DNA of 64,000 bases from Chthonomonadaceae bacterium. Lineage in GTDB: Bacteria; Armatimonadota; Chthonomonadetes; Chthonomonadales; Chthonomonadaceae. Below the pieces are notes generated by a model. That model did not search any database, was not told the origin of the DNA, and was given only the letters and a program-made list of their open reading frames with translations. This document shows, piece by piece, positions 1 through 64,000 of this stretch. The stretch spans positions 87,526-151,525 of the forward strand of contig DASRGZ010000096.1 in assembly GCA_035650735.1 (NCBI GenBank). The letters are read 5' to 3'. A program made the translations under genes and the position numbers. Numbering within the stretch: the stretch's first letter is position 1; each line of letters starts with the position of its first letter.

Positions 1-263
1 CCCTTGACCACGTTCTGATGTCCGGAGGCAAGCACGAACAGCGCCAGAATCAACTCCGGCGCGTTGCCGAAGGAGACGTTGAGCAGGCCGCCGATGGCCG
101 GCCCGGCGCGCTCAGCCAACTCCTCGGTAGCGCGCCGAATCCATTCCGCCAGAGGCACGATGGCTAGGATGGCGGTCAAGAATATCCAGAGCGGCGGCGC
201 GTGGACGAGGTACTGGAGGGCCAGCGAGAGGGGAATGAAGGCCAGGAGCAGGGTAAAGAACAT
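1..263 (-). CDS. Ca2+/H+ exchanger (CaCA/CAX family), 5' part; runs off window start
   Basis: Not in ORF track; manual translation from ATG at 263: [18 protein letters not shown]...[43 protein letters not shown], with the CAX alpha-1 motif GNxxE. Confidence 0.85.
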
Positions 264-269
264 GGGCGT

Positions 270-1574
270 TTACGCGGTGCAGCCGGACTCGCCAGACTCC
301 TCTTCGCGCCATTTGCCCAGCAGCGTCAGCGGGCCGTTGGGAAGCAGCGGAATATCCCGCCACTGCTCAATCAGCTTTTTATAGGCACGGCCCACCGCGC
401 GGATATTGCGGTTGAGGTCGTACAACCCCAGGGGATTGACATGGCCGTTATTCTCCCGCAGCGCCGTATCCCAGTCCACCTGGTCGGTAAGGCTGAACCA
501 GGTCATGCCGCAGATGGGAACGCCATCCTGGCGTAAACGCTGAATATTCGACCAGATTTTCCAAAGCCAGCGCTCGGCGTCGGGCTCGGCCTTGTTGGTT
601 TCCGTATGCATCACCGGCAGGTTATAGCGGTCGTAGTACTCGCGGGTGATGACGTAGTAGCCGAAGATCTCGCCGGCAAAGACGCTGCGCTCCTCGCCCA
701 CCAGCATATGCTCATTGGCGACGTAGTAATCGTTGCCCATCACGCAGTGTTCCCGGAGGTTCTGGGTCATAAAGTAGTCGTACTCTTCTTGGGTCATGCC
801 ATTATCGAGCAGGTAGGAGTACATGGAGGAATTGACCCGATGCCCGTAATTGAGGTCGAGGGAGAGAAAGCGCCGCTCGTTGTAGAGTTCGGCCTCACTG
901 ACCAGGCTCGGGTCGGTGGTATGGGTGTACTCCGAGGACTCGCTCTGGATGAAGAGGGCGCGCGGGCAGACCTCCAGGATGGCGAGCATGGCGTCCACAT
1001 TGGCGCGCACCAGATGCTTGAGGGCCGTGACGAAGGCCTTATCCGAATGCAGACACTCGTTCCACCAGCCGTACCAGGCGCTGAACTCGGCGGCAATATA
1101 CATCTCGTTGACGGGCGTATAGCACCAGACCCAGGGATAGCGCTGGGCGAAGGCGCGGGCATAGGCGGGAAAGTGCTTGGGAAACTCTGGGTTCTGGAAG
1201 TTGCCTAGCCAGTCGGGCACGCCGAAGTGGCACAGATCCAGGATAGGCACGATGCCCAGCTTCCGCATCTCCGGCAGCACCCTATCCGTCCAGGACCAGT
1301 CGTATTGGCCCGGCCCCAGGTGCATCTTATAATAGGGCGGACCATAGCGCAGATAGCGGATGCCCATCTCCCGCGTTAACTGGAGGTCTTTCTTCCAGTG
1401 CTTGTAATGGCCGCACTTCTCCAATTCATCCTGGCGTACGGTTCCCTTGGGGGTCTGGATGGTGGGATAGCTGCACTCGATGCCAGTGGCGAAGAGAAAG
1501 CGATCGGTGATCGGGTTGCGCCTGGGCTGTGGCTTATTGCGGCTTAGCATCACCCTTCCTCCGGGAGAGATCAT
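270..1574 (-). CDS. Glycoside hydrolase family 1-like (clan GH-A) protein
   Basis: FLFATGIECS N-terminus, GHYKHWKKDL, LCHFGVPDW, acid/base PVNE, nucleophile HTETN, DQVDWD; true start may be ~1550. Confidence 0.8.
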   Translation of the reverse strand: MISPGGRVMLSRNKPQPRRNPITDRFLFATGIECSYPTIQTPKGTVRQDELEKCGHYKHWKKDLQLTREMGIRYLRYGPPYYKMHLGPGQYDWSWTDRVLPEMRKLGIVPILDLCHFGVPDWLGNFQNPEFPKHFPAYARAFAQRYPWVWCYTPVNEMYIAAEFSAWYGWWNECLHSDKAFVTALKHLVRANVDAMLAILEVCPRALFIQSESSEYTHTTDPSLVSEAELYNERRFLSLDLNYGHRVNSSMYSYLLDNGMTQEEYDYFMTQNLREHCVMGNDYYVANEHMLVGEERSVFAGEIFGYYVITREYYDRYNLPVMHTETNKAEPDAERWLWKIWSNIQRLRQDGVPICGMTWFSLTDQVDWDTALRENNGHVNPLGLYDLNRNIRAVGRAYKKLIEQWRDIPLLPNGPLTLLGKWREEESGESGCTA

Positions 1575-1714
1575 GGGCGAATAGGGTCGCCGAGTCTGCT
1601 TGTTGTGGCTCCAGGCGGTAGCGTTCTGGCCTCATCCCTCATCCCTCGCACTCATTGCACTCATTTGCAGCTTTTTACGTTTTGCAGGCGTATTTGTTCC
1701 TCCGTTCCAGTGAT

Positions 1715-1828
1715 TCGTGGCTCGTGGTTCGTGGGTTGTTCTCCGCGCCACGAGCCACGATTATCCGCGTTGCTTGCAATGCTGCCCAAACAGCGCGTCT
1801 CTGGTCGTGGCACGAGCCACGATTATCC
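1715..1828. repeat. Heptamer-based inverted/direct repeat cluster (TCGTGGY / CACGAGCCACGATTATCC)
   Basis: TCGTGGCTCGTGG at 1715-1727 is complementary to CCACGAGCCACGA at 1748-1760; CACGAGCCACGATTATCC at 1749-1766 and 1811-1828. Confidence 0.7.
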
Positions 1829-2932
1829 AGTTCTGGTGGGCGGTGGGCTGCTGTCTCCGGCGCCTGGCGCTTCCTGCCTCTGGGGCGGGGACCCTAGCTT
1901 GTTCGCTTTATAGAAGCCTGCGGGATCGGATTTCAGGAAGGCAATCATCTTCGGCAGCGTCTCCCGCAGGGAGTGCCTGGGCTCCCAGCCCAGCAGGTTG
2001 CGCGCGCGGGTGATATCCAGGGCATAGTGGTCGTCGGCGATGTCTACCATCGAGGGCTTGATGAACGGCTCCTCGCCGGGGATAGCGTTCTCAAGCCACA
2101 CGCCCGCCTTGGCGAGCGGCTTGGGAATCTCGCGCGTGACCCAGCCCTTGCCATAGAGGAGGCGGTAGATTTCGCGCTGGAGATCATCGTAGCTGAGCGT
2201 TTCCGGCTCACCGATCAGCAGCACCAGCTCGGTTGGCAGGCTAGCGCGCCGCGCGACCACCTGCCACAGAGCCTCGACTAAGTCATCCACATGCAGGAAC
2301 GCCTGCCCATGCGAGAGGTCGCCGGGAAAGACGGTGGCCGTGAGCCGATGTTCGTAGAGCCGCTGGATCTGGTGGGCAATCGGTATCGAACGGCACTGGT
2401 CGTCGTAGACGCCCGCGATGCGCAGGAGGACGTAGGGAATATTGCCGTGCTCGGCCCGGATCCGCTCTTCGGTCTTCACCTTCGATTTGGGATAGTCCCA
2501 TTTCGGCTCCAGCGGCCAGTCCTCGTCAATGCGCTGGCCGGGCTGGCAGGGCGCATAGACGAGCATGGAGCTGGAAAAGACAAACTGCTCGACCTGGAAG
2601 TTTTGCAGGCCGCACAGCAGCCGCTCCGTACCGCGCACCGTGACCTGCTCGTACTTCGGGCTGGGCTCGCCTGAGAAGTCGTAGTAGGCCGCCAGGTGGA
2701 TCACGGAGGCGATCCGGTCGCCGTGGCGGTCGCGCACGTCGAAGAGGGCGTGCTGTACGCTGTCGTCGGAGGTCATGTCAATATAGATGTACTCGGCTAG
2801 AGGAGACGCATCTTTAGGATGCTCTTGATCCAGGCCGATGACCCGGTAGCTTGCGGCAAATCGTTGGGCGGCAGCGCTTCCGATCAGGCCGCTGCTGCCA
2901 GTGATAAGCAAAACCTCTTTCTCTGAAGCCAT
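1823..2932 (-). CDS. NAD-dependent epimerase/dehydratase (extended SDR)
   Basis: ITGSSGLIG Rossmann motif, HLAAYY, FSSS, catalytic YPKSK. Confidence 0.85.
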   Translation of the reverse strand: MASEKEVLLITGSSGLIGSAAAQRFAASYRVIGLDQEHPKDASPLAEYIYIDMTSDDSVQHALFDVRDRHGDRIASVIHLAAYYDFSGEPSPKYEQVTVRGTERLLCGLQNFQVEQFVFSSSMLVYAPCQPGQRIDEDWPLEPKWDYPKSKVKTEERIRAEHGNIPYVLLRIAGVYDDQCRSIPIAHQIQRLYEHRLTATVFPGDLSHGQAFLHVDDLVEALWQVVARRASLPTELVLLIGEPETLSYDDLQREIYRLLYGKGWVTREIPKPLAKAGVWLENAIPGEEPFIKPSMVDIADDHYALDITRARNLLGWEPRHSLRETLPKMIAFLKSDPAGFYKANKLGSPPQRQEAPGAGDSSPPPTRTG

Positions 2933-3000
2933 TATAAATCCTATCTCCCTATCGCGTTCGTACCTTTTTGCGGCAGGGTTTAGCCTGCCGCTGTGGGGCT

Positions 3001-3088
3001 CTGCTAGGGTCGGGCCTACAACGGACTGCCAGGGTCGGCGCTACAATGGTTCGCGCCTCCGCCTAGCGACAGCCCTCCGCCTAGCGAG
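3001..3088 (+). repeat. Nested A2-B2 repeat element, copy 1
   Basis: Two A units (CTGCYAGGGTCGG..CTACAAYGG), TTCG loop, two B units (CCTCCGCCTAGCGA). Confidence 0.8.
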
Positions 3089-3147
3089 GCCCGCCGCCCA
3101 CCTGCGTGGGCGGGAAAAGACACCACTTAGCCGCTGTTTCAGGCCCC

Positions 3148-4557
3148 TTACGCCTCGGAGTCGCCTTCGGGGAGGCAGGTGTTGCGCTGGCTGCGCATCA
3201 GGGTCGTGGCGGCGGTGAGGGCGGCGGCGATCAGCCCGACGGCGGCCAGCGGCTTGGCAATCGTTATCAGCTTGTGCGGCAGTGTGCCGTACTCGACGTT
3301 GTGGATGCCCCAGCGCTGAAACTGCTGCCACTTCATGATGCCTTTGCCCGCGTGTTCCACTCCCAGGCCCTTCATCAGCTCCGGCATGGCCGTGCGTAAA
3401 ACCGGATGCCCGGGCACGAAATAGACGCGGGGATCGTTTTTGTACTTGGGCAGCGCGGCATCGTCAAAGACAATATACGGCCCCTCCTTGAGATGCTCCT
3501 CAAAGTTGGGGTCTTCCACCTCGCCGATCATGATCGTCGGCGTGCCCTTGAGCCACATCACCTGAGTTAGCTCACCGCGCCGCAGCATGCTGTCCAGCAC
3601 GCTCTTGACGTGGCCGATGGTGCCGGGCAGGCTGACCCCGCCGCCCACCAGGAAATTGACGGGCAGGTAATCGTAGCCCTTATGGCCGGGCCATGCCTGG
3701 AAAGAGACCTGCTCCAGCGGCACGCCGACGTAGTGGATCGGCTCGCGCACGCCCAGACCGCGCGCTTCCGCCTCCCTGGCAAAGTTGAGCCGCTGCCAGT
3801 CGTGGCCCAGCAGGCGGCAGATCGTGACGTCGGTGGCGACGGGATCGGTAGAGGCCAGGATGCAGCCGCACCAGTGGGGCAGGTCGGCGATGGGGCCATC
3901 GCCCTCCCCGGCGATGAGGGCATCCACCACGCACAGGGCCGGTCGGGTCACCATCATTATATCCATGAAGCGCCCGATCATCTCTTCATCGCCGTGGTTG
4001 TATTCCCGCCAGTTCTGGTTGACCGTGCCGACCCAGTTTTTCAGCGTCCCGGAGATCGGCTCGATGTGATGGTTTTTGGCCTTGGCCGCGTCAATGATCA
4101 CGTCGGCGTCGAGCAGCGGCTCGGGCAGCGGCACCTCCTGGATCACCCTGCCTCCCGGAATAGGCACCTTGCGGTTGGGAACCTTGTCGCTGCCCAGATC
4201 GATCAGCTCCGCGCCCTCCTTCTGGGCTATCGCCGCCATGCCGGTGATCTTCATGCAATCCAGGGAGGAGAAAAAGCCGCCGCTCGACTCGGCCACCTGC
4301 ACCCTGCCGGCGCCCGCCTCTTTCGCCAGCCGGATCAGCGCGCCGACCACCAGCGGATCAGTAGTACATCCTTCTTCCGCCGAATAGTAGACCGTCTGAT
4401 TGGGCTTGATCAGGACCGTCTGGCCGGGCTTAATAAATTGGGATATGCCTCCCAGCAGGTCAATCGCCTCGCGCACGAGGCCCAGAACGCGCTCTTGCGA
4501 GCGATGCTTTTCATTGGTGTGCGCGATAGCTACCGTCGCGCCCTGCTTGCCTTCCAT
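3148..4557 (-). CDS. DUF362 domain protein with C-terminal hydrophobic helix
   Basis: LLGGISQFIKPGQTVLIKPN, TTDPLVV, AKAKNH, LKNWVG, DALIAGEGDGP, ASTDPVATD; start placed at MEGKQG behind AGAGGA. Confidence 0.8.
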   Translation of the reverse strand: MEGKQGATVAIAHTNEKHRSQERVLGLVREAIDLLGGISQFIKPGQTVLIKPNQTVYYSAEEGCTTDPLVVGALIRLAKEAGAGRVQVAESSGGFFSSLDCMKITGMAAIAQKEGAELIDLGSDKVPNRKVPIPGGRVIQEVPLPEPLLDADVIIDAAKAKNHHIEPISGTLKNWVGTVNQNWREYNHGDEEMIGRFMDIMMVTRPALCVVDALIAGEGDGPIADLPHWCGCILASTDPVATDVTICRLLGHDWQRLNFAREAEARGLGVREPIHYVGVPLEQVSFQAWPGHKGYDYLPVNFLVGGGVSLPGTIGHVKSVLDSMLRRGELTQVMWLKGTPTIMIGEVEDPNFEEHLKEGPYIVFDDAALPKYKNDPRVYFVPGHPVLRTAMPELMKGLGVEHAGKGIMKWQQFQRWGIHNVEYGTLPHKLITIAKPLAAVGLIAAALTAATTLMRSQRNTCLPEGDSEA

Positions 4558-4633
4558 GCTTTCATCCTCTCTAAAAAGTTCAGACAATAGTGCGGGGCCA
4601 GCACTACCAGGCTCTTTCCGTTTTGCTCCTGTG

Positions 4634-4735
4634 GCCCTCACCCAGCAGACCTCCCCCCCGTCCCCTCTCCTTCGTAAGGAGAGGGGAGAGGAGAAGCCAA
4701 GTCTCCCCTAGAATTGGGGAAGGGGGTGGGGGCCG
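4634..4735. repeat. REP-like palindromic cluster
   Basis: CCCCTCTCCTTCGTAAGGAGAGGGG hairpin plus related purine/pyrimidine arms. Confidence 0.75.
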
Positions 4736-4751
4736 GAACGAGCGGGCAAGT

Positions 4752-5813
4752 TCAAATAATCATGTGGTTCCAGCCGTTATAGTTTTCCCGAACCGGGCCG
4801 CGCCGGAAGCTGAGGACGATCAGCGCCACGCCGACGCAGACATCGTTTATTTTCAAGGCATAGCTCGCATCCAGCAGCGTCCAGGGCGCAAAGAGGAGCA
4901 GCCACACGCCGCAGACGACGCAGAGGAAGCGCACGGGCCGGGCCACTTCCGACAGGGCCACGATGCTGCCGGCGAGGACGAGGGCGCCCACCACATAGTT
5001 GCTATGCGCCGCCTGGCCGTGCCCTTGCAGGAGGGGCGGCGCGGCCAGCAGCCAGCAGCCGAGCGCGATGTTGACGAGCAGGCTCCAGGGGACGTTGAGG
5101 CCCTGGAAAGGAGCGGGACGGGAAGCGTCGGCCTCATTGCGCGCGTTCTCCGCCTCCTGGCTGCGCCTCCCGCCATGCCAGAACGTCTCCCAGAGCGAGT
5201 CGCCGACCCGTGCGCTCGTAATCAGGAACTGACAGGCCGCCACGACCTCATCCGAGGCCAGCGCGGCCAGCAGGAACGTGCAGGCCGCCACAACCAGGCA
5301 CAGGCTGCACCAGTTGCCGACCACAATGGGCTGGAGCATCATCAGGATCAGGCTCGTCAGGCCCAGCGGGATGACCAGCAGGCCGAAGGACAGCACGAGC
5401 CAGGGCTTGGTGTACCAGCGTCGCGCATCGCCCAGCAGCAGGCAGATCATCTCCAGCAGATAGAAGCCGGCCCCGATCACCGCATCGGGAATCGGGAACG
5501 CCTGCGCTATCCCGGAGTGCAATATCCGCGTCGTGCCCTGGCCGAAGAAGGGATCCCAGGCGGCACGCAGGACGCCGACCTCACAGAGCGCCAGGTAGGT
5601 CGCGATGGCGAAGCTGATCAAGGCCAGCGTCAGGATAGGGAAGCGCTGGCTCCAGGCGGAGGGATTATAGCTCCAGCCGGGAGGCGCCTCCGTGGCTATC
5701 TCCGGGCGGCGCTGATGCTGTGCGGCCTTTTGCGGCTCCTGCGCCGCCTGCTCCGGCGCAGGAGAGGCCGGCGTATCGCCCCGCTGCGATTTACTTTCCG
5801 TAACGGAAGTCAT
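4752..5813 (-). CDS. Vitamin K epoxide reductase (VKOR) family membrane protein with C-terminal SPW repeats
   Basis: PPGWSYNPSAWSQR, WDPFFG, PIPDA, active-site WCSLC, LGCWLLAAP / GVWLLLFAPW repeats. Confidence 0.8.
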   Translation of the reverse strand: MTSVTESKSQRGDTPASPAPEQAAQEPQKAAQHQRRPEIATEAPPGWSYNPSAWSQRFPILTLALISFAIATYLALCEVGVLRAAWDPFFGQGTTRILHSGIAQAFPIPDAVIGAGFYLLEMICLLLGDARRWYTKPWLVLSFGLLVIPLGLTSLILMMLQPIVVGNWCSLCLVVAACTFLLAALASDEVVAACQFLITSARVGDSLWETFWHGGRRSQEAENARNEADASRPAPFQGLNVPWSLLVNIALGCWLLAAPPLLQGHGQAAHSNYVVGALVLAGSIVALSEVARPVRFLCVVCGVWLLLFAPWTLLDASYALKINDVCVGVALIVLSFRRGPVRENYNGWNHMII

Positions 5814-6558
5814 GGTGTTCGATAATCGACTCGGCCCGTTCGATGCGATTTCCCGTCAGCGGGTGGTCCTGGAGCCACTCCGGAGCATTGCCGCCATGAC
5901 TCCTCTCATAGTCCTGCAGCTTGTGAAAGAACCGGATCAGGCCGTTTGGGTCGTAGCCTGCGGCAGCAGCGTAGCTGAGGCCGCGCGCGTCGGCCTCGTA
6001 CTCATCGTCCCGACTGTATTTGAGGCTGGCAAGCTGCGCGCCCAGGCCGGCCAGGCTGCGCCCGGTCGGGTTATGGATGGCGAGGTCCAGGAGGGTGTTC
6101 GTCGCCATCTGGGAAGAGATCTGGCGGGCGGCGTGCCGGGCATTGATATGGCCTAGCTCATGGCCCAATATGCAGGCCAGCGCGGAATCGTCGCCGCCGA
6201 CCATGTTCAGCAAGCCCTGGTAGACATAGACGGGGCCGCCGGGCAGGGAGAAGGCGTTGACGGTGTCCTTATCAATGACCTGGAAGGAGTAGGGCACGTC
6301 GCGCGCGTCGGCCATGTGCGGCAGCAGGCTGCGTCCGATGCTGCGCACCCGCGTGGACGCAGTCGTGCCGGTCTCAATCGGGTTCTCGGTATTGACCTGG
6401 CGTGCGGCTTCCTGTCCCAGGCGGATCTCATCCTGCGTGGAGAGGAAGCTCTTGGTGCGGCACCCGGCCAGGCCCACTGCCAGCAGTGCCAGCAGCAGGC
6501 ACAGCCCCCACCGCCATCTTGAGCGGGAGAAACGTGTGAATTTGTCTCGGTTCAGCAT
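5791..6558 (-). CDS. M48 family zinc metallopeptidase, lipoprotein
   Basis: LAGC lipobox, NAFSLPGG, HELGH, YSRDDEYEAD, DHP. Confidence 0.9.
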   Translation of the reverse strand: MLNRDKFTRFSRSRWRWGLCLLLALLAVGLAGCRTKSFLSTQDEIRLGQEAARQVNTENPIETGTTASTRVRSIGRSLLPHMADARDVPYSFQVIDKDTVNAFSLPGGPVYVYQGLLNMVGGDDSALACILGHELGHINARHAARQISSQMATNTLLDLAIHNPTGRSLAGLGAQLASLKYSRDDEYEADARGLSYAAAAGYDPNGLIRFFHKLQDYERSHGGNAPEWLQDHPLTGNRIERAESIIEHHDFRYGK

Positions 6559-6582
6559 CCTTATTCATCCTCTCTGATAGTC

Positions 6583-6935
6583 TCTCACCCCGGCCCTTCT
6601 TGACCTAACCCCACCCGTCGCTGCGCGACTCCCTTCCCTACTACGTTCGCTTCGCTCACAGGGAAGGGAGAGACCCAACCTGGGATGGTTGCCGCCCTCA
6701 CCCCCGGCCCCTCTCCCACGCTGCGGGAGAGGGGAGAGCCTCACTCCCAAGCTCTTCCGTGTTCCCTTATCTCCCCTCCTCCCCGTCCCTTCTCCCTGCA
6801 AGGGAGCAGGGGGAGCAGAAGCCGGGTTCTTCCTCTTCCCCGTTGCCCCTCCTCAATTCTAGGAGAGAGGAGAAGTCGGGTCCCCCCCTTCCCTAGCGAG
6901 GTACGAGCGGCTAGGGAAGGGGGACGGGGGGTTAG
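6583..6935. repeat. Large REP-like palindromic cluster
   Basis: Includes the 44-bp GCCCTCACCCCCGGCCCCTCTCCCACGCTGCGGGAGAGGGGAGA (6694-6737), identical in reverse at 30327-30370. Confidence 0.85.
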
Positions 6936-7978
6936 GTCTTCCGGCTGGCTTTGCGCGCGGCCTGCGGGTCGCTGGCGGAGGGATGCCCGGCCTGCGTAAT
7001 GGCCCAGCGCAGCGCTAAGCCACCCGCCAGGCCCAGCGCGGCCCCGGCGATGCGCACCCAGCGGCGCGTCTTTTGCGAGCCGACGGGCGCGTTCTCCAGC
7101 AGCGTCGGCAGCAGCAGCCCCGCGCCTATCGCGCCGCCCCAGAGGTGCGGCGCATATTTGCCCTGCGTCAGCGGCGCGGCCAGGCTGCCCGCCGACGCCA
7201 GAAACCCGCCGAGCGTGACCGCCTCCGCCAGACGTGCCGCCTGCCCGACCTGCTCCACCGGCTCGCGCGCGGCGTCCGGGGCCTTCGCGCTCAAAGCCAA
7301 GTTGATCGCCTCCGCGCCGGCGCCGAGGGCGCTCGCGCTAAACAGCGGGCCGAGCCAGGGGTTGCGCGCCCAGAGCGGCGTCGAGGTCGTGCTGAGCAGC
7401 ACGCCCGTGTACCCGCCCAACAGCAGCGCGACCGGGATGCCGAGGCCGTCGGTCGCGGCGGAGAGGGCGTCCCCGGCCACCCTGGCGGGCAGCGAATCGC
7501 GCCGGGCGCGGCCTTTGCGCCGCCCCAGGAGCCATTCCTGCATGGCTGCCAGCGTCACCGCGCCGCTGTAGGCCATCAGCGTCCAGGCGCCTAAATTCAT
7601 GGGCGATTGGGGCTTGAAGACCCGCAGCATGAAATGGAAGCGCTTCGGGTCGCCCAGGTCACGGATGAGCAGCAGCGGGCAGGGAGCGAGCGCCGCCGCC
7701 GCGACCGCCGTGCCGGCCTGCGTCACCTCCCGATATCGCCCCTTGCCGAAGCGGGCGGCGAGGCGCGAGAGCACGAACGCGCCCGCCGAGAGCCCGCCCA
7801 GGAAGAAGTAGGAGGGAATCTCCCACTTCCAGACCGGCGGCTTGAGCATTGGCACGTCGTAATAGGTCGGCGCGGGCTGCTCCTTGCCGGCGTGGGCCGT
7901 GCGCTCTCCCGGCGCGGGCTGCCAGGTCGTGCTGCCCTCCAGCGCCGGGCGTCGGCTGATCCGGGTGCTGTCGCTCAT
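6932..7978 (-). CDS. NrfD/PsrC family membrane anchor of molybdoenzyme complex
   Basis: PVWKWEIPSYFFLGGLSAG, DLGDPKRF, SPMNLGAW, YTGVLL, multiple TM helices; overlaps the upstream Fe-S gene by 4 bp. Confidence 0.9.
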   Translation of the reverse strand: MSDSTRISRRPALEGSTTWQPAPGERTAHAGKEQPAPTYYDVPMLKPPVWKWEIPSYFFLGGLSAGAFVLSRLAARFGKGRYREVTQAGTAVAAAALAPCPLLLIRDLGDPKRFHFMLRVFKPQSPMNLGAWTLMAYSGAVTLAAMQEWLLGRRKGRARRDSLPARVAGDALSAATDGLGIPVALLLGGYTGVLLSTTSTPLWARNPWLGPLFSASALGAGAEAINLALSAKAPDAAREPVEQVGQAARLAEAVTLGGFLASAGSLAAPLTQGKYAPHLWGGAIGAGLLLPTLLENAPVGSQKTRRWVRIAGAALGLAGGLALRWAITQAGHPSASDPQAARKASRKT

Positions 7979-8829
7979 CGGCGGCCTCCCTGGGCGAAAA
8001 AGACGGCGGAGAGCGCCGTCAGGGCAACCCCAGCCAGCAGGCTGAAGCCGTAGCGGGCGCTCATGCCTTTGACGGGCTTTTTGGGTGCCTCCGGCAGGTT
8101 GTAGGCGTTGGGATGGTCGGTCAGCAGGAAGAAGGCGTTGAGCGGGCTATACTCCGCCGTCGCGTCTGCGCCATAGAGATAGGCTTCCGTCTGGCCGCGC
8201 GCGTGCAGGTCCTCCACCCGCTGGCGTGCCTTCGCTCTTAGCTCCTCCACCGAGCCGAACTGAATGGAGTCGGTCGGGCAGGCTTTGGCGCAGGCCGGCA
8301 CCATGTCGCCTTTCTGCCGGTCGTAGCAGAGGGTGCACTTATGGGCGTGGCCGTCTATCTCGCTGCGCCCCAGCACCCCGAACGGGCAGGCGACGATGCA
8401 GTAGCCGCAGCCGTTACAGATATCGGGCTGGACGTAGACATCCCCGAACTCGTTATGGAGGATGGCGCCGGTCGGGCAGGCTTCCTGGCAGGGCGCTTCC
8501 TGGCAGTGCTTGCAGACGTCGCTCATCATCAGCCAGCGGCTCCTGTCCCGGCTGCGGTCTGGGGCGATCTGCTCGACGAAGGCGACGTGCCGCCAGGTCG
8601 TCTCCGAGAGGTGACGCGTGTTGTCGTAGCTATGGCCCGTGAAGCGCAGCCCATCGGAGGGCAACTGGTTCCACTGCTTACAGGCGACCTCGCAGGCTTT
8701 GCAGCCGATGCAGAGCGTGGTGTCGGTAAAGAAGCCCATCGTCGGCCTCTGGCCGTCCCCGTCGCGCTCGACGATGGCGATCTCTTCGGGCCGGACCAGC
8801 CGGAAGGCGGTGCGTAGCGGCTCCAGCAT
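7975..8829 (-). CDS. Formate dehydrogenase iron-sulfur (beta) subunit
   Basis: CIGCKACEVAC, CKHC..APC..ACP, CNGCGYCIVACP, KCTLC..PACAKACP; C-terminal TM helix. Confidence 0.9.
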   Translation of the reverse strand: MLEPLRTAFRLVRPEEIAIVERDGDGQRPTMGFFTDTTLCIGCKACEVACKQWNQLPSDGLRFTGHSYDNTRHLSETTWRHVAFVEQIAPDRSRDRSRWLMMSDVCKHCQEAPCQEACPTGAILHNEFGDVYVQPDICNGCGYCIVACPFGVLGRSEIDGHAHKCTLCYDRQKGDMVPACAKACPTDSIQFGSVEELRAKARQRVEDLHARGQTEAYLYGADATAEYSPLNAFFLLTDHPNAYNLPEAPKKPVKGMSARYGFSLLAGVALTALSAVFFAQGGRR

Positions 8830-8831
8830 TT

Positions 8832-11800
8832 TTACGTTGTCCTCCTCAGTTGGCCCTCCGGCTGCGCGGAAGGCGGGGTATCGGGCACAGGCTCGCGGGT
8901 CGGCCAGGGGGCATACGGCTTGGTCGGCTGCGTTGGCTGGTTGGGGGCACGGCCCGCCCGCACCTGGCAGGCGAAGGCTTTGGCCTCGTGCATACTCACG
9001 TTGGGATCGGCGACCAGCGAAGTCAGGTCGTTGCCGATGCTGCCAGCGGTCTCGCCCGCGAAGCCCCAGTGGAACGGCACGCCGATCTGGTGGATGGTGC
9101 GCCCCTCTACGACCAGCGGCTGCAAGCGGCGCGTCACCATCGCCCGCGCCTCGATCTCGCCGCGCGGGGAAATGACGGTCATCCAGCCACCGTGCTCGAT
9201 GCCCTTCTCCGCCGCCAATTCCGGGCTAATCTCGATAAACATCTCCGGCTGAAGCTCGTTAAGCCAGCTATTGAAGCGGCTCATCGGCCCGCTCAGGTAG
9301 TGCTCGGTCAGGCGGAAGGTCGTCGCGATAATTGGGTACTCGCTCTCCGGCGTGTGGGCAAGCGCGTTGAGCGGCCCTTCGAAGTAGCGCGCGGTCGGAT
9401 TGTCCTGCTGCGGATAGAGCGTGTTCGGCACGGGCGACTCCACCGGCTCGTAGTGGACCGGCAGCGGGCCGTCCTTTGTGCCGCCGGGCGCGAACAACCA
9501 GCCGCGCCCGTCCGGCTTCATGATAAACGGCTTATCCCCGGCGATGGCCGCCATGCCTTTCGCGTCCGGGGCCGGACGGTAGTCGGGCGGCTTGTCCGGC
9601 TCGAAGTCGGGCGTGTCGTAGCCGGTCCACTGCCGCTTCTCCTCGTCCCACCAGATATACTTCTTGCGCTCCGACCAGGGCCGGCCCTGCGGGTCGGCGG
9701 AGGCGCGGTTGTACATGATGCGCCGGTTGTGCGGCCAGGCGTAGCCCCACTCGGGCTGCACCGGGTTCTGCGTGATCTTGCGGTCGCGGGCGCGGTTGCG
9801 GCTCGGCTCCGGGAAGACGCCGCTATAGATCCAGCAGCCGCAGGCGGTCGAGCCGTCGTCCTTGCACTCGGAAAAGCCGCTGAGCAGCCGGGGCTTGCCC
9901 GTGCGCGGGTCCGTCTCCTGCAGGTTAAAGCCGTTGATCTCCTGAAGGATTTTCTCCATGTCCGGCTCGCCCTCGATCCGGCTGAGGGAACCGTCCGGCA
10001 GGAGATGCGGATGGTCATAGTCGTAATCCCAGGTCAGGTTCTGGAGCGGGGCGTCCTTCGGGTCGGTGGAGTCGGCGTAGAGCCGCTTCAATCGCTTGCC
10101 CAGGTTGTAGACGAACCAGGCATCCGAGCGGCAGTCGCCGGGCGGGTCCACCGCCTGATCGTGCCACTGGAGCACGCGCTGCGTGTTGGTGAAGCTGCCG
10201 TCCTTTTCGGGCGCTCCCGCCGCCGGCAGGAAGAAGACTTCGGTTTTGATCTGCGAGGGCTGGGGGCCGGTCGGGTCGCTCTTCCAGAACACGGCGCTCT
10301 CCGTCTCGAACCAGTCCAGGACGACCAGCCAATCGAGGTTGCGCAGGCCGGCGCGGTGCAGCCGGGCGTTGGGGCCGCCGCCGCCCGGATTCTGGCCGAA
10401 CAGGAAGTAGCCCTTGACCTGGCCCTGCGCCATTTGCTGAAAGTAGGGCAGTTGCGAGTAGTCGCCGTCAATGCGCGGCAGCCAGTCGAAATGGAAGTCG
10501 TTTTCCGGCGTGGCGGCCTCGCCGTACCAGGCTTTGAGCAGGCTAACGATAAATTTGCGGAAGTTGGCCCAGTAGCCGGTGGACAGACCCTCGTATTGAA
10601 CGTAATCGTCGAGCTTCTCGTGGTTGGGATCGGCGATGGGCTGGGGCAGATAGCCCGGCAGCAGGTCGTAGAGCGTGGAGATGTCGGTCGATCCCTGGAT
10701 GCTGGCGTGGCCGCGCAGGGCCATGATGCCGCCGCCCGGACGCCCCATGTTGCCCAGCAGAAGCTGAAGGATGCCCGCCGTCCGGATGATCTCGACGCCG
10801 GTGGTGTGCTGGGTCCAGCCGACGGCGTAGCAGATGGCGCTGGTGCGCTCCGGGCCGGAGTTGGCGCAGAGCAGCTCGGCCACCTCGACAAGCTGCTCCG
10901 GCGTGCAGCCGCAGATGGCGGCGACCTTCTCCGGCGTATAGCGGGCGTAGTGGCGGCGCAGAATCTGAAACACGCAGTTGGGAGCTTGCAGGGTCGGGTC
11001 TTCCGGCGGCTGGGCCTCGGTGGAAGCGCTCTTCGGTTGCAGATGGGCGGTGGCGCCGCCCATCAGGCCGTAGCCGTGAACGCCTTTCCGGCCTCGCCGG
11101 GATTTTTGCTGCTTGCCTGTGCCCTGTCCCTGCTCGCCCTCGGAACTATCTTGCTGCGTCTCCTGGTCCGGCGGGCGCTGATAGTTCCAGTGGCCCTGCG
11201 CGGCGTCGTACTCGCGCGTCTTGGGATCGTAGCCGCTGAAGAGGCCGCCCAGATCTTCCGTATCCTGGAATCCCTCGTCAATGAGAACGGCAGCGTTGGT
11301 ATAGTGGAGCACGTACTCCTTGAACCAGCGCTCGTGGGTCAGGACGTAGTTAATGATCCCGCCCAGAAAAGCGATGTCGCTGCCGGCGCGAATGCCCACG
11401 TAGAGATCGGCGAGGGCGGACGTGCGCGTAAAGCGCGGGTCCACGTGGATGAGCTTGGCGCCCTTCTCTTTGGCCTTCATCGGCCAACGGAAGCCGACCG
11501 GATGGGCCTCGGCCATATTGGAGCCCATAATCAGAATGCAGTCGCTATTGGCTAGATCCTGCTGATAGGTGGTGGCCGCTCCGCGACCAAACGACGCGCC
11601 CAGACCGGGCACGGAGGCGGAGTGTCATATACGGGCCTGGTTTTCGATGGAGACCATCCCTAGGCCACCTCCAAACAGCTTTTTCATCAGATAGTTTTCT
11701 TCGTTGTCCAGGGTTGCCCCGCCGAGCGTGCCCATGTTGGTTACGGAATTGAGCGTTAGGCCGTCCCCCGTTTGGGCGCGAAAGCCCTGGTCGCGGGTCT

Positions 11801-12170
11801 CTTTGACGCGCTGGGCGATTCGATCCAGCGCCCAGTCCAGCGGCTTCTGCTCCCAGTGGTCGGTGTAGGGGGCGCGGTAGAGAACGTGCTTGACGCGGTG
11901 CGGGTTGATGGCCAGTTGGAAGCTGTTGGCCCCTTTGGGGCAGAGCTTGCCTTCATTGATGGGGCTATTGGGGTTGCCCTCAATATCAATGATCTGGCCG
12001 CCTTTGGTATAGACATGCAGGCTGCAGCCGACGGCGCAGTAGGGGCAGACACTGACGGAGACGGTAGCGCCTTCCGTGCGAGGGGCTTTGTGCAGGGTTT
12101 GCGGGCTGTAGGGCTGCAAGGGCCGCTGTGCAGCGGCGGCTCCCTTGCGAGGTACAGGCAGCTTGACCAT
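8832..12170 (-). CDS. Formate dehydrogenase alpha subunit, selenocysteine-containing (joins ORFs 11625-12488 and 8832-11612)
   Basis: CPYCAVGC...LCPKG Fe-S motif; ENQARI-TGA-HSASVPGLG in frame at 11625-11627; LRGH motif; AAGGAG RBS before ATG 12170. Confidence 0.93.
11596..11627 (-). promoter_or_regulatory. Sec UGA codon plus bacterial SECIS hairpin
   Basis: TGA CAC TCC GCC TCC then stem GTGCCC, loop GGTCT, stem GGGCGC; loop G 19 nt after the UGA. Confidence 0.85.
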
Positions 12171-12381
12171 CGTGCGGTGCTCCTTCCGGGTGCAGTGTTT
12201 CTTTCTATCTGCTCTCTCTGGTACGTACTTTCCTGCAAAGAGTTTGCTGTCCGGGGCTCTTTTCAGGCAAACCTGCCCCTGTGGAAAACCCTGGAAGCCT
12301 GCGGCAACAGGCAGGACGTTGCGGCTCTGGCACAGAATGAAACGACAGGGAGGCCAACTTAAGAGTAGAATGAGAGCAGCC

Positions 12382-13644
12382 ATGTACATCGGGATTGTGG
12401 CCGACGATCTGACGGGCGCGGCGGACGCGGCAGCACCCTTCGCAAAGCGGGGCTTGCAGGCGGGCGTGGGTATCGCCCTGCCGGGCAAGCCGACGTTTCG
12501 GATGGAGGCGTGCGACGCGCTCGCCTATGATACGGAGACGCGGGAAATGCCGCCCGAAAACTCCGTCAAGATCACGCGGCTGACGCGCGCAGCGACGCGC
12601 CGGTTCCTGGAGTTTGGCCCGGTTCTCCTCTACAAGAAGATAGACAGCACCCTGCGCGGGCATCTGCGCCTGGAGCTCGACGCCATGCGCCGTGAGCTGC
12701 CGGGCCGCCTTGCCGTCGTCTGCCCGGCCTTTCCTGCCAACGGACGCACTGTCGTCCGCGGCGTGCTGCATATTCACGGCGTTCCCTGGACGGAGACCGA
12801 CTTTGCGCCGTCGCGCTCGCTTGACTCGGATATGCCGACGGTGCGGGCCGCATTCGCAGGCGCGCAGGATATTGCAGTGGCTGAGATGGGCCTGGACACG
12901 CTCCGCCAGGGGGTGCAGGCCGCAGAGGCGCTATGGCAGCGCATGATGGCCCAGGGCATTCACACCGTGTTCTGCGATGCCGTCACGCAAGCAGACCTGG
13001 AAATTCTGGCGCAGGCGATTCTGCGCCAGCCGCAACGCTATCTGCCCGTAGGCTCAGCAGGATTCTCTGCGGCGTTGGCCGCATGGTTACCTGATCCGCC
13101 CTCCCCGGCGGCCCCGGCAACGGAGAAGGCAGAGGATGTATTCGCAACCGGACGTGTCCTGGTGGCGGTGGGCAGCCGCCATCCTATCAGCAGAAGGCAG
13201 GCGATGTATCTGGCCGAGAGGGCCGGCATCCTTCCGGTCCTCCTACACAAGCTAACCGAGGCAGAGGAAGCGGCAGCGCAGATCAGGGCGCAATGGGAGG
13301 CAGGCCAGCGCGTCGTCCTGCTCATAACGCCCGCCTCCGATGTTCCCAACGGTTCAGCTCTCTTCCAGGCGGCGGCTTTATCGCTGCATAAGCAGTGCGC
13401 AAGGCACGGTAAGAAACCGGTTGAAGCTCTGATTACGACCGGCGGAGAGACGGCAATCCAGTTCTGCCATGCTTTCGGCGGCATGGGGCTCTACATCTCC
13501 GGCGAGACGCAGCCCGGCGTGGTGCGGGGCTACCTGCACAGCGCCGAAAAGGGAAGCGCTGCCTTCCAGGGCCTTCCTATAATTACGAAAGCGGGCGGCT
13601 TTGGAACCGAAGAGACACTGGCGCGGTGCGTTGGGCTGGTGTAG
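12382..13644 (+). CDS. Four-carbon acid sugar kinase (DUF1537; DtnK/DenK/OtnK family)
   Basis: IVADDLTGA, YKKIDSTLRG, PAFPANGR, TGGETA, TKAGGFG. Confidence 0.9.
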   Translation: MYIGIVADDLTGAADAAAPFAKRGLQAGVGIALPGKPTFRMEACDALAYDTETREMPPENSVKITRLTRAATRRFLEFGPVLLYKKIDSTLRGHLRLELDAMRRELPGRLAVVCPAFPANGRTVVRGVLHIHGVPWTETDFAPSRSLDSDMPTVRAAFAGAQDIAVAEMGLDTLRQGVQAAEALWQRMMAQGIHTVFCDAVTQADLEILAQAILRQPQRYLPVGSAGFSAALAAWLPDPPSPAAPATEKAEDVFATGRVLVAVGSRHPISRRQAMYLAERAGILPVLLHKLTEAEEAAAQIRAQWEAGQRVVLLITPASDVPNGSALFQAAALSLHKQCARHGKKPVEALITTGGETAIQFCHAFGGMGLYISGETQPGVVRGYLHSAEKGSAAFQGLPIITKAGGFGTEETLARCVGLV

Positions 13645-13657
13645 CGATACGAAACAT

Positions 13658-14698
13658 ATGGCAAATTCGGACGTAAAAACACAACAGGGCCTGCGGCCAA
13701 CAATAGCGGTCACGATGGGCGACCCGGCAGGCATCGGCCCGGAGGTCGTCCTCAAGGCGCTGGCTCATCCGGAGATCCATCGGCTGTGCCGTCCGGTCGT
13801 CTTCGGGGATTACGAATGGATGCGCCAGACCGCGCGGCAGTTGCATCTGCCGCTGCGCCTCGTAGAAGAGACGCCTGGCGATCCGAGCCTCTCTGACGCT
13901 GCCGTCTGGGACGGCGAGACGATTCCGGTGCGGCAGGCAACTCAGGCCGACCTGCACGGCGTTACGCCGGGCAAGCTCTCGGCGGAGGCGGGACGCGCGG
14001 CGGCGGAATCGGTGATCGCGGCGGCAAAGGCGGCATTGGCCGGCCAGGTTGAGGCGATTGTCACTGCGCCGCTGAACAAGGAGGCGATGGCGCGCGGCGG
14101 CTATCCCTATCCCGGTCACACCGAGCTGCTGGCGGAAGTGACCCATACCGACCACTATGGCATGCTGCTGATCTCCGGGCCGCTGCGCGTCATCCACGTC
14201 AGCACTCACGTTTCGCTGCGGGAGGCGATTGAGAGAGTCAAGACAGCGCGCGTGCTGGAGTGCATCCGGCTGGGCGAGCGCGCCTGCCGCGACCTGGGCC
14301 TGCCCGATCCGGCTATCGCCGTTGCCGGGCTGAATCCGCACGCGGGCGAGCATGGCCTGTTCGGCAAGGAGGATGCCGAGGAGATCGCGCCCGCCATCGC
14401 GCAGGCGCAGGCCGAGGGCATCCACGCCAGCGGTCCCCATCCGCCCGATACCGTCTTTGCCCGCGCGGTCCGAGGCGAGTTCGATCTGGTCGTCGCCATG
14501 TATCACGACCAGGGCCATATCCCGGTCAAATTGCACGGCTTCGATACCGGCGTCAACGTCACCATCGGCCTGCCGATCCTGCGGGTTTCCGTGGATCACG
14601 GCACGGCTTTCGATATTGCGGGCCAGGGCATCGCGCGGGAGCAGAGCATGCTCGAAGCCCTCCGCGTCGCCGTACAGATGGCGAACGCAAAGGCCTGA
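13658..14698 (+). CDS. pdxA: PdxA family dehydrogenase; probable PdxA2 (threonate/erythronate-4-phosphate dehydrogenase) by context
   Basis: TMGDPAGIGPE, PGHTE, GLNPHAGE, AMYHDQG, SVDHGTAFDIAG; follows DUF1537 kinase. Confidence 0.9.
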   Translation: MANSDVKTQQGLRPTIAVTMGDPAGIGPEVVLKALAHPEIHRLCRPVVFGDYEWMRQTARQLHLPLRLVEETPGDPSLSDAAVWDGETIPVRQATQADLHGVTPGKLSAEAGRAAAESVIAAAKAALAGQVEAIVTAPLNKEAMARGGYPYPGHTELLAEVTHTDHYGMLLISGPLRVIHVSTHVSLREAIERVKTARVLECIRLGERACRDLGLPDPAIAVAGLNPHAGEHGLFGKEDAEEIAPAIAQAQAEGIHASGPHPPDTVFARAVRGEFDLVVAMYHDQGHIPVKLHGFDTGVNVTIGLPILRVSVDHGTAFDIAGQGIAREQSMLEALRVAVQMANAKA

Positions 14699-14820
14699 TC
14701 TATCCCGACGACGGACGGTTGGCAAGCGGCAGGCTGAACCCTGCCGCTGTGGGGCCTGCGGCCTGGTGCCCGCCTACGCGGGCACCAAACAGCCTCCCGA
14801 AAGGGGGTGTCCGCAAGGGC

Positions 14821-14865
14821 GTCGCTAGGCGGAGGGCCGAACCGTTGAGGCCCGACCCTTGCAGT
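14821..14865 (-). repeat. A1-B1 repeat element, copy 2
   Basis: Minus strand ACTGCAAGGGTCGGGCCTCAACGG-TTCGG-CCCTCCGCCTAGCGAC. Confidence 0.8.
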
Positions 14866-14938
14866 CACTGGGCGGAACGCCACCGAGCGAAGGAATTTAT
14901 TCCCTTGTGAAAGAGAACTCGGCGCTGCGATTGCCAGG

Positions 14939-16288
14939 ATGAGTTCCCCAAAGGAGAAACGAATGTGGATCGATCTGGATATTGATACCTTTACCTTTCC
15001 CGACGTGCCTCTGCCGGAAGTCTGGACGGTGGAGCAGCTCTTTGATACGCCCGCGTTGACCCAGGAGCAGATTGAGGCGGCGACGCGCCAGGCGGTGGCG
15101 GAACTGGCGCGTGACCCGCGCCTGCGTCCCGGCGCGCAGGTGGCGGTCGGCGTGGGCAGCCGGGGCCTGAATAACCTGGTGCTGGTGGTGCGCACGGTGG
15201 TTGCCGAGCTGAAGACGCGGGGCATGGAGCCGTTCATCATCCCGGCGATGGGCAGTCATGGCGGGGCGACGGCGGAGGGACAGACCGAGCTATTACATGA
15301 CTACGGCATCACGCCGGAGAACGTCGGCGCGCCGATACGGGCTACGATGGAAGTCGCCGAGATCGGCAGGCTGGAGGGCGAGGAAGCCGGGCCGTTTGTG
15401 GGACAGCCGGTCTATTGTGAGCGTAACGCGCTTGCCGCCGACGCTATCCTGCTCATCAACCGTATCAAGCCGCACACCGATTTTAAAGGCCCGATTGAGA
15501 GTGGTATCGCCAAGATGTGCGCTATCGGCCTGGGCAAGCAGAAGGGCGCCGCCAGCATCCACCACTACGGAGCGCGCGGCCTGCGCGACCTGATGCCCCG
15601 CATTGCCCGCTACCTGGCAAGCCATACGAAGGTGGTTGGCGGCGTCGCTCTGCTGGAGAACGAGCTGGGGCGCACCTCCGAGATACACGCCCTGCCGGCC
15701 AATCAGATCGGGCGCGAGCAGGAGGCGGCGCTGCTGGAGCGCGCCCGCGCCACCGCGCCGCGCCTGCCCTTCCAGGAACTGGACGTGCTCATCATTGACG
15801 AGATGGGCAAGAACATCAGCGGAGCGGGAATGGATACCCATGTTATTGGGCGCGGCATGATGCCTAGCATCCCCGAACAGGAGTGGGGCGGTCCCAATAT
15901 CGGCATCATCGCCGTGCTGGACCTGACGTCGCAATCGCACGGCAACGGCACGGCGCTCGGCCTGGCGGACCTGACCACGCGCCGCCTGGTCGAAAAGATC
16001 GATTGGAAGACGACCTTTATCAATATGCGCACCAGCGTTGAGGGCGGCATTCTGCGCGGGCGCCTTCCCATTATTCAGCCGACGGGCGACGACTGCGTGC
16101 GCACGGCTATCGCTACCTGCGGCAAGGGCAGCCCGGCGGAGGTGCGCCTGGCCCGCATTCGCAACACGGCAGACACGCAGTTCCTGGAGATTTCGGCTGC
16201 TCTGCTGGCCGAGGCCCGCCAGAACCCACACCTGCGCGTCTCCGAAACGAGCCATACGCTGGATCTTTGCCAGCCGATAAAGACCTGA
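14939..16288 (+). CDS. Lactate racemase-like (LarA N-domain/DUF2088-type) protein
   Basis: VGVGSRG, PAMGSHGGAT, NRIKPHTDF, ESGIAKMCAIGLGKQKGA, GKNISGAGMD. Confidence 0.7.
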   Translation: MSSPKEKRMWIDLDIDTFTFPDVPLPEVWTVEQLFDTPALTQEQIEAATRQAVAELARDPRLRPGAQVAVGVGSRGLNNLVLVVRTVVAELKTRGMEPFIIPAMGSHGGATAEGQTELLHDYGITPENVGAPIRATMEVAEIGRLEGEEAGPFVGQPVYCERNALAADAILLINRIKPHTDFKGPIESGIAKMCAIGLGKQKGAASIHHYGARGLRDLMPRIARYLASHTKVVGGVALLENELGRTSEIHALPANQIGREQEAALLERARATAPRLPFQELDVLIIDEMGKNISGAGMDTHVIGRGMMPSIPEQEWGGPNIGIIAVLDLTSQSHGNGTALGLADLTTRRLVEKIDWKTTFINMRTSVEGGILRGRLPIIQPTGDDCVRTAIATCGKGSPAEVRLARIRNTADTQFLEISAALLAEARQNPHLRVSETSHTLDLCQPIKT

Positions 16289-16325
16289 CCCTCGTGGAGG
16301 GTGTAGGGTATAGGGGGTAGGGGCA

Positions 16326-16515
16326 CCCTCATCCCCGGCCCTTCTCCCTAGCAGGGAGAATGGAGAGGGAGAAGCTGGGTCCCCCTTCCCTGTGAGCGAA
16401 GCGAACGCAGTAGGGTCGCAAGGTGTCGCGAGGCGGAGGGCCGAACTGTTGTAGCCCCGACCCTGGCAGTGGGGACGGGGGATTGGGTTAAAAGGAGAGG
16501 GGCCGGGGTGAGGTC
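16326..16515. repeat. REP-like cluster interrupted by A1-B1 element copy 3 (16424-16470, minus)
   Basis: CCCTCATCCCCGGCCCTTCTCCC..GGGAGAA arms; minus strand ACTGCCAGGGTCGGGGCTACAACAG-TTCGG-CCCTCCGCCTCGCGACA. Confidence 0.8.
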
Positions 16516-16533
16516 TTCTGGCGCGAGGGCTGC

Positions 16534-17865
16534 TCACGGCTTCGGAGGCTTGACCTTTTTGGGCGGGGACTGGATCTCTTTGGGCGTCAGCGCGTTTGGG
16601 GGCAGCGTCGCGCCGGCGGTATCGGCCAGGATGGTCTGGTTGGCGGCGCCCAGGTCGCGCACCAGCGCCGGCGTGCGCTGCGGTGAGACTGTGTAGGGCG
16701 TGGGCTGCGGCGGACGGAACTGCTCGAACTCCCAGGCCCAGAGCGCCGCCAGCGGCGCGGCACCCAGCCTCATGCGCAGCAAAAAGTCGTGCGTCCAGAG
16801 CATCGGTAGCTCTTCATTATTCTCGACCGCCTCCTGGTCGAATTCGCCCACGAACAGCGGCTTGCCCAGAAGATCCGTCGCTGTCCGCGTCCAGGGCAGC
16901 GTCGCCGCCAGCGTATCGTTCTTGAACAGCCAATTGGGAGTGTCCTCTCGGCTGGTTGGATAGAGATGCACGCTGATCACATCCAGCGGCGGAGGGTTGA
17001 AGAAGTCCAGCATCTCCTGGTACTGCGCAAAAGTATCCTTCGTCCAGTCCATCGGATAGTCGAACGGATTGGGCGCGTTGCGGTGCGCCAGCATAGCCTG
17101 CCGAATATGCCAGGCGTAGGGGCGCATATCGCTGTTGCCGGAGGTGACCGGATGCCGCCTGTCTATGCGCTTGATCAGCGTGGCGATCTGAATCAGGAAG
17201 GCGCGGATGCCGTCGGAGGTCGGTATCTGGTTGGCGGGGCGCCGCTTCCACTGCGCGGATAGATCGGCCTCCAGGTTATACTCGTTTCCTATCTCCCACA
17301 TCAGGACGCGAGGGTCGTCCTTGTAGCGGGTGACGATGGCGGTGACGTAGGCGATGGCAAGGGCATTGGACGCAGAGCCGGGCCGCAGGTAGTCCACGAC
17401 CTGCTCGTCTTTGCCGGTCGTGCGGCGCACATACTCCGGCAGCATGTTGATGTTGAACAGCAGCGAGGGCACGACAGAGATACCGTTGTCGTTGGCGGCT
17501 GCCGTCAGCATCCGGTCGAAGGCGTTCAGCCAGCGCGCCCGATCCCTCTCAAAGAGGCCGAAATCCTCCGGCCCCCAGGTTGTTCCCCAGCAGCGCGCAA
17601 AGCGGACGCCCGCCGCCTTTGCATCGGCCAGCATACTCTGCGCGGCGGCGTCCTCGCCATGCAGGAACCGCTCAAACAGGTCGGGGAGGTTGGCCCCGAC
17701 GTTATGGAACGGAAACTTGCCCCGCCAGAGGTCCGTGCCGCGCACCTGAAGGAAGTTCTCCGTAAACTTGGGAACGGACGGCTTCGCGGGCGGCGCTTTC
17801 TGCGCGCCCGCCGGAAGCGCCAGCGCGGCCAGCCAGGCCAGGAGCAGACACTTCTGGACAGACAA
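16534..17865 (-). CDS. Secreted GH5-like glycoside hydrolase (mannanase/cellulase clan)
   Basis: Signal peptide CLLLAWLAALALPAGA, RYKDDPRVLMWEIGNE, SVHLY, KPLFVGEF; TTG start at 17865 inferred from GGAG. Confidence 0.8.
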   Translation of the reverse strand: MSVQKCLLLAWLAALALPAGAQKAPPAKPSVPKFTENFLQVRGTDLWRGKFPFHNVGANLPDLFERFLHGEDAAAQSMLADAKAAGVRFARCWGTTWGPEDFGLFERDRARWLNAFDRMLTAAANDNGISVVPSLLFNINMLPEYVRRTTGKDEQVVDYLRPGSASNALAIAYVTAIVTRYKDDPRVLMWEIGNEYNLEADLSAQWKRRPANQIPTSDGIRAFLIQIATLIKRIDRRHPVTSGNSDMRPYAWHIRQAMLAHRNAPNPFDYPMDWTKDTFAQYQEMLDFFNPPPLDVISVHLYPTSREDTPNWLFKNDTLAATLPWTRTATDLLGKPLFVGEFDQEAVENNEELPMLWTHDFLLRMRLGAAPLAALWAWEFEQFRPPQPTPYTVSPQRTPALVRDLGAANQTILADTAGATLPPNALTPKEIQSPPKKVKPPKP

Positions 17866-17965
17866 GCCTTGTTTCTCCGTCTTTGTGTAATCCTGTAAAT
17901 CCTGAGAAATCCTGTTCATCCTGTTGAGGTTTTTGGCTTTTCTACCGCTTTCGCATGGCGTTACC

Positions 17966-18775
17966 TTACTGAGCGGCGGCCTCCACGAAGTCAGGCCGGG
18001 CCTCTTCCGGACGCAGCGCGCCCTCGCCGAAGAGGACGGGAAAGCGGCGGTTCGGGTGATGGACGGAACGCGTGGCGGCATCCATATAGCAGACGCTGAA
18101 GGCGCGGCGCGGACAGTCTATGGTGTTGACGCCGGAGCGGTGCAGCAGCCAGTTGTGCAGCAGGATAGCCTCGCCCGCCTTCGCCTCCAGGTAGACGCTA
18201 TCCTCGTCGCGGGCATACTGCGCCTCCTGCTCCGGCGTGATGGTGTGGCCGCGCTCGGAGAAGAGGCCGTGATGGTGGCTGCCGGGAATGACCTGCATGC
18301 AGCCGTTGGCGATGGTGGCATCGTCCAGGGCCGTCCAGATGGTGATGAGCGGGTCGCGGTCGAGATCCCATTGCGAGCCGCCGTCCTGGTGGTAGGGCAA
18401 CACCGTGCCGCGATGGGCGGGCTTGTTCATGAACATGGCCCGGTAGATGCTCACGTTCTCCCCATAGACGCGCCGCGTGATCTCCCGGAACAGCGGGTGC
18501 TGCATGTAGCGCAGGAACAGGGGGTCGCGTTCGAGCGTCTCGATCTTGCGATAGTTGAGGGTCGGGCCAGCCCAGGTGCCTCCCGAGGGCACATCGGCGT
18601 AGACGCCGGTTTCGCTGTCAAGCTGGAAGAACATCCCTTCGTAGCGCACCCGCCCAAGCATGATCTCGTCCATGCGCGTTTGCAGCGCCGCCAGTTCCTC
18701 CTCGGTCGCCACCGGGCCAAGCCGCAGGTAGCCCTCGCGTTCAAATTGCTTCCAATCCTGTTCAGATAGCCTCAT
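17966..18775 (-). CDS. Phytanoyl-CoA dioxygenase family (Fe/2OG) protein
   Basis: FEREGY, YHQD, WTALDDA..NGCMQVIPGSH, LHRSGVN. Confidence 0.9.
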   Translation of the reverse strand: MRLSEQDWKQFEREGYLRLGPVATEEELAALQTRMDEIMLGRVRYEGMFFQLDSETGVYADVPSGGTWAGPTLNYRKIETLERDPLFLRYMQHPLFREITRRVYGENVSIYRAMFMNKPAHRGTVLPYHQDGGSQWDLDRDPLITIWTALDDATIANGCMQVIPGSHHHGLFSERGHTITPEQEAQYARDEDSVYLEAKAGEAILLHNWLLHRSGVNTIDCPRRAFSVCYMDAATRSVHHPNRRFPVLFGEGALRPEEARPDFVEAAAQ

Positions 18776-19032
18776 GGTCTCCCTCGCTCAGAATCTGGAA
18801 TAGCGGATACGCCGTTAGCATTCGTCCTGCGCACGGCGATTCCTGCCCGACTATCTTTAAGCCCGTGCCCTTCCGTCCTCACGCAATTTTGGGAGGAATT
18901 GAGCGGAGACGCCGGGAAATGAGGAGAGCTAACCCCATTTCGCGCCGCCCTGTCGGGCGCGTACCGGAAACGCCGCTCTGCCAGTCTCCCAGCGGCGCTT
19001 CCGCGCGCAACCGCAGGCAAGGAGGACTCACC

Positions 19033-19875
19033 ATGTTCGTCGGTATCTTGACCGCTCCCTTTGCAGGAGAGCCCCTGGACATCGTCGCCGCGTTTGCGGG
19101 CGAGTATGGTTTCGGCGGCCTGGAGATCGTGGCCGGGCCGGGCAGCAAGCACATTGATACCAGCCAATTTACGCCCGAACGCGCCAAAGAAGTTCGCGAT
19201 CTGATGGATAACCGGGCGCTCCAGATCACCTCCCTGGCGGCCTATAACAATCTGACCGATGGCGATCCCGAGCGGCGTAAGGCCAACATCCAGACCGTCC
19301 ACAACGCCATTGACGCCGCCGCCTTGCTGGGCGTGGAGGTCGTCTGCACGCTGGCGGGCCTGCCCCCGGCGGGCAAAGACAAGTACAAGGTCATCGAAGA
19401 AGACTGCGCCGAAATCTTCCCGCCGCTACTGGAGTATGCCCAGAGCAAGGGCATCAAGATCGCCCTGGAGAACTGGTACGCCACCAACATCCAGCATCTC
19501 GGCCACTGGCAGCGCCTGTTCGAGGTCGTTCCCAACGCCAACTTCGGCCTCAACTTTGACCCGTCGCACCTGCTCTGGCAGGACATTGACTACATCGAGG
19601 CGGTAGATAAGTTTGCCAACCGCATCTTCCACACGCACGCCAAAGATACCGAGGTCAAGGCGCATCGCCGCCGCTGGATTGGCAACCAGGCGGGCGGCTG
19701 GTGGCGCTACGTCATTCCGGGGCTGGGACAGGTGAAGTGGGGCGAGTACCTCGCGGCGCTGCGCCAGAACGGCTACAATGGCGTGCTCTCCATTGAGCAT
19801 GAGGACAGCGCCGTGGAGCGCGAGGAGGGATTCCTCATCGGCAAGAAGTATCTGGAGCAGTTCATCGCCTACTAA
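19033..19875 (+). CDS. Sugar phosphate isomerase/epimerase (xylose-isomerase-like TIM barrel)
   Basis: IALEN, NFDPSH, HTHAKD, SIEHED; GGAGG RBS. Confidence 0.88.
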   Translation: MFVGILTAPFAGEPLDIVAAFAGEYGFGGLEIVAGPGSKHIDTSQFTPERAKEVRDLMDNRALQITSLAAYNNLTDGDPERRKANIQTVHNAIDAAALLGVEVVCTLAGLPPAGKDKYKVIEEDCAEIFPPLLEYAQSKGIKIALENWYATNIQHLGHWQRLFEVVPNANFGLNFDPSHLLWQDIDYIEAVDKFANRIFHTHAKDTEVKAHRRRWIGNQAGGWWRYVIPGLGQVKWGEYLAALRQNGYNGVLSIEHEDSAVEREEGFLIGKKYLEQFIAY

Positions 19876-20170
19876 CCCAAGCGGCGGTAGACACTCCCAG
19901 CCGTGTGGATCAATCTCACGCAGCCTGCTGCTGAGGAGATACGTCCACACCGTTGGGAGCGATTACCCAAGCGGCTACCTTATCCGCGAATCTGAGAGAA
20001 TCGCTCAGGAAATCAGGGTGAGCAATCTGCCTAGGGGAAAAACTTCCCTCGCTGGGAACCATCCGGCCTGCAAATTGCTATTGCTATAATATGGCAAAAA
20101 CATTGCCTGGAACGCCCACTAGCGGCTTCTGTCGTTACCCGAACGCTCCCGTTCCCTGCAAGCAAGGAGG

Positions 20171-22198
20171 TTGGAATTGAGATCCGGTCGCCCCCATCCG
20201 GGCCGGAGATGGGCGCGCTGCGCTCCCGGCTGGATTGCGCTGATGCTGGCGGCGTTCGCCGTGCTGGCCTCTCCCGTCTACGCGCAAAGCGCGCCTTCCA
20301 AACCTAAGCCGGCTGCCTCCCGGCCCAAATCGAGCGCCATCGATCCCACGCTGGCCGAGGCGATCAAATCCGCGCCGCAGGCCAGCCAGTGGCCCAACAA
20401 CGACTACGCCAGCCTGCTCGATCTGGGCACCGTCATCGTCCAGTCTGACGGCACGGTCGTGGCCGAGTACCGCGAGACCTACAAGCTGTTCAACGAGCGC
20501 GCCCGCCATCTGGCCGAGGTCAATCTGCCCTACAACTCCAGCTACCAGAGCATCAAGGTCCTCCATGCCCGCACCATTAAAAAGGACGGCACGGTCGTAG
20601 ATGTCAAGCCGGAGGACATCCGCAGCAGCTCGCCCTATAGCGAATACCTGATGTACGATGACGCTATGGCAATCACCTTCTCCATGCCCGCCATCGAGGA
20701 CGACTGCGTCATTGACTACACCTACCAGATCATCACGCGCCCGCTGCTCATTCCCGGACAGTTCTGGCAGTACTGGGGCTTCTCCAGCGCAGAGCCGGTG
20801 CGCCTGAGTCGCTACATTCTGCGCGTGCCCGCCGATAAGCCCATCAAGTTTAAAGCTTACAACGACGACAGCGTTAAGCCGACCATCGCGACTTCGCCGG
20901 ATGCGCGCACGAAGACCTACACCTGGGAGATGCGCGACATCAAGCCCATCGCCGTCGAGCCTTCGATGCCCAATATCCAGGATGTGCGCGTCTGGATGGA
21001 AGTCTCTTCCCTGAGTTCCTGGCAGGACATCGCCCGGTGGTTCTGGGGCCTGCAAAAGCCACAGGCCGTCCCCAATGAGGCGATCCGCGCCACCGTCGCC
21101 CAGCTCACCGCCGATAAAAAGACCGACGAGGAGAAGGCCCGCGCCATCTACGACTGGGTTGCCAATCGTACCCGCTACGTCGGCCTGGAGTTCGGCATCT
21201 CCGCCTACAAGCCGCACGCCGCCGCCGAAGTCCATGAAAAGCTCTACGGCGACTGCAAGGACAAGGCCACCCTGCTGATCACCATGCTGGGGCTGGCCGG
21301 CATCAAGGCGCATCCGGTGCTGCTGCACGCCGAGGAGCGCCGTCCGGTCGCCGATCAGCTTCCCTCGCTCAACGCCTTCGACCACTGTATCGCCCTGGCC
21401 GAGGTTAACGGCAAGGACGTCTGGCTGGATGCGACCGCTGAAACCTGCGCCTATGGCGACATCCCTGAGGACGACCGGGGCGTGCAGGCGCTGGTCGTGC
21501 GCGATGGCGTCGGCGAGTTCAAGACCATTCCGAGCTACCAGCCGCAGGAGAACGGCATAGACGCCACCACACACGTGACCCTGCACGCCGACGGCAGCGC
21601 CGAAGTCGAGAACGCGATGGAGTGGCGCGGCGCGGCGGGCCAGCAGTGGCGCGAGAGCGTCCGCAGTATCACTCCGGACAAGCGCAAGCAGATGATGCAG
21701 CGCCTGGCGCAGGGGTTCTACGTGGGCGCAACGGTCAAGGACTTTACGCTGCCGGATGGCACCGACAAGAACGGCCCCTTTGCGGTGAAGATGACCACGC
21801 TCGCGCCGCACTGGGCCAAAAAGACGGGTCGGCTGCTGCTCCTGCCGGTGGCAAACCCCCTCAACGGCGCCGAGCGGCGTAACCCTTACGTCCAGGATCA
21901 GCGCGTCTGGCCCATTATGGAGGAGGATACCTCGCTGACGCGCAGCACGACCATCATCACGCTGCCGGAGGGCTATGTCGTCGAGGATGTCCCGGACGAC
22001 GTGAACGAGGTCAGCCCGATCAACGAGTATCACCGCGCCATTGCCCGATCCGCCGACGGCAAGACCCTCACCATCACCGAGACAACCCAGGAGCGTCCCG
22101 GCAAGGTGCCGCCCGGCGATTATGCCCAGATTAAGGCGTACTACGACCGTCTGGTCCAGAGCGCGGAGGACCTGCTCGTGCTAAAAAAGGCGCAATAG
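20171..22198 (+). CDS. Secreted DUF3857 plus transglutaminase-like domain protein
   Basis: Signal peptide, ARTIKKDG, RYVGLEFG, GDCKDKA, FDHCI, WLDAT (Cys-His-Asp triad). Confidence 0.88.
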   Translation: MELRSGRPHPGRRWARCAPGWIALMLAAFAVLASPVYAQSAPSKPKPAASRPKSSAIDPTLAEAIKSAPQASQWPNNDYASLLDLGTVIVQSDGTVVAEYRETYKLFNERARHLAEVNLPYNSSYQSIKVLHARTIKKDGTVVDVKPEDIRSSSPYSEYLMYDDAMAITFSMPAIEDDCVIDYTYQIITRPLLIPGQFWQYWGFSSAEPVRLSRYILRVPADKPIKFKAYNDDSVKPTIATSPDARTKTYTWEMRDIKPIAVEPSMPNIQDVRVWMEVSSLSSWQDIARWFWGLQKPQAVPNEAIRATVAQLTADKKTDEEKARAIYDWVANRTRYVGLEFGISAYKPHAAAEVHEKLYGDCKDKATLLITMLGLAGIKAHPVLLHAEERRPVADQLPSLNAFDHCIALAEVNGKDVWLDATAETCAYGDIPEDDRGVQALVVRDGVGEFKTIPSYQPQENGIDATTHVTLHADGSAEVENAMEWRGAAGQQWRESVRSITPDKRKQMMQRLAQGFYVGATVKDFTLPDGTDKNGPFAVKMTTLAPHWAKKTGRLLLLPVANPLNGAERRNPYVQDQRVWPIMEEDTSLTRSTTIITLPEGYVVEDVPDDVNEVSPINEYHRAIARSADGKTLTITETTQERPGKVPPGDYAQIKAYYDRLVQSAEDLLVLKKAQ

Positions 22199-22460
22199 AT
22201 CTCTTCCGTAGGGGCGTACTCCAGGAGGAAGGGCGATGTTTGCGTGTGGAAGAAGGCGTTTACCGCGCCTTCTTCCGCATCTTTGGAACATTTTGCTTTG
22301 CCGCTTCGTCCTATCGGCGAACCGACCCGGTAATACGCCGATGCGTACCTGTCCTGAAAGGCTGCTATGGACATCTTGAGCCGGGCAAACGGTTGCAGCC
22401 CCATTTCGGGGTCATAGTGAAACCAAGACGCGCAAGCGTCTACAGAGAAGGAAGAGACCA

Positions 22461-22712
22461 ATGGCAGACAACACTTCTGGCAAGAGCGAGCGCGGTTTCG
22501 CCGCAATGGATGCGGAAAAGCAGCGTGAGATTGCCAGCAAGGGCGGCAGAGCAGCCCACGCCAAGGGAAAGGCGCACGAGTTCACTCCCGAAGAGGCTCG
22601 CCAGGCGGGCCGCAAGGGAGGGGAATCCGTGAGCCAGAATCGAGCGCACATGGCTGCAATCGGCCGCAAAGGCGGCGAGCGCGCGCACGTGCCCCGTATG
22701 CGCGATAAGTAA
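22461..22712 (+). CDS. KGG-repeat general stress protein (YciG/Con-10-like)
   Basis: RGFAAMDAEKQREIASKGG, EARQAGRKGG, MAAIGRKGG. Confidence 0.9.
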   Translation: MADNTSGKSERGFAAMDAEKQREIASKGGRAAHAKGKAHEFTPEEARQAGRKGGESVSQNRAHMAAIGRKGGERAHVPRMRDK

Positions 22713-22827
22713 AGGCCGATGAGGGCAGCCGCAGAAACGGCCGAAAACACGCCCCAAAAAGGCCCCGACAGCCAGAGCGGCAATTCGCACTCTGAAACTT
22801 CGGGGCCTTATTTCTGTCTGGATATGG

Positions 22828-23160
22828 CCCTCACCCCTGCCCCCCTACTGCCAGGGTCGGGGCTCAACGGACTGCAAGGGACGCCGCTCAACGGACTGCA
22901 AGGGTCGGCAGGGTTACGGCCCCTGCCTCCGCCTCGCGACACGGCTCCGCCTTGCGACACCCCTCCGCCTTGCGATCCACGCTGAGGGAGAGGGGAGCGG
23001 CCCTCACCCCCTGTCCCCCTCTCCCAAGAACAGGAGAGGGGGAACGGTGAAGCCTTGTTCTACCCTCATCCCCAGCTCTTCTCCCTAGCGGGGAGAAGGG
23101 AGAGCAGAAGCCAAGTCGCTCCTCTCCCGGCGCTGCGGGAGAGGGGAAGGGGGTGAGGGC
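22828..23160. repeat. REP-like cluster containing nested A3-B3 element copy 4 (22847-22975, plus)
   Basis: CCCTCACCCCTGCCCCCCT, three A units, three B units, then CCACGCTGAGGGAGAGGGG; further REP hairpins to 23160. Confidence 0.85.
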
Positions 23161-23239
23161 TATAAAGTCGGGGTGGGGGCCAGAATGGTATGTCCCTGTG
23201 CGGGAGGCTCCCTCACGGCCCAGCACGGCGCAGCGGGCG

Positions 23240-24409
23240 TCAGGGTTTGAGGACGACTTTGATGCAGCCTTCGCGCTTGTGCTTGAAGATCTCGTAGGCG
23301 CGGGGCGCATCGTCGAGGGGCAGGCGGTGGGTGATGAGAAACGTCGGATCTATCTCTCCGCGCTCGATCCGCTGCATCAGGAGCGGCACGTATTTATGCA
23401 CGTGTGTCTGGCCCATCTTAAACGTCAGCCCTTTGGCGAGCGCCGCGCCGAACGGGAGCTTGTCCAGGAACCCGCCATAGACGCCGGGAATGGAGACGGT
23501 GCCGCCCTTGCGGCAGACCTGCATGGCCTGGCGCAGCGCGTTCGGGCGATCCGTTGTTAGTCGCAGCGCCTGCTTGGTCCAGTCGTAGAGCTCGCCGGGG
23601 CTGGTGCCATGCGCCTCCAGGCCCACCGCATCAATACAGGCATCCGGGCCGCGCCCACCCGTCATCTCCGTTACCGCCTCCAGCAGATCCACCTCCGCAA
23701 AGTTGACCGGTTCGGCGCCGCTCTGGCTCTGGGCCAGGTGCAGGCGTTCGGGGATGTTGTCAATGGCGAGGACGCGCTCGGCGCCCAGCAGGAAGGCGCT
23801 TTTGATGGCAAATTGGCCGACCGGGCCGCAGCCCCAGACCGCCACCATATCTCCCGGCTGGATGTTGCAGTTCTCCGCCGCCTGGTAGCCTGTCGGGAAG
23901 ATATCCGTCAGGAAGACGACCTGCTCATCGGTCAGGCTCTCGGGCACCTTGAAGGCGCCCACATCGGCAAACGGCACACGCACGTACTCGGCCTGGCCGC
24001 CCGCATACCCGCCCAGCAGATGCGAGTAGCCGAACAGCCCGGAGGGCGAGTGGCCGTAGAGCTTGGCCGCCAGGACTGCGTTGGGATTGGAGTTGTCACA
24101 AAGCGACCACAGCTCACGCTGACAGAAGAAGCAGCGGCCGCAGGCGATGGTGAAGGGAATGACCACGCGGTCGCCAGGTCGGATATTGGCAACCTCGCTG
24201 CCGACCTCCACAACCTCTCCCATGAACTCATGCCCCAGGATGTCTCCCTCCTGCATCGTGGGGATGATCCCGTCGTAGAGATGCAGATCCGAGCCACAGA
24301 TCGCCGTAGTAGTAATCTTAATGATGGCGTCGCGCGGGTTAAGGATTTTCGGATCGGGCACGTTCTCCACCCGCACCTCATGCTTGCCATACCAGCAGAC
24401 CGCTTTCAT
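23240..24409 (-). CDS. Zinc-dependent alcohol/formaldehyde dehydrogenase (YbdR-like)
   Basis: ICGSDLH, GHEFMG, CGRCFFC...C, DIFPTG, GCGPVG. Confidence 0.92.
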
Positions 24410-24462
24410 TTTTCCTTCCCTTCGGTTACACCTAACCCCCGGCCCCCTTCCCTAATTCGCTT

Positions 24463-25380
24463 CTACTCGTTGATGGGACGGAAGAAGCTGCTCAAAAACC
24501 AGCCGGCGAAGCTGACGCAGACGGCAAAGAACGAGACAAAGGTAAACAGGCCGTAGAGGGCAAACAGCCCGAATGTATCGGCGCTGCTGGCGAAGGCGAT
24601 GCCCAAGAAGCGGGGCAGCGCTATGGTCAGGCCGAGCAGGGTGAGCAGTGCGGAGTTGCACTCCTGCCGGATCATCCCGACTATCGTATAGACCACCAGG
24701 CCGATGAGCGGCCCGAAGAAAAACGTCACCAGCAGAGTCACCGAGCAATCCGCAATGGCATCCTCATAGGCGGGCATGGCGCCGGTGCCGCCCATCATCA
24801 GGCTAATCAAGAATAGATCGGCGAAGATGACCTAGAAGATCGCGCTCGGAACGAAGTGGACGAGCAGCATGGACACCACCAGCAGCGGCAGGGCCATCGC
24901 CAGGCATTTCTCCCAGCCCTCTCCCAGGGAAGGCCCCTGGTCGCGCAGCTGCTCCTTGAGCATTTGCGCTGAGATCGCGCTGGGCGGCAGGTACGTGCTG
25001 GCGCTGGTGCCGACGCCCAGGCGCGCTCCCGGCGCAGGGGGCATACCGGGAGGCATATGGCCCGGCATGGGAGGCATCGCGGCGGTGGTCTCGGGCACTT
25101 CTAACACCTCGCCGCTGAGGGTCGTGCGATATTGAGTACCGGAGGCAGGCGCTGCGGGCGGCATACCGACGGTTGGCTGCGCCGCCTGATACATATTGAC
25201 GGCGGGCGGCGTCGGCGTATAGCCTGCCGTTGGGGCAACGGCAGGCGGCATCGGAATCGGGGATTGGCTGAGCGCCTGCGGACCCACGTTTTGCGGGGGT
25301 TGGGGTGAGGTCAGCGGCTTGCGGCACCATTCACACCAATCGGTTCGCCTGCTGGCCCGGCTACAGAATGGACACTGCAT
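24463..25380 (-). pseudogene. Hypothetical membrane protein (N-terminal CxxC pair, Pro-rich linker, TM helices) split by one in-frame TAG at 24832-24834
   Basis: ORFs 24832-25380 and 24463-24810 share a frame: ...VPSAIF*VIFADLFLISLMM... Confidence 0.7.
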
Positions 25381-25390
25381 TTTGATGTTC

Positions 25391-26041
25391 CTATTGTCCT
25401 TGTCCCAATTGAAGGCTCTGGATCATTTCCTCGAAAGTGAGGGCGAACGCAGCGCGCATCTCTTTCAGGCACGTGTAAACAATAGTCAGGCGGCGGTCGC
25501 CAGCCAGGACCGAGACGCGCTTGCCGGCCATCTCCTGATCGCCGAACAGGCCGTGCTTCTTAAAGGTGAAGGGGGTCATCAGCGCCTCGTAGCCGGCCAC
25601 CTGCCCGTGCTTTGTCTCTCCCTCCTGGTAATCTGCATACTCGCGCTTGAGCTCTTTGGCCTGCATCGCGTGGACGGTCTCCAGCGGCGACTTCTGCTTT
25701 TTCGCCAGCACTTCTCCGATGCCGGGCAGGGAGCTAAGCTGATCGTTTTGGGCCTTGGCGATGTCGGCAAAGAGGGAGCCTTGCAGGTCGACGGAGATGA
25801 TGATCCGGGTATTGCTGTTGGGGTCGAAGCGAACTCCCGAATCCACCCCATGAGAAGCCCACTGGTGCGGCTTCCAGTTGCCGGGATGCTGAAGGGTGAG
25901 GGACTTATCCTCCGCGGAGTAAGGGACCATCGGCGCGGGGACCGGGATGGCGAGGGGCTGGCGCGCAAACGTGGCCGTCAGGCCCGCAAGCACCAGGGCG
26001 GAGACGATCCAGACAACGCGACAGAACAACCGTTGGGTCAT
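25391..26041 (-). CDS. Hypothetical exported protein
   Basis: N-terminal hydrophobic segment; AAGGAG RBS; 10 bp from next gene. Confidence 0.65.
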   Translation of the reverse strand: MTQRLFCRVVWIVSALVLAGLTATFARQPLAIPVPAPMVPYSAEDKSLTLQHPGNWKPHQWASHGVDSGVRFDPNSNTRIIISVDLQGSLFADIAKAQNDQLSSLPGIGEVLAKKQKSPLETVHAMQAKELKREYADYQEGETKHGQVAGYEALMTPFTFKKHGLFGDQEMAGKRVSVLAGDRRLTIVYTCLKEMRAAFALTFEEMIQSLQLGQGQ

Positions 26042-26415
26042 AGCGAAGGCTCCTTTACCCTGGCCGGGGAGGCGACCGGTTCCGGTCGGCGGCGCGGCGT
26101 CTGCGGAGAGCGGAAACGCTCCTGGCCTGGTGGGAATAGCAACAGATTTGGGTCGGGCTATAATTCGGCTGTTCGTTTGCGATTCCTGCTCCGGAAACCA
26201 CGCAAAACGCGGCGTTTTTTAGCAAAAAAGGAAGGGAAATCTCCTTCGGTCTCTCCTGCGCCTTTTTCTTTTTCCTTTTGCGCCGAAAATCAAGAGCAGA
26301 CGGCACGCCTCGGACCGGCCCGCACTGGCGGCATGGCCGCGTTCTGGCGGTGGGAGGTATAATACAGCAGCAGTGGGCGGACAGATAGGATCGGGAACAT
26401 GGAGAGGAGCGGCGG

Positions 26416-27099
26416 TTGGACGCAAAAGCAGTGGCGGCGCGCAAGGCCGTTGCGTATGTTCAGAATGGGATGATACTGGGGCTGGGTTCCGGCTCGACGG
26501 CGGCCCACGCTATCCGGTTTCTTGGCGAGCGCATCCGGAAGGAGGGGCTGGAAGTGCGCGGCGTGCCCACGTCGGGCCGATCCCGCCGTCTCGCCGAGGA
26601 ACTGGGCATCCCGCTGATCGACCTGGTGGGCGTGGACGCGATTGACCTGACCATTGACGGCGCCGATGAGGTGGACCCGGCGCTGCATCTGATCAAGGGA
26701 GGCGGCGGCGCGCTGGTGCGGGAGAAGATCGTCGCCTGCGCCAGCCGCGAGCTTATCATCATCTGTGACGACAGCAAGCTCAAGCCGGCGCTGGGCGCGT
26801 TTCCGCTCCCGGTGGCCGTCGTGCCGTTTGGATGGGAGACCACGCGCCGCCGCCTGGAGCGGTTCGGTGGCGCGATCACGCTGCGCCAGGCGGCGGATAG
26901 CAACGCGCCCTTTGTCACCGACGACGGCTTCTATATTCTGGACCTTCACCTGGGACGCATCGAGGACGTTCCGGCGCTGGAGCGGCAGCTAAAGCAGGTG
27001 GTGGGTGTCGTGGAGGTCGGCCTCTTCGTCGGATTGGCCTCGCGCGTCGTTGTCGGCTATACCGACGGCCACACGGAGGAGCGCGTTCGCACCGCCTGA
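26416..27099 (+). CDS. rpiA: Ribose-5-phosphate isomerase A
   Basis: GLGSGST, DGADE, IKGGGGALVREK, GVVEVGLF. Confidence 0.95.
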   Translation: MDAKAVAARKAVAYVQNGMILGLGSGSTAAHAIRFLGERIRKEGLEVRGVPTSGRSRRLAEELGIPLIDLVGVDAIDLTIDGADEVDPALHLIKGGGGALVREKIVACASRELIIICDDSKLKPALGAFPLPVAVVPFGWETTRRRLERFGGAITLRQAADSNAPFVTDDGFYILDLHLGRIEDVPALERQLKQVVGVVEVGLFVGLASRVVVGYTDGHTEERVRTA

Positions 27100-27297
27100 T
27101 GCGCCTGTAGCTTTCCTGCTTTGTCTGTACCCATGCATGACCATGATCGGAACAACCATCCCTGCGAGGAAGGTAAGGACCATCAGGCTCAAGAACTGCA
27201 TTCGAAGGAGCGGTCGTACGAGATGAACCAGGCGTTAGAGGCTCCGTCGCGTCAGCTGGCCTTAACAACGGCATCGTCATGCGACGTTCGGGCGTCG

Positions 27298-27329
27298 TGC
27301 GCGCTGTGCCGTTGCGGGCACAGCGCGCG
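27298..27329. terminator. GC-rich hairpin between convergent genes
   Basis: GCGCGCTGTGCC-GTTGCG-GGCACAGCGCGC; no strong U tract. Confidence 0.45.
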
Positions 27330-27364
27330 AGGCTTTCGGATGGTCTACTTACCGTGAAGAGGCA

Positions 27365-28077
27365 CTACACGCGAGCGCGCCTGCGAAGGAAGCCCATGCC
27401 TATCACGCTCATGCTGACGAGAAGAGCCAGGTTACCCGCTTCAGGAACGTTGGTTGGAGGCGGAAGTGTACCGGTTGGCGTGCTGGTAAGCGTAATGTTG
27501 TCGAATGTCAGCGCGCCTCCTCCGGTATCGGTTCCCGGCGCTAACTGAAGGCGAATGCCCAACGAGGGAAGGCCGTTCGCCAGGGCGGAGTTGAACAAAG
27601 AAGTGGCATCGAAGCTGATGGTATCGCCTACGGCAAGGCCGCCCGTGTTAAAGGCGCCGATCTGGCCGATAGTTGGCGCTTCGTAATCCGAAATGTCCTC
27701 TGCATTGTTGCCCTGGTAGGCAAAAACGTCTATGTTTCCGGTAAACGGAAAGTCATTGGCGCCGGTAAAAAGCCCGCCAAGCTTAAGACTTTGATGTTGA
27801 TGAACGCCGACCCGGAGGAAAGGCCGGCCAGGTTGTATTCCGAAAGGCCGCGCACCTCTTCGTCGAAGAAATTGCCAACCTCGGCTTTTCCTGAGGGATT
27901 GCCAAAGTCGCCTCCAGTGCTTGAGTGGAAATGGGTGCCTACACTCTGATCAGCCTCGGCACTGGCGACCGAAAAGGTGAAACCGGGAGTAATCTGTTGC
28001 GCTTTGAGGGAAGCGGCTCCCATCGCAAGGGCCGCGACCATCATACCAATTATTGAGAACTTACTACGGGTGTGCAT
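27365..28077 (-). pseudogene. PEP-CTERM-type exported protein with one frameshift near 27770-27790
   Basis: Signal peptide in 27730-28077; shifted frame continues ...KLGGLFTGANDFPFTGNIDVFAYQG... into VPEAGNLALL-TM-RRRAR. Confidence 0.8.
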
Positions 28078-28130
28078 GAATGTCTCCTTTTAAACTGGTT
28101 TCGACTGCCATAAACTTTGCCCATGGCTCA

Positions 28131-28190
28131 TTTCGGCAGCAAAGAGGCTTTGCTATCTGGGTTGAGCCGTTCGCATCGGTTTGCCGTCGA
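28131..28190 (-). promoter_or_regulatory. Possible degenerate c-di-GMP-I (GEMM-I) riboswitch remnant
   Basis: Ordered motifs GGCAAACC-GATGCGAA, GCAAAGCC, GCTGCCGAA in the 5' UTR; right arm of P2 and most of P3 missing. Confidence 0.3.
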
Positions 28191-28341
28191 AGCCGGCTAC
28201 AGAGTACTGGAACCGACGCCATCCTCCTTTCCTGTGGTGTTGGCGCAGACGCCGCAAACCGCACTGCACCCCGGTTTAGCTGCCATTCCGAGAGTAGCAT
28301 GAAAATGAACGGATTAACCGGATGCAACGTCAGGCAGCGGA

Positions 28342-29982
28342 TCATAGGGCTTTGCCGCAGACGTAAATCTGGCCGTTCGGACCGGGGGCAACCGCCCAGG
28401 GTTTCAGCCTCCCGCGCAGGTCAAACCGCCGTTCCACCGTGCCATCGGGGGCGAGGATTTTGAGGTCCTGGCTCTCGGAGCAGCAGACATAGAGCCGATC
28501 CCACTCATCCAGCGCAAGCCGCCCATCATTAAGACCGCCCGGATACCAGGAATCCAGTTTATCGCCCTTCGGATCGTAAACATGGACCTCGCATCGGCCC
28601 TTAGCATTACGCGAGACGTAGACATGCCCGCAGGAATGGATGGCGAGCTTGTATAACTCGTATTTATGCACGGGGCCGAGACGGCCCAGGTAACTCCCGT
28701 TCGGGGTGTAGATCGCTATAGTAGATTTGTCCGTCTCAGGCCGTATCGTATAGATTTGCCCGGTGCTGCCGACGCCTACATCGTTATGCACACCTTCGAT
28801 CCAGCGCCGCACGCGCCTGCCGCCCTGGTCAAACCGCAGGATCGCGTCAGTCAATATGCCGGATGTCGCCAGCAAAGCCCCGTCGGCAGCAAAGGCGAGG
28901 TTCAAGGGACCGATCAGGCGGGTATTGATCTCCGGCCCACCGCAGAAAGCGCGCACGAACTGCCCCTGCGGGGTAAACTCGGCGATAGCGCCCCGGTTCA
29001 GCGCGCGCTGGGGCACGTAGTCATGGGCGATGAACAGGTTCCCCGGCGTAAAGCCAGCCTCAGCGGCATGGGGCGGCGCAATGACGATACAGCGCGCGAT
29101 CCCCATCTGCTCCTGCCCGAAGCAGCGCACGACGTTTCCAGAGCGATCCAGAGCGCAGACAATACCTTGCTTCTGGTAAATCTGCTCGTAGCTGGAAATA
29201 TACCGGGCCGCCAGGCTGCTGATGCTCAGCAGCAGCAGGCCGAACTCCACCAGGGGCCGCAGCCCGACCGCCTCCAGCGCGCGGTCAATGTCCCCGCCAT
29301 GATGACAGAGGGTATCAAAGCGGGTAAAATTGCGGCCAGAATCCACCGTCCCAAACTCCAGGAGCTGAACTGCCTCTTTCTCCAGGTAGCCTAACTCCGC
29401 CGCGCGCACCACCGCATGAAGCGGAGTACGCCTTCCCAATTTGCGATAGATATGCTGGAAGTGCGTCTCTACCGTGCGCGGCGCCATATTGAGGATGTCG
29501 GCAATCAATGGATACGGGTAGCCTTTGCCCGCTTCGCGCAGCACCTCGATCTCGCGCTTCGAGAGCAGCGGCTTGCCGTCCTCTCCGAGTACGCGCGGCG
29601 TCTTGCGCGGGGGTAGCAGGCTGCACAGCAAGAAGTGCAGTCCGATACCCTGGCTGCACGCCTCAAAGAGCGCGGAGGACTGCGCCGCAAACTTCTCTTC
29701 CGTGCCCATGAGCGCCTGAATCTGGCAGAGAACCTGAACCAGCCTCTGATAGTCGTCCGGAGCCTCCATGCCCGTGATCCCTTCCGGCTCGGCAGGAATG
29801 GCTATCGGACGGTTCGGGTCGGCGGGACAGCGCGGCGCGGCTAACGCCTCCGCCGCCCGCTGCAAGGTTGTCAACAAGGACGCATCGCCATCATCCCCAA
29901 ACTTTGGGGGCGGGCCGGTCGAAAAAGACGGGCCGGGATCGTAGTCTGCCTGTTTGTGCATGGAGCGTCGCTTCTGCTGCAT
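28342..29982 (-). CDS. LuxR-type HTH protein with C-terminal NHL-like beta-propeller
   Basis: LSKREIEVL...IADILNMAPRTVETHFQHIYRKLG; repeats PLNLAFAADG, LALDEWDRLYV, PWAVAPGPNGQIYV. Confidence 0.75.
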   Translation of the reverse strand: MQQKRRSMHKQADYDPGPSFSTGPPPKFGDDGDASLLTTLQRAAEALAAPRCPADPNRPIAIPAEPEGITGMEAPDDYQRLVQVLCQIQALMGTEEKFAAQSSALFEACSQGIGLHFLLCSLLPPRKTPRVLGEDGKPLLSKREIEVLREAGKGYPYPLIADILNMAPRTVETHFQHIYRKLGRRTPLHAVVRAAELGYLEKEAVQLLEFGTVDSGRNFTRFDTLCHHGGDIDRALEAVGLRPLVEFGLLLLSISSLAARYISSYEQIYQKQGIVCALDRSGNVVRCFGQEQMGIARCIVIAPPHAAEAGFTPGNLFIAHDYVPQRALNRGAIAEFTPQGQFVRAFCGGPEINTRLIGPLNLAFAADGALLATSGILTDAILRFDQGGRRVRRWIEGVHNDVGVGSTGQIYTIRPETDKSTIAIYTPNGSYLGRLGPVHKYELYKLAIHSCGHVYVSRNAKGRCEVHVYDPKGDKLDSWYPGGLNDGRLALDEWDRLYVCCSESQDLKILAPDGTVERRFDLRGRLKPWAVAPGPNGQIYVCGKAL

Positions 29983-30271
29983 CCTCAGTACTCCCCTGAA
30001 AGTATTCGGCAGAACAGGCTTGCGGAGATTTTAAAGCCTCCTGTTCGTCCGGTCAATACGGGCTTTCACGTACTTTTTGCAGCTATTCGCGGTTTCCTGC
30101 AAAAAACATAAAAAAATACATCGCCCTTATCGTGGGGAGTATAAGGTGAGGGTAAGCGTGCCGTCAAGTTGAAAAAAACAACCAGACAGGCGCCCGCTCT
30201 GGCGAGGAGTGAGCGATCAGGGAAGGGGACGAGAGGGTCAGGTCAAACACGAGTGAGAGAAGCCTTGCTCT

Positions 30272-30372
30272 ACCCTCATCCCCATCCTCTCTCCCAAGAA
30301 CAGGGGAGGGGATAGGGGTGGGGGCCTCTCCCCTCTCCCGCAGCGTGGGAGAGGGGCCGGGGGTGAGGGCTA
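30272..30372. repeat. REP-like cluster downstream of ppk1
   Basis: 44-bp unit at 30327-30370 is the exact reverse complement of 6694-6737. Confidence 0.85.
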
Positions 30373-30382
30373 GGAGCAAGAA

Positions 30383-32521
30383 TCAGGCGGAAAGAGCTTC
30401 CAGGAGCGCGGCCTGCGCGCTAAAGCGCGGCTCTCCGGGCAGCGGATGGCGGCGCAGATAGCTGCCGTCCGGCTGCAATTCCCACGCCTGGCAGTTATCC
30501 TGGAGCAGCACGGGCAGCACCTCGTCGCGCAGCGTGCGGCGCAGAGCGGGGTCTTCGACGGGGATGACGACCTCTACCCTGCGGTCAAGGTTGCGGGGCA
30601 TCCAGTCCGCGCTGCCCATATAAACCTCATCCTCGCCGCCGTTGCGGAAGTAGAAGATGCGGCTGTGCTCCAGGAAGCGGCCCACGATGCTTACAACCCG
30701 GATATTCTCCGACAGGCCCGGCACGCCCGGACGCAGACAGCACATTCCCCGCACGATCAGGTCTATCTGTACCCCTTTTTGTGAAGCAGCATAGAGCGCC
30801 TTAATAAGGGCTGGGTCCACCAGCGAGTTCATCTTCGCGAGGATGCGACCCGGATTGTCGTCGGTGTGCTTTGCGGTTTCGCGCTCGATCATAGACTGAA
30901 GGCGCGAGCGCAGCGTCACCGGGGCGACGAGGAACTTGCGGTACTGATCCTGCCGAGAGTAGCCGGTGAGGAAGTTGAAGAGGTCGGTGGCGTCGGCGCC
31001 GAAGTCGGGATGGCAGGTCAACAGGCCGAGGTCGGTGTAGACGGCGGCGGTCTTCGGATTGTAGTTGCCGGTGCCGATGTGGACATAGCGGCGCAGGCCG
31101 TCCTCCTCGCGCCGCACGACCAGGGTAATCTTGCAGTGGGTCTTGAGGCCGAGCAGGCCGTAGACGACGTGGACACCGGACTTTTCCAACTGCTTGGCCC
31201 AGGTAATATTGTTGGCCTCGTCAAAGCGGGCTTTTAATTCGACGACGCAGGCGACCTGCTTGCCGTTGTCCGCTGCATCAATCAACGCCTGCAAAATAGG
31301 CGAGTCGCCGCTGGTGCGGTAGAGCGTGTGCTTGATGGTCAGCACCTGCGGGTCCTCGGCGGCGCGGCGCAGGAAGTCGGTGACGCACCCGAACGACTGG
31401 TACGGATGATGCAGCAGGATATCGCCCTGCCGGATCGCCGCAAACAGGTCCATGCCGCTGCGCAGCGACGGCGGGATGGCCGGAACGAACGGCGGGTCGC
31501 GCAGTTCCGGGATGTCTATACTGGTCAGAGGGAAGAAGTCGGCCAGGTTGAGCGGGCCATCCACCAGATAGACCTCCTCCTCCGTCGCCTGGAGCTCAGT
31601 GATCAGGGTGCGGCGTATCTCCTCCGGCATGGCGCGGGCCAGCTCCAGACGCACCAACTCCCCGAAGCGCCGCTTGGAAAGCTCCTCCTCGATGAGTTCC
31701 AGCAGGTCGGCGGCAGCCTCCTCTTGCAGCTCCAGGTCGGCGTTGCGGGTGACTCGGAAGGGATAGCAGGCGCGCACCTCCATGCCGGCAAACAGCCGCC
31801 CGATATGCGCGGTGATGATCTCCTCCAGCAGCACGAACTGCCATTTCTCTCCCACGACCGGCACCAGGCGCGGCAGCACGGGCCGCGTCGGGACTTTGAC
31901 GCGGGCGAAGCGATCCTGCCCGGTGCGCGGGTCATGTACCACGACGGCCAGGCTCAGGCTGAGGTTGGAGATATAGGGGAAGGGGTGTCCGGGGTCTACT
32001 GCCAGCGGCGTCAGCACCGGAAAGACCTCGTTTTCGAAATAGAGGCGCAGCCGCTCCTTTTGCACGGGATTGAGGTCGTCATAGCGCAGGAGCCGAATGC
32101 CGCGCCGTGCCAGTTGAGGCAGGAGCTCCTGCAGGCAGCAGAACTGCGCGTCGAGCATCGGCTCCAGCTTGGCCTGGATGGCGCGCAGCCGGGCGGCAAT
32201 CGCCCGCTCGGCGGGTGGGCGTTCTGTCTCCTCGTCGGCGCGCTCGCGCATCCCCGGCACATGGATCATGAAGAACTCGTCGAGGTTGTTGCTGAAGATG
32301 GCCAGGAACTTCAGGCGTTCGAGCAGCGGGTGGGCCGGGTTCTGGGCCTCTTCCAGCACGCGCGCGTTGAACTCCAGCCAGCTTAGCTCCCGGTTAAAGA
32401 AGAGCTCCGTCGGCGCGCTGACCGGCTGCGGCTGTGTCCGCGCTCTGGAGGCGGCGCGGCGCGGCTTTGCCAAAGGCATCGTTTGCGACTCCCCGACCGA
32501 TGGGGCCATCCTCTCGGACAT
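30383..32521 (-). CDS. ppk1: Polyphosphate kinase 1
   Basis: [62 protein letters not shown]. Confidence 0.97.
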
Positions 32522-32609
32522 CCCGTGCGCTCCTTTACTCCGCCAGGCCGGCCTGATGATAACCACGCGGCCCACGCATTACGCGCCGCTCACCGGGGAA
32601 GCGTGCTCT

Positions 32610-34019
32610 CTACTCTACCCGGCTGGCTTCCATGACCCAGCCGGGCAGCGAGGAATGCGTGCGCGTGGGACGGATCAGCCCGAGGGCTTCCGCCAGATCG
32701 CGCGGCGTGTTGCCGACAGCCCGCAGGTCCAGGCCCGACTCGGCCCGCGCCTCCTCCAGCGTCCTATCGTCCAGGAAGAGGGATTCGTCCCGCAGGCAGA
32801 TTTTCGGCAGATAGACAGTTGGCTTGCAGTCCGGGAAGGCTTTCAGCTGGGCCAGGATGTCGGTTGCCGTGAGCAGGCCCGCAATGTGAATATCGCCGCC
32901 GAAGAAATGGTTTTTCACCACGCACACGTTGACATCCACGCCCGCGATCCGGTTCAGGCGGTCGGCGTAAGCCTGGATCACCGGCGCGGGCATCTCCGCC
33001 GTGACCAGCGTGGCCGCGACGGGAGCCGGCGCGCGCTCCGGCAGCCGCCGGGAAACCTGCTTCATCCCTTCCAGGAACAGCCGCACCGTCCCGATGCCGT
33101 CCTCCAGTTGCGGGAACTCCTCATAGTAAGCTCTGCCGGGAACGGGCTGCTCGGCCAGGAAGTACCATTCATCCCCCAGCCAGGCAAAATGCGTGCCAAG
33201 CCGCCGCTGGAACTCCCGCGTTCGCCGCTTGATGTGCGCGATCATCGCGCGGGCGTAATCGCGTTCCACATGCGCCAGCCTGGGCAGCCGCTCGCGGAAG
33301 CGCGTCAGGCCCACCGGCACAATCGCCACCGACGGCACGCCCGCGCGCTTGCCCGTCACGCTGCGGTGCTCCGCCGCCAGTTCGTCCAGGGTCTGATCGA
33401 GCGCAGCGCCGTCGTTGAGGCCGGGGCAGAGCACGATCTGGGCATGGACATCAATGCGCTCGGAGGCCAATTCGCGTATCTGCGGCAGGATGGGCGTCGG
33501 CTCTTTGCGGCCCAGCAGTTTGCCGCGCAATTCCGGGTCGGTGGCGTGGACGGAGACGTAGAGCGGCGAAAGCTTCTGTTCCTTGATGCGCGCCCACTCC
33601 TCCGGCGTGAGATTGGTCAGCGTGACGTAGTTGCCGTGCATGAAGGAGAGGCGGAAATCGTCGTCCATGAGGTAGAGCGACTTCCGCATCTTTTTGGGCA
33701 TCTGGTGAATAAAGCAGAAGACGCACTTGTTTTTGCAGGTGTGGACCTTATCGCCCAGGTCAAACTCAAACGCAAGGCCGGCGTCCTCGTCCTCGCCCTT
33801 GCGTATCCGCGCGGTAAGCGGCTGCCCGTCGCGCTCCAGGACCAGGCTCAGGCGCGACTCGGCGGCATAGAAACGGTAGTCCAGGATGTCGAGGATGGGC
33901 CTGCCGTTGATCTGGCGCAGCAGGTCGCCGGGGCGCACTCCGGCCCGCTCCGCCGGGCTGCCCGCCTCTACCCCGGAGACGAGCAGGGCGTTGAGATTTT
34001 TCAGTACAATTTCTGACAT
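32610..34019 (-). CDS. PDZ plus radical-SAM-like DUF512 Fe-S protein
   Basis: GSPAERAG PDZ, CKNKCVFC, DDDFRLSF, VPVGLT, QLEDGIG. Confidence 0.9.
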   Translation of the reverse strand: MSEIVLKNLNALLVSGVEAGSPAERAGVRPGDLLRQINGRPILDILDYRFYAAESRLSLVLERDGQPLTARIRKGEDEDAGLAFEFDLGDKVHTCKNKCVFCFIHQMPKKMRKSLYLMDDDFRLSFMHGNYVTLTNLTPEEWARIKEQKLSPLYVSVHATDPELRGKLLGRKEPTPILPQIRELASERIDVHAQIVLCPGLNDGAALDQTLDELAAEHRSVTGKRAGVPSVAIVPVGLTRFRERLPRLAHVERDYARAMIAHIKRRTREFQRRLGTHFAWLGDEWYFLAEQPVPGRAYYEEFPQLEDGIGTVRLFLEGMKQVSRRLPERAPAPVAATLVTAEMPAPVIQAYADRLNRIAGVDVNVCVVKNHFFGGDIHIAGLLTATDILAQLKAFPDCKPTVYLPKICLRDESLFLDDRTLEEARAESGLDLRAVGNTPRDLAEALGLIRPTRTHSSLPGWVMEASRVE

Positions 34020-34136
34020 GGCAGTCTATTGTACCGGATAGCCGCTGGGATTGCAAAAGGGGATCACAGAAAGGTCAGATTTACGAACGGCGCGCAGCGC
34101 CTGGTTCGCCACGGCTTGCGTTCATGCTCGAACACT

Positions 34137-35573
34137 CTATTCCTGACGTTCTTCTTGCGTTACGTAAAGTGTCACCGGTCGGAAGTCCGCCGCGCCCTCA
34201 CTGACGAAGACGCCCCAATCGCCTTGCGGCAGGTTATACATCCGCGCGCTCAGGGCGATGCGGTCGTCGGCGTAAACCTCGCACACCGTTCCCTCCACAA
34301 AGACCTTCAGTTCCACCGGCTTGCGGGGCGCAAGGGCTAGGGGCCTCTCCAACTCCACCATGAACGGCAGGTCGCCGGGGCGGGGCCAGGAATCGAAGAC
34401 CAGGCGGTTTCGACCCGGCTCTAATCGGACATAATAGGCCGCTTCCAGGTCGTCATCGGCGCGCAGCATCAGGCCGCCGCCGCGCGTGTTGGGCGCGAAC
34501 GTAACGGTCGTCTCGATTCGGCACCGTTCCGGCAGCGGTCCGGCGGAGGCGCAGGCGAAGGAGCCTGGCGCGATGAGTTGGATGTGATTCCCTTCGATCT
34601 CGCAAGGGCCGATTCTGGGCTGGAATCGGCAAGGCGTCTCTCGACAAAAGGCGGCTTCTACGCTCGCTGGCGCGCGCACGGAGAGATCGCCGTTCGCCTC
34701 CTGCACGATCTCATGCACGACCAGGTTCCCGCCCCACTGCCAGGGCCGATAGTCCTTCTCGCCCTCGCGGGTCGGGTTCCAGCCGAAGACGAAGCGCCGC
34801 CAACCATCCGAGGCGGTCTTGGCCGCATAGAAGGCGCGTCCGTCGAAGGTGTCGTTCTCCGGGGCCGTCCAGGGGCCTTGCAGGGAACGGCTCTTGCGCC
34901 AGCGCGTTACGCAACGGTCGCTGAATTCGGAGAAGACCAGATACCACCAGCCGCCCATCTGAAAGAGGTCCGGGCACTCGTGCGTAAAGTAGAGGCCCGG
35001 CGACCAGAACGGCTCGCGCATTTCCCAGGTCTTGAGGTCCTGAGAGGCGCAGAGGGCCGTGCATCCGCGCCGCCGCGAAGGGCCAGTCTGAAGGCGGGCT
35101 GCCAGCAGCATCCACCACTCTCCCGCCTCCTCGTTCCAGAAGACGAAGGGGTCACGCCAGTCGTGCGGCTCAAAGCGGGCGGTCGGCGCGCAAAAGGAAT
35201 CTTCCGGGACTTTGCGCCAGTGCAGCAGGTCGTCGCTGACGGCGTGCATGACGGCCTGCTCCGGTCGGCCCGCCTTGCGAAAGTGCGGGTTGTGGCCCGT
35301 GTAGAAGATATGGAACTGTCCGTTGGCCTCGATCACGGAGCCGGTGAACACGTAGAGGTCCTGCTGCTCTTGCGTGCCGCGCGGCAGCATCTGGCCGTGT
35401 TCGGTGAAGTGAACAAAGTCTCGCGTGCTGATCTGGTACCAGGGCGTCCCCTCGCCGTGCCGCTCATGGTCGCGCCAGTCGAGCAGGTAGAACAGACGGT
35501 ACTCGCCATTCCAGTAGAAGGGAATAAAGTCGGCGGCCCAGGCATCCGCAGGCTTGTAGAAGAGATCGTTCAT
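34137..35573 (-). CDS. Glycoside hydrolase family 32 (beta-fructosidase-like)
   Basis: ADFIPF, FTGSV, WRDP, ECPDLF, WGGNL. Confidence 0.88.
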   Translation of the reverse strand: MNDLFYKPADAWAADFIPFYWNGEYRLFYLLDWRDHERHGEGTPWYQISTRDFVHFTEHGQMLPRGTQEQQDLYVFTGSVIEANGQFHIFYTGHNPHFRKAGRPEQAVMHAVSDDLLHWRKVPEDSFCAPTARFEPHDWRDPFVFWNEEAGEWWMLLAARLQTGPSRRRGCTALCASQDLKTWEMREPFWSPGLYFTHECPDLFQMGGWWYLVFSEFSDRCVTRWRKSRSLQGPWTAPENDTFDGRAFYAAKTASDGWRRFVFGWNPTREGEKDYRPWQWGGNLVVHEIVQEANGDLSVRAPASVEAAFCRETPCRFQPRIGPCEIEGNHIQLIAPGSFACASAGPLPERCRIETTVTFAPNTRGGGLMLRADDDLEAAYYVRLEPGRNRLVFDSWPRPGDLPFMVELERPLALAPRKPVELKVFVEGTVCEVYADDRIALSARMYNLPQGDWGVFVSEGAADFRPVTLYVTQEERQE

Positions 35574-35820
35574 GCAGGTTCCTACTTTCCAGGCGCACCT
35601 GTGCGAGTGCATTCACTTTGGGTTTTCTCAATTTCGCTGAGGGCGCGGCCATGATACGGGAAGGTTCCATCGAAGGGGATATTCGGGAGGGCATGGCGGC
35701 CTCGCCTACTCACCTTCCGGAGTAGCTAAAACGTTAGAAGACTCACCTGACTCTTTATCTTGCTGATCCCGGAAACTCCCTCTTTAGAACGCGCATTGTC
35801 ATTCGTTATGGGCTTGGTGA

Positions 35821-36045
35821 GTGCCTGATTCGGCGACGCTGCGGGTTGGGGCACTGCGACGACAAGCGCAGCAGGCGTCCGTTTTTCGGGCGATAGAAAT
35901 TTTTCAAAATACACGAGGCCACTTTGAGCAGGGGAACTACGCCTTTGTGGATGGTCATATCAAGACATTGCGATGGCCGCAGGTGCGCGGCAACGACTTT
36001 CAGCTTTTCAAGCTGCATAAGCCGCAGCAGACCTCTACACCTTGA
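35821..36045 (+). pseudogene. C-terminal fragment of DUF1559/prepilin-type protein (H-X9-DG motif)
   Basis: RGHFEQGNYAFVDGHIKTLRW; no upstream pilin N-terminus visible. Confidence 0.65.
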
Positions 36046-36075
36046 TGGTGTAGAGTCGCTCTCATTCGCTAGCTA

Positions 36076-36178
36076 ACCCAAGTTGCTACCTAGGAACACG
36101 TTTGAGAGAGAATCGCTCTGGAAACCGGCTTTTGCATCACCGTTTGCCTTCTCGAAGAGGCAAGGTAGCAACTTGAGT
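36076..36178. mobile_element. 103-bp MITE with IS982-like ends
   Basis: TIRs ACCCAAGTTGCTACCT / AGGTAGCAACTTGAGT (one mismatch); TAGCTA on both flanks (36070-75, 36179-84). Confidence 0.75.
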
Positions 36179-36320
36179 TAGCTACTCTGATCGGGCAGGA
36201 AGTTCGAGCCAATGTTGACGCCTGCACTGCGATAGAAACTCCAAACCGGACCTTCATTGTCCTGCCCGACGGCACGGTTCTGGATGCTTCGATTCGGCAG
36301 CCTTCCTGCAAGGTGCGGTC

Positions 36321-36545
36321 GTGGATGAGAGCGCCGATCCGCCCTTTACGATTGGCAGGCTCGACCCCAACGGCCTGCTGGCATTCGGCGTATTCGGCGG
36401 CCCGGTCATCGCTTCGAGCAAACTGCTCAATCCGCTCGTCGCCCCTATGCCCGAACCGTCCGTGCCGGCTGTGCTCGGCCTCGGCATTATTTTCTTGATC
36501 GGCTTCCTGCGGCGGCGCAAAACGGCGCCATCAACCACTATTTGA
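36321..36545 (+). pseudogene. PEP-CTERM protein C-terminal remnant
   Basis: MPEPSVPAVLGLGIIFLIGFLRRRK; no signal peptide upstream. Confidence 0.65.
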
Positions 36546-36620
36546 GCCGGGGGGGTGCATTCTACGCGCCTGGTGCGCCGATTACCGATTTAATCTATCG
36601 TCACCGGCCAACCCGTCCCG

Positions 36621-37313
36621 TTAGCCCACGCGGCGTTCTACGTCGGCAAAGACGCTGAGCCGCAGCCAGGAGGGCAGGCGGTTACGCAACCCTTGCGGGC
36701 CTTCTATCTTGAGGGCTTGCGTTTGGAGGGCGGATCCATACGAAAGGTCGCCCATCCAGATGCCGGTCATGGTGCGCACGTCGGTTGTCACATACAGGTC
36801 GGGCTCGATGCCGGGATCGACCAGGCACAGATCGGCTTCGTCGTGATTGAGCACGAGCCACCAGTGTCGTCGGCTCACGGGCGCGTCGTGGTACTGAAAA
36901 TAGACCACGACCCGCTCTTCCGGCAATTGGTGGTAGTCTATACGCCGCCGCATGTCCCACATCAGGAGCCCGACGTCCAGATCGCCCGGGTCCATCGTAC
37001 TTTTCGTCCACTGCTTTCCCCAATTCCCCAACTGCACGACGATGGGCCGCAGCTCTTCTCCCGCGGGCGTCAGGCGGTATTCATCGTAGCCGCTGCCGGA
37101 GGCGGCGCGCGCGATCACTCCCGCTCGCTCGAGCTCCTGCAAGCGCTTTGAAAGCAGGCTTCGCGACATCAGGGGCACGCCACGGTGGATGTCGCTGAAG
37201 CGGCTGCTGCCCATGAGCATCTCACGCAGAATGAGCGGAGTCCACCGTTCGGCAAACACCTCGCACGCTTTGGCAACGGGGCAGAACTGCCCGTAGCTTA
37301 CTCTCCTGGCCAT
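36621..37313 (-). CDS. HxlR family winged-helix regulator with SCP2-like C-terminus
   Basis: YGQFCPVAKA, ERWTPLILRE, LSKRLQEL, YRLTPAG. Confidence 0.9.
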   Translation of the reverse strand: MARRVSYGQFCPVAKACEVFAERWTPLILREMLMGSSRFSDIHRGVPLMSRSLLSKRLQELERAGVIARAASGSGYDEYRLTPAGEELRPIVVQLGNWGKQWTKSTMDPGDLDVGLLMWDMRRRIDYHQLPEERVVVYFQYHDAPVSRRHWWLVLNHDEADLCLVDPGIEPDLYVTTDVRTMTGIWMGDLSYGSALQTQALKIEGPQGLRNRLPSWLRLSVFADVERRVG

Positions 37314-37352
37314 CGTCTCTTCCTTCCGCTAGATCCTGGCGGGGTCTATTCG

Positions 37353-37367
37353 GTACAAATATTGTAC
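37353..37367. promoter_or_regulatory. Palindromic operator candidate between HxlR and oxidase
   Basis: GTACAA-ATA-TTGTAC in the divergent intergenic region. Confidence 0.55.
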
Positions 37368-37427
37368 TGGATGAGTATACCCATTCGATGTTATTATGAC
37401 AACAACCTTTCCAATGGGAGAACTGAG

Positions 37428-38849
37428 ATGAACGCTACAGAGTTGAGGACGCTTTCCGGCAGAACTATCCTGCTGCCTTCGGCGGAAATCGAGCATTTCG
37501 CCGCGCAGATAGGCGGCCAGGTGCTCCGCGCCGAAGATGATGGTTACGATTCGGCGCGGGTGATCTGGAACGCGATGATCGACAAGCGCCCCGCGCTTAT
37601 CGTCCGCTGCGCCACAACGCCGGACGTCGTGCGTGCGGTGAACTTCGCAAGGGACAACAGCCTACTGGTCGCCGTCCGCGGCGGCGGGCACAACATCGCA
37701 GGCAATGCGCTGTGCGACGGCGGCATCGTGATCGATCTCTCGCAGATGAAGGCTGCGCGGGTTGACGCCGACACGCGCCGTGTCATCATCGAGGGGGGCG
37801 CCACGCTTGCGGACCTCGACGCTGCCACCCAGGCCCACGGCCTCGCTACGCCGGTCGGCATCAACTCCACTACCGGCATTGCCGGCCTGACGCTCGGCGG
37901 CGGCTTCGGATGGCTCAGCCGCAAGTACGGCATGACCATTGACAACCTTGAGTCCGCCGAGGTCGTGACCGCGGCTGGCGAAGTGGTGCGCGCCAGCGCC
38001 ACCGAGCACCCCGATCTCTTCTGGGCCCTCCGAGGCGGCAGCGGCAACTTCGGCGTCGTGACCCACTTTGAGTTTCGACTCCACCCTGTCGGCCCCGACG
38101 TGCTGAGTGGCCTGATCGTCTACCCGATCTCGGAGGCGAAGTCGGTGCTGCAACAGTACCGGGCGTTCCTCGCGGAGGCGCCGGACGAGCTCTCGGTCTG
38201 GATCGTCCTGCGCAAAGCGCCGCCCCTGCCGTTCCTTCCTGAGGAGGTCCACGGTAAGGAGATTCTGGCGCTGGCGCTGATCTACACGGGGAATCCGGAT
38301 CAAGGCAAGCCGCTCATCGAACCGCTGAGCAAATTCGGCCACCCGGTAGGCGAGCACGTTGGGGTTATGCCGTACACCGCCTGGCAGCAGGCCTTTGACC
38401 CGCTGCTTACTCCGGGCGCGCGCAACTACTGGAAGTCCCACAACTTCTCGGCGCTCAATGACGGGCTGTTCGACATCGTCGTCGAGTACGTCGAGAAGTT
38501 GCCGTCGCCTCAATGCGAGATCTTCCTCGGCGCCCTCGGCGGCGCTACAACACGCCCGTCGCCCGATTCCACGGCGTACGCGCATCGTGACGCCTTATTC
38601 GTTATGAACGTTCATGGCCGATGGGAGGACCAGGCCGACGACGAGCGCTGCATCGGCTGGGCGCGCGGCTTTTTCAACGCCTCCGCGCCGTTCGCCAGCG
38701 GTGGCGTCTACGTTAACTTCATGACCGCCGACGAGGGCGAGCGCGTGCGCGCTGCCTACGGTCCCAACTACGAGCGCCTCGCCCAGGTGAAGCGCACGTA
38801 TGACCCGGCTAACTTCTTCAGGATGAACCAGAATATCAAGCCTGCCTGA
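37428..38849 (+). CDS. FAD-binding oxidoreductase (BBE domain; 6-hydroxy-D-nicotine oxidase-like)
   Basis: RGGGHN, GLTLGGGFG, LFWALRGG, YVNF, YDPANFF. Confidence 0.92.
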   Translation: MNATELRTLSGRTILLPSAEIEHFAAQIGGQVLRAEDDGYDSARVIWNAMIDKRPALIVRCATTPDVVRAVNFARDNSLLVAVRGGGHNIAGNALCDGGIVIDLSQMKAARVDADTRRVIIEGGATLADLDAATQAHGLATPVGINSTTGIAGLTLGGGFGWLSRKYGMTIDNLESAEVVTAAGEVVRASATEHPDLFWALRGGSGNFGVVTHFEFRLHPVGPDVLSGLIVYPISEAKSVLQQYRAFLAEAPDELSVWIVLRKAPPLPFLPEEVHGKEILALALIYTGNPDQGKPLIEPLSKFGHPVGEHVGVMPYTAWQQAFDPLLTPGARNYWKSHNFSALNDGLFDIVVEYVEKLPSPQCEIFLGALGGATTRPSPDSTAYAHRDALFVMNVHGRWEDQADDERCIGWARGFFNASAPFASGGVYVNFMTADEGERVRAAYGPNYERLAQVKRTYDPANFFRMNQNIKPA

Positions 38850-38861
38850 GGTGAAGATAGG

Positions 38862-38903
38862 CCTTACCCCCGGCCCCTCTCCTTCGCAAGGAGAGGGGAG
38901 AGG
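38862..38903. repeat. REP-like hairpin
   Basis: CCCCTCTCCTTCGCAAGGAGAGGGG, near-identical to the hairpin at ~4662. Confidence 0.8.
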
Positions 38904-38958
38904 CGTTTCATGCGCGGTGGTGCGCCCCGCGCATAGAGGGCTGATTATGAAGAGGTGC

Positions 38959-39012
38959 GCCTGACAACCGATTGCAGCGGACGGCGCTGAAGGCGCCGCT
39001 TTGCGGTGAGGC
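38959..39012 (+). other. Degenerate integron attC-like site
   Basis: GCCTGAC-AACCGATTGCAGCGGACGGCGC...GCGCCGC...GTGAGGC; both R boxes off consensus. Confidence 0.35.
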
Positions 39013-39076
39013 GAAGTTATTTTCCTGACAGCAGAGCGAGAAACGCCTCATTATATCATTAGAATTCCCACTTAGA

Positions 39077-39112
39077 CCGCTCGGTCGCTTAGACCGAGCG
39101 GCTTTTTGTTTT
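39077..39112 (+). terminator. Intrinsic terminator-like hairpin
   Basis: CCGCTCGGTC-GCTTA-GACCGAGCGG followed by CTTTTTGTTTT. Confidence 0.65.
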
Positions 39113-39238
39113 CCTCTGTTTCGACGGAACGGCCTTTGTTTTCCCAGGGGAATTCGGAAAAAGGGCGAAACCTCGTACCTTCTTGCGCGCCTTGATAAAC
39201 AGACTAATAGGCTAAACCAGTATAATAGTTCAGGAGGT

Positions 39239-39460
39239 ATGATGTCTGTTCGATCTCATACGAAAGATATACGCACCCCATTCTCGATGCCGTAGAGCGT
39301 CTTCTGGCCCGTTATGGCTATCAGAAGATGACGGTGGACGGCGTGGCGCGCGAAGCCGGGATGGCAAAGGGAACCCTCTATGCCTATTTCAGAAGCAAAG
39401 AAGAGATGGCGCTGGCGACCATAGACCGATTGATCGGCCATCTGGTGGAAGAGCTCCAAA
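39239..39460 (+). pseudogene. TetR family regulator, frameshifted and truncated
   Basis: AGGAGG plus ATG 39239; after a shift near 39278: ILDAVERLLARYGYQKMTVDGVAREAGMAKGTLYAYFRSKEE. Confidence 0.8.
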
Positions 39461-39499
39461 TCGAGGTGGTCGGACGACGCCGATTTGGATCGCGCGCCT

Positions 39500-41496
39500 G
39501 TCCGACAGCCATATCATTGAGATTCCACGCCATAACTCCACCGATTTCAATCCGATGTGGATCGGCTCTACAATCTACTTCCTTTCCGACCGGAACGGGC
39601 CGACGACGCTTTTCGCTTACGACGTGACGACGCGGCGTGTGCGGCAGGTCCTCACCAATCACGGACTGGACGTCGCTTCCGCTTCGGCTGGCCCCGGCGC
39701 AACCGCCTATGAGCAGTGCGGTTCACTTCATCTTTATGACCTGGCTTTCGGCAAAACGCGCGAGGTGAAGGTACAGATTCATGCGGATTTTCCGGCCATA
39801 CTACGCGCCTCTCGCCCTCCGGGGAGTGCGCCGCCTTTGAAGCGCACGGCGAAATACTGACGCTGGACGCCGCATCGGGAAAGGCGCGCAACATAACCGA
39901 ATCTCCGGGCGTGATGGAACGCTCCCCGGCGTGGTCGCCGGACGGGAAGACCCTCGCCTACTTTTCGGATGAGTCCGGAGAGTATGGGCTTCATTTGCGC
40001 TCAGCAGAGGGGAGAGGCACTGTAGAGAAGATCGATTTCGGAACGCCGCCTTCTTTCTACTACTCGCCCCGCTGGTCGCCCGATGGAACCAAGATCGCCT
40101 ACGCCGACAAGCGGCGGAACGTCTGGTACGTGGATCTCAGGACAAAAACGCCGGTGAAAGTGGATACGAACGTTCCTCTCTCCGACCTCTCGCCGGCCTG
40201 GTCGCCCGATAGTCAGTGGCTGGCTTATGCGAAGCGCCTGAAAAACGGCTTCGGGGTCATCTTTCTCTACTCACTCCCCACCAGGCAGCGTGTGCAGATC
40301 ACGGATGGATTGCACGACGCGGCGTGCCCTGCGTTCGCCCCGGATGGCAAACGCCTCTACTTTACTGCCAGCACAGACACGACCAGGCCGGGAACGCGCA
40401 ACGTCTATGTCATTGCCCTTCAAAAAGACGCGCCTGCGCTCCTTCCCGCCGCCAAAGGAGACGAGGACGCGCGGCCTCAGAACGACGCACAAAATCCAAT
40501 CCGCCCGGAGGTGAGCAGCATTCAAATAGACCTAGAAGACATTGGGCATCGGATGCAGGCAGTGCCTACGCCCGCGGATAATTACGTGGGATTGATCGCA
40601 GCCGATGACGAGGCTCTGTTCCTGCTTGAGTCAAAGAGCGCCCTACGTCGAGGGATTGGCCACGCGCGCCGACCTGAACGCTCTGTTTATGGAGATGTTA
40701 GGAAACCTCACGGTCTCGCATGTCGCCATCCACGGCGGCGATATACCGAGTACTCCGACGATCCCGGTCGGATTGCTCGGCGCGGACTATGTTCTCGAAA
40801 AACGGGCGCTACCGTTTCGCGCGAATCTACGCCGCCGATCCCTGGAACCCCGGCATGAAAGCCCCGCTCACCGAACCGAGCGCTCAGGTAAAAGTCGGCG
40901 AATATCTCCTGGCGGTCAACGGGAAGAGCTTGAGCGGAAGCGATAACATCTATCGTCTGTTTGAGGGGACGACCGGCAAGCCGACGGTCCTTCGCGTCGG
41001 CCCAGACCCGAACGGAAGCAGAGCCAGAGATATTACGGTTACGCCTATCGCGAATGAGCTCAGCCTGCGGCATTGGGCCTGGATCGCGGAAGCGACTCAG
41101 GAAAGCCTGCTGATCAACGAGTACGCCGGTTCTGGCGGGGATGCGCTGGCGCTGTTTTTTCGCAAATTGGGCGTCGGGCCGATTCTCGGCAAGCGCACCT
41201 GGGGCGGACTGACGGGAGCATTCGACACACCGGAACTGATGGACGGTGGGGTCGTCGAGATACCCGACGTCGCCTTTTGGGATCCAGACGGAGTATGGGC
41301 GGCGGAAAATCGAGGCATTGCTCCAGATCTGGAGGTAGAGTTCGACCCGGAGCAAGGGCGTAAAGGCCATGATCCCCAGTTGGAAAAGGCCATTGCTACA
41401 GTCTTGCACCTGCTGCACAAGAAACCTTTGCTACTACCGAAACGACCTCCCTATCCAAATTATTCCAGTCAGCGGTTGATGAGGTGGGCCAGGTAG
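39500..41496 (+). pseudogene. Tricorn protease (S41) remnant with frameshifts and internal deletions
   Basis: PMWIGSTIYFLSDR, WSPDG repeats, PDZ (GEYLLAVNG), INEYAGSGGD, GKRTWGG, ENRGIAPD spread over several frames. Confidence 0.85.
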
Positions 41497-42227
41497 CCCG
41501 CGCCGAAGCCATTGTCAATGTTGACCACGCCGACGCCAGTGGCGCAGGAGTTGAGCATAGTCAGCAGGGCGGAAAGCCCCTGGAAACTGGCCCCGTAGCC
41601 CACGCTTGTCGGCACGGCGATGACCGGGCGCGCGACCAATCCGCCGACGACCGAGGCCAGCGCGCCTTCCATGCCCGCCACGACGATCAGGACATTGGCG
41701 GAGAAAAGCTGCTCCTGGTGGCCCAGCAGGCGGTGAATGCCGGCCACGCCCACATCGTAGAGGCGTTCGACCGGGCTGCCCATCTCCGAGGCCGTGACCG
41801 CCGCCTCTTCGGCGACGGGCAGATCCGCCGTTCCGGCAGAGACGACCAGCACGGTTCCGGTGGGCGAGGGCGGAGGCTCCGGCCCGGACTCGCTGCCCGG
41901 CACAACCAGCATACGCGGCAGTTCGTGGTAGACGGCATGGGGAAAGACACACTGTACGGTGGCGGCCACTTCCGGCGCAGCGCGCGAGGCCAGCACCTTG
42001 CGCGAACGGGCCGTCAGCCGCTCCAGAATGGCAACAATGTGTTCAGTCGTCTTTCCGGGGCAGTAAACGACTTCAGGAAAGCCGTTGCGCAGGGCGCGGT
42101 GGTGATCCAGCTTGGCAAAGCCCAGGTCTTCAAAAGGCAGGGAGCGCAAGGAGGCTAGCGCCTCCGCTACCGACGTCTCTCCCGACTGTACGCGCTCCAG
42201 CAAATTCCGCAAACGTTCCACATCCAT
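41469..42227 (-). CDS. larB: Nickel-pincer cofactor biosynthesis protein LarB
   Basis: LDHHRALRNGFPEVV, AGTADLPVAEEA, DVGVAGIHR, AGMEGAL, PTSVGYG, NIDNGFGA. Confidence 0.93.
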   Translation of the reverse strand: MDVERLRNLLERVQSGETSVAEALASLRSLPFEDLGFAKLDHHRALRNGFPEVVYCPGKTTEHIVAILERLTARSRKVLASRAAPEVAATVQCVFPHAVYHELPRMLVVPGSESGPEPPPSPTGTVLVVSAGTADLPVAEEAAVTASEMGSPVERLYDVGVAGIHRLLGHQEQLFSANVLIVVAGMEGALASVVGGLVARPVIAVPTSVGYGASFQGLSALLTMLNSCATGVGVVNIDNGFGAGYLAHLINR

Positions 42228-42246
42228 ACCGCAACTTACTCCCAAT

Positions 42247-42978
42247 TCATTCTGTATTCTGCCGCCGCAGCCGCTCGATCTCGGCGCGCAATCGCGCAAC
42301 CTCCGCTTCGGCCTCTGCCGCCCTCCGCGCCTCCTGTTTGGCCCGCTGTCCCTCTGCTGCCGCCCGTTGCGCCAGTTCCAGGGATGTCAGCAACGGTTTC
42401 TGGCGCTGCGGGTCATACAGTCTTAAGGTCTCGCCTTCCTGCTCTAGATCCAGCCCTAGCTGCTGGCTGTGCAGCCTGCCTTCCGCCGGAAGCAGCGGTT
42501 GATACCTGCCTCCCACCAACCGATAGCCCTGCAACAAGTTGGGCTTGAGATAATCCCCCGTCGGGTCGAATAAGAAATATTCCGGCACTTCCAGTACCTG
42601 CTCGTAGACCCGGTGCTTCTTCTCGGTATCTTCCTTGCGCATCTTTTCGGACGTGATCTCAAAGACGACATCGGAAACTTACCGCCTTCCTTCCAGGCCA
42701 TATACGAGTCACGCAGGCGCATCCCTACTCCAAAGACGACATAGCAATCCGGGGAAACGACGGCTTTGGGATTGCCCTCCTCGTAGTATAAGGAAGTTAT
42801 CGCCGGCCACATAGACCTCCGGGCGGTCCGCAAAGTAAGCCCGAAGCGCGCTGATGCAGTACATAGTCACGGTGACATGTTTGTCGGTTGCGCCCATCGG
42901 CTTTCCATCGGAGGTTGGGTAGTAGATGCGCCGGGGGTGAGGCGGCGGTGATGGATGGCGCTGTGGTGCGGTTGCCAT
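42247..42978 (-). pseudogene. Uma2 (DUF820) family endonuclease with two frameshifts
   Basis: YPTSDGKPM; YYEEGNPK..VSPD; FEITS...EYFLFDP in different frames; shifts near 42790 and 42675. Confidence 0.85.
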
Positions 42979-42989
42979 AATAGTTGCCC

Positions 42990-43904
42990 TTACTTGCTGC
43001 GGACCTCGATCTGGCCGATGGGAATCAGATCAGGTTTGCGGGAGAGCGTATCGTTCATCTTGCCGGAGCGATATCCTTCCAGGTCGAGCGTGACGTAGGT
43101 ATAGCCTAAATCTTTAAAGCGGGCGTTGATCTGCTCGCGTAGCTCTACGACTCGCGGGATGTCCTGCGGCTCGACCTCGATACGCGCCACCGTGTCATGA
43201 TGGCGCACGCGAAACTGCCGGAAGCCGAGTTCCCGCAGATATTTCTCGCAGGCGTCCAGCTGCGCCAGCAGTTCGGCGGTGATGTGCGTGCCGTAGGGGA
43301 AGCGGGAGGACAGGCAGGCGAACGAGGGCTTGTCCCAGTTGGGAACGCCCAGATGGAGCGCCAGCGCACGCACGTCCGCTTTCGTCATGCCCGCCTCGCG
43401 CAGAGGGCTGCGGACGTCGCGCTCGGCGGCAGCTTTGAGGCCGGGACGGTGATCGCCGGGCCGACCGTCCTCGGCGTGGGAGCCGTCGGCGATCCAGCGG
43501 ATGTGGCGCTCTGCGGCGACTTTCTGCAATTCCGTGAATAGCTCCGTCTTGCAGTGATAGCAGCGGTTGGGATTGTTGACGGCGAAGTGCGGATTGGCAA
43601 GCTCATGCGTGCGGATGCGCGTGACCTGCACGCCCATGGCGGCAGCCACTTCCAGCGCCGCCTCGACCTCACCCTGCGGGAACGCCTCCGAGTCGCCGGT
43701 GACGGCCATCGCGTTCTCGCCCAGGACATCATGGGCCACCTTCAGGACCAGCGTGCTGTCCACGCCGCCCGAATAGCCGATGACCACCTGGCCCATCTCC
43801 CGCAAAATCTGCCTCAACTTCTCGTACTTGGCGGCCAACTCCGGGGAAAGCGTCCTCTCCTCTGTCGTCTCCATCGGACCGGCGCCCTGTGTTGCCTTGA
43901 TCAT
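42990..43904 (-). CDS. larE: ATP-dependent sulfur transferase LarE
   Basis: SGGVDS PP-loop, RCYHCK, RPGLKA, ACLSSRFPYG, RVRHH, GYRSG. Confidence 0.93.
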   Translation of the reverse strand: MIKATQGAGPMETTEERTLSPELAAKYEKLRQILREMGQVVIGYSGGVDSTLVLKVAHDVLGENAMAVTGDSEAFPQGEVEAALEVAAAMGVQVTRIRTHELANPHFAVNNPNRCYHCKTELFTELQKVAAERHIRWIADGSHAEDGRPGDHRPGLKAAAERDVRSPLREAGMTKADVRALALHLGVPNWDKPSFACLSSRFPYGTHITAELLAQLDACEKYLRELGFRQFRVRHHDTVARIEVEPQDIPRVVELREQINARFKDLGYTYVTLDLEGYRSGKMNDTLSRKPDLIPIGQIEVRSK

Positions 43905-43970
43905 AAGTTCTGCGTCCTCCTGCACAGGTGAGCGTGTTTGGATTATAGCACGATTCGGCTCCCGCGCCAA

Positions 43971-45878
43971 TTATTCCACAATTACATCTACGACCGCAGG
44001 GCTGCTCTGTTCCCCATAGGCGGCGCGCGCCACCCCGCGCAGGAGCTTGCGGCCCGCTGCGCCGCGGGATTCCAGGGTCAGGGTGAGCGTTTCCACCTGA
44101 CGGCCCATCGGCGGCAAATCCGTTATTGCCACCGCACGGCGGTTGAGCGCCCAACCCTCCGGGGGCGTCAGCAACAGCGTGCCAGTGAACTCGCGTCCGC
44201 CGAAGTTGTAAACCTGGGCTTCTACCGTCGTCGGTTGGCGGGAGCGCAGGCGAAAGGCTTGCGCCTCCTTGTCCGGCCGGGCCTGCGGCAGGCGCAGGCG
44301 CACCACGATCCCGCGCAAGCCATACCGTGGCGGCGGTGCCTCCGCAGAGGAGGCATTCGGCGCCGAGGGTGGGGGAACCACCTCCGGCAGCGCGTTCTGC
44401 GGCAGCAGCAGATAGACGGGCGCAGACGAGAGCGTCAGAACCGGCACGCCGTTGCGCGCGTCGGTCTCCATCGGGTGCGGTGTACCGACCACATCCAGCG
44501 TTTGCAGCGCCTTGCTCTGTTTGCGCGCGAACGGGGCTAGAGAGAGCGGCACGCGCACGCCCGGCCGGTCCGACCAGGCCATCAGCGTCTCGCCCTCGCC
44601 GTTGTTGAAGACGTGCAGATGCAGGCCGGGCTGCCGGAAGCGGATTTCGCCCAGATAGATCGCCGCGCCGAGCGCATCCGTCAGCGTCGCCAGCGCCGCA
44701 TAGCCCGGATAGGGCTTGAGGTCAGCCGTGAGCGTGCCGAACTCCACACCGTTCTCGAGGTAGTGTGGGAAGACGAAGAAGAAGTGCTTGTCCGTGCCGT
44801 GGGCCAGCGACTCGACATAGGACTTGGGGATAAACTCGGCCTGGCGGCGCTTGTCCTCCGGCGTAAGCGTGCCATCAACGGCCCGCAGGGGGATGCCCGC
44901 CTCCGTCAGCCAGACCGGGCGGCCCACTGCGCCGCTTTTGCGCATCAGTTCCCGATGGCTCCGTGCACGTGCCGCGTAGTTTTGAGGATTATCATAGATG
45001 TGGTAATTGTAGATGTCGTAATAAGCCGCAGCGCCGTTTTCCACCAGGCTTTGGGCAAAACGTCCGGGGGCCAGCGCGAAGGAGACCTGCGTGATCGGCA
45101 AATTGGATTCCTCGGCTTTAAAGCCCAGGTAGATCGCCTTGAGGAAGGCAGCGTACTCGCTGCCGGGGTCTACGGAGAAGGCCGGGATGTCCGCCTCGTT
45201 CCAGACCTCCCACGCCTTCACCTTGCCCCGGAAGTGACGCGCGGCGGCGCGGGCGAACTGATAGGCATCGCGCAGATCATCGGGAAAGCGGTTGGTGGCG
45301 CCGTCGGCGCGCGCCCATTTGGGCGTATCGTGGAAGACCTGGTAGACGTTGAGGCCGCGTTTTGCCTGCGCGCTGGCGGAGCGGTCGTAGCGGCCCCAGG
45401 CGAACTTGCCGCGCTCCGGCTCGACCTCGCCCCAGGAGAGGCGGTCGCGCACCCAGAGGAACCCGGCCCGGCGCAGCAGTTCTGCCCCCTCTTCGTAACG
45501 GGCTGTCGGGACCAGCCAGGAGAGCGCGGCGTCCACGGCGGGGCGGCCTTCCGCGCGCGGGTGCGGGCGCGGCACAACGACAAACGGGGTCGGCAGCGCC
45601 CGGCCCTCTATCTCGGCGGGCAGGATCTCATAGTAGCCGCGCGGCAGCTTCCCCAGGCTGATGGCGCTCGCCGGGAACTCGCCCTCCTTCACCACCTGCC
45701 CTGTGTAGCTCATCACGCGCACGCGGACGCGCGGCCCGCCACCTTCTGCCGTAAACCGCACCGCCTCGCCATCCAGGAAGACGTTTCCCGGCTCTTGCGA
45801 GGCAAATCGCACCTGCGCGCCCGCCTGCGCCGCCATTCCGAGCAGCAGTCCGACGCCGCAAAGCCCTATCAGGTTCAT
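43971..45878 (-). CDS. Secreted clan GH-A glycoside hydrolase (GH39/GH5-like) with C-terminal Ig-like domain
   Basis: Signal peptide, WVRDRLSW, WEVWNE, NYHIY, VWLTEAG. Confidence 0.75.
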   Translation of the reverse strand: MNLIGLCGVGLLLGMAAQAGAQVRFASQEPGNVFLDGEAVRFTAEGGGPRVRVRVMSYTGQVVKEGEFPASAISLGKLPRGYYEILPAEIEGRALPTPFVVVPRPHPRAEGRPAVDAALSWLVPTARYEEGAELLRRAGFLWVRDRLSWGEVEPERGKFAWGRYDRSASAQAKRGLNVYQVFHDTPKWARADGATNRFPDDLRDAYQFARAAARHFRGKVKAWEVWNEADIPAFSVDPGSEYAAFLKAIYLGFKAEESNLPITQVSFALAPGRFAQSLVENGAAAYYDIYNYHIYDNPQNYAARARSHRELMRKSGAVGRPVWLTEAGIPLRAVDGTLTPEDKRRQAEFIPKSYVESLAHGTDKHFFFVFPHYLENGVEFGTLTADLKPYPGYAALATLTDALGAAIYLGEIRFRQPGLHLHVFNNGEGETLMAWSDRPGVRVPLSLAPFARKQSKALQTLDVVGTPHPMETDARNGVPVLTLSSAPVYLLLPQNALPEVVPPPSAPNASSAEAPPPRYGLRGIVVRLRLPQARPDKEAQAFRLRSRQPTTVEAQVYNFGGREFTGTLLLTPPEGWALNRRAVAITDLPPMGRQVETLTLTLESRGAAGRKLLRGVARAAYGEQSSPAVVDVIVE

Positions 45879-45959
45879 ACACCGTTTGCGTCCTGGCATT
45901 CCACGTAAACTCCTCAAGTGATGTCAGTATCCTTTGGATTACGCGGACTATTTCGCAAC

Positions 45960-46316
45960 TCAGCGCGCTTTTCCTTGCCTCTTCTCCGGCCACTCTACCA
46001 GCCGATCAATCAGATAATTGGCACCATAGATCGCCATGAGTACCTCGGCAATAGTCCTCTCAGGTACCCGCCGTGTCGCATAGGTGACGCCCACGAGCAG
46101 CGCAAAGGCAGCCACGAAGCCGTACCGGGCGGGACAGTCCTTGCAAGCGAGAGTCAGGAAGAGGAACGCCACGGAGACGCTCATGACAAAGCGCAGGCCC
46201 AGAGGATAGCCGGCGAACGCCGCCCAGGCCGCGACGGCCCCAACCGCAACGAGCGCAGGGATGCGTAGCCTTGCCAACCAGTCTCGGAGCTTCGCATTCA
46301 CTTCTACGATCTCCAT
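45960..46316 (-). CDS. Small multi-TM membrane protein; possible second immunity/accessory gene of the RHS locus
   Basis: 118 aa, about four hydrophobic segments; directly follows the duplicated module. Confidence 0.6.
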   Translation of the reverse strand: MEIVEVNAKLRDWLARLRIPALVAVGAVAAWAAFAGYPLGLRFVMSVSVAFLFLTLACKDCPARYGFVAAFALLVGVTYATRRVPERTIAEVLMAIYGANYLIDRLVEWPEKRQGKAR

Positions 46317-46421
46317 ACTTCTGCAATCTCCATATCGGTAGCGTTTTGTACCGGCTCAGTGCTGTGTGAAATCGATTCTCCTCCTTTCCGTTCGGCTGGC
46401 GTTGGTGACCGTTGGCAGCTA

Positions 46422-46715
46422 CTACTGCTTATTATGTCCAGACGACGATGCGCGGAAAAAGGCGTAGGCTAAACTAAACCAAGCAAGCGCCACAAGCAGG
46501 CTAAAGAACTTCTGCCATCCTCTGGTCGAGGGCAGCAGATAACCGCTCTCCTGAAGCTTCTCCAAGCCCCAGGCAACCATCAGGAAAGGCACGGACGACT
46601 CGGCAATCAGGAGCGAGAGTGTAAGCGGCTTCTTGCGACGCAACAACCTAAGAAGAGACCATATCCAGATTGTTAAGCCAACGAGTATAAGGCTGAGCGC
46701 AGCAAATACCTGCAT
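46422..46715 (-). CDS. Putative immunity protein, copy 2 (3 TM)
   Basis: MQVFAAL...LLRRKKPLTLS..IAESS.PFL...ESGYLLPSTRGW; AGGAGG RBS; paralog of 47615-47914. Confidence 0.75.
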   Translation of the reverse strand: MQVFAALSLILVGLTIWIWSLLRLLRRKKPLTLSLLIAESSVPFLMVAWGLEKLQESGYLLPSTRGWQKFFSLLVALAWFSLAYAFFRASSSGHNKQ

Positions 46716-46844
46716 TTCTGCTCCCCTCCTATCCGGCAACAAGACAAACGAGCGCAATGCCGGCTGTACTCATATCTGCCTCCGCGTAATCGAGACGCTG
46801 CCGGCCCTCCATCGAGGAACGACCGATGGAGGGCCGGCATCACC

Positions 46845-47525
46845 TTACTGGCCTTTTATCCAGATGGCTATGTGTTTGGCGATGGCAACCCCGCCAACGG
46901 TCACAAACACAACGCTAACGATCACCGGGGCAAGCGTGGTCGCTCCTGCGCCAGCCGCGAAAGCCCCTCCAATCATGGCTATGTCGCCAAGCACCTGCCC
47001 GGCATGGCTGAGTGCAGGCCAGCCGAAGACGTCGCCCATACTTCCAATCCCGTAGCCAATGGCGCTGAGGCCTCCGAGCCGGACAGGCGTCCTGCCAAAG
47101 ATTCTACCCAGCTCGTCTATCATATCGGCCATGTGTCCGGTCGGATCCAGGCAATTGACGGGATCGTGATGGCAGTACAGATACGGAGGCTCACTCAGCA
47201 CGGTATCCCTGGTGAGGAACCGGCCAACCTGCGGGTCGTAGTAGCGCGCTCCCACCAGCAGCAGGCCCGCATCCCCGTCGGTCCGGTAGCCTGAGGTGGC
47301 GGCGAACATATAGGGGTTGGTGGACGAGCCGGTGGTTGCCACCGTCTGGCCGAAGGCATCGTAGGTGAGGGTGCCGGTCACGCTCTGGCTGGCGTTGGTG
47401 ACGGTGCGCTCGGAACCCAGCCCATCGAAGAGCGGGTACTCGCCATCCTTTCGCACCAGGGCGTTGCCGTAGGTGTAGGTGGCCGTCGTGGTCGAACCCT
47501 GCGCCTCCAGCCACACATGCCCCAA
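46845..47525 (-). CDS. Orphan RHS core plus variant C-terminal tip (no convincing start of its own)
   Basis: Near-identical to the last ~226 aa of 48024-51185; GARYYDPQVGRF, DPVNCLDPTG. Confidence 0.85.
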   Translation of the reverse strand: MGHVWLEAQGSTTTATYTYGNALVRKDGEYPLFDGLGSERTVTNASQSVTGTLTYDAFGQTVATTGSSTNPYMFAATSGYRTDGDAGLLLVGARYYDPQVGRFLTRDTVLSEPPYLYCHHDPVNCLDPTGHMADMIDELGRIFGRTPVRLGGLSAIGYGIGSMGDVFGWPALSHAGQVLGDIAMIGGAFAAGAGATTLAPVIVSVVFVTVGGVAIAKHIAIWIKGQ

Positions 47526-47614
47526 GAGCGGTAGCGTTTTGTACCGACTCGGTGCTTTGTGAATTTGATTCTCCTCCTTTCCGCTCAGCTGGCCGTAGTG
47601 ACTGTTGGCAGCGA

Positions 47615-47914
47615 CTACTGCTTATTGTGTCCAGACCACGAGGAGCGAGAATAGCCATAGGCGAAAATGAGAAAAGCAAGCGCCATAAGCAGGCCAACGA
47701 ACTCCCGCCATCCTCTGGTCGAGGGCAGCAGATAACCGCTCTCCTCAAGCCCCTTCAAGCCGACCGCAACAGCCAGGAAAGGCAAGGATGACTCGGCAAT
47801 CAGGCGCGAGAGCGTAAGCGGCTTCTTACGACGCAACAGCGTAAGGAAGGACGATATCCACATTGTTAAGCCAACGCCAATAAGCACAAGGCCGAGCGCA
47901 GCCATTACCTGCAT
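47615..47914 (-). CDS. Putative immunity protein, copy 1 (3 TM)
   Basis: MQVMAALGLV...; AGGAG RBS; immediately downstream of the RHS gene. Confidence 0.75.
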   Translation of the reverse strand: MQVMAALGLVLIGVGLTMWISSFLTLLRRKKPLTLSRLIAESSLPFLAVAVGLKGLEESGYLLPSTRGWREFVGLLMALAFLIFAYGYSRSSWSGHNKQ

Positions 47915-48023
47915 TTCTGCTCTCCTCCTATCCGGCAACAAGATAATAGTCCCGACGCCTCCGTGAAATCGAGACACTGCCGGCCCTCCATCGAGGAACG
48001 ACCGATGGAGGGCCGGCATCACC

Positions 48024-51000
48024 TTATTGGCCTTTTATCCAGATGGATATTTCTCTGGCGATGGCAACCCCGCCAACGGTCACAACCACAACGCTAACTA
48101 TCACCGGGGCAACCGTAGTCGCTCCTGCGCCAACTGCGAAAGCCCCTCCAATCATGCCAATATCGCCAAGCACATTTCCGGCATGGCTGAGGGCAGGCCA
48201 GCCGAAGATATCGCTCATTTTCCCGATTACGTAGCCAATGCCACCGAGTCCTCCAAACCGGGCAGGCGCTCTGTTAAGGATTTTACCCAGATCATCTATC
48301 ACATCGGCCATGTGCCCGCTCGGATCGAGGCAATTGACGGGATCGTGATGGCAGTACAGATACGGAGGCTCACTCAGCACGGTATCCCTGGTGAGGAACC
48401 GGCCAACCTGCGGGTCGTAGTAGCGCGCTCCCACCAGCAGCAGGCCCCCATCCCCGTCGGTCCGGTAGCCTGAGGTGGCGGCGAACATATAGGGGTTGGC
48501 GCTGCTGCCCGTAGTGCCCACTGTCTGGCCGAAGGCATCATAGTTGATCGTGGCGGTTACGCTCTGGCTGGCGTTGGTGACGGTGCGCTCGGACCCTAAG
48601 CCATCGAAGAGCGGATACTCGCCATCCTTTCGCACCAGGGCGTTGCCGTAGGTGTAGGTGGCCGTTGTGGTCGAACCCTGGGCCTCCAGCCAGACATGCC
48701 CCAAGAGCGGGTCGGTCAGGAACTGGGTGGTCACCCCGCCCGCCGTCCGGCTGATGCGCCGACCGAGCGCGTCATAGGCGAAGCTCTTGGTCACGCCCCC
48801 GCCCGTGAGGCTGGTCAACTGGCCGTCGAAGTCATAGCTGAGCGTGTAGGCCGTGCCGGAGAGCGTGCGGCTGGTCTGCTCGCCGTTGGCATTGTAGCCA
48901 TAGCTGTTGACGATGCCGCCGCTGGTGCTGGTCAACTCATCGTCCGCATCGTAGGTGAAGCTGGTCGTTACCCCGCCTACCGTCTGGCTGGTGCGGTTTC
49001 CTACTCCGTCCACGACGTAGCTTTTGGTGTAGGGGTTGGTCCCCGTCCGGCTTTCCGAAGTGAGCCGGTGCGCCCCATCGTAGCCATAGCTGACGACGGA
49101 GCCGTCCGCCTCGGTCACGCTCGTCCGCAGGTCGTCGGCATTATAGCCATAGCTGAACGAGGAGAGGGTCGCGCCGCCGCCGGTCTTGTTGGTGACGCTG
49201 GTGAGGCGGTTGGCCGCATCATAGGCTTTGGTGACGCTGGTTCCGTTGGGGTTGGTGATGCTGGTCTCGTTGCCGTTGGCATCGTAACCGTAGGAGGTCG
49301 TGCCGCCGGTCTCCGAGACGGAGGCAAGCTCGTTACGGGCGGTATACGAATAAGTAATCACGCGCCCGTTGGTGTCGGTGAGCGTGGAGAGCAGCCCCTT
49401 CTGGCCTACCGCATCGTAGCTGTAGGTGAAGCGGGCCACATTGTTGAGCTTCTCACTCGTGATGCGGTTGGCCGCGTCGTAGGTGCGGCTCCAGGTTCCG
49501 TTCGAATCCGTCCAGCCGGTCAGGTTGCCCTCCGGATCGTAGCTGAACGTCTTCGTGCTCGAATCGGGATAGGTAATGGTGGTTACCCGCTCCCAATTGT
49601 CCAGCGTGTAGTTGGTCGTCCGGTTCAGCGCATCCGTCCGGCTGGTCTTGACGCCCAGGGCGTTGTAGCCGAACGAGGTGACGTGGCCCAGAGGCGTTGT
49701 CACGCTCGTCAGGTCGCCGTTGGCGTTGTAGCCATAGGTGGTCGTGTGATTGTTGCTGTCAGTCTTAGAATGAACGGTCCCATCCGCGTTATAGGTGTAG
49801 GAGGTAGTACTGAGAACCGTCCCGTTCGAATCCTTCTGCTGGGTCTGGATCAGGTTCCAGTTCAGGGTGGCATCGTAGGTGTTGACCGTCTGGTGACCGA
49901 GGGGGTCGGTGGCGGTCAGCACGCGGTTCCGGCTGTTGTAGGTCCAGGTCCACTGATGCGTTAATGGGTCCGTTCGGCTGGTGACGTTGCCGTTAGAATC
50001 GTAGCCGAACTGCCACAGATGCCCGTTGCGATCCGTCACGGAGGTCCGGTTGTTGTTGCTGTCGTAGCCGTAACTCTCTGTGTTATTCAGGGCGTCCACC
50101 ACCGAGGAGAGCCGCCCTGACGCATCGTAATTGTGCTTGATCACATGACCGTTCGGGTCTGTAATGACGGTCTGGCTCGTGTTGTAGGTAAAGCCTGTCT
50201 GGTTGAGCAAAGGGTCCTTCTGCCAGGCGAGGCTGTTGTCGGCGTTGTAGCCGAACGTCCAGTTGCTCCCGCGCCGGTCGGTGTAGGTGGTAATGTCGTG
50301 ATTGGCGTTATAGACGAACTGCTGCGTGTAGGTGAAGCCGCCCACCGCCGGCCAGGTGATGGTTACCAGGTCGTTGCTGGCGTTGTAACTGAGGGTCCAC
50401 TGCCGGTTGAGCGGGTCCGTGATCGTGCTGATTCGATTGCTTCCATCGTAGCCCAGAGTGATTGTCCGGTTCGTCGGGTCTACGATGCTGGTGAGGTAGT
50501 TGCTCGCGTTGTAGTTAAGCGTGATCGTATTGCCGTTCGGGTCGGAGATGGACGTGCAGTACCAGGTGCTGCCGCTCTGCCGCCCGAAGTGGTACTTGAT
50601 CTGCCCTTTCGTGATGACATCGTAGCTGGTGGCCGGGTTGCCGTTGGCGATCAACTGGTCGTGGACGCCGGGCGGAGGCGAGAAGCTGCCGTTGATGTTC
50701 TGCGTATACGGGACGTTTAGATCGTCGCCCCAGCGCATGGTCATAATGCCATTGTCAACGTCCCAGGTCAGTGTCAGCAGGAAGCTGTGCGTCCACTTCT
50801 GGCCGAGTTCCCGGTTGTAGCTGCCCTTGCTGTTGTGGTAAAGCGTGAACTGAACGGGCAAGCCGCCCCGCGCCGTCCAGCCGACCAGCGGGAAGCTGCT
50901 GAGCTTATTGCCGTTCACCGTGTTGGTGTTGTTGATATTGCCTTCCCACGGATAGGGCGTGCCGGCATCGGGATCAGTTCCGGTGGTGAAACCGTTCGGC

Positions 51001-51185
51001 ACAATCTGCGCGCCTACGATGGCCCGCATCTCGTCGGGCGTGAGCGTGCGGATATGGCCTACCGACGGCGACGGCTGCGCTAAAGCCAGCGCGCCCGGCG
51101 CTAACACGAATGACCAGACAAAGCAGATCACAGTCAAAAAAGCCAGGGGCCGCCAGACGCGGCGAAAGGTTCTTCGCTTATACAT
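48024..51185 (-). CDS. RHS/YD-repeat protein with signal peptide, double-glycine-type leader and hydrophobic C-terminal tip
   Basis: Many YD repeats, RHS core, PVNCLDPSG autocleavage motif, ~95-aa Gly/Ala/Val-rich tip. Confidence 0.92.
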   Translation of the reverse strand: MYKRRTFRRVWRPLAFLTVICFVWSFVLAPGALALAQPSPSVGHIRTLTPDEMRAIVGAQIVPNGFTTGTDPDAGTPYPWEGNINNTNTVNGNKLSSFPLVGWTARGGLPVQFTLYHNSKGSYNRELGQKWTHSFLLTLTWDVDNGIMTMRWGDDLNVPYTQNINGSFSPPPGVHDQLIANGNPATSYDVITKGQIKYHFGRQSGSTWYCTSISDPNGNTITLNYNASNYLTSIVDPTNRTITLGYDGSNRISTITDPLNRQWTLSYNASNDLVTITWPAVGGFTYTQQFVYNANHDITTYTDRRGSNWTFGYNADNSLAWQKDPLLNQTGFTYNTSQTVITDPNGHVIKHNYDASGRLSSVVDALNNTESYGYDSNNNRTSVTDRNGHLWQFGYDSNGNVTSRTDPLTHQWTWTYNSRNRVLTATDPLGHQTVNTYDATLNWNLIQTQQKDSNGTVLSTTSYTYNADGTVHSKTDSNNHTTTYGYNANGDLTSVTTPLGHVTSFGYNALGVKTSRTDALNRTTNYTLDNWERVTTITYPDSSTKTFSYDPEGNLTGWTDSNGTWSRTYDAANRITSEKLNNVARFTYSYDAVGQKGLLSTLTDTNGRVITYSYTARNELASVSETGGTTSYGYDANGNETSITNPNGTSVTKAYDAANRLTSVTNKTGGGATLSSFSYGYNADDLRTSVTEADGSVVSYGYDGAHRLTSESRTGTNPYTKSYVVDGVGNRTSQTVGGVTTSFTYDADDELTSTSGGIVNSYGYNANGEQTSRTLSGTAYTLSYDFDGQLTSLTGGGVTKSFAYDALGRRISRTAGGVTTQFLTDPLLGHVWLEAQGSTTTATYTYGNALVRKDGEYPLFDGLGSERTVTNASQSVTATINYDAFGQTVGTTGSSANPYMFAATSGYRTDGDGGLLLVGARYYDPQVGRFLTRDTVLSEPPYLYCHHDPVNCLDPSGHMADVIDDLGKILNRAPARFGGLGGIGYVIGKMSDIFGWPALSHAGNVLGDIGMIGGAFAVGAGATTVAPVIVSVVVVTVGGVAIAREISIWIKGQ

Positions 51186-51345
51186 AGCTCTTCCTTCCTC
51201 CGTTTATTGGCGTTGGAAGGGAAAATCGGCTATAATGCAAGGGCCGATCCCTTTTGATGGATCGGTACTCGCTCGGCCTTGCTCCGGCAAGAGTAAGAAG
51301 GCCGTGCGGCGTCAGAGAAGCGGGGGCATTCGGGCGAGGACAACG

Positions 51346-52101
51346 CTAACGCGATAGCCTCAGCAGAATGCCCCCTGTGCGTCTGAGCAGTTCGTCAGTG
51401 GTTATCACCTCCTCGTTTATCTTATTCGGGTCATGGATGGTCGCCCTATCTCCATCCACCGAGAGGATCGCCACGTAGTGATCGCCGTCCACCCAGGCGA
51501 TAGCTATGCGATCCAGATGGGCGAGGGCTTCACGGTCCATCTGTACGCCATCCGCTTGCAGCCCTTTGGCCTGGGCCGCGTGCGCCAATCCATCCAGGGT
51601 CGTGCCGCGAGAATTAGTGCCTGCGTGCTGGCGCAACTCGTCCAGGGTGGCCGGTATGCCGAGCTTACGGCAGGCGAGCAGGAGAGCGCGCGGCCCACAA
51701 TCGGTTGGCGCAGACGCGGACAAGGGGAGGTTCGGACTGGTTAGTGATGGATGGATCGCCCGGGAGGACGGGCCGGTCAGGGCGCGTTCGCAGAGGACGC
51801 GCTGGCGGACCAGGAAAGCGCGTTCGGCGTCCGTCCGGTGGGGAGAAGAGAGCAGAGTATCCAGCAGAGCGAGCGCGCAGTGATAGTCCTTGCGAGCGTA
51901 GCGGCGCACCGCTTCCTGGTACTCAGCGGAACTTCGAACAGAAAGGCGCTGGCTCTGGCGCAGGGGAACAGAGGTCGTGCTGCCAGCAGAGACGAGAATA
52001 GCAGTTGTATGCGGCTCCTTCCGCTGACATCCGGAACAACTTGCAAACAACCCTATTGTCGCCACAAAGACAAATCCGGCGAGAAAAGGTTGACGATGCA
52101 T
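51346..52101 (-). CDS. Stand-alone C39-family cysteine peptidase, probable lipoprotein
   Basis: Hydrophobic leader ending FASCSGC; DCGPRAL, GTTLDGL..AA..KGL, AWVDGDHYV, IHDP; no ABC domain. Confidence 0.85.
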   Translation of the reverse strand: MHRQPFLAGFVFVATIGLFASCSGCQRKEPHTTAILVSAGSTTSVPLRQSQRLSVRSSAEYQEAVRRYARKDYHCALALLDTLLSSPHRTDAERAFLVRQRVLCERALTGPSSRAIHPSLTSPNLPLSASAPTDCGPRALLLACRKLGIPATLDELRQHAGTNSRGTTLDGLAHAAQAKGLQADGVQMDREALAHLDRIAIAWVDGDHYVAILSVDGDRATIHDPNKINEEVITTDELLRRTGGILLRLSR

Positions 52102-52296
52102 ATACCCGCGTATGGCCTAGCTCTCCTGCTTGATTGTCTCTTCTGTATTAGCACTCGAAATATACGGATGCTAAAGTTAAAATGTTCCCAAGTTCTTGAG
52201 GGGCCAGGACAGGGCCATAGGCTAACTTGGCGATTTGGTTCTACGGGCTTGATCGCCCGGAAAGAAAAAAGAAAACGGTAGGACCCTGCTAATGGA

Positions 52297-53454
52297 CTAA
52301 ATCGAGCCATCCGTGATGGCCGCCGCAATCGCAGGCAGCAAGACGCCTTCCGGCCAGCCCACCGGAGAGTAGCCGACGCGCACTACAACCAGATCTAGAG
52401 AGGGCACGACGTAGCACCGATTGGAAGCGAAGCCCATAAAGGCGAAGGCGTCTTGCGGCACGCCCGGCCACTGGCTGCCGTTCGTGTTCGTCCAGAAGGT
52501 GTAACCGTAGCTGGGGTTAAGCTCCTGCGAGCTTCGGGTCGCCTGTTCCAGCCACTCCGCCGGAACGATCTGCTGCCCCTGCCAGCGGCCCCGGCGCAAG
52601 CAGAGGTATCCGAGGCGGGCAAAGTCACGGGCGGAGAGTCGCAGACCGCTGTGCGCGTTGGTGTGCGGCCCGATATGTCCCGCCCCGCCTTGCCGATCCC
52701 ATCCGAAGTTCTCGATGCCCACCGGCGCAAACACGCGCGCCTGCATATAGTCGGCGATCTCCTGGCCGGCGGCGCGGGCAAAGATCAGAGAAAGGTGCGC
52801 GAACGCGGCGTCCGAGTAGTCCCAGACCGTTCCCGGCTCGCCGAGCAGACGGGCGGCAGAATGGCCGAAACGGTTGGCCTCTTTTCCCAGGGCGATCTCA
52901 TACTCGCCGCCTCCCGGAGCCACCGCCAGACCGATAAGGCCGTGATCCTCTCCTGGAATGCCGGAGGTCATGCTCAGCAGATGCCGTAACGTGATCGTCT
53001 CCTTGAGGGGATCGGACAGGGGCAGCCCTTCAGGAATGAAGCGATAGGCCCGGCTGTCCAGGTCGATCTGCGTCTCCTGCGGAAGCTGACAACGGCGGCT
53101 GTCTTCCAGCAGCATTCCATAGGCGATGCTGGTCGCCGACTTGGTACACGACCAGACATCGAACGTGGTGGCGGGCATGGTCGGAACGGCATACCACTCC
53201 CGCACTAGATACCCATGCCGCACAATGACGATGGCCCACGGCCCGGCATAGAGGGAACGCTGCTTCTCTTCGACCAGGCGCAGGCGTTCTAGGTCCATGC
53301 CGGCCAGAGACCGCACGTCCGCCTCGGTTTGCGCGTGCCGCCATCCACCTGCCGACTCCGAAGGAGGGAAATACTCGTCCGGGTGTCCTGAGGCGGGCTC
53401 CTGCGGCTCTTCTCCGGATGGATGTGGTTGCACCCTGATTCTCCTTTCCCACAC
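52297..53454 (-). CDS. Serine hydrolase, beta-lactamase class C-like
   Basis: SCTK (SxxK), LRHLLSMTSG, WDYSD, SARDFARLG. Confidence 0.88.
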   Translation of the reverse strand: MWERRIRVQPHPSGEEPQEPASGHPDEYFPPSESAGGWRHAQTEADVRSLAGMDLERLRLVEEKQRSLYAGPWAIVIVRHGYLVREWYAVPTMPATTFDVWSCTKSATSIAYGMLLEDSRRCQLPQETQIDLDSRAYRFIPEGLPLSDPLKETITLRHLLSMTSGIPGEDHGLIGLAVAPGGGEYEIALGKEANRFGHSAARLLGEPGTVWDYSDAAFAHLSLIFARAAGQEIADYMQARVFAPVGIENFGWDRQGGAGHIGPHTNAHSGLRLSARDFARLGYLCLRRGRWQGQQIVPAEWLEQATRSSQELNPSYGYTFWTNTNGSQWPGVPQDAFAFMGFASNRCYVVPSLDLVVVRVGYSPVGWPEGVLLPAIAAAITDGSI

Positions 53455-53565
53455 AGTTCCTCTGCTGTTCCAGAGTTCGACTGTTTTCCGGCCATCCCTT
53501 CCCGCTGTACGGAGTTCCTTAGAAGTGCGTGGCGGCTTAACCAGGGGCGAGAAATACTCCAGCGC

Positions 53566-53781
53566 TCAAAAGGGGAGAGAAGACCGCTGCAGCAGGATCT
53601 CGGATATATCCAGGCCCTCCTCTTCCGTCGGAGCCTCCGTGCGGACCACTTCCCGCTGCACGCCGTAGGCGATGAGCAGCGCCATAACGCAGCAAAAGGC
53701 TACCAGAATTAGCGAAGAGGCCGTTACCGTCAGGCCCGTACAATTGAGAAAATCCTGCCAGAGCGCATCGAGGTTGAACAT
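53566..53781 (-). CDS. Small hypothetical membrane protein
   Basis: MFNLDALW..., one TM, acidic tail; AAGGA RBS. Confidence 0.5.
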   Translation of the reverse strand: MFNLDALWQDFLNCTGLTVTASSLILVAFCCVMALLIAYGVQREVVRTEAPTEEEGLDISEILLQRSSLPF

Positions 53782-54000
53782 TGTCCTGTCCTTCCGCTGG
53801 TTGCCCGGAGCGGCGGCCTGTGCGCGCCGCATTCCTGGGGTGGGGAGTGATGGCCCCATTATAAGCAAGGACAGGATCGGATGCATAAGGAATTGGTCAC
53901 ATTTTCGGTATGAAGGAAGCCCCAATTGGGCCGGGACTTTTTTCACAGAGCCAGGCGCAAACTCTCTATGGAAGGGAAAAGCGCCTGCTTTGGGGAGCGG

Positions 54001-54735
54001 TCACGAAGAGATGCCTGCCGCCGGGCGTGTCATCAAGAGGCCGGCCCAGCGCGGAGGACGGCGCGCGAAGAGACGCGCCCAGCGCGGGCGCAATCCGTCT
54101 TGCAAGGGGCGGAAACCCATGCGCTCATACAGGCGGCGCGCGTCTGTGTTGCTGAGCAGAACGTGCAGGGCCAGGCGTGTCCGGCCCTGTTCCAGAGCCC
54201 AGCGGGCCGCATCCTCCAGCAGCTTCGTTCCGGCTCCGCGCCCACGCTCCGCTGCTGCTACCGCTAGCGCCTCGATATAGACCAGATCCGCCGCCTGAGG
54301 CGTGCGCCGCTCCAGGTACTTGTAGGCCAGAATGCTGCTGACAAAGGCGCGCAAGGCGCGCAGCAGGCCCAACTGGTGGCAGAGCAGACGCCAATAGGCC
54401 CCGATGCTGCCCTGCGCCAACGGTTCGCCCACCCGCAGTACCATCGCGCCGACAACCCGGCCCCCGCGCTCGCAGACGCGCGTTGTCCGCAGCGCCACCA
54501 GGCCGGCCCGATAGAGCTCGGTGAGCAGCCAGGCCAGTTCCTCGTCACGCAGCGGCCCGAACATCCAGCGATAGAGTCCAGGAAAGGCCTCCACCAGAAT
54601 ATCCGCGATGGCCTCGGCGTCCTCCGAGCGCGCCGCGCGCACGCTCCAGGGGCTGCCCGTGGCGGACGCCTGCGCCCTGCCGGCGGCAGCCTCCCCGGAT
54701 ACCTCTGTCCATTGGCCTGTTGGCTCCGTTTTCAC
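54001..54735 (-). CDS. GNAT family N-acetyltransferase
   Basis: YIEALAV..ERGRGAGTKLL, NTDARRLYERMGF. Confidence 0.88.
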   Translation of the reverse strand: MKTEPTGQWTEVSGEAAAGRAQASATGSPWSVRAARSEDAEAIADILVEAFPGLYRWMFGPLRDEELAWLLTELYRAGLVALRTTRVCERGGRVVGAMVLRVGEPLAQGSIGAYWRLLCHQLGLLRALRAFVSSILAYKYLERRTPQAADLVYIEALAVAAAERGRGAGTKLLEDAARWALEQGRTRLALHVLLSNTDARRLYERMGFRPLQDGLRPRWARLFARRPPRWAGLLMTRPAAGISS

Positions 54736-54773
54736 CTTGACAACTCCCCCTGTTGCGCTCTATACTCGTTTAG

Positions 54774-55400
<627 letters not shown>

Positions 55401-55497
55401 GACTCGCCTCGCTCCTGAAAAAACGCACGGGCCGGGGTTCCACGCCCCGCGCCCGTTGGTTCCTTCAACCGCCTTTTGATCTAACCCCCCGGCCCTC

Positions 55498-55637
55498 ACT
55501 GCCAGGGTCGGCGCTCAATGGTTCGGCCCACTGCCAGGGTCGGGGCTACAACGGACTGCCAGGGGCGGCAAGGTTAGGGCCCCTGCCTCCGCCTGGCCAC
55601 ACCCCGCCGCCTGGCGACAACCCTCTGCCTGGCGACA
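55498..55637 (+). repeat. Nested A3-B3 repeat element, copy 5
   Basis: Three ACTGCCAGGG.. units then three ..GCCTGGC.ACA units, inside a REP-like frame. Confidence 0.85.
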
Positions 55638-55680
55638 CCTGGCGTCCCTGCGGGGGAAGGGGGACCTGGCCTTAATGCTG

Positions 55681-55725
55681 AAAAAAATACGCCACCGAAC
55701 TATACCGTAAAGTTCGGTGGCGTAT
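55681..55725 (-). terminator. Intrinsic terminator of the minus-strand gene 55781-56092
   Basis: 15-bp stem ATACGCCACCGAACT/AGTTCGGTGGCGTAT with adjacent A run (U tract on minus). Confidence 0.8.
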
Positions 55726-55780
55726 CCGATTTTAGCAGCGCGCCGAGAAAGGCGCCATGCCCGCCGAAGCGGACCGTTGT

Positions 55781-56092
55781 TTAGCGCCGTCCCAGGCCCC
55801 GCAGGTGGGGCAGACGTGCCATTATCTGCGCGTTGGAATGCGCTGTCTGCGCGAGAGCCGTTGGCGCGGCGGAAGACGCCCTCGTTTCCCCTGCCGGGAT
55901 CAGGCTGCCGAGAGCGAAAACCCCTCCAGCCAGCAGCGCGCCCAATCCCAGGGAGCCGAGGATCAGGCGCAGATCCAGGAACGCGCCCTCCTCCCTCCGT
56001 AGCGCGCGGCGACGCGGGGGGCGAGCCAATTCACCGGCGCGCTCTTTCTGTGGGAGGGTCAGCGGGCGGGAAACGATCTCAAACGAAGACAT
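55781..56092 (-). CDS. Hypothetical single-TM protein
   Basis: AAGGAG RBS, one hydrophobic helix, followed by terminator. Confidence 0.55.
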   Translation of the reverse strand: MSSFEIVSRPLTLPQKERAGELARPPRRRALRREEGAFLDLRLILGSLGLGALLAGGVFALGSLIPAGETRASSAAPTALAQTAHSNAQIMARLPHLRGLGRR

Positions 56093-56262
56093 GGCTCCAA
56101 TCTCCTTATCGGGGCTTTGCGCTGCCTGGCTCTATCGAGCCTGGGCTATTGACGTGGTTGATTATATCGGCTTAAAATCCCGCTGTCTGTATCGTCGATC
56201 ACACTCCCAAAGTAACTTTTTTCGCAGGCACGCGGTTTGTCCTGCTGTATCTGCCCCAGCGC

Positions 56263-57057
56263 TCAGGCCGCCAGACCCATCGTCCTCAGATTTTCCAGGC
56301 TGATGCGGGCGCTCTCGAAGGGGTCGCCCTGGCAGTGGTCCTGCTCGACAATGTACCACTCGGCATACGGCGCGGCCTCTGCAATCGCTTGGAAATCCAG
56401 AGAGCCCGTGCCCACCGGCGTAAAGGCGCGCGTTTCGCTATGGTCTGTCGTCTGCAAGCCTTCCGGGGTCACGTCCTTGAAATGCACAAGCGGGCAGCGT
56501 GGTCCCACTTTGCACAGGTAAGCGATGGGATCCGCACCGGCACGCTTCATCCAGTGGACATCTACCTCCACGCCCAGATGCTCCGGGCCTACAATTTCAC
56601 TTAGCATATCCAGCGCGTACTGGCCGTTGAAGCGGGCCAATTCAAAATCGTGATGATGATACAGAAGCTTCAGGCCGCTGCGTTCGCATTGGGAAGCAAT
56701 GGGCTGGATCAACCGGGCCGTTTGCCGGTACGCCGCTTCATCCTTGCGGCGCTCCGGCTCGATCCAGGCAATCGCCACGTAGCGCGTGCCCAGCTCCTTG
56801 CAGAAGGCAATCATGCCCTCCGGGTCTGCTGCCCACTCTTCCAGTGAGATATGTACTCCCGCTGTCTGAAGGCCTAACCCGGCCATGCGCGTCTGCACCT
56901 GCGCCGCCGAAAGCCCGCCATAACCCAGCGAATGGACGTGTTCCACGCCCGCATATCCTAACCCCGCGATTCTTCCCAGTGTGCCGGGGAAGTCCCGCTG
57001 GGCCTGCTGGCGTACCGTCCACATTTGCAATGCAACTGGTTTCGCATGGCTGCTCAT
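56263..57057 (-). CDS. Sugar phosphate isomerase/epimerase
   Basis: ALQMWTVR, YHHHDFE, EVDVHW, HFKD, IVEQD. Confidence 0.88.
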   Translation of the reverse strand: MSSHAKPVALQMWTVRQQAQRDFPGTLGRIAGLGYAGVEHVHSLGYGGLSAAQVQTRMAGLGLQTAGVHISLEEWAADPEGMIAFCKELGTRYVAIAWIEPERRKDEAAYRQTARLIQPIASQCERSGLKLLYHHHDFELARFNGQYALDMLSEIVGPEHLGVEVDVHWMKRAGADPIAYLCKVGPRCPLVHFKDVTPEGLQTTDHSETRAFTPVGTGSLDFQAIAEAAPYAEWYIVEQDHCQGDPFESARISLENLRTMGLAA

Positions 57058-57144
57058 CTTTGTTCGTCTCCTCTCATGTGTTGTGCTCCTGGATCGGTCC
57101 GCAGGGCAGGGGAGAGCACGCAGCAGTCCCCTTCTGCAAGCAAA

Positions 57145-58188
57145 TTAGAGAGCGTTCTCAACGTCTGACATAGTTATCCCCGTGCGCTCTTGCAGCAGGG
57201 CTGCCACATATTGCATTTGGTCCGCATCCCGGCGCATGAGCGCTTCGGCTTCGGGCCGCATGCCTTGCCGGGCGGCCCCGAATCGTAAGGAGATCAAGAC
57301 GCTCAGGAGCAGCCGGGTAGACGCGATGACCTCGAAAAACTCGATCTGGGCAACTGCCTTTCCTGCCAGCCGCTCGTACAGACGCAGCTCGGTTTCGCCT
57401 CCGTCTGGCTGGGCGGTTGCTCGCAGGACCAACCGGTTGATCAACCAGGTCCAGGCGAGATCCGTTCGATAGTCTGCCAGCCGGACATTCGACCAATCTA
57501 TGACGTAGGGAGCGCCGTCGGCACGCAGCAGGACGTTGTTGGGATGAAAATCGCCATGGACGACGGCAAGGTGCTCGCAGGAAACTGTACTACGGCGGGA
57601 ACTCAGCCAGGCGAGGACGCCGCGTAGGGAGGAAGGCTCTCGCCCTTCAAGCCGATGGAGCAGAGTAAATAGGTTGGAGAGTTCGTGATCCAGGAAGAGA
57701 GACGGAGCCTGCGAGTCTGCCAATGGAGAATCGGGAAGAATTGCGCTGCCATTGAGTTCGTGAAGCTCGACCATCAGTCGGCAGAGCAAGGCTTGAAGGT
57801 CCTGGCGCTGTGCCCCCGATGCCGACCAGTAGGACGCCCCCAGGGAGACGCCGTGAATCCGCTCCATAATCACAAAGGGCCGACCGAGAGGCGATGGGTC
57901 GGATCGGAGCAAGAGAATCTGCGGCACCGGGTATCCCGACGGCCTCAGTCGGCTCATTGCGACAAACTCCCGCGCCGCCTTCTCCGAAGCTCCTTCCCCG
58001 GCATACACGCGCAAGATGAGGTCTTGCGCTCCCCGGTCGCGATCTGTTAGTGTGAAGGCAAACACATCTGTTTCGAAGCCGCTGCCGAGGAGGGTGACCT
58101 CAGAGACGCCGAAACGGCCTTGTCCCGTCTCCTCTGAGTCATACACCGCCTGCAATCCTCGCTGAATCTCGGCTATGGTCCTATCCAT
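57145..58188 (-). CDS. Aminoglycoside phosphotransferase (APH/kinase-like) family protein
   Basis: GRPFVIMERI, HGDFHPNN, IDW; start uncertain (58188 or 58230). Confidence 0.85.
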   Translation of the reverse strand: MDRTIAEIQRGLQAVYDSEETGQGRFGVSEVTLLGSGFETDVFAFTLTDRDRGAQDLILRVYAGEGASEKAAREFVAMSRLRPSGYPVPQILLLRSDPSPLGRPFVIMERIHGVSLGASYWSASGAQRQDLQALLCRLMVELHELNGSAILPDSPLADSQAPSLFLDHELSNLFTLLHRLEGREPSSLRGVLAWLSSRRSTVSCEHLAVVHGDFHPNNVLLRADGAPYVIDWSNVRLADYRTDLAWTWLINRLVLRATAQPDGGETELRLYERLAGKAVAQIEFFEVIASTRLLLSVLISLRFGAARQGMRPEAEALMRRDADQMQYVAALLQERTGITMSDVENAL

Positions 58189-58446
58189 GGTGTCTGCTTT
58201 CCTCAGCAACGCAGGTGACCCCTTATTCAATGGAGGTTTGAGAGAGCGTTCGTCAGGGCTACCTCTGCGCGGTAAAGCAGGAAAAGGCGGCAGGAGAGCG
58301 GAATTCTATGTAGCCCGCAGGGCGCAACGGTCGCTCCCATGCTTACATTGCACGCCATAAACAGCGCATCCTGCTACCGTTCTCGCCTCCTCCGGCGTAA
58401 AATAGTATAAAGGTCAGTCCGCAATAAGAGGTACGCATCTCATCTT

Positions 58447-60090
58447 ATGGAAACGCATTGGGCTATTGATTTAGGGACCACCAACACGCTGGTCGCCAAG
58501 TGGGTGGGCACGCATGCGGTGACCGTGGCTCTGGAGGAGCTGGTCGAGTACGAGCCGGCCTGGCAGACGCCCCTGATCCCCTCGGCGATCTATTTTCAGG
58601 ATTCCGGGCGGGGTATCATCGGACGGCCCGCGCTGGCCGCCCGCGAGATCGTCCACGGCAGTGAGCTGGCCCCGCTGGGACCGGTGGCGCGCTCCTTCAA
58701 GAAGACGCTGGCCCGCGCCAGCCAGCAGGCCGTCGCGCAGGTTGGCTCGGATCAAATTTCGGCCCGCCAGTGCGCCACCATCTTTTTGCGCGAGCTGTTG
58801 AGCGCCACGGCGGACTACGAGCGTGAGCGCGCCACCCCGCACCGCTCGACACTGGAGCGCTTCATGCGCCTCCTGACCTGGTGGCGCAAGGAGGGACAGG
58901 TCACCGACCTGACGATGACCGTGCCGGTGGAAAGTTTTGAGCCCTACCGCGCCGAGCTCTCCCAGATCGCCAAGCGGCTGGGCGTGCCCAATTTCCGCAC
59001 GCTGGATGAGCCGGTGGCGGCGGCGCTGGGCTACGGCGTGGACCTGACCGACGAAAAGCATATCATGGTGGTGGACTTCGGCGGCGGCACGCTCGACCTG
59101 GCCATTGTGCGCACGCATCCGCCCGGCTCCGGCGGGCCGCGCGGCAGCCGGGCCGACCAGCACCGCGCCACGCTGTTGGCCGGACGCGGCCTCAACGTCG
59201 GCGGCGAGACGGTGGACGGCTGGATCGCGGACATGGGCTGCCAGAAGCTGAAGGCCCATCAAGATGCGCTGCGCCCGCATTTGCTGGCGCAGGCGGAGGC
59301 CATCAAGAAAGACCTGAGCAACAAAGCCTCGGTGGCCGATAGCAGCTACTTCCTCCTGCAAGGCGGCGGGCGCATCGAGATCACGCGGGCCGAATTTCTC
59401 CAGATGCTGGAGGAGCGCGGCCTGTATAAGACGCTGGAGACGCTGACCGAGGCCACGCTCGACGACTGTCGCCATGAGATCAGCGAGGCCCAGATTGACG
59501 CCGTGCTGCTGGTGGGCGGCTCAACGCTGCTGCCCAACGTGCGCGAGCTCTTCGAGCGCCTGTTCGGGCCGCAGCGGGTCCACTACTGGGAGCCGTTCGA
59601 GGCCGTCGTCAAGGGCGCCGCCGTCTTTGGCGCGGGCTACAGCGTGGATCAGATCATCCACCATGACTACGCCATCCGCGTCTACAACGATAGCCAGCAG
59701 CGCCCGGAATATGAGCGCCTGGTGCGGCGCGGCACCGGCTATCCCACGCCCAATCCCTTTGAGACCCGCTACTACGCCGTCACCGAAGGCCAGCAGCTCT
59801 TCCGGCTGCCTATCTGCGAGGTGGGCTATGCCGGGCGCGTTTCGCTGCCCTGGAACAAGCGTATGAACGGCAACGAGTACTGGATGCCCAGCGGCGCCGA
59901 GGAGAACGAGTGCGTCATCGTGCTCAACGAGGGCGATGCGCTGCGCCTGGCCCCGCCTGGCTCCGGTCCTCAGGCTCGCCTGCGGATTGACTTCAACATT
60001 GATGCCAACCGCTACCTGTGCGCCACCATCCACGACCTGCTGCGTCAGCGCGACCTGCGCACCGAGGAACGCGTCGTCCGCCTGCGCTAA
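58447..60090 (+). CDS. Atypical Hsp70 family protein
   Basis: IDLGTTNT, EPVAAALGY, DFGGGTLD, LVGGST; short divergent C-terminus. Confidence 0.88.
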   Translation: METHWAIDLGTTNTLVAKWVGTHAVTVALEELVEYEPAWQTPLIPSAIYFQDSGRGIIGRPALAAREIVHGSELAPLGPVARSFKKTLARASQQAVAQVGSDQISARQCATIFLRELLSATADYERERATPHRSTLERFMRLLTWWRKEGQVTDLTMTVPVESFEPYRAELSQIAKRLGVPNFRTLDEPVAAALGYGVDLTDEKHIMVVDFGGGTLDLAIVRTHPPGSGGPRGSRADQHRATLLAGRGLNVGGETVDGWIADMGCQKLKAHQDALRPHLLAQAEAIKKDLSNKASVADSSYFLLQGGGRIEITRAEFLQMLEERGLYKTLETLTEATLDDCRHEISEAQIDAVLLVGGSTLLPNVRELFERLFGPQRVHYWEPFEAVVKGAAVFGAGYSVDQIIHHDYAIRVYNDSQQRPEYERLVRRGTGYPTPNPFETRYYAVTEGQQLFRLPICEVGYAGRVSLPWNKRMNGNEYWMPSGAEENECVIVLNEGDALRLAPPGSGPQARLRIDFNIDANRYLCATIHDLLRQRDLRTEERVVRLR

Positions 60091-60164
60091 GAGACAGTAC
60101 GAACTCTCTGCGGGCGGTTGAAACCGCAGCAACAAAAGCACGAAGTGTCCCTACGGACACTGCC

Positions 60165-60322
60165 TTCACCCCCTTCCCCTCTCCCGGCGCTGCGGGAGAG
60201 GGGAGAGACCTCACCCCTATCGCACCAACTATAAGGGTTTCGCCAACCCAGCCCTCTCCCACGCTGCGGGAGAGGGGAGAGACCTCACCCCCGGCCCCTC
60301 TCCTTGAGAAGGAGAGGGGAGC
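60165..60322. repeat. REP-like cluster between convergent genes
   Basis: CCTCTCCCGGCGCTGCGGGAGAGG, CCTCTCCCACGCTGCGGGAGAGG, CCCCTCTCCTTGAGAAGGAGAGGGG. Confidence 0.85.
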
Positions 60323-60343
60323 AGCCTCCCTTTTTGCGCGAAA

Positions 60344-61906
60344 TTACGCCTTCAAACTCTTCTCCATCACCACCATCTCTAGGTGGGGCCGGAAGCCCAG
60401 TCTGGAGTACAGGTCTATCGTTTCCGCCTCATGCCGATGCATATACGCATCAAGGGTTTGGTAGCCGTGCTGGCGCGCATATTCGAGCGCCCGCAGGTGC
60501 AGGGCTTGCCCGATCGCTTCCTGCGGATACTCCCGACGCACGTTCCCGATCCCATAGTCCAGACGCTTCGCCCTGATTCCCTCCACGCGCCGCAGGTTGC
60601 AAACGCCGATGTAGCGGGCCTTATCCAGGGCGATGAAATAGGCTTCGGGCAGGATATGCGGCATCCGCAGCCGCTGCGCTACGTAGTCGAGCGTGTAGGG
60701 CTGTGGCGGCGTCGGCGGGGTCATCTCCTCGCGAATACCGTTCCAAAAATCGAGCAGCTTAGGCAGGTACTCCGGCTTGCGCTCGCGTTCCTCGGCCAGC
60801 GTCGAGAGGACGATTCCCTGCGCCGCTACTTGCTCTCCAGCGGGAATCAAGGCCGCCGTCTCCGCCTCGGACACCAGGAGGCGCAGATGAGAAATCCGGC
60901 ATAGTTCTGTAAAGCCGTGCTCTTGCAGGAAGGCCAGCAGATCGGCGTAGTCCCTGTACTCCCGAACCCACACGGTATCCGCCGGCAACTCCCGCAGGTC
61001 TTCCAGCAAGCGCGCCAGCAACTGGTCGCCGACGCCGCGCCGCAGCAGCTCCGGCTGGACCACCAGATGAAGTCGGAACGTTTCCGGCTGCGGCCCCTGC
61101 TCGATGGAGCCGTAGCCGAGCACGCGCCTGGTTTGCGCATCTTCCGCAACATAGTGCCGCCGCGCCGCCAGAGTCTCATCAAAACGTCGGCGGTTGCGCA
61201 GCCAGACCTCGATATCCGGGCAGTCCGGGTCCAGAGCATGAGCGAGGGCGGCGACGGCCTCCCAATCCGGCTCGGCAAGCGGGCGCAGCAGACCCTGCAC
61301 GCGCTCGGCAAACGTGGCATCCCGCGAGGGACGCTGTTCTTGCAGGTCCTCTTTCATCATGGCGAGCATCGCTCCTTTCAGCCGCTTCCGCGCCACGTAG
61401 AGCCGCTGCTTGACGGTCGTTACCGGCACTTCCAGGAAGGCGGCCAGGTCGTTGTACGCGTAGTCGCCGATATAGAAGAGGGTCGTCGCCAGCCGCTCGC
61501 CTTCCGGCAGCGCCCGAATGGCCTCGCGCACACGTTCCCGCAGCTCGCGCTTTTCGGCGGCAGCCTGTGGGTCCGGCCCGTCGGCGGGAACCGTGAAGGC
61601 GGCCTCCAGCGGCGCCAGGGACAGCCGCTTGCCGCGTGTCAGGCGGTGGCACTGCGTCAGCACGATGCGCCTGAACCAGCCGGGGAAGGCCGCCGGGTCA
61701 CAGAGCTTGCTCATCTCGCGCCAGGCCGTCAAGAAAGCCTCCTGCGCGGCGTCTTCCGCCAGGTGCGCGTCTCCCAGCACGGCATAAGCGCAGCCGTAGG
61801 CCATGTCTTGAAAGCGTGCGACGACCCCATCGAAGGCCGCGCGCCTTTCCGCCAGCGTGGCCTGCCGCGACCGTATTCTGGCTATTAGCCGCTCGATCTC
61901 TTCCAT
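60344..61906 (-). CDS. ECF sigma-70 factor fused to tandem GNAT domains
   Basis: AEDAAQEAF, FPGWF, TVKQRLYVARKRL; then RRGVGDQLL..HGF and YSRLGF. Confidence 0.85.
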   Translation of the reverse strand: MEEIERLIARIRSRQATLAERRAAFDGVVARFQDMAYGCAYAVLGDAHLAEDAAQEAFLTAWREMSKLCDPAAFPGWFRRIVLTQCHRLTRGKRLSLAPLEAAFTVPADGPDPQAAAEKRELRERVREAIRALPEGERLATTLFYIGDYAYNDLAAFLEVPVTTVKQRLYVARKRLKGAMLAMMKEDLQEQRPSRDATFAERVQGLLRPLAEPDWEAVAALAHALDPDCPDIEVWLRNRRRFDETLAARRHYVAEDAQTRRVLGYGSIEQGPQPETFRLHLVVQPELLRRGVGDQLLARLLEDLRELPADTVWVREYRDYADLLAFLQEHGFTELCRISHLRLLVSEAETAALIPAGEQVAAQGIVLSTLAEERERKPEYLPKLLDFWNGIREEMTPPTPPQPYTLDYVAQRLRMPHILPEAYFIALDKARYIGVCNLRRVEGIRAKRLDYGIGNVRREYPQEAIGQALHLRALEYARQHGYQTLDAYMHRHEAETIDLYSRLGFRPHLEMVVMEKSLKA

Positions 61907-62099
61907 AACAGTGCTCCACCCGGATGGTCTTCATGATAAGGAGCCATCTTGCCGTCTCAAAGTTATGACGGGCGGTAAGCCCAAATCTAAAAGGGATGAG
62001 ATAGGCGCATTCTATGTCAATGTTCCTGTCCGCCTTTCCCTATACCTGCCTCCGGCGCATAGGGTACAATCTAGTCAGCCGGTCTGAGGGTGAAAAGGC

Positions 62100-63599
62100 A
62101 TGGAGGCAGGACAAGATCAATCTGAGCGGATACGCGGCGCGTCACCGCGCGCTCTGAAAGCCGCAACCGAGATTCTGGCGCGCTGGGAAGCCGCGCGCGA
62201 GCGCAGCCCGCTGGATCGCGTCGTGGGCGGGGAGTTTCGCTCACGCCACTACCTCAACTCCAGCGAACGGCGCTGGGTTTCTGAGGCGATCTACGGCTGT
62301 GTGCGCTTCCTGCGGCGCCAGCGGCGCCTGCTGGAGATCCTGGGCCTGCCGGAAACCCCGGAGACGCTGGTCTCTGTCTGGGCCAGTGCGCCCGCCGCTG
62401 CGGACGGCCAGGCGCTCCCGCCCCTCTTTCCCTTCGGGAAGATACCGCCTCCCGCTTCGCCGGAGGCCCTACAGGCGGCGCTCGCCCGCCTGCCCGGTCC
62501 CGACTCGCCCCGCGACTTCCTGCGCGTCACTCTCTCTTTCCCCGACGCGATGGCCGCCGCCCTGGAGGAGCAGTTGGGCGAGGAGGCCGTCGCCGCCGCT
62601 CAGGCTTTCAATGCGCAGGCGCCCACGACCCTGCGCGTCAACACCCTGCGCGCGATCCGCCCGCAGGTGATGGATGCCCTGCCGGACGCTACGCCGACCC
62701 ACTATTCACCCTGGGGATTGGAGCTGCCGCGCCGCGTCAACATCTACGATTTGACCGGGTTCCGTGCGGGCTGGTACGAGGTGCAGGAGGAGGCGAGCCA
62801 ACTGGCCGCCCTGCTCACGGACGCCCAGCCCGGCCAGACGGTCGTGGAGGTGGGCGCGGGCGCGGGCGGCAAAACGCTGGCCCTGGCGGCGCTGATGCAA
62901 AACCAGGGCCGGATCGTTGCGCTGGATACGGCCGAGACGCGGCTGGAGGAATTGCAGAAGCGCGCGGAACGGACGGGCGTCGCCTGCGTGGAGCCGCGTC
63001 TCCTCGCCGCCGATGCGCAGGGCCACTGGCAGCTTTCCAACACGGCCCGGCGCAAGCTGCAACTGCTCTACAGGGAGGCGGAAAACGTCCTGCTGGATGC
63101 CCCCTGCACCGGCAGCGGCACCCTCCGCCGCAGCCCGGACTCCAAGTGGCGCGACCTGGACCTCCCTGCTTTTGCCCGGCTGCAGCAGATTATGCTCACG
63201 CAGGCGAGCGAATTCGTGGCGCAGGGCGGGCACCTTTTCTATACCGTATGCGCTTTTGAGCGCGCCCAGAACGAGGCAGTGGTGGAAGCCTTTCTGGCCT
63301 CGCCCGCAGGGGCCGCCTTTACGCTGGTGCCAGCAGTACCGCGCCTGGTCGCCGCCTGCCGCCGCGCGGCGCTGCTGGCTCCCAACGCGGCAGCGCGCGC
63401 CCGTCTGGCCGCTGGCCGGAACGCCGACTTGCGGCAGGGCGCAGCGGAAGGAGACACATCCCCGCCGGAGCAGGGCGCGGAAGCGCCTCTGGACGAGCAG
63501 GCGTTCGCGACGCTGGCGGCCGGCCCATTCCTGCACACTTGGCCGCACCGGCACGGAATGGATGCGTTTTTCATGGCCTGCCTGCGCCGGAACGAATAG
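62100..63599 (+). CDS. RsmB/NOP family SAM-dependent RNA m5C methyltransferase
   Basis: LRVN, VQEEASQL, AGAGGKT, DAPCTGSG, YTVC, DAFF. Confidence 0.9.
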   Translation: MEAGQDQSERIRGASPRALKAATEILARWEAARERSPLDRVVGGEFRSRHYLNSSERRWVSEAIYGCVRFLRRQRRLLEILGLPETPETLVSVWASAPAAADGQALPPLFPFGKIPPPASPEALQAALARLPGPDSPRDFLRVTLSFPDAMAAALEEQLGEEAVAAAQAFNAQAPTTLRVNTLRAIRPQVMDALPDATPTHYSPWGLELPRRVNIYDLTGFRAGWYEVQEEASQLAALLTDAQPGQTVVEVGAGAGGKTLALAALMQNQGRIVALDTAETRLEELQKRAERTGVACVEPRLLAADAQGHWQLSNTARRKLQLLYREAENVLLDAPCTGSGTLRRSPDSKWRDLDLPAFARLQQIMLTQASEFVAQGGHLFYTVCAFERAQNEAVVEAFLASPAGAAFTLVPAVPRLVAACRRAALLAPNAAARARLAAGRNADLRQGAAEGDTSPPEQGAEAPLDEQAFATLAAGPFLHTWPHRHGMDAFFMACLRRNE

Positions 63600-63663
63600 C
63601 AATAAATCCGGCGTAAGGAAAAGGAGTGGCGCCTGCCACTGTGGAACATTGCAGGTAATCCGA

Positions 63664-63767
63664 AAGGATAAGGCGGAAGGATGAAACGGGCAGAGGCTCT
63701 TCCTCCTCCACCGGATGAATGGAACAAAGTTTTTTCTTCATCCTTCCGCCTTCATCCTTCATCCTTT
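63664..63767. repeat. TTCATCC/GGATGAA heptamer inverted repeat
   Basis: AAGGCGGAAGGATGAA pairs with TTCATCCTTCCGCCTT; extra TTCATCC tandem copies. Confidence 0.7.
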
Positions 63768-63796
63768 CGAGAGGCTGTCTTGTCAGTCAATTTGCC

Positions 63797-64000
63797 ATGA
63801 TGGAAAGCTATCCAAGCGAGCAGGCGGCGCGCTGCGTCGCCGAGGGCCTTCGACTGCACGCGAGCGGCGCGCTGTCGGACGCAATCACCTCCCTGCGCCG
63901 CGCCGTGCTGCTCTATGCGGCCGACGACGAGGCGCAGACGGGGCCGGAGAGAACCCCACAGGAACGCTGCGCCTACCGCCGTGCCCGCGCCGATGCCTGC
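63797..64000 (+). CDS. Hypothetical helical (TPR-like) protein, runs off window end
   Basis: Open frame MMESYPSEQAARCVAEGLRLHASGALSDAITSLRRAVLLY... Confidence 0.5.
   Translation, partial: MMESYPSEQAARCVAEGLRLHASGALSDAITSLRRAVLLYAADDEAQTGPERTPQERCAYRRARADAC

Follow-up and report, generated by a model that had tools for sequence, protein, structure and literature searches.

Few weapons are as common in bacteria as RHS toxins; to our knowledge, their exit from the cell and the processing of their N termini are poorly understood outside the T6SS and Tc systems. In the T6SS Rhs effectors, including Tse5, RhsA, Rhs1 and TseI, an RHS cage with a DUF6531 plug and a C-terminal DPxG motif encloses the tip, and immunity genes and orphan tips accompany it; the Tse5 tip is a membrane pore former. 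As described for such proteins, DUF6531 plugs the N-terminal end of the cage in Tse5, a delivery segment is parted from the cage by a cut shortly ahead of the plug, and the C-terminal autoproteolysis motif acts as an aspartyl protease (PMC10684867). The WapA-type RHS/YD toxins, which are exported by Sec, combine a signal peptide, RHS repeats, a variable tip and immunity (PMC3482391). Zhang et al. 2012 treat peptidases, whether accessory or in-line, as a recurrent theme of polymorphic toxins and, in the part of their account drawn on here, mention C39 as a toxin tip (Tox-PL-C39), not as an N-terminal or neighbouring peptidase that processes RHS proteins (PMC3482391).

C39 peptidases are described chiefly as cytoplasmic domains of PCAT/AMS-type ABC transporters, e.g. 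PCAT1, ComA and LahT150, that act on small peptides. The published recognition pattern of their leaders is L(-12)x3E(-8)L(-7)...G(-2)[GAS](-1), with V-4, L-7 and L-12 seated in a groove of the C39 domain (PMC6363468). A different setting is provided by FapD of the Pseudomonas Fap system, an exported, stand-alone, periplasmic C39 peptidase encoded beside the proteins it serves; its active-site Cys is required for FapC secretion and its substrate is undefined, and the Fap proteins are described as lacking a canonical C39 sequence (PMC5557850).

The locus considered here, from a soil Chthonomonadaceae bacterium (phylum Armatimonadota), occupies positions 45960-52101 of the 64,000-nt stretch of DNA that was analysed (the window; GCA_035650735.1, DASRGZ010000096.1:87526-151525). 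All of its genes, and all features given below, are on the minus strand. The order and coordinates proposed in a first-pass annotation, made from the sequence alone, agree with our reading of the locus. It begins with a stand-alone C39 peptidase gene encoding a lipoprotein-type precursor (P0001, 251 aa, 51346-52101), assigned from its PF03412 match, homologues and fold model, followed by an RHS polymorphic toxin gene (P0002, 1053 aa, 48024-51185) with RHS_repeat, DUF6531, YD_repeat_2x and Rhs_assc_core matches. Beyond these lie an immunity-like small membrane protein directly after the tip (P0003, a 135-aa ORF, 47615-48022), an orphan RHS 3' core with tip (P0004, 226 aa, 46845-47525), a second immunity-like membrane protein (P0005, 46422-46757) and a further membrane ORF (P0006, 118 aa, 45960-46316). 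As that annotation had also claimed, no VgrG, PAAR, TcB or ABC exporter was found when the window's 44 larger ORFs were scanned with Pfam, and the same ORFs include no barrel or channel gene, no FapF-type channel and no amyloid or fibre subunits. The favoured reading, to which we give a probability of roughly 0.6, is that this is a non-T6SS RHS toxin locus in which a lipid-anchored, extracytoplasmic C39 peptidase processes the N terminus of the toxin.

P0001 matches PF03412 (Peptidase_C39) over residues 132-241 with 72.6 bits, well above the cut-off of 22, and has 62 stand-alone homologues, ranging in length from 155 to 312 aa. Its catalytic domain (residues 131-251, 51349-51711), delimited by conservation and by alignment with PCAT1, is modelled as a papain-like C39 fold with pLDDT 89-98. 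The top Foldseek matches of the modelled protein are the peptidase domains of PCAT1, ComA and LahT (E down to 1.8e-8), of which that of PCAT1 is nearest in both structure and sequence (31-33% identity, rmsd 1.7-2.0 A over ~120 columns); 3ZUA, the C39-like, non-catalytic domain of HlyB, is also among the matches. Cys135 (codon 51697-51699), His208 (51478-51480) and Asp224 (51430-51432) align with the catalytic residues of PCAT1 and are invariant in all 27 aligned homologues. By contrast with the PCAT domains, no conserved Gln, the residue usually assigned to the oxyanion hole, is present upstream of Cys135 in either the 27-row alignment or the PCAT1 comparison; the stretch preceding D134-C135 varies between homologues and is modelled as disordered. 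The LahT150 structure is reported to call the oxyanion role of that Gln into question (PMC6363468).

P0001 also differs from the PCAT domains in having an additional N-terminal, TPR-like three-helix domain (residues 54-109, 51775-51942), recognised from the fold model and conservation, with helices at 54-57/59-69, 73-84 and 91-109 and block-mean pLDDT 83-98. Within the 27-row alignment A76 and Q100 of this domain are invariant and Y61, L83, F96 and C104 nearly so, and TPR models match the fused C39-RHS relatives, discussed below, at the equivalent position. The precursor starts with a signal peptide that, read by eye, contains a lipobox (residues 1-25, ending S-G-C25; 52027-52101); a lipobox-type x-G-C is likewise visible in 24 of the 27 homologues, the other rows comprising two that lack the N terminus and one that lacks the Cys. 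Pfam and NCBIfam profiles detect no ABC domain in the 251 residues. The earlier description of a C39 peptidase with a lipoprotein-like signal, with Cys, His and Asp, without an ABC domain and, as its own caveat, without the oxyanion Gln is borne out in each respect. Judged from its sequence, P0001 would stand alone as an extracytoplasmic lipoprotein, whereas its PCAT counterparts are built into ABC transporters and face the cytoplasm.

The whole genome yields only three PF03412 matches, including that of the window, and reading of the ORFs around the other two revealed no PCAT/ABC transporter. One of these matches is a 162-aa ORF (C48) and the other is a fused-type C39 interrupted by a repeat (C141). 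The latter may belong to a second C39-RHS locus (C141 with C122 or C66), but it was not counted as an independent linked pair because each piece stops at a repeated element and their reading frames have no simple join. True PCATs are present in relatives as separate genes (L049, L051 and L052), and a search for longer forms with the C39 domain of the window itself returned two PCAT-like proteins only, the fused C39-RHS forms being found via genome scans.

The RHS protein has its RHS_repeat match (E 2.2e-81) in 14 stretches and YD_repeat_2x in 10. By eye, its first 36 residues (51078-51185) constitute a Sec-type signal peptide, with a basic n-region and a hydrophobic core, ending A-L-A36 before Q37; the elements F-x-W...P-x-x-A-x-A are kept in 18 homologues, and the fused C39-RHS proteins bear the same signal. 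Application of the -3/-1 rule by eye leads us to infer signal cleavage after A36. The region that follows (residues 37-59, 51009-51077) resembles a double-glycine-type leader or propeptide in its conserved motif, in its spacing and in a complex model. The Gly-Ala pair and preceding motif reported by the first-pass annotation are indeed present at residues 46-59, i.e. R46-T-L48-T-P-D-E52-M53-R-A-I56-V-G58-A59, with the predicted cut site after A59. L48, E52, M53, I56, G58 and A59 fall at -12, -8, -7, -4, -2 and -1, the spacing of the published pattern. The correspondence to PCAT leaders accordingly extends over L(-12)x3E(-8)[LM](-7)...hydrophobic(-4)...G(-2)[GAS](-1), with use of the same groove in the complex model (the pattern being as described in PMC6363468).

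The only invariant columns in an N-terminal alignment of 18 sequences are R46(-14), L48(-12), E52(-8) and G58(-2). At -1, 14 of these leaders have Ala, Gly or Ser, three have Arg and one has Met. C39 domains are described as having a narrow S1 site, into which the Arg or Met of these four leaders would fit poorly. Within peptidase residues 131-251 no column separates the partners of bulky (Arg/Met) from those of small (Ala/Gly/Ser) -1 residues; the only columns that do so belong to the N-terminal region, apart from residue 132, which is part of the variable linker just ahead of the domain. NCBIfam leader-family models match none of the 18 leaders at E values up to 10; short leader models seldom reach threshold. 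The setting of the motif also differs from that in PCAT substrates: it follows the 36-residue Sec-type signal, rather than standing at the extreme N terminus of the precursor, and its cargo is an RHS cage of ~110 kDa, not a small peptide.

Genomic linkage between peptidase and toxin is conserved in relatives. Among 24 related loci, 20 were informative (at least 600 nt of downstream DNA), and in 17 of these 20 the next gene downstream of C39 encodes an RHS protein, in every case (17/17) with the leader motif. A scan of 401 Armatimonadota genomes gave 32 leader-profile matches that reach the Gly motif, of which 29 lie no more than 1.4 kb downstream of a C39 gene on the same strand; as for the other three, one has a 74-aa C39 remnant upstream, another sits where a contig begins, and the third follows an ORF that is C39-like by eye only. 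An RHS protein with the same signal peptide and without the motif (L053) has no C39 nearby, its genome being without a match to the family, and of the three C39 homologues that lack a downstream RHS, two (L054 and L056) no longer have the catalytic Cys. Gain and loss of the motif thus go along with gain and loss of the peptidase gene. In the loci examined the peptidase is always upstream of, or N-terminal to, the cage and never at the tip position, and tips and immunity genes vary between relatives while C39 is constant. When the ORFs of the 24 related loci were clustered, C39 and RHS alone proved to be widely shared, other ORF clusters being antisense or sporadic.

In many relatives the two proteins are fused. 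C39 and RHS occur in one chain in 18 of 23 large ORFs examined, and at least 141 database proteins were matched, of which ~114 of 120 among the matches listed carry both PF03412 and PF05593, by hand count. The survey of relatives, for both adjacency and fusion, thus supports a conserved linkage. The fused proteins (103 aligned, 79 parsed) have no L-x3-E-L...G-G leader pattern between C39 and the plug; what they do conserve is P-G-S-x-x-D-x-x-L following C39 and, ahead of DPVNLATG, G-[PA]-[ST]-x-G. Since a leader helix is not recognisable in them, the peptidase could have a different task there. The plug itself begins N-T-x-N-G-N-K in P0002, as against D-P-V-N-x-x-T-G in the fused relatives.

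The peptidase was also modelled in complex with RHS residues 34-76, using custom-made alignments. The complex scores 0.82, compared with 0.00 for the best of three controls, passing a mark that 116 of 157 solved complexes, but just 2 of 215 mismatched pairs, attain; the runs share at least 84% of contacts, with a partner pLDDT of at least 59. Contacts of the highest confidence join RHS L48, E52, M53 and I56 to peptidase L169 and G185-Q187. The modelled interface includes peptidase 133-136 and 206-209, with Cys135 and His208, and is formed on the RHS side by residues 41-62, of which the stretch 52-62 holds the Gly-Ala pair; L-12, M-7 and I-4 of the leader are placed in the peptidase groove. C39-leader complexes have already been solved, and two of them (6MPZ and 6V9Z) are among the structural matches of P0001, so the result may mirror likeness to these known complexes and not binding by this particular pair.

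The evidence has to be weighed against other roles for the peptidase. By analogy with FapD, it may be a secretion accessory needed for outer-membrane passage of the RHS protein, removal of the propeptide being incidental; the enzyme might then cut another component, or the leader might serve mainly as a targeting tag. The requirement for the FapD active-site Cys in secretion, with an undefined substrate, is a direct precedent (PMC5557850). Moreover, with six secretin matches in the host genome and no match to a T6SS sheath or PAAR, the RHS protein must leave the periplasm by another route, and binding of the leader in the complex model holds regardless of what follows. We nevertheless consider such a role unlikely: a third gene that might be the other component is not conserved across the related loci, no barrel or channel is encoded in the window, and the fusions point to the RHS chain as the substrate. 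The locus shares with FapD an exported, stand-alone C39 peptidase adjacent to its presumed client, but it has no Fap context, its partner is an RHS toxin and its predicted anchor is a lipid.

It may alternatively be that the lipoprotein is a tether and not a protease, binding the leader uncut and so holding the cage on the producer's surface for contact-dependent delivery. RTX exporters offer a parallel, as their C39-like domains are inactive yet bind the substrate, and the non-catalytic HlyB domain was one of the structural matches; the peptidase also has no oxyanion Gln, and the Arg or Met at -1 in 4 of 18 leaders should disfavour cleavage. The invariance of Cys135, His208 and Asp224 in 27/27 homologues is difficult to reconcile with a purely binding role, however, and loss of the Cys in two of the three homologues without RHS downstream is what would be expected if catalysis is selected only where the partner is present; a tether thus appears distinctly unlikely. 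A target elsewhere, such as the tip, the immunity protein or proteins of the target cell, with the motif retained for another sorting or folding factor, would accommodate the fused relatives without a clear leader and the failure of leader HMMs to match, and C39-like domains are known as toxin tips (Tox-PL-C39; PMC3482391). It is highly improbable, given that the invariant leader residues fall exactly at the positions described as read by C39 (PMC6363468), that motif and peptidase gene come and go together, and that the peptidase never takes the tip position but stays constant while tips and immunity genes change.

If processing of the toxin N terminus by the lipid-anchored C39 peptidase is correct, a mechanism can be outlined. 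We infer that Sec would carry both proteins over the inner membrane, with lipidation of the peptidase at Cys25 and removal of the RHS signal peptide after Ala36. The RHS protein would then start with a 23-residue propeptide that mimics a double-glycine bacteriocin leader; the complex model suggests that this amphipathic helix, via L48, M53 and I56, docks in the hydrophobic C39 groove, and that the peptidase may cut after G58-A59, ~29 residues ahead of the DUF6531 plug. The cut would mature the cage or free the RHS protein from the cell envelope. An aspartyl protease motif of the cage itself (PVNCLDPSGH) may free the 95-residue, glycine-rich and probably membrane-active tip inside the cage, the small downstream membrane proteins would protect the producer, and an orphan tip and immunity module would stand behind. 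In relatives with C39 fused ahead of the plug, peptidase and cage would form one functional unit.

The proposal in the first-pass annotation that a tethered peptidase matures or releases the RHS protein is therefore supported by the Pfam match, the linkage, the co-occurrence of the motif and the complex model, with the cleavage itself, and hence the proposed series of three cuts (signal peptidase, C39, autoproteolysis), being predicted. Its term 'hybrid bacteriocin/RHS system' describes the parts and not a demonstrated relation to bacteriocin export, in that none of the 18 leaders matches a leader HMM and no PCAT was seen among the three PF03412 matches of the genome. Its statement that no such system is characterised agrees with full-text literature searches, in which no paper was found linking C39 to RHS processing; FapD is, however, a precedent for an exported C39 peptidase.

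The pairing recurs across Armatimonadota, a little-studied phylum, and suggests an undescribed means of RHS maturation or release. A broader possibility, which we hold tentatively and would put somewhat short of even, is a phylum-wide mode of RHS deployment in which Sec export and a bacteriocin-type leader stand in for a PAAR/T6SS adaptor, and in which an N-terminal cut by C39, whether lipid-anchored and encoded next door or part of the RHS chain, is the regulated step of release or arming outside the cytoplasm. The hypothesis is framed at the level of residues, naming the enzyme, the recognition residues and the bond, and it builds on a conserved gene pair and natural fusions. If true, recognition of double-glycine leaders would extend from small intracellular peptides to a 100-kDa extracytoplasmic toxin, widening the range of C39 to large proteins outside the cytoplasm; N-terminal Rhs processing would gain a defined enzyme and cut site, C39 replacing the self-cut of other Rhs proteins. 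FapD-type peptidases, the substrates of which are undefined, may follow the same logic, and leader and peptidase together could serve as a portable tag-and-release module.

Beyond its N terminus, P0002 shares the architecture of the T6SS Rhs effectors. The DUF6531 plug (residues 88-154, 50724-50924) is recognised by PF20148 with 31.5 bits against a cut-off of 24.1, and the RHS-associated core (residues 882-958, 48312-48542), which ends P-V-N-C-L-D-P-S-G-H, by TIGR03696 with 53.2 bits against 32.5. By analogy with other Rhs proteins this ending is taken to be the C-terminal autoproteolysis motif. The differences from the T6SS effectors are that neither VipB nor PAAR has a match in the whole genome (97.6% complete), that VgrG is absent from the window, that a Sec signal would direct export, and that a separate C39 peptidase, not the cage itself, is predicted to make the N-terminal cut, at a leader motif.

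The sequence after the core is a 95-aa C-terminal tip (residues 959-1053, 48027-48311), rich in glycine and hydrophobic residues. It has no relatives in Pfam, NCBIfam or the PDB, and comparison with a structure atlas gave weak leads only (scores up to 0.83); its composition, together with the membrane-protein immunity candidates, leads to the presumption that it is a membrane-active toxin. P0006 has no Pfam or NCBIfam family and no homologue in the genome or the 24 related loci, and is probably not part of the system. A promoter and terminator scan of 45500-52700 gave counts no higher than in shuffled sequence. P0003, which probably starts at the Met at residue 37, has no relatives in the other related loci, as expected for tip-specific immunity, and is 69% identical to its paralogue P0005; to judge from their positions and the duplicated module, both are candidate immunity proteins. 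The orphan P0004 is 87% identical to RHS residues 828-1053 and matches TIGR03696 with 60.1 bits; the duplication also shows at the DNA level, as direct repeats of ~1.19 kb period that are 84-88% identical.

The pairing of a C39 peptidase with a leader-bearing RHS protein, noticed in the first-pass annotation, is confirmed, and its parts are of known kinds, i.e. an RHS polymorphic toxin and a C39 peptidase with a double-glycine-type leader. The window (C96:87526-151525) belongs to a 6.5-Mb, 97.6%-complete genome, and the six minus-strand ORFs lie exactly as that annotation placed them. The peptidase gene (251 aa, 51346-52101) is followed by that of the RHS protein (1053 aa, 48024-51185), which has RHS repeats, a DUF6531 plug at residues 88-154 and an RHS-associated core at 882-958. 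Beyond these are a small membrane ORF, which is an immunity candidate (47615-48022), an orphan RHS end with a tip (46845-47525; 87% identity to RHS residues 828-1053), a membrane ORF paralogous to the first (46422-46757; 69% identity) and an unrelated membrane ORF (45960-46316). The tip and immunity-like module, including the RHS 3' end (window positions 45900-48300), is duplicated in tandem (period ~1.19 kb, 84-88% DNA identity); by eye, the two tips are ~75% identical across their last 95 residues. The remainder of the window carries metabolic and housekeeping genes. That VgrG, PAAR, TcB and ABC exporter genes are missing from the window held among the 44 larger ORFs scanned. Across the whole 97.6%-complete genome neither VipB nor PAAR was matched, no PCAT, i.e. 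bacteriocin-type ABC exporter with a C39 domain, was seen among the three PF03412 matches, and there are six secretin matches.

The peptidase matches Pfam Peptidase_C39 at 72.6 bits (cut-off 22), and 62 stand-alone homologues (155-312 aa) were found. The named sources of protein relatives, Chthonomonadaceae, Capsulimonadaceae, Armatimonas and Fimbriimonadales, are all Armatimonadota. In an alignment of 27 sequences, Cys135, His208 and Asp224-Pro225 are invariant, as is Gln100 inside the helical N-terminal region, and 24 rows have an x-G-C lipobox behind a hydrophobic N terminus (two others are truncated, one lacks it); the protein is thus predicted, from its sequence, to be lipidated and anchored by its lipid. 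In the AlphaFold model (mean pLDDT 81.7, pTM 0.56), a three-helix domain (residues 54-109) is connected by a disordered linker (about 110-130) to a confidently modelled C39 domain (131-251). The peptidase domain of PCAT1 (31-33% identity, rmsd 1.7-2.0 Å) and those of ComA and LahT are the closest structures. The catalytic residues line up with those of PCAT1 in a HMMER alignment. The oxyanion Gln normally located ahead of the Cys is indeed missing, as had been cautioned; the account of the LahT150-leader crystal structure places that Gln 4.3 Å from the oxyanion and questions its role (PMC6363468). A third C39-like protein of the same genome, outside the window (C48:10215-10703; 162 aa, without a signal peptide), retains the Gln (YYPQEKDYSC) and has no relation to the RHS loci.

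The RHS protein starts with a basic stretch and a hydrophobic core, ending in P-G-A-L-A-L-A36, which by eye resembles a cleavable Sec signal. Residues 37-59 that follow are QPSPSVGHIRTLTPDEMRAIVGA. When A59 is numbered -1, L48 is at -12, E52 at -8, M53 at -7, I56 at -4 and G58 at -2; the C39 recognition pattern, as described in PMC6363468, is Leu(-12)-x3-Glu(-8)-Leu(-7) ahead of Gly-Gly, Gly-Ala or Gly-Ser, with residues -4, -7 and -12 occupying a hydrophobic groove in the crystal structure. In an alignment of 18 leaders, only R46, L48, E52 and G58 are invariant, in a region that varies elsewhere (mean column identity 42%); the residue at -1 is Ala in 12, Arg in three, and Gly, Ser and Met in one each.

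Linkage between the two genes is conserved in relatives. A pattern-based scan, with one genome per species, gave 24 related loci, 20 of them informative in that 600 nt or more of sequence follow the C39 gene. An RHS gene directly follows in 17 of the 20 (gaps -34 to 463 nt), and all 17 adjoining RHS have the motif, though it occupies an upstream frame of its own in L019, and L006 has a split gene. Of the three loci that depart from this arrangement, L017 has a short C39 variant lacking the helical domain, L022 a C39 gene truncated at its 3' end, and L027 (L027:6831-9436) a distant membrane protein of Pirellulaceae. The last, a 540-aa protein with a DCGPRAL-type C39 domain, is the sole match outside the Armatimonadota; its next gene has a prepilin-like N terminus, and no RHS is present.

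The co-occurrence of leader and peptidase, which the first-pass annotation had proposed as a test, was surveyed in 401 Armatimonadota genomes. The peptidase-family profile matched 93 genomes (E up to 1e-10) and a profile spanning 60 positions, for signal and leader together, matched 31 (E up to 1e-3). Of 51 matches to the latter, 32 reach the Gly motif, and 29 of these have a peptidase-family match no more than 1.4 kb upstream, on the same contig and strand. In one of the 29 (L030, G011:C85, about 1336-5713), a gene for a CBM96 carbohydrate-binding protein stands between C39 and the leader-bearing RHS. The other three comprise one directly preceded by a 74-aa peptidase-gene remnant (L029), one at a contig edge, and L058, where the upstream ORF resembles the C-terminal half of C39 by eye only. 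The remaining 19 match in the signal part only, and several of these stand at the head of fused C39-RHS proteins, so that split and fused RHS share the same unusual signal peptide. Its common form, (P)RW(L/M)RR...F-[AST]-W...L-x-x-P-x-x-A-x-A (window positions 51078-51185; L031, L032 and L053), includes a twin-arginine-like pair, and its conservation exceeds what a generic Sec signal would require. In L053 an RHS has the same signal without the motif; the 10 kb covered at this locus include no C39 gene, and nowhere in the genome (87% complete) does the family profile match. Two of three peptidase homologues without a downstream RHS have lost the catalytic Cys, DCGPRAL being replaced by DRGPRAL in L054 (G379:C611) and SNGLRAL in L056 (G239:C88), as if these peptidases were decaying after loss of their partner.

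Fusion, which the first-pass annotation had proposed to survey along with adjacency, provides a further link. Many Armatimonadota proteins (1300-3400 aa; examples among proteins P0071-P0190) are single chains with the order signal (of the same type), TPR-like helical region, C39, Cys-rich linker, DUF6531 plug and RHS cage. Among 23 large ORFs fetched for matching the peptidase profile, 18 are C39-RHS fusions (L028, L031, L033-L047 and L050, e.g. L028:1019-6997, minus strand), two of them giants in which fn3, Ig and GH85_C repeats precede the rest (L042, L044); the rest are two ORFs cut by contig ends and three ordinary PCAT ABC transporters. When the C39 region of one fusion served as a database query, the search returned 141 proteins, at least 114 of which have PF03412 and PF05593 together (114 of 120 among the matches listed, by manual count); the names of fused proteins in their sources are generic only. 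Fused-protein tips are diverse, including HINT, AHH, HNH, REase-7, eCIS_core/metallopeptidase-like and glycine-rich types.

Binding of the leader by the peptidase is backed by a model of the complex, built from peptidase residues 50-251 (27-row alignment) and RHS residues 34-76 (18-row alignment). It scored 0.82, against 0.00 for the best of three controls; 116 of 157 solved complexes attain that mark, as do 2 of 215 mismatched pairs, a calibration that holds only roughly because custom alignments were used. At least 84% of contacts recur between runs, and partner pLDDT is at least 59. In the model, peptidase L169 and G185-V186-Q187 make the most confident contacts, with L48, E52, M53 and I56 of the RHS. 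Cys135 and His208 both fall inside the modelled interface, within peptidase residues 133-136 and 206-209, as does G58-A59, within RHS residues 52-62. Since C39 domain-leader complexes are already solved (6MPZ, 6V9Z), the result may reflect likeness to these, rather than being proof for this pair.

Overall, the computational tests support the interpretation first proposed, with cleavage itself a prediction. Both proteins would be exported by Sec, the peptidase remaining lipid-anchored and the RHS left with a 23-residue leader-like propeptide, which the C39 domain, as modelled, would bind and probably cut after A59, about 29 residues ahead of the plug. Caution on the cut is warranted by the 4 of 18 leaders whose -1 residue is Arg or Met, by the missing Gln, by the failure of the leaders to match any leader-family model, and by the fused forms, in which a search between C39 and plug found no recognisable leader helix. 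In T6SS Rhs proteins, as reported in PMC10684867, cage and delivery segment are separated by an N-terminal cut directly before the DUF6531 plug; how it is made varies among proteins and is not understood. At the present locus that task appears to fall to a dedicated peptidase. FapD gives a precedent for an exported stand-alone C39 peptidase, being described as periplasmic, with a Cys needed for Fap secretion and an unknown substrate (PMC5557850). Full-text literature searches found no link between C39 and RHS processing; where the 2012 polymorphic-toxin survey deals with C39, it is mentioned only as a toxin tip (PMC3482391). The C-terminal PVNCLDPSGH motif would then free a 95-aa tip with a high content of glycine and hydrophobic residues, for which no family was found; its membrane-protein immunity candidates suggest that it may act on membranes.

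Elsewhere in the same genome are an apparently frameshifted fused-type C39 gene (C141:2474-3456) and two RHS genes without 5' parts (C122:13816-16503 and C66:25424-30830). All three pieces terminate at repeated elements, one present at the ends of 7 contigs and another at those of 5-6, and do not join in frame. The elements resemble insertion sequences, which would have disrupted fused-type C39-RHS genes.

Follow-up and report, generated by a model that had tools for sequence, protein, structure and literature searches.

A double-glycine-type C39 recognition motif behind the signal peptide of an Armatimonadota Rhs toxin precursor and its pairing with a C39 peptidase lipoprotein

The genome of a Chthonomonadaceae bacterium (Armatimonadota) encodes an Rhs protein in which a double-glycine-type motif follows a separate signal peptide, and sequence comparison supports the view that this motif is a genuine recognition sequence for C39 peptidases. 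The locus lies in a stretch of 64,000 nucleotides (contig DASRGZ010000096.1, positions 87,526 to 151,525), referred to below as the window. Named homologs, too, point to Armatimonadota, in the vicinity of Chthonomonadales. A gene for a stand-alone C39 peptidase lipoprotein with an intact catalytic triad is located 160 bp upstream of the Rhs gene on the same strand; motif and peptidase gene are linked among related loci, and in other proteins the two are fused in a single chain. Judging from the sequences and from a model of the complex, we consider it likely that the signal peptide takes the Rhs precursor across the inner membrane, more probably by Sec than by Tat, and that the C39 lipoprotein then cuts the pro-leader after G58-A59. 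The features on which this reading is built are the following.

48024..51185, minus strand: Rhs/YD-repeat polymorphic toxin precursor of 1053 aa (Pfam RHS_repeat, E 2.2e-81; TIGR01643, TIGR03696)
51078..51185, minus strand: putative signal peptide, residues 1-34/36, with a basic n-region, a hydrophobic stretch from residue 14 and an AxA end (from sequence)
51009..51053, minus strand: double-glycine-type C39 recognition motif, Rhs residues 45-59 (sequence, rarity, conservation, predicted contacts)
51346..52101, minus strand: stand-alone C39 peptidase lipoprotein of 251 aa (Pfam PF03412, E 3.7e-20; conservation; model), with lipobox C25, a three-helix TPR-like hairpin domain (59-109) and a C39 domain (132-250) containing C135, H208 and D224

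The motif in the Rhs precursor

The sequence IRTLTPDEMRAIVGA is the translation of positions 51009-51053 on the minus strand and corresponds to residues 45-59 of the 1053-aa Rhs ORF (48024-51185). With A59 counted as -1, G occupies position -2, I -4, M -7, E -8, T -11, L -12 and I -15. The leader consensus given in the available parts of PMC6959990 and PMC6363468 is L(-12)xxxE(-8)L(-7)xxxxG(-2)G(-1), with a GG, GA or GS ending; residues L48, E52, M53, I56, G58 and A59 agree with it, Met replacing Leu at -7. A sequence-only reading of this DNA had claimed such a fit, as well as the stacking of a double-glycine motif behind an N-terminal signal; every position that it named was verified, and the stacking is supported by the sequence and by the N-termini of homologs. 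Its designation of the motif as a bacteriocin leader stands as far as the consensus is concerned, but not as to a role in export, given the lack of both a C39-bearing ABC transporter and an HMM match. The motif does not lie at the precursor N-terminus, where a separate signal peptide precedes it, which sets the Rhs protein apart from the substrates of peptidase-containing ABC transporters (PCATs).

Scoring against double-glycine and bacteriocin leader HMMs, proposed in the same reading, gave no match to any Pfam or NCBIfam leader model. NCBIfam was searched with Rhs residues 1-80, Pfam with two pieces of 28-29 aa, and the whole genome with TIGR01847; none of these gave a match at E up to 10, with a sensitivity limited by short models and filters. 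The rarity of the motif could be assessed with simple patterns. The strict form, L[ST]xxE[LM]xx[IV]xG[GA], occurs once in the 5491 genome ORFs of at least 250 aa, and this single match is the Rhs site itself. The relaxed form, LxxxE/QL/MxxI/V/L/MxG, was found within residues 26-100 in 7 of these 5491 ORFs; the relaxed patterns were drawn up after the homologs had been seen.

Signal peptide and conservation of the leader

The N-terminal signal is more likely to belong to the Sec than to the Tat type. A TatFind-like pattern was matched by only one of 26 full-length leaders and not by the present one, and an RR pair near the hydrophobic stretch occurs in 19 of the 26. The earlier proposal of a Tat-like or Sec signal cleaved near ALALA-Q is retained for the signal peptide and for its AxA end, while Tat appears doubtful and, as read from homolog N-termini, signal peptidase may cut after A34 instead of A36. 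Five motif-less Armatimonadota relatives (L092, L098, L102, L108, L113) have clear twin-arginine-type signals (RRxFL, RRELL), suggesting that some Rhs shells are exported by Tat.

Alignment of homologous Rhs N-termini, another check put forward in the sequence-only reading, spoke for the motif: upstream of DUF6531, the relaxed form is present in 28 of the 46 closest homologs and the strict form in 12. Among the 68 more distant homologs that could be anchored, only three have the relaxed motif, and two of these three are fused to C39. Thirty leaders of split systems were selected by the relaxed pattern, so that only columns outside this selection are informative. In these columns, Arg was found at -14 in 29/30, Thr or Ser at -11 in 27/30 and Gln at +1 in 19/30. 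The -1 residue is Ala in 13 leaders, Arg in four, Gly, Ser and Gln in three each, Thr in two, and another residue in the remaining two; G, A or S thus accounts for 19 of the 30 and a different residue for 11. The Gly at -2 is retained even in variants that fail the motif pattern.

The C39 peptidase lipoprotein

The sequence-only reading was silent on the adjacent stand-alone C39 lipoprotein, which we regard as the likely cutter. The protein scores 72.6 bits against PF03412, for which the cut-off is 22, and its triad of C135, H208 and D224 is invariant in 62/62 homologs. When the peptidase homologs are aligned at the lipobox end (G24/C25), Gly is present in 55/62 and Cys in 50/62. In the structure model, three helices (59-109) are followed by a C39 fold, and the nearest solved folds are the peptidase domains of PCAT1, ComA and LahT (for PCAT1, a region of 33% identity and a Foldseek E of 6e-9). 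The C39 lipoprotein lacks the Gln located six residues before the catalytic Cys; this Gln occurs in just 1 of the 60 split peptidases and in 3 of the 20 fused ones. According to the available parts of PMC6959990 and PMC6363468, this Gln lies 4.3 A from the oxyanion in LahT, His may serve in its place, and the PCAT1 cleft is reported to be too narrow for side chains.

A profile search with the peptidase gave 128 clusters with E values of 1e-30 or lower, and none of the 150 best matches listed exceeds 433 aa. Within the genome itself, PF03412 matches three frames, which are all short (256, 176 and 205 aa) and none of which is a C39-bearing ABC transporter; the assembly is 97.6% complete. Besides the gene of the C39 lipoprotein, two C39-like genes were noted in it: a 162-aa stand-alone protein which keeps the Gln before the catalytic Cys and in which no signal peptide was seen (G000:C48:10215-10703, minus strand), and a split helical-plus-C39 gene, which lies at the end of a contig (G000:C141:2474-3456, plus strand). 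Database calls of the peptidase gene at 51346-52101 often begin later and give 187 aa (3 of 6 cluster members), in which case the lipoprotein signal is lost. The best ribosome-binding-like AGGAG lies more than 20 bases before the ATG of the long form, and a scan for promoters and terminators gave no excess over shuffles.

Linkage of the motif to the peptidase gene

The association was approached from both genes. The Rhs N-terminal region matched 80 of the 301 genomes of the phylum, and 80 of the 106 places listed were taken. Seven loci that offered less than 2 kb of upstream sequence and showed no peptidase there were left out, one of which (L109) has a loose motif. This left 73 loci. Of the 12 with a C39 gene upstream, 11 carry the relaxed motif, as against 1 of the 61 that lack such a gene; for the strict motif the corresponding figures are 5/12 and 1/61. 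Starting from the peptidase gave 29 loci, 9 of which repeat loci of the Rhs-first set. Seven end within 200 bases, and in all the other 22 the peptidase gene runs into an Rhs/DUF6531 gene, which carries the relaxed motif in 19 cases, a looser one in one case and a motif with a single substitution in two. These counts are inflated because the loci are kin. In a quick tree of 70 rows, from which four short rows (L104 among them) were left out, 9 changes in the presence of the peptidase and 8 in that of the motif were counted, and only two independent pairs lie on well-supported branches, so that the test of co-evolution was not significant (sign test, median p 0.5). One supported sister pair within a single genus consists of a locus with both traits (L040) and a locus with neither (L046); two genomes of that genus with a motif-less Rhs (G296 and G103, 92% and 97% complete) have no PF03412 match.

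The pairing has exceptions on both sides. Locus L104 has the motif and no adjacent peptidase, and its genome contains five other C39 matches. Related peptidase genes at L147, L150, L166, L181 and L186 are not followed by a leader-bearing Rhs; the one at L150 encodes a protein without the catalytic Cys, and only an Rhs C-terminal fragment comes after it. Most Armatimonadota Rhs proteins with the present type of plug have neither motif nor peptidase, and the C39 step is therefore dispensable for the wider family. Among 24 loci no linked transporter or pore gene was common upstream, and one unrelated frame pair matched. A metagenome scan with a single protein yielded six loci, all of them motif-less relatives.

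Fused forms and a second split type

Twenty proteins combine, in this order, a signal peptide, TPR, C39, the motif, DUF6531 and Rhs. In every one of the 20, the C39 domain is immediately followed by the motif, whose ending is Gly-Gly in 19 cases (e.g., LLTRSQMEMIRGG-HH); two of the 20 are named from Acidobacteriota (Pyrinomonadaceae, Blastocatellia). In other Armatimonadota, GG-CC was found behind C39 in 8 of 9 long fused frames. An Atlas search with the fused region gave no usable match. In a second split type (L137, L146, L167, L173, L174), a C39 gene of 337-344 aa overlaps a DUF6531 gene of 1370-1485 aa, and a related leader, LTAKEMKAMRG or LTSKESKSLQG (L137, L146, L174), lies behind the signal peptide. 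Since both fused and split forms carry the pairing, the motif is tied to the peptidase, whether in one chain or in two.

Some of the fused proteins have unusual residues after the motif. In the C39-Rhs-like frames L155-L162, Gly-Gly is followed by Cys-Cys and further cysteines, and other fused forms have GG-HHLHG; the N-termini that a cut after Gly-Gly would leave might engage in metal binding or in disulfides. Another family of C39 proteins, about 260-630 aa long, has signal peptides and beta-rich extensions at the C-terminus and shows no link to Rhs (L134, L135, L138, L142, L144, L145).

Predicted docking of the leader

The C39 domain (residues 128-251, with alignment) was modelled together with Rhs residues 38-72. 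The complex scored 0.79, while the best of three controls reached 0.02; the docking mark is reached by 116 of 157 solved complexes and by 2 of 215 mismatched pairs. The runs agree in at least 89% of contacts, with a partner pLDDT of at least 68. The predicted interface includes leader residues 41-61 and the catalytic stretches 133-136 and 206-209 of the peptidase; L48 rests on residues 185-187, and M53 and I56 rest on 168-171. This arrangement agrees with LahT, which binds leader positions -12, -7 and -4 (available parts of PMC6959990 and PMC6363468). Placement of the motif in the C39 active site is a prediction only. Complexes of this kind have been solved (6MPZ, 6V9Z), so the result is a likeness and no proof of binding or cleavage, and it may stem from the predictor's memory of those structures.

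The Rhs toxin, its cargo and its surroundings

The Rhs gene and the genes downstream of it include the following elements.

50724..50924, minus strand: DUF6531, the N-terminal plug of the Rhs shell, residues 88-154 (E 2.2e-7)
48312..48542, minus strand: Rhs-associated core with D934 and D954 (DPSG) of the C-terminal self-cleavage motif (NCBIfam, sequence)
48027..48314, minus strand: C-terminal cargo CT1, 96 aa, glycine-rich and hydrophobic, with one strongly hydrophobic segment
47615..47914, minus strand: small membrane protein, putative immunity protein 1 (position after the toxin gene, hydrophobic segments; function assigned by inference)
46845..47525, minus strand: orphan Rhs core with a CT2 cassette (TIGR03696, E 2.2e-16)
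46422..46715, minus strand: putative immunity protein 2, a paralog of immunity protein 1 (sequence comparison, gene order)

The locus shows the hallmarks of an Rhs polymorphic toxin: a DUF6531 plug, whose role is described in the available part of PMC10684867, YD repeats, a core ending in DPxG (here DPSG), a C-terminal cargo that varies among homologs, a putative immunity gene downstream and an orphan cassette. The DUF6531 region lacks the Pro of the x-P-V/I-N self-cleavage site. CT1 is a putative membrane-acting antibacterial toxin; from the order of the genes, the downstream membrane protein would neutralise it. The cargo has no Pfam match, and an Atlas search with it gave a best score of 0.85 and a colicin-like row at 0.83, scores below 0.9 serving as leads only. 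CT2 differs from CT1 in 22 of 96 residues. A direct repeat at 46368-48710 (86% identity over 1170 columns) duplicates the Rhs core, the cargo and the immunity gene, and a natural variant (P0001) carries the cargo of the orphan cassette on a full-length Rhs gene, the switch lying between residues 912 and 956. An exchange of cargo would account for this variant, as would a chimeric assembly.

The second immunity gene is followed, past an exact repeat of 60 bases, by a gene for a third small membrane protein of 118 aa without a Pfam match (45960-46316, minus strand). The genes flanking the Rhs/C39 locus encode a beta-lactamase-family hydrolase and a glycosyl hydrolase. At 41469-43970 (minus strand), LarE sulfur transferase and LarB-like AIR-carboxylase-domain genes enclose a frameshifted, restriction-endonuclease-like gene, which we take to be of Uma2 type. 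Elsewhere in the genome there is a second Rhs in two frames, the start of which lies beyond the contig (G000:C122:13816-16503, minus strand), as well as an Rhs frame of 1767 aa located at the end of a contig (G000:C66:25424-30727, minus strand).

Proposed mechanism and alternative explanations

The presence of Omp85 and six secretins in the genome indicates that the cell has an outer membrane. We infer the export route, the cleavage, the toxicity and the purpose of the cut as follows. The Rhs precursor would cross the inner membrane by its signal peptide, more probably through Sec, and signal peptidase would remove residues 1-34/36. The lipid-anchored TPR-C39 enzyme would then grip the remaining pro-leader through L48, M53 and I56 and cut after G58-A59, leaving a mature shell that starts at Q60 with QIVPNGF and holds the hydrophobic C-terminal toxin; the Rhs core would later free the 96-aa hydrophobic cargo. 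The cut may serve to release the shell from the membrane-bound enzyme or to unmask the plug. Bulky -1 residues in about one third of the leaders and the missing oxyanion Gln bear against clean cleavage. Secretins are candidates for the outer-membrane route. Delivery by a T6SS was considered and rejected, as the genome gave no match to the sheath protein VipB and neither PAAR nor any other T6SS link was found.

The same two points that bear against clean cleavage would suit a motif that works as a docking tag, to which the lipoprotein binds as a chaperone or tether without cutting, in the manner of the inactive C39-like domains of type I systems. The -1 residue is other than G, A or S in 11/30 leaders, the complex prediction addresses binding and not catalysis, and L150 even lacks the catalytic Cys. 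However, the latter gene has only an Rhs C-terminal fragment after it, whereas the triad is kept in 62/62 homologs, G(-2) persists in pattern-failing variants, and Gly-Gly is present in 19/20 fused forms, where a tether would be redundant; we find this role unlikely. It is quite improbable, too, that the N-terminal hydrophobic segment remains as an uncleaved membrane anchor, so that a sole N-terminal cut by C39 would shed the shell from the inner membrane. Conserved Trp and Pro residues in the hydrophobic stretch would fit an anchor, and the distance from the stretch to L(-12) is nearly fixed (mostly 16-23 residues), which would hold the leader at the height of the lipid-anchored enzyme; on the other side, the AxA signal-peptidase site recurs among homologs, and a long distance separates signal peptide and motif in the fused proteins.

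Two further explanations have very little probability. A true bacteriocin-type leader would route Rhs through a PCAT, in line with the consensus fit and with the closest solved folds of the peptidase, which are PCAT domains. This export route was rejected because no C39-ABC fusion was found in the 97.6% complete genome; the internal position of the motif behind a signal peptide and the lack of a common upstream transporter gene among the 24 loci also argue against it. Chance resemblance, or an amphipathic spacer helix unlinked to the peptidase, could be read from the failure of every curated leader HMM, from the motif of L104 without an adjacent peptidase and from the non-significant tree test. 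It is, nevertheless, largely refuted by the sequence data: the site is the sole strict match in the genome, it is conserved at a fixed register, and its linkage to the peptidase is seen from both search directions as well as in the fused forms. Cleavage of the pro-leader by the C39 lipoprotein remains the reading that we prefer.

Relation to known systems

The pair resembles PCAT1-CtA, LahT and ComA in the spacing of L-12, E-8, L/M-7, a hydrophobic residue at -4 and G-2, in the Cys-His-Asp triad and in the fold. In contrast to PCAT/AMS proteins, the present peptidase stands alone as a lipoprotein whose N-domain is helical, has no ABC transporter fused to it and is predicted to be extracytoplasmic, while the available part of PMC10318531 describes PF03412 as ABC-fused. 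The leader is internal, behind a signal peptide, and its substrate is a 1000-aa Rhs shell; the -1 position is relaxed, the oxyanion Gln is absent and there is an extra conserved Arg at -14 (29/30). The Rhs motif would work like a PCAT leader and is outside that class, not being N-terminal and having neither a transporter nor a model match.

By description, a close parallel is FapD of the Pseudomonas Fap amyloid system, a periplasmic C39 peptidase with an export signal, encoded beside a Sec-exported cargo, whose catalytic Cys is needed for secretion; the available text of PMC5557850 identifies no target for it. FapD thus provides a precedent for a periplasmic, catalytically required C39 peptidase. 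As far as that text goes, Fap has the FapF pore and an amyloid cargo, whereas here the cargo is an Rhs toxin; moreover, the present enzyme has a lipid anchor and a TPR-like domain, and enzyme and substrate also occur as fusions. The flanking genes include no linked pore or amyloid subunits, nor did the 24 loci have any upstream gene in common.

With Rhs and WapA proteins, as covered in the available parts of PMC10684867 and PMC12704120, the locus has in common a YD shell with a DUF6531 plug and a DPxG core, a cargo that varies, an immunity gene downstream and an orphan cassette; N-terminal processing just ahead of the plug and, as in WapA, Sec export would be further common points. Tse5, RhsA, Rhs1, TseI and S. 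suis WapA-CT1 cut themselves at an x-Pro at the start of DUF6531 (same sources), whereas that Pro is found here in 0/30 split and 0/20 fused proteins; the pattern used located no site in 5/30 split and 25/61 distant proteins. Loss of the Pro was rejected as a marker of C39 use, since none of 18 close motif-less relatives has it either and the loss is not diagnostic. C39-like domains (Tox-PL-C39) were also placed among toxin peptidase domains by Zhang et al. 2012 (available part of PMC3482391), which is a likeness in that a C39-like peptidase occurs within polymorphic toxin systems; in contrast to these, the C39 domain of the present systems stands at the N-terminus or in a protein of its own and appears to serve maturation. 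In the literature available we came across no account of a leader-bearing Rhs that has its own C39, and the architecture tables of PMC3482391 could list C39-Rhs fusions. What seems new is the combination of known parts (leader, C39 peptidase, Rhs) into one enzyme-substrate pair.

Significance

N-terminal cleavage of Rhs proteins is described as poorly understood in the available part of PMC10684867. Their N-terminal processing and delivery without a type VI link are poorly understood as well, and the present locus points to a particular enzyme, substrate and bond; it suggests an undescribed maturation route for Rhs toxins after they leave the cytoplasm. The pair is small, a 124-residue domain and a short peptide, and would give the extracytoplasmic C39 peptidases, of which FapD is the model member, an enzyme with its natural substrate. 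A transporter-free C39 peptidase tolerating varied -1 residues could also become a tool for removing leaders.

A broader view, which we put forward tentatively and think possible though rather doubtful, is that leader/C39 chemistry outside ABC transporters is a general maturation step beyond the inner membrane, and that in Rhs it replaces N-terminal self-cleavage. The TPR-C39 enzyme would hold on to the pro-leader of the Sec-exported shell while the shell folds and is loaded, and would then pass the shell on to a channel in the outer membrane, for example a secretin, while the fused forms of Acidobacteriota and other Armatimonadota would free themselves in cis. If true, this would constitute a route of Rhs delivery apart from T6SS and WapA, and Rhs-linked and FapD-class peptidases would have a recognition code in common.
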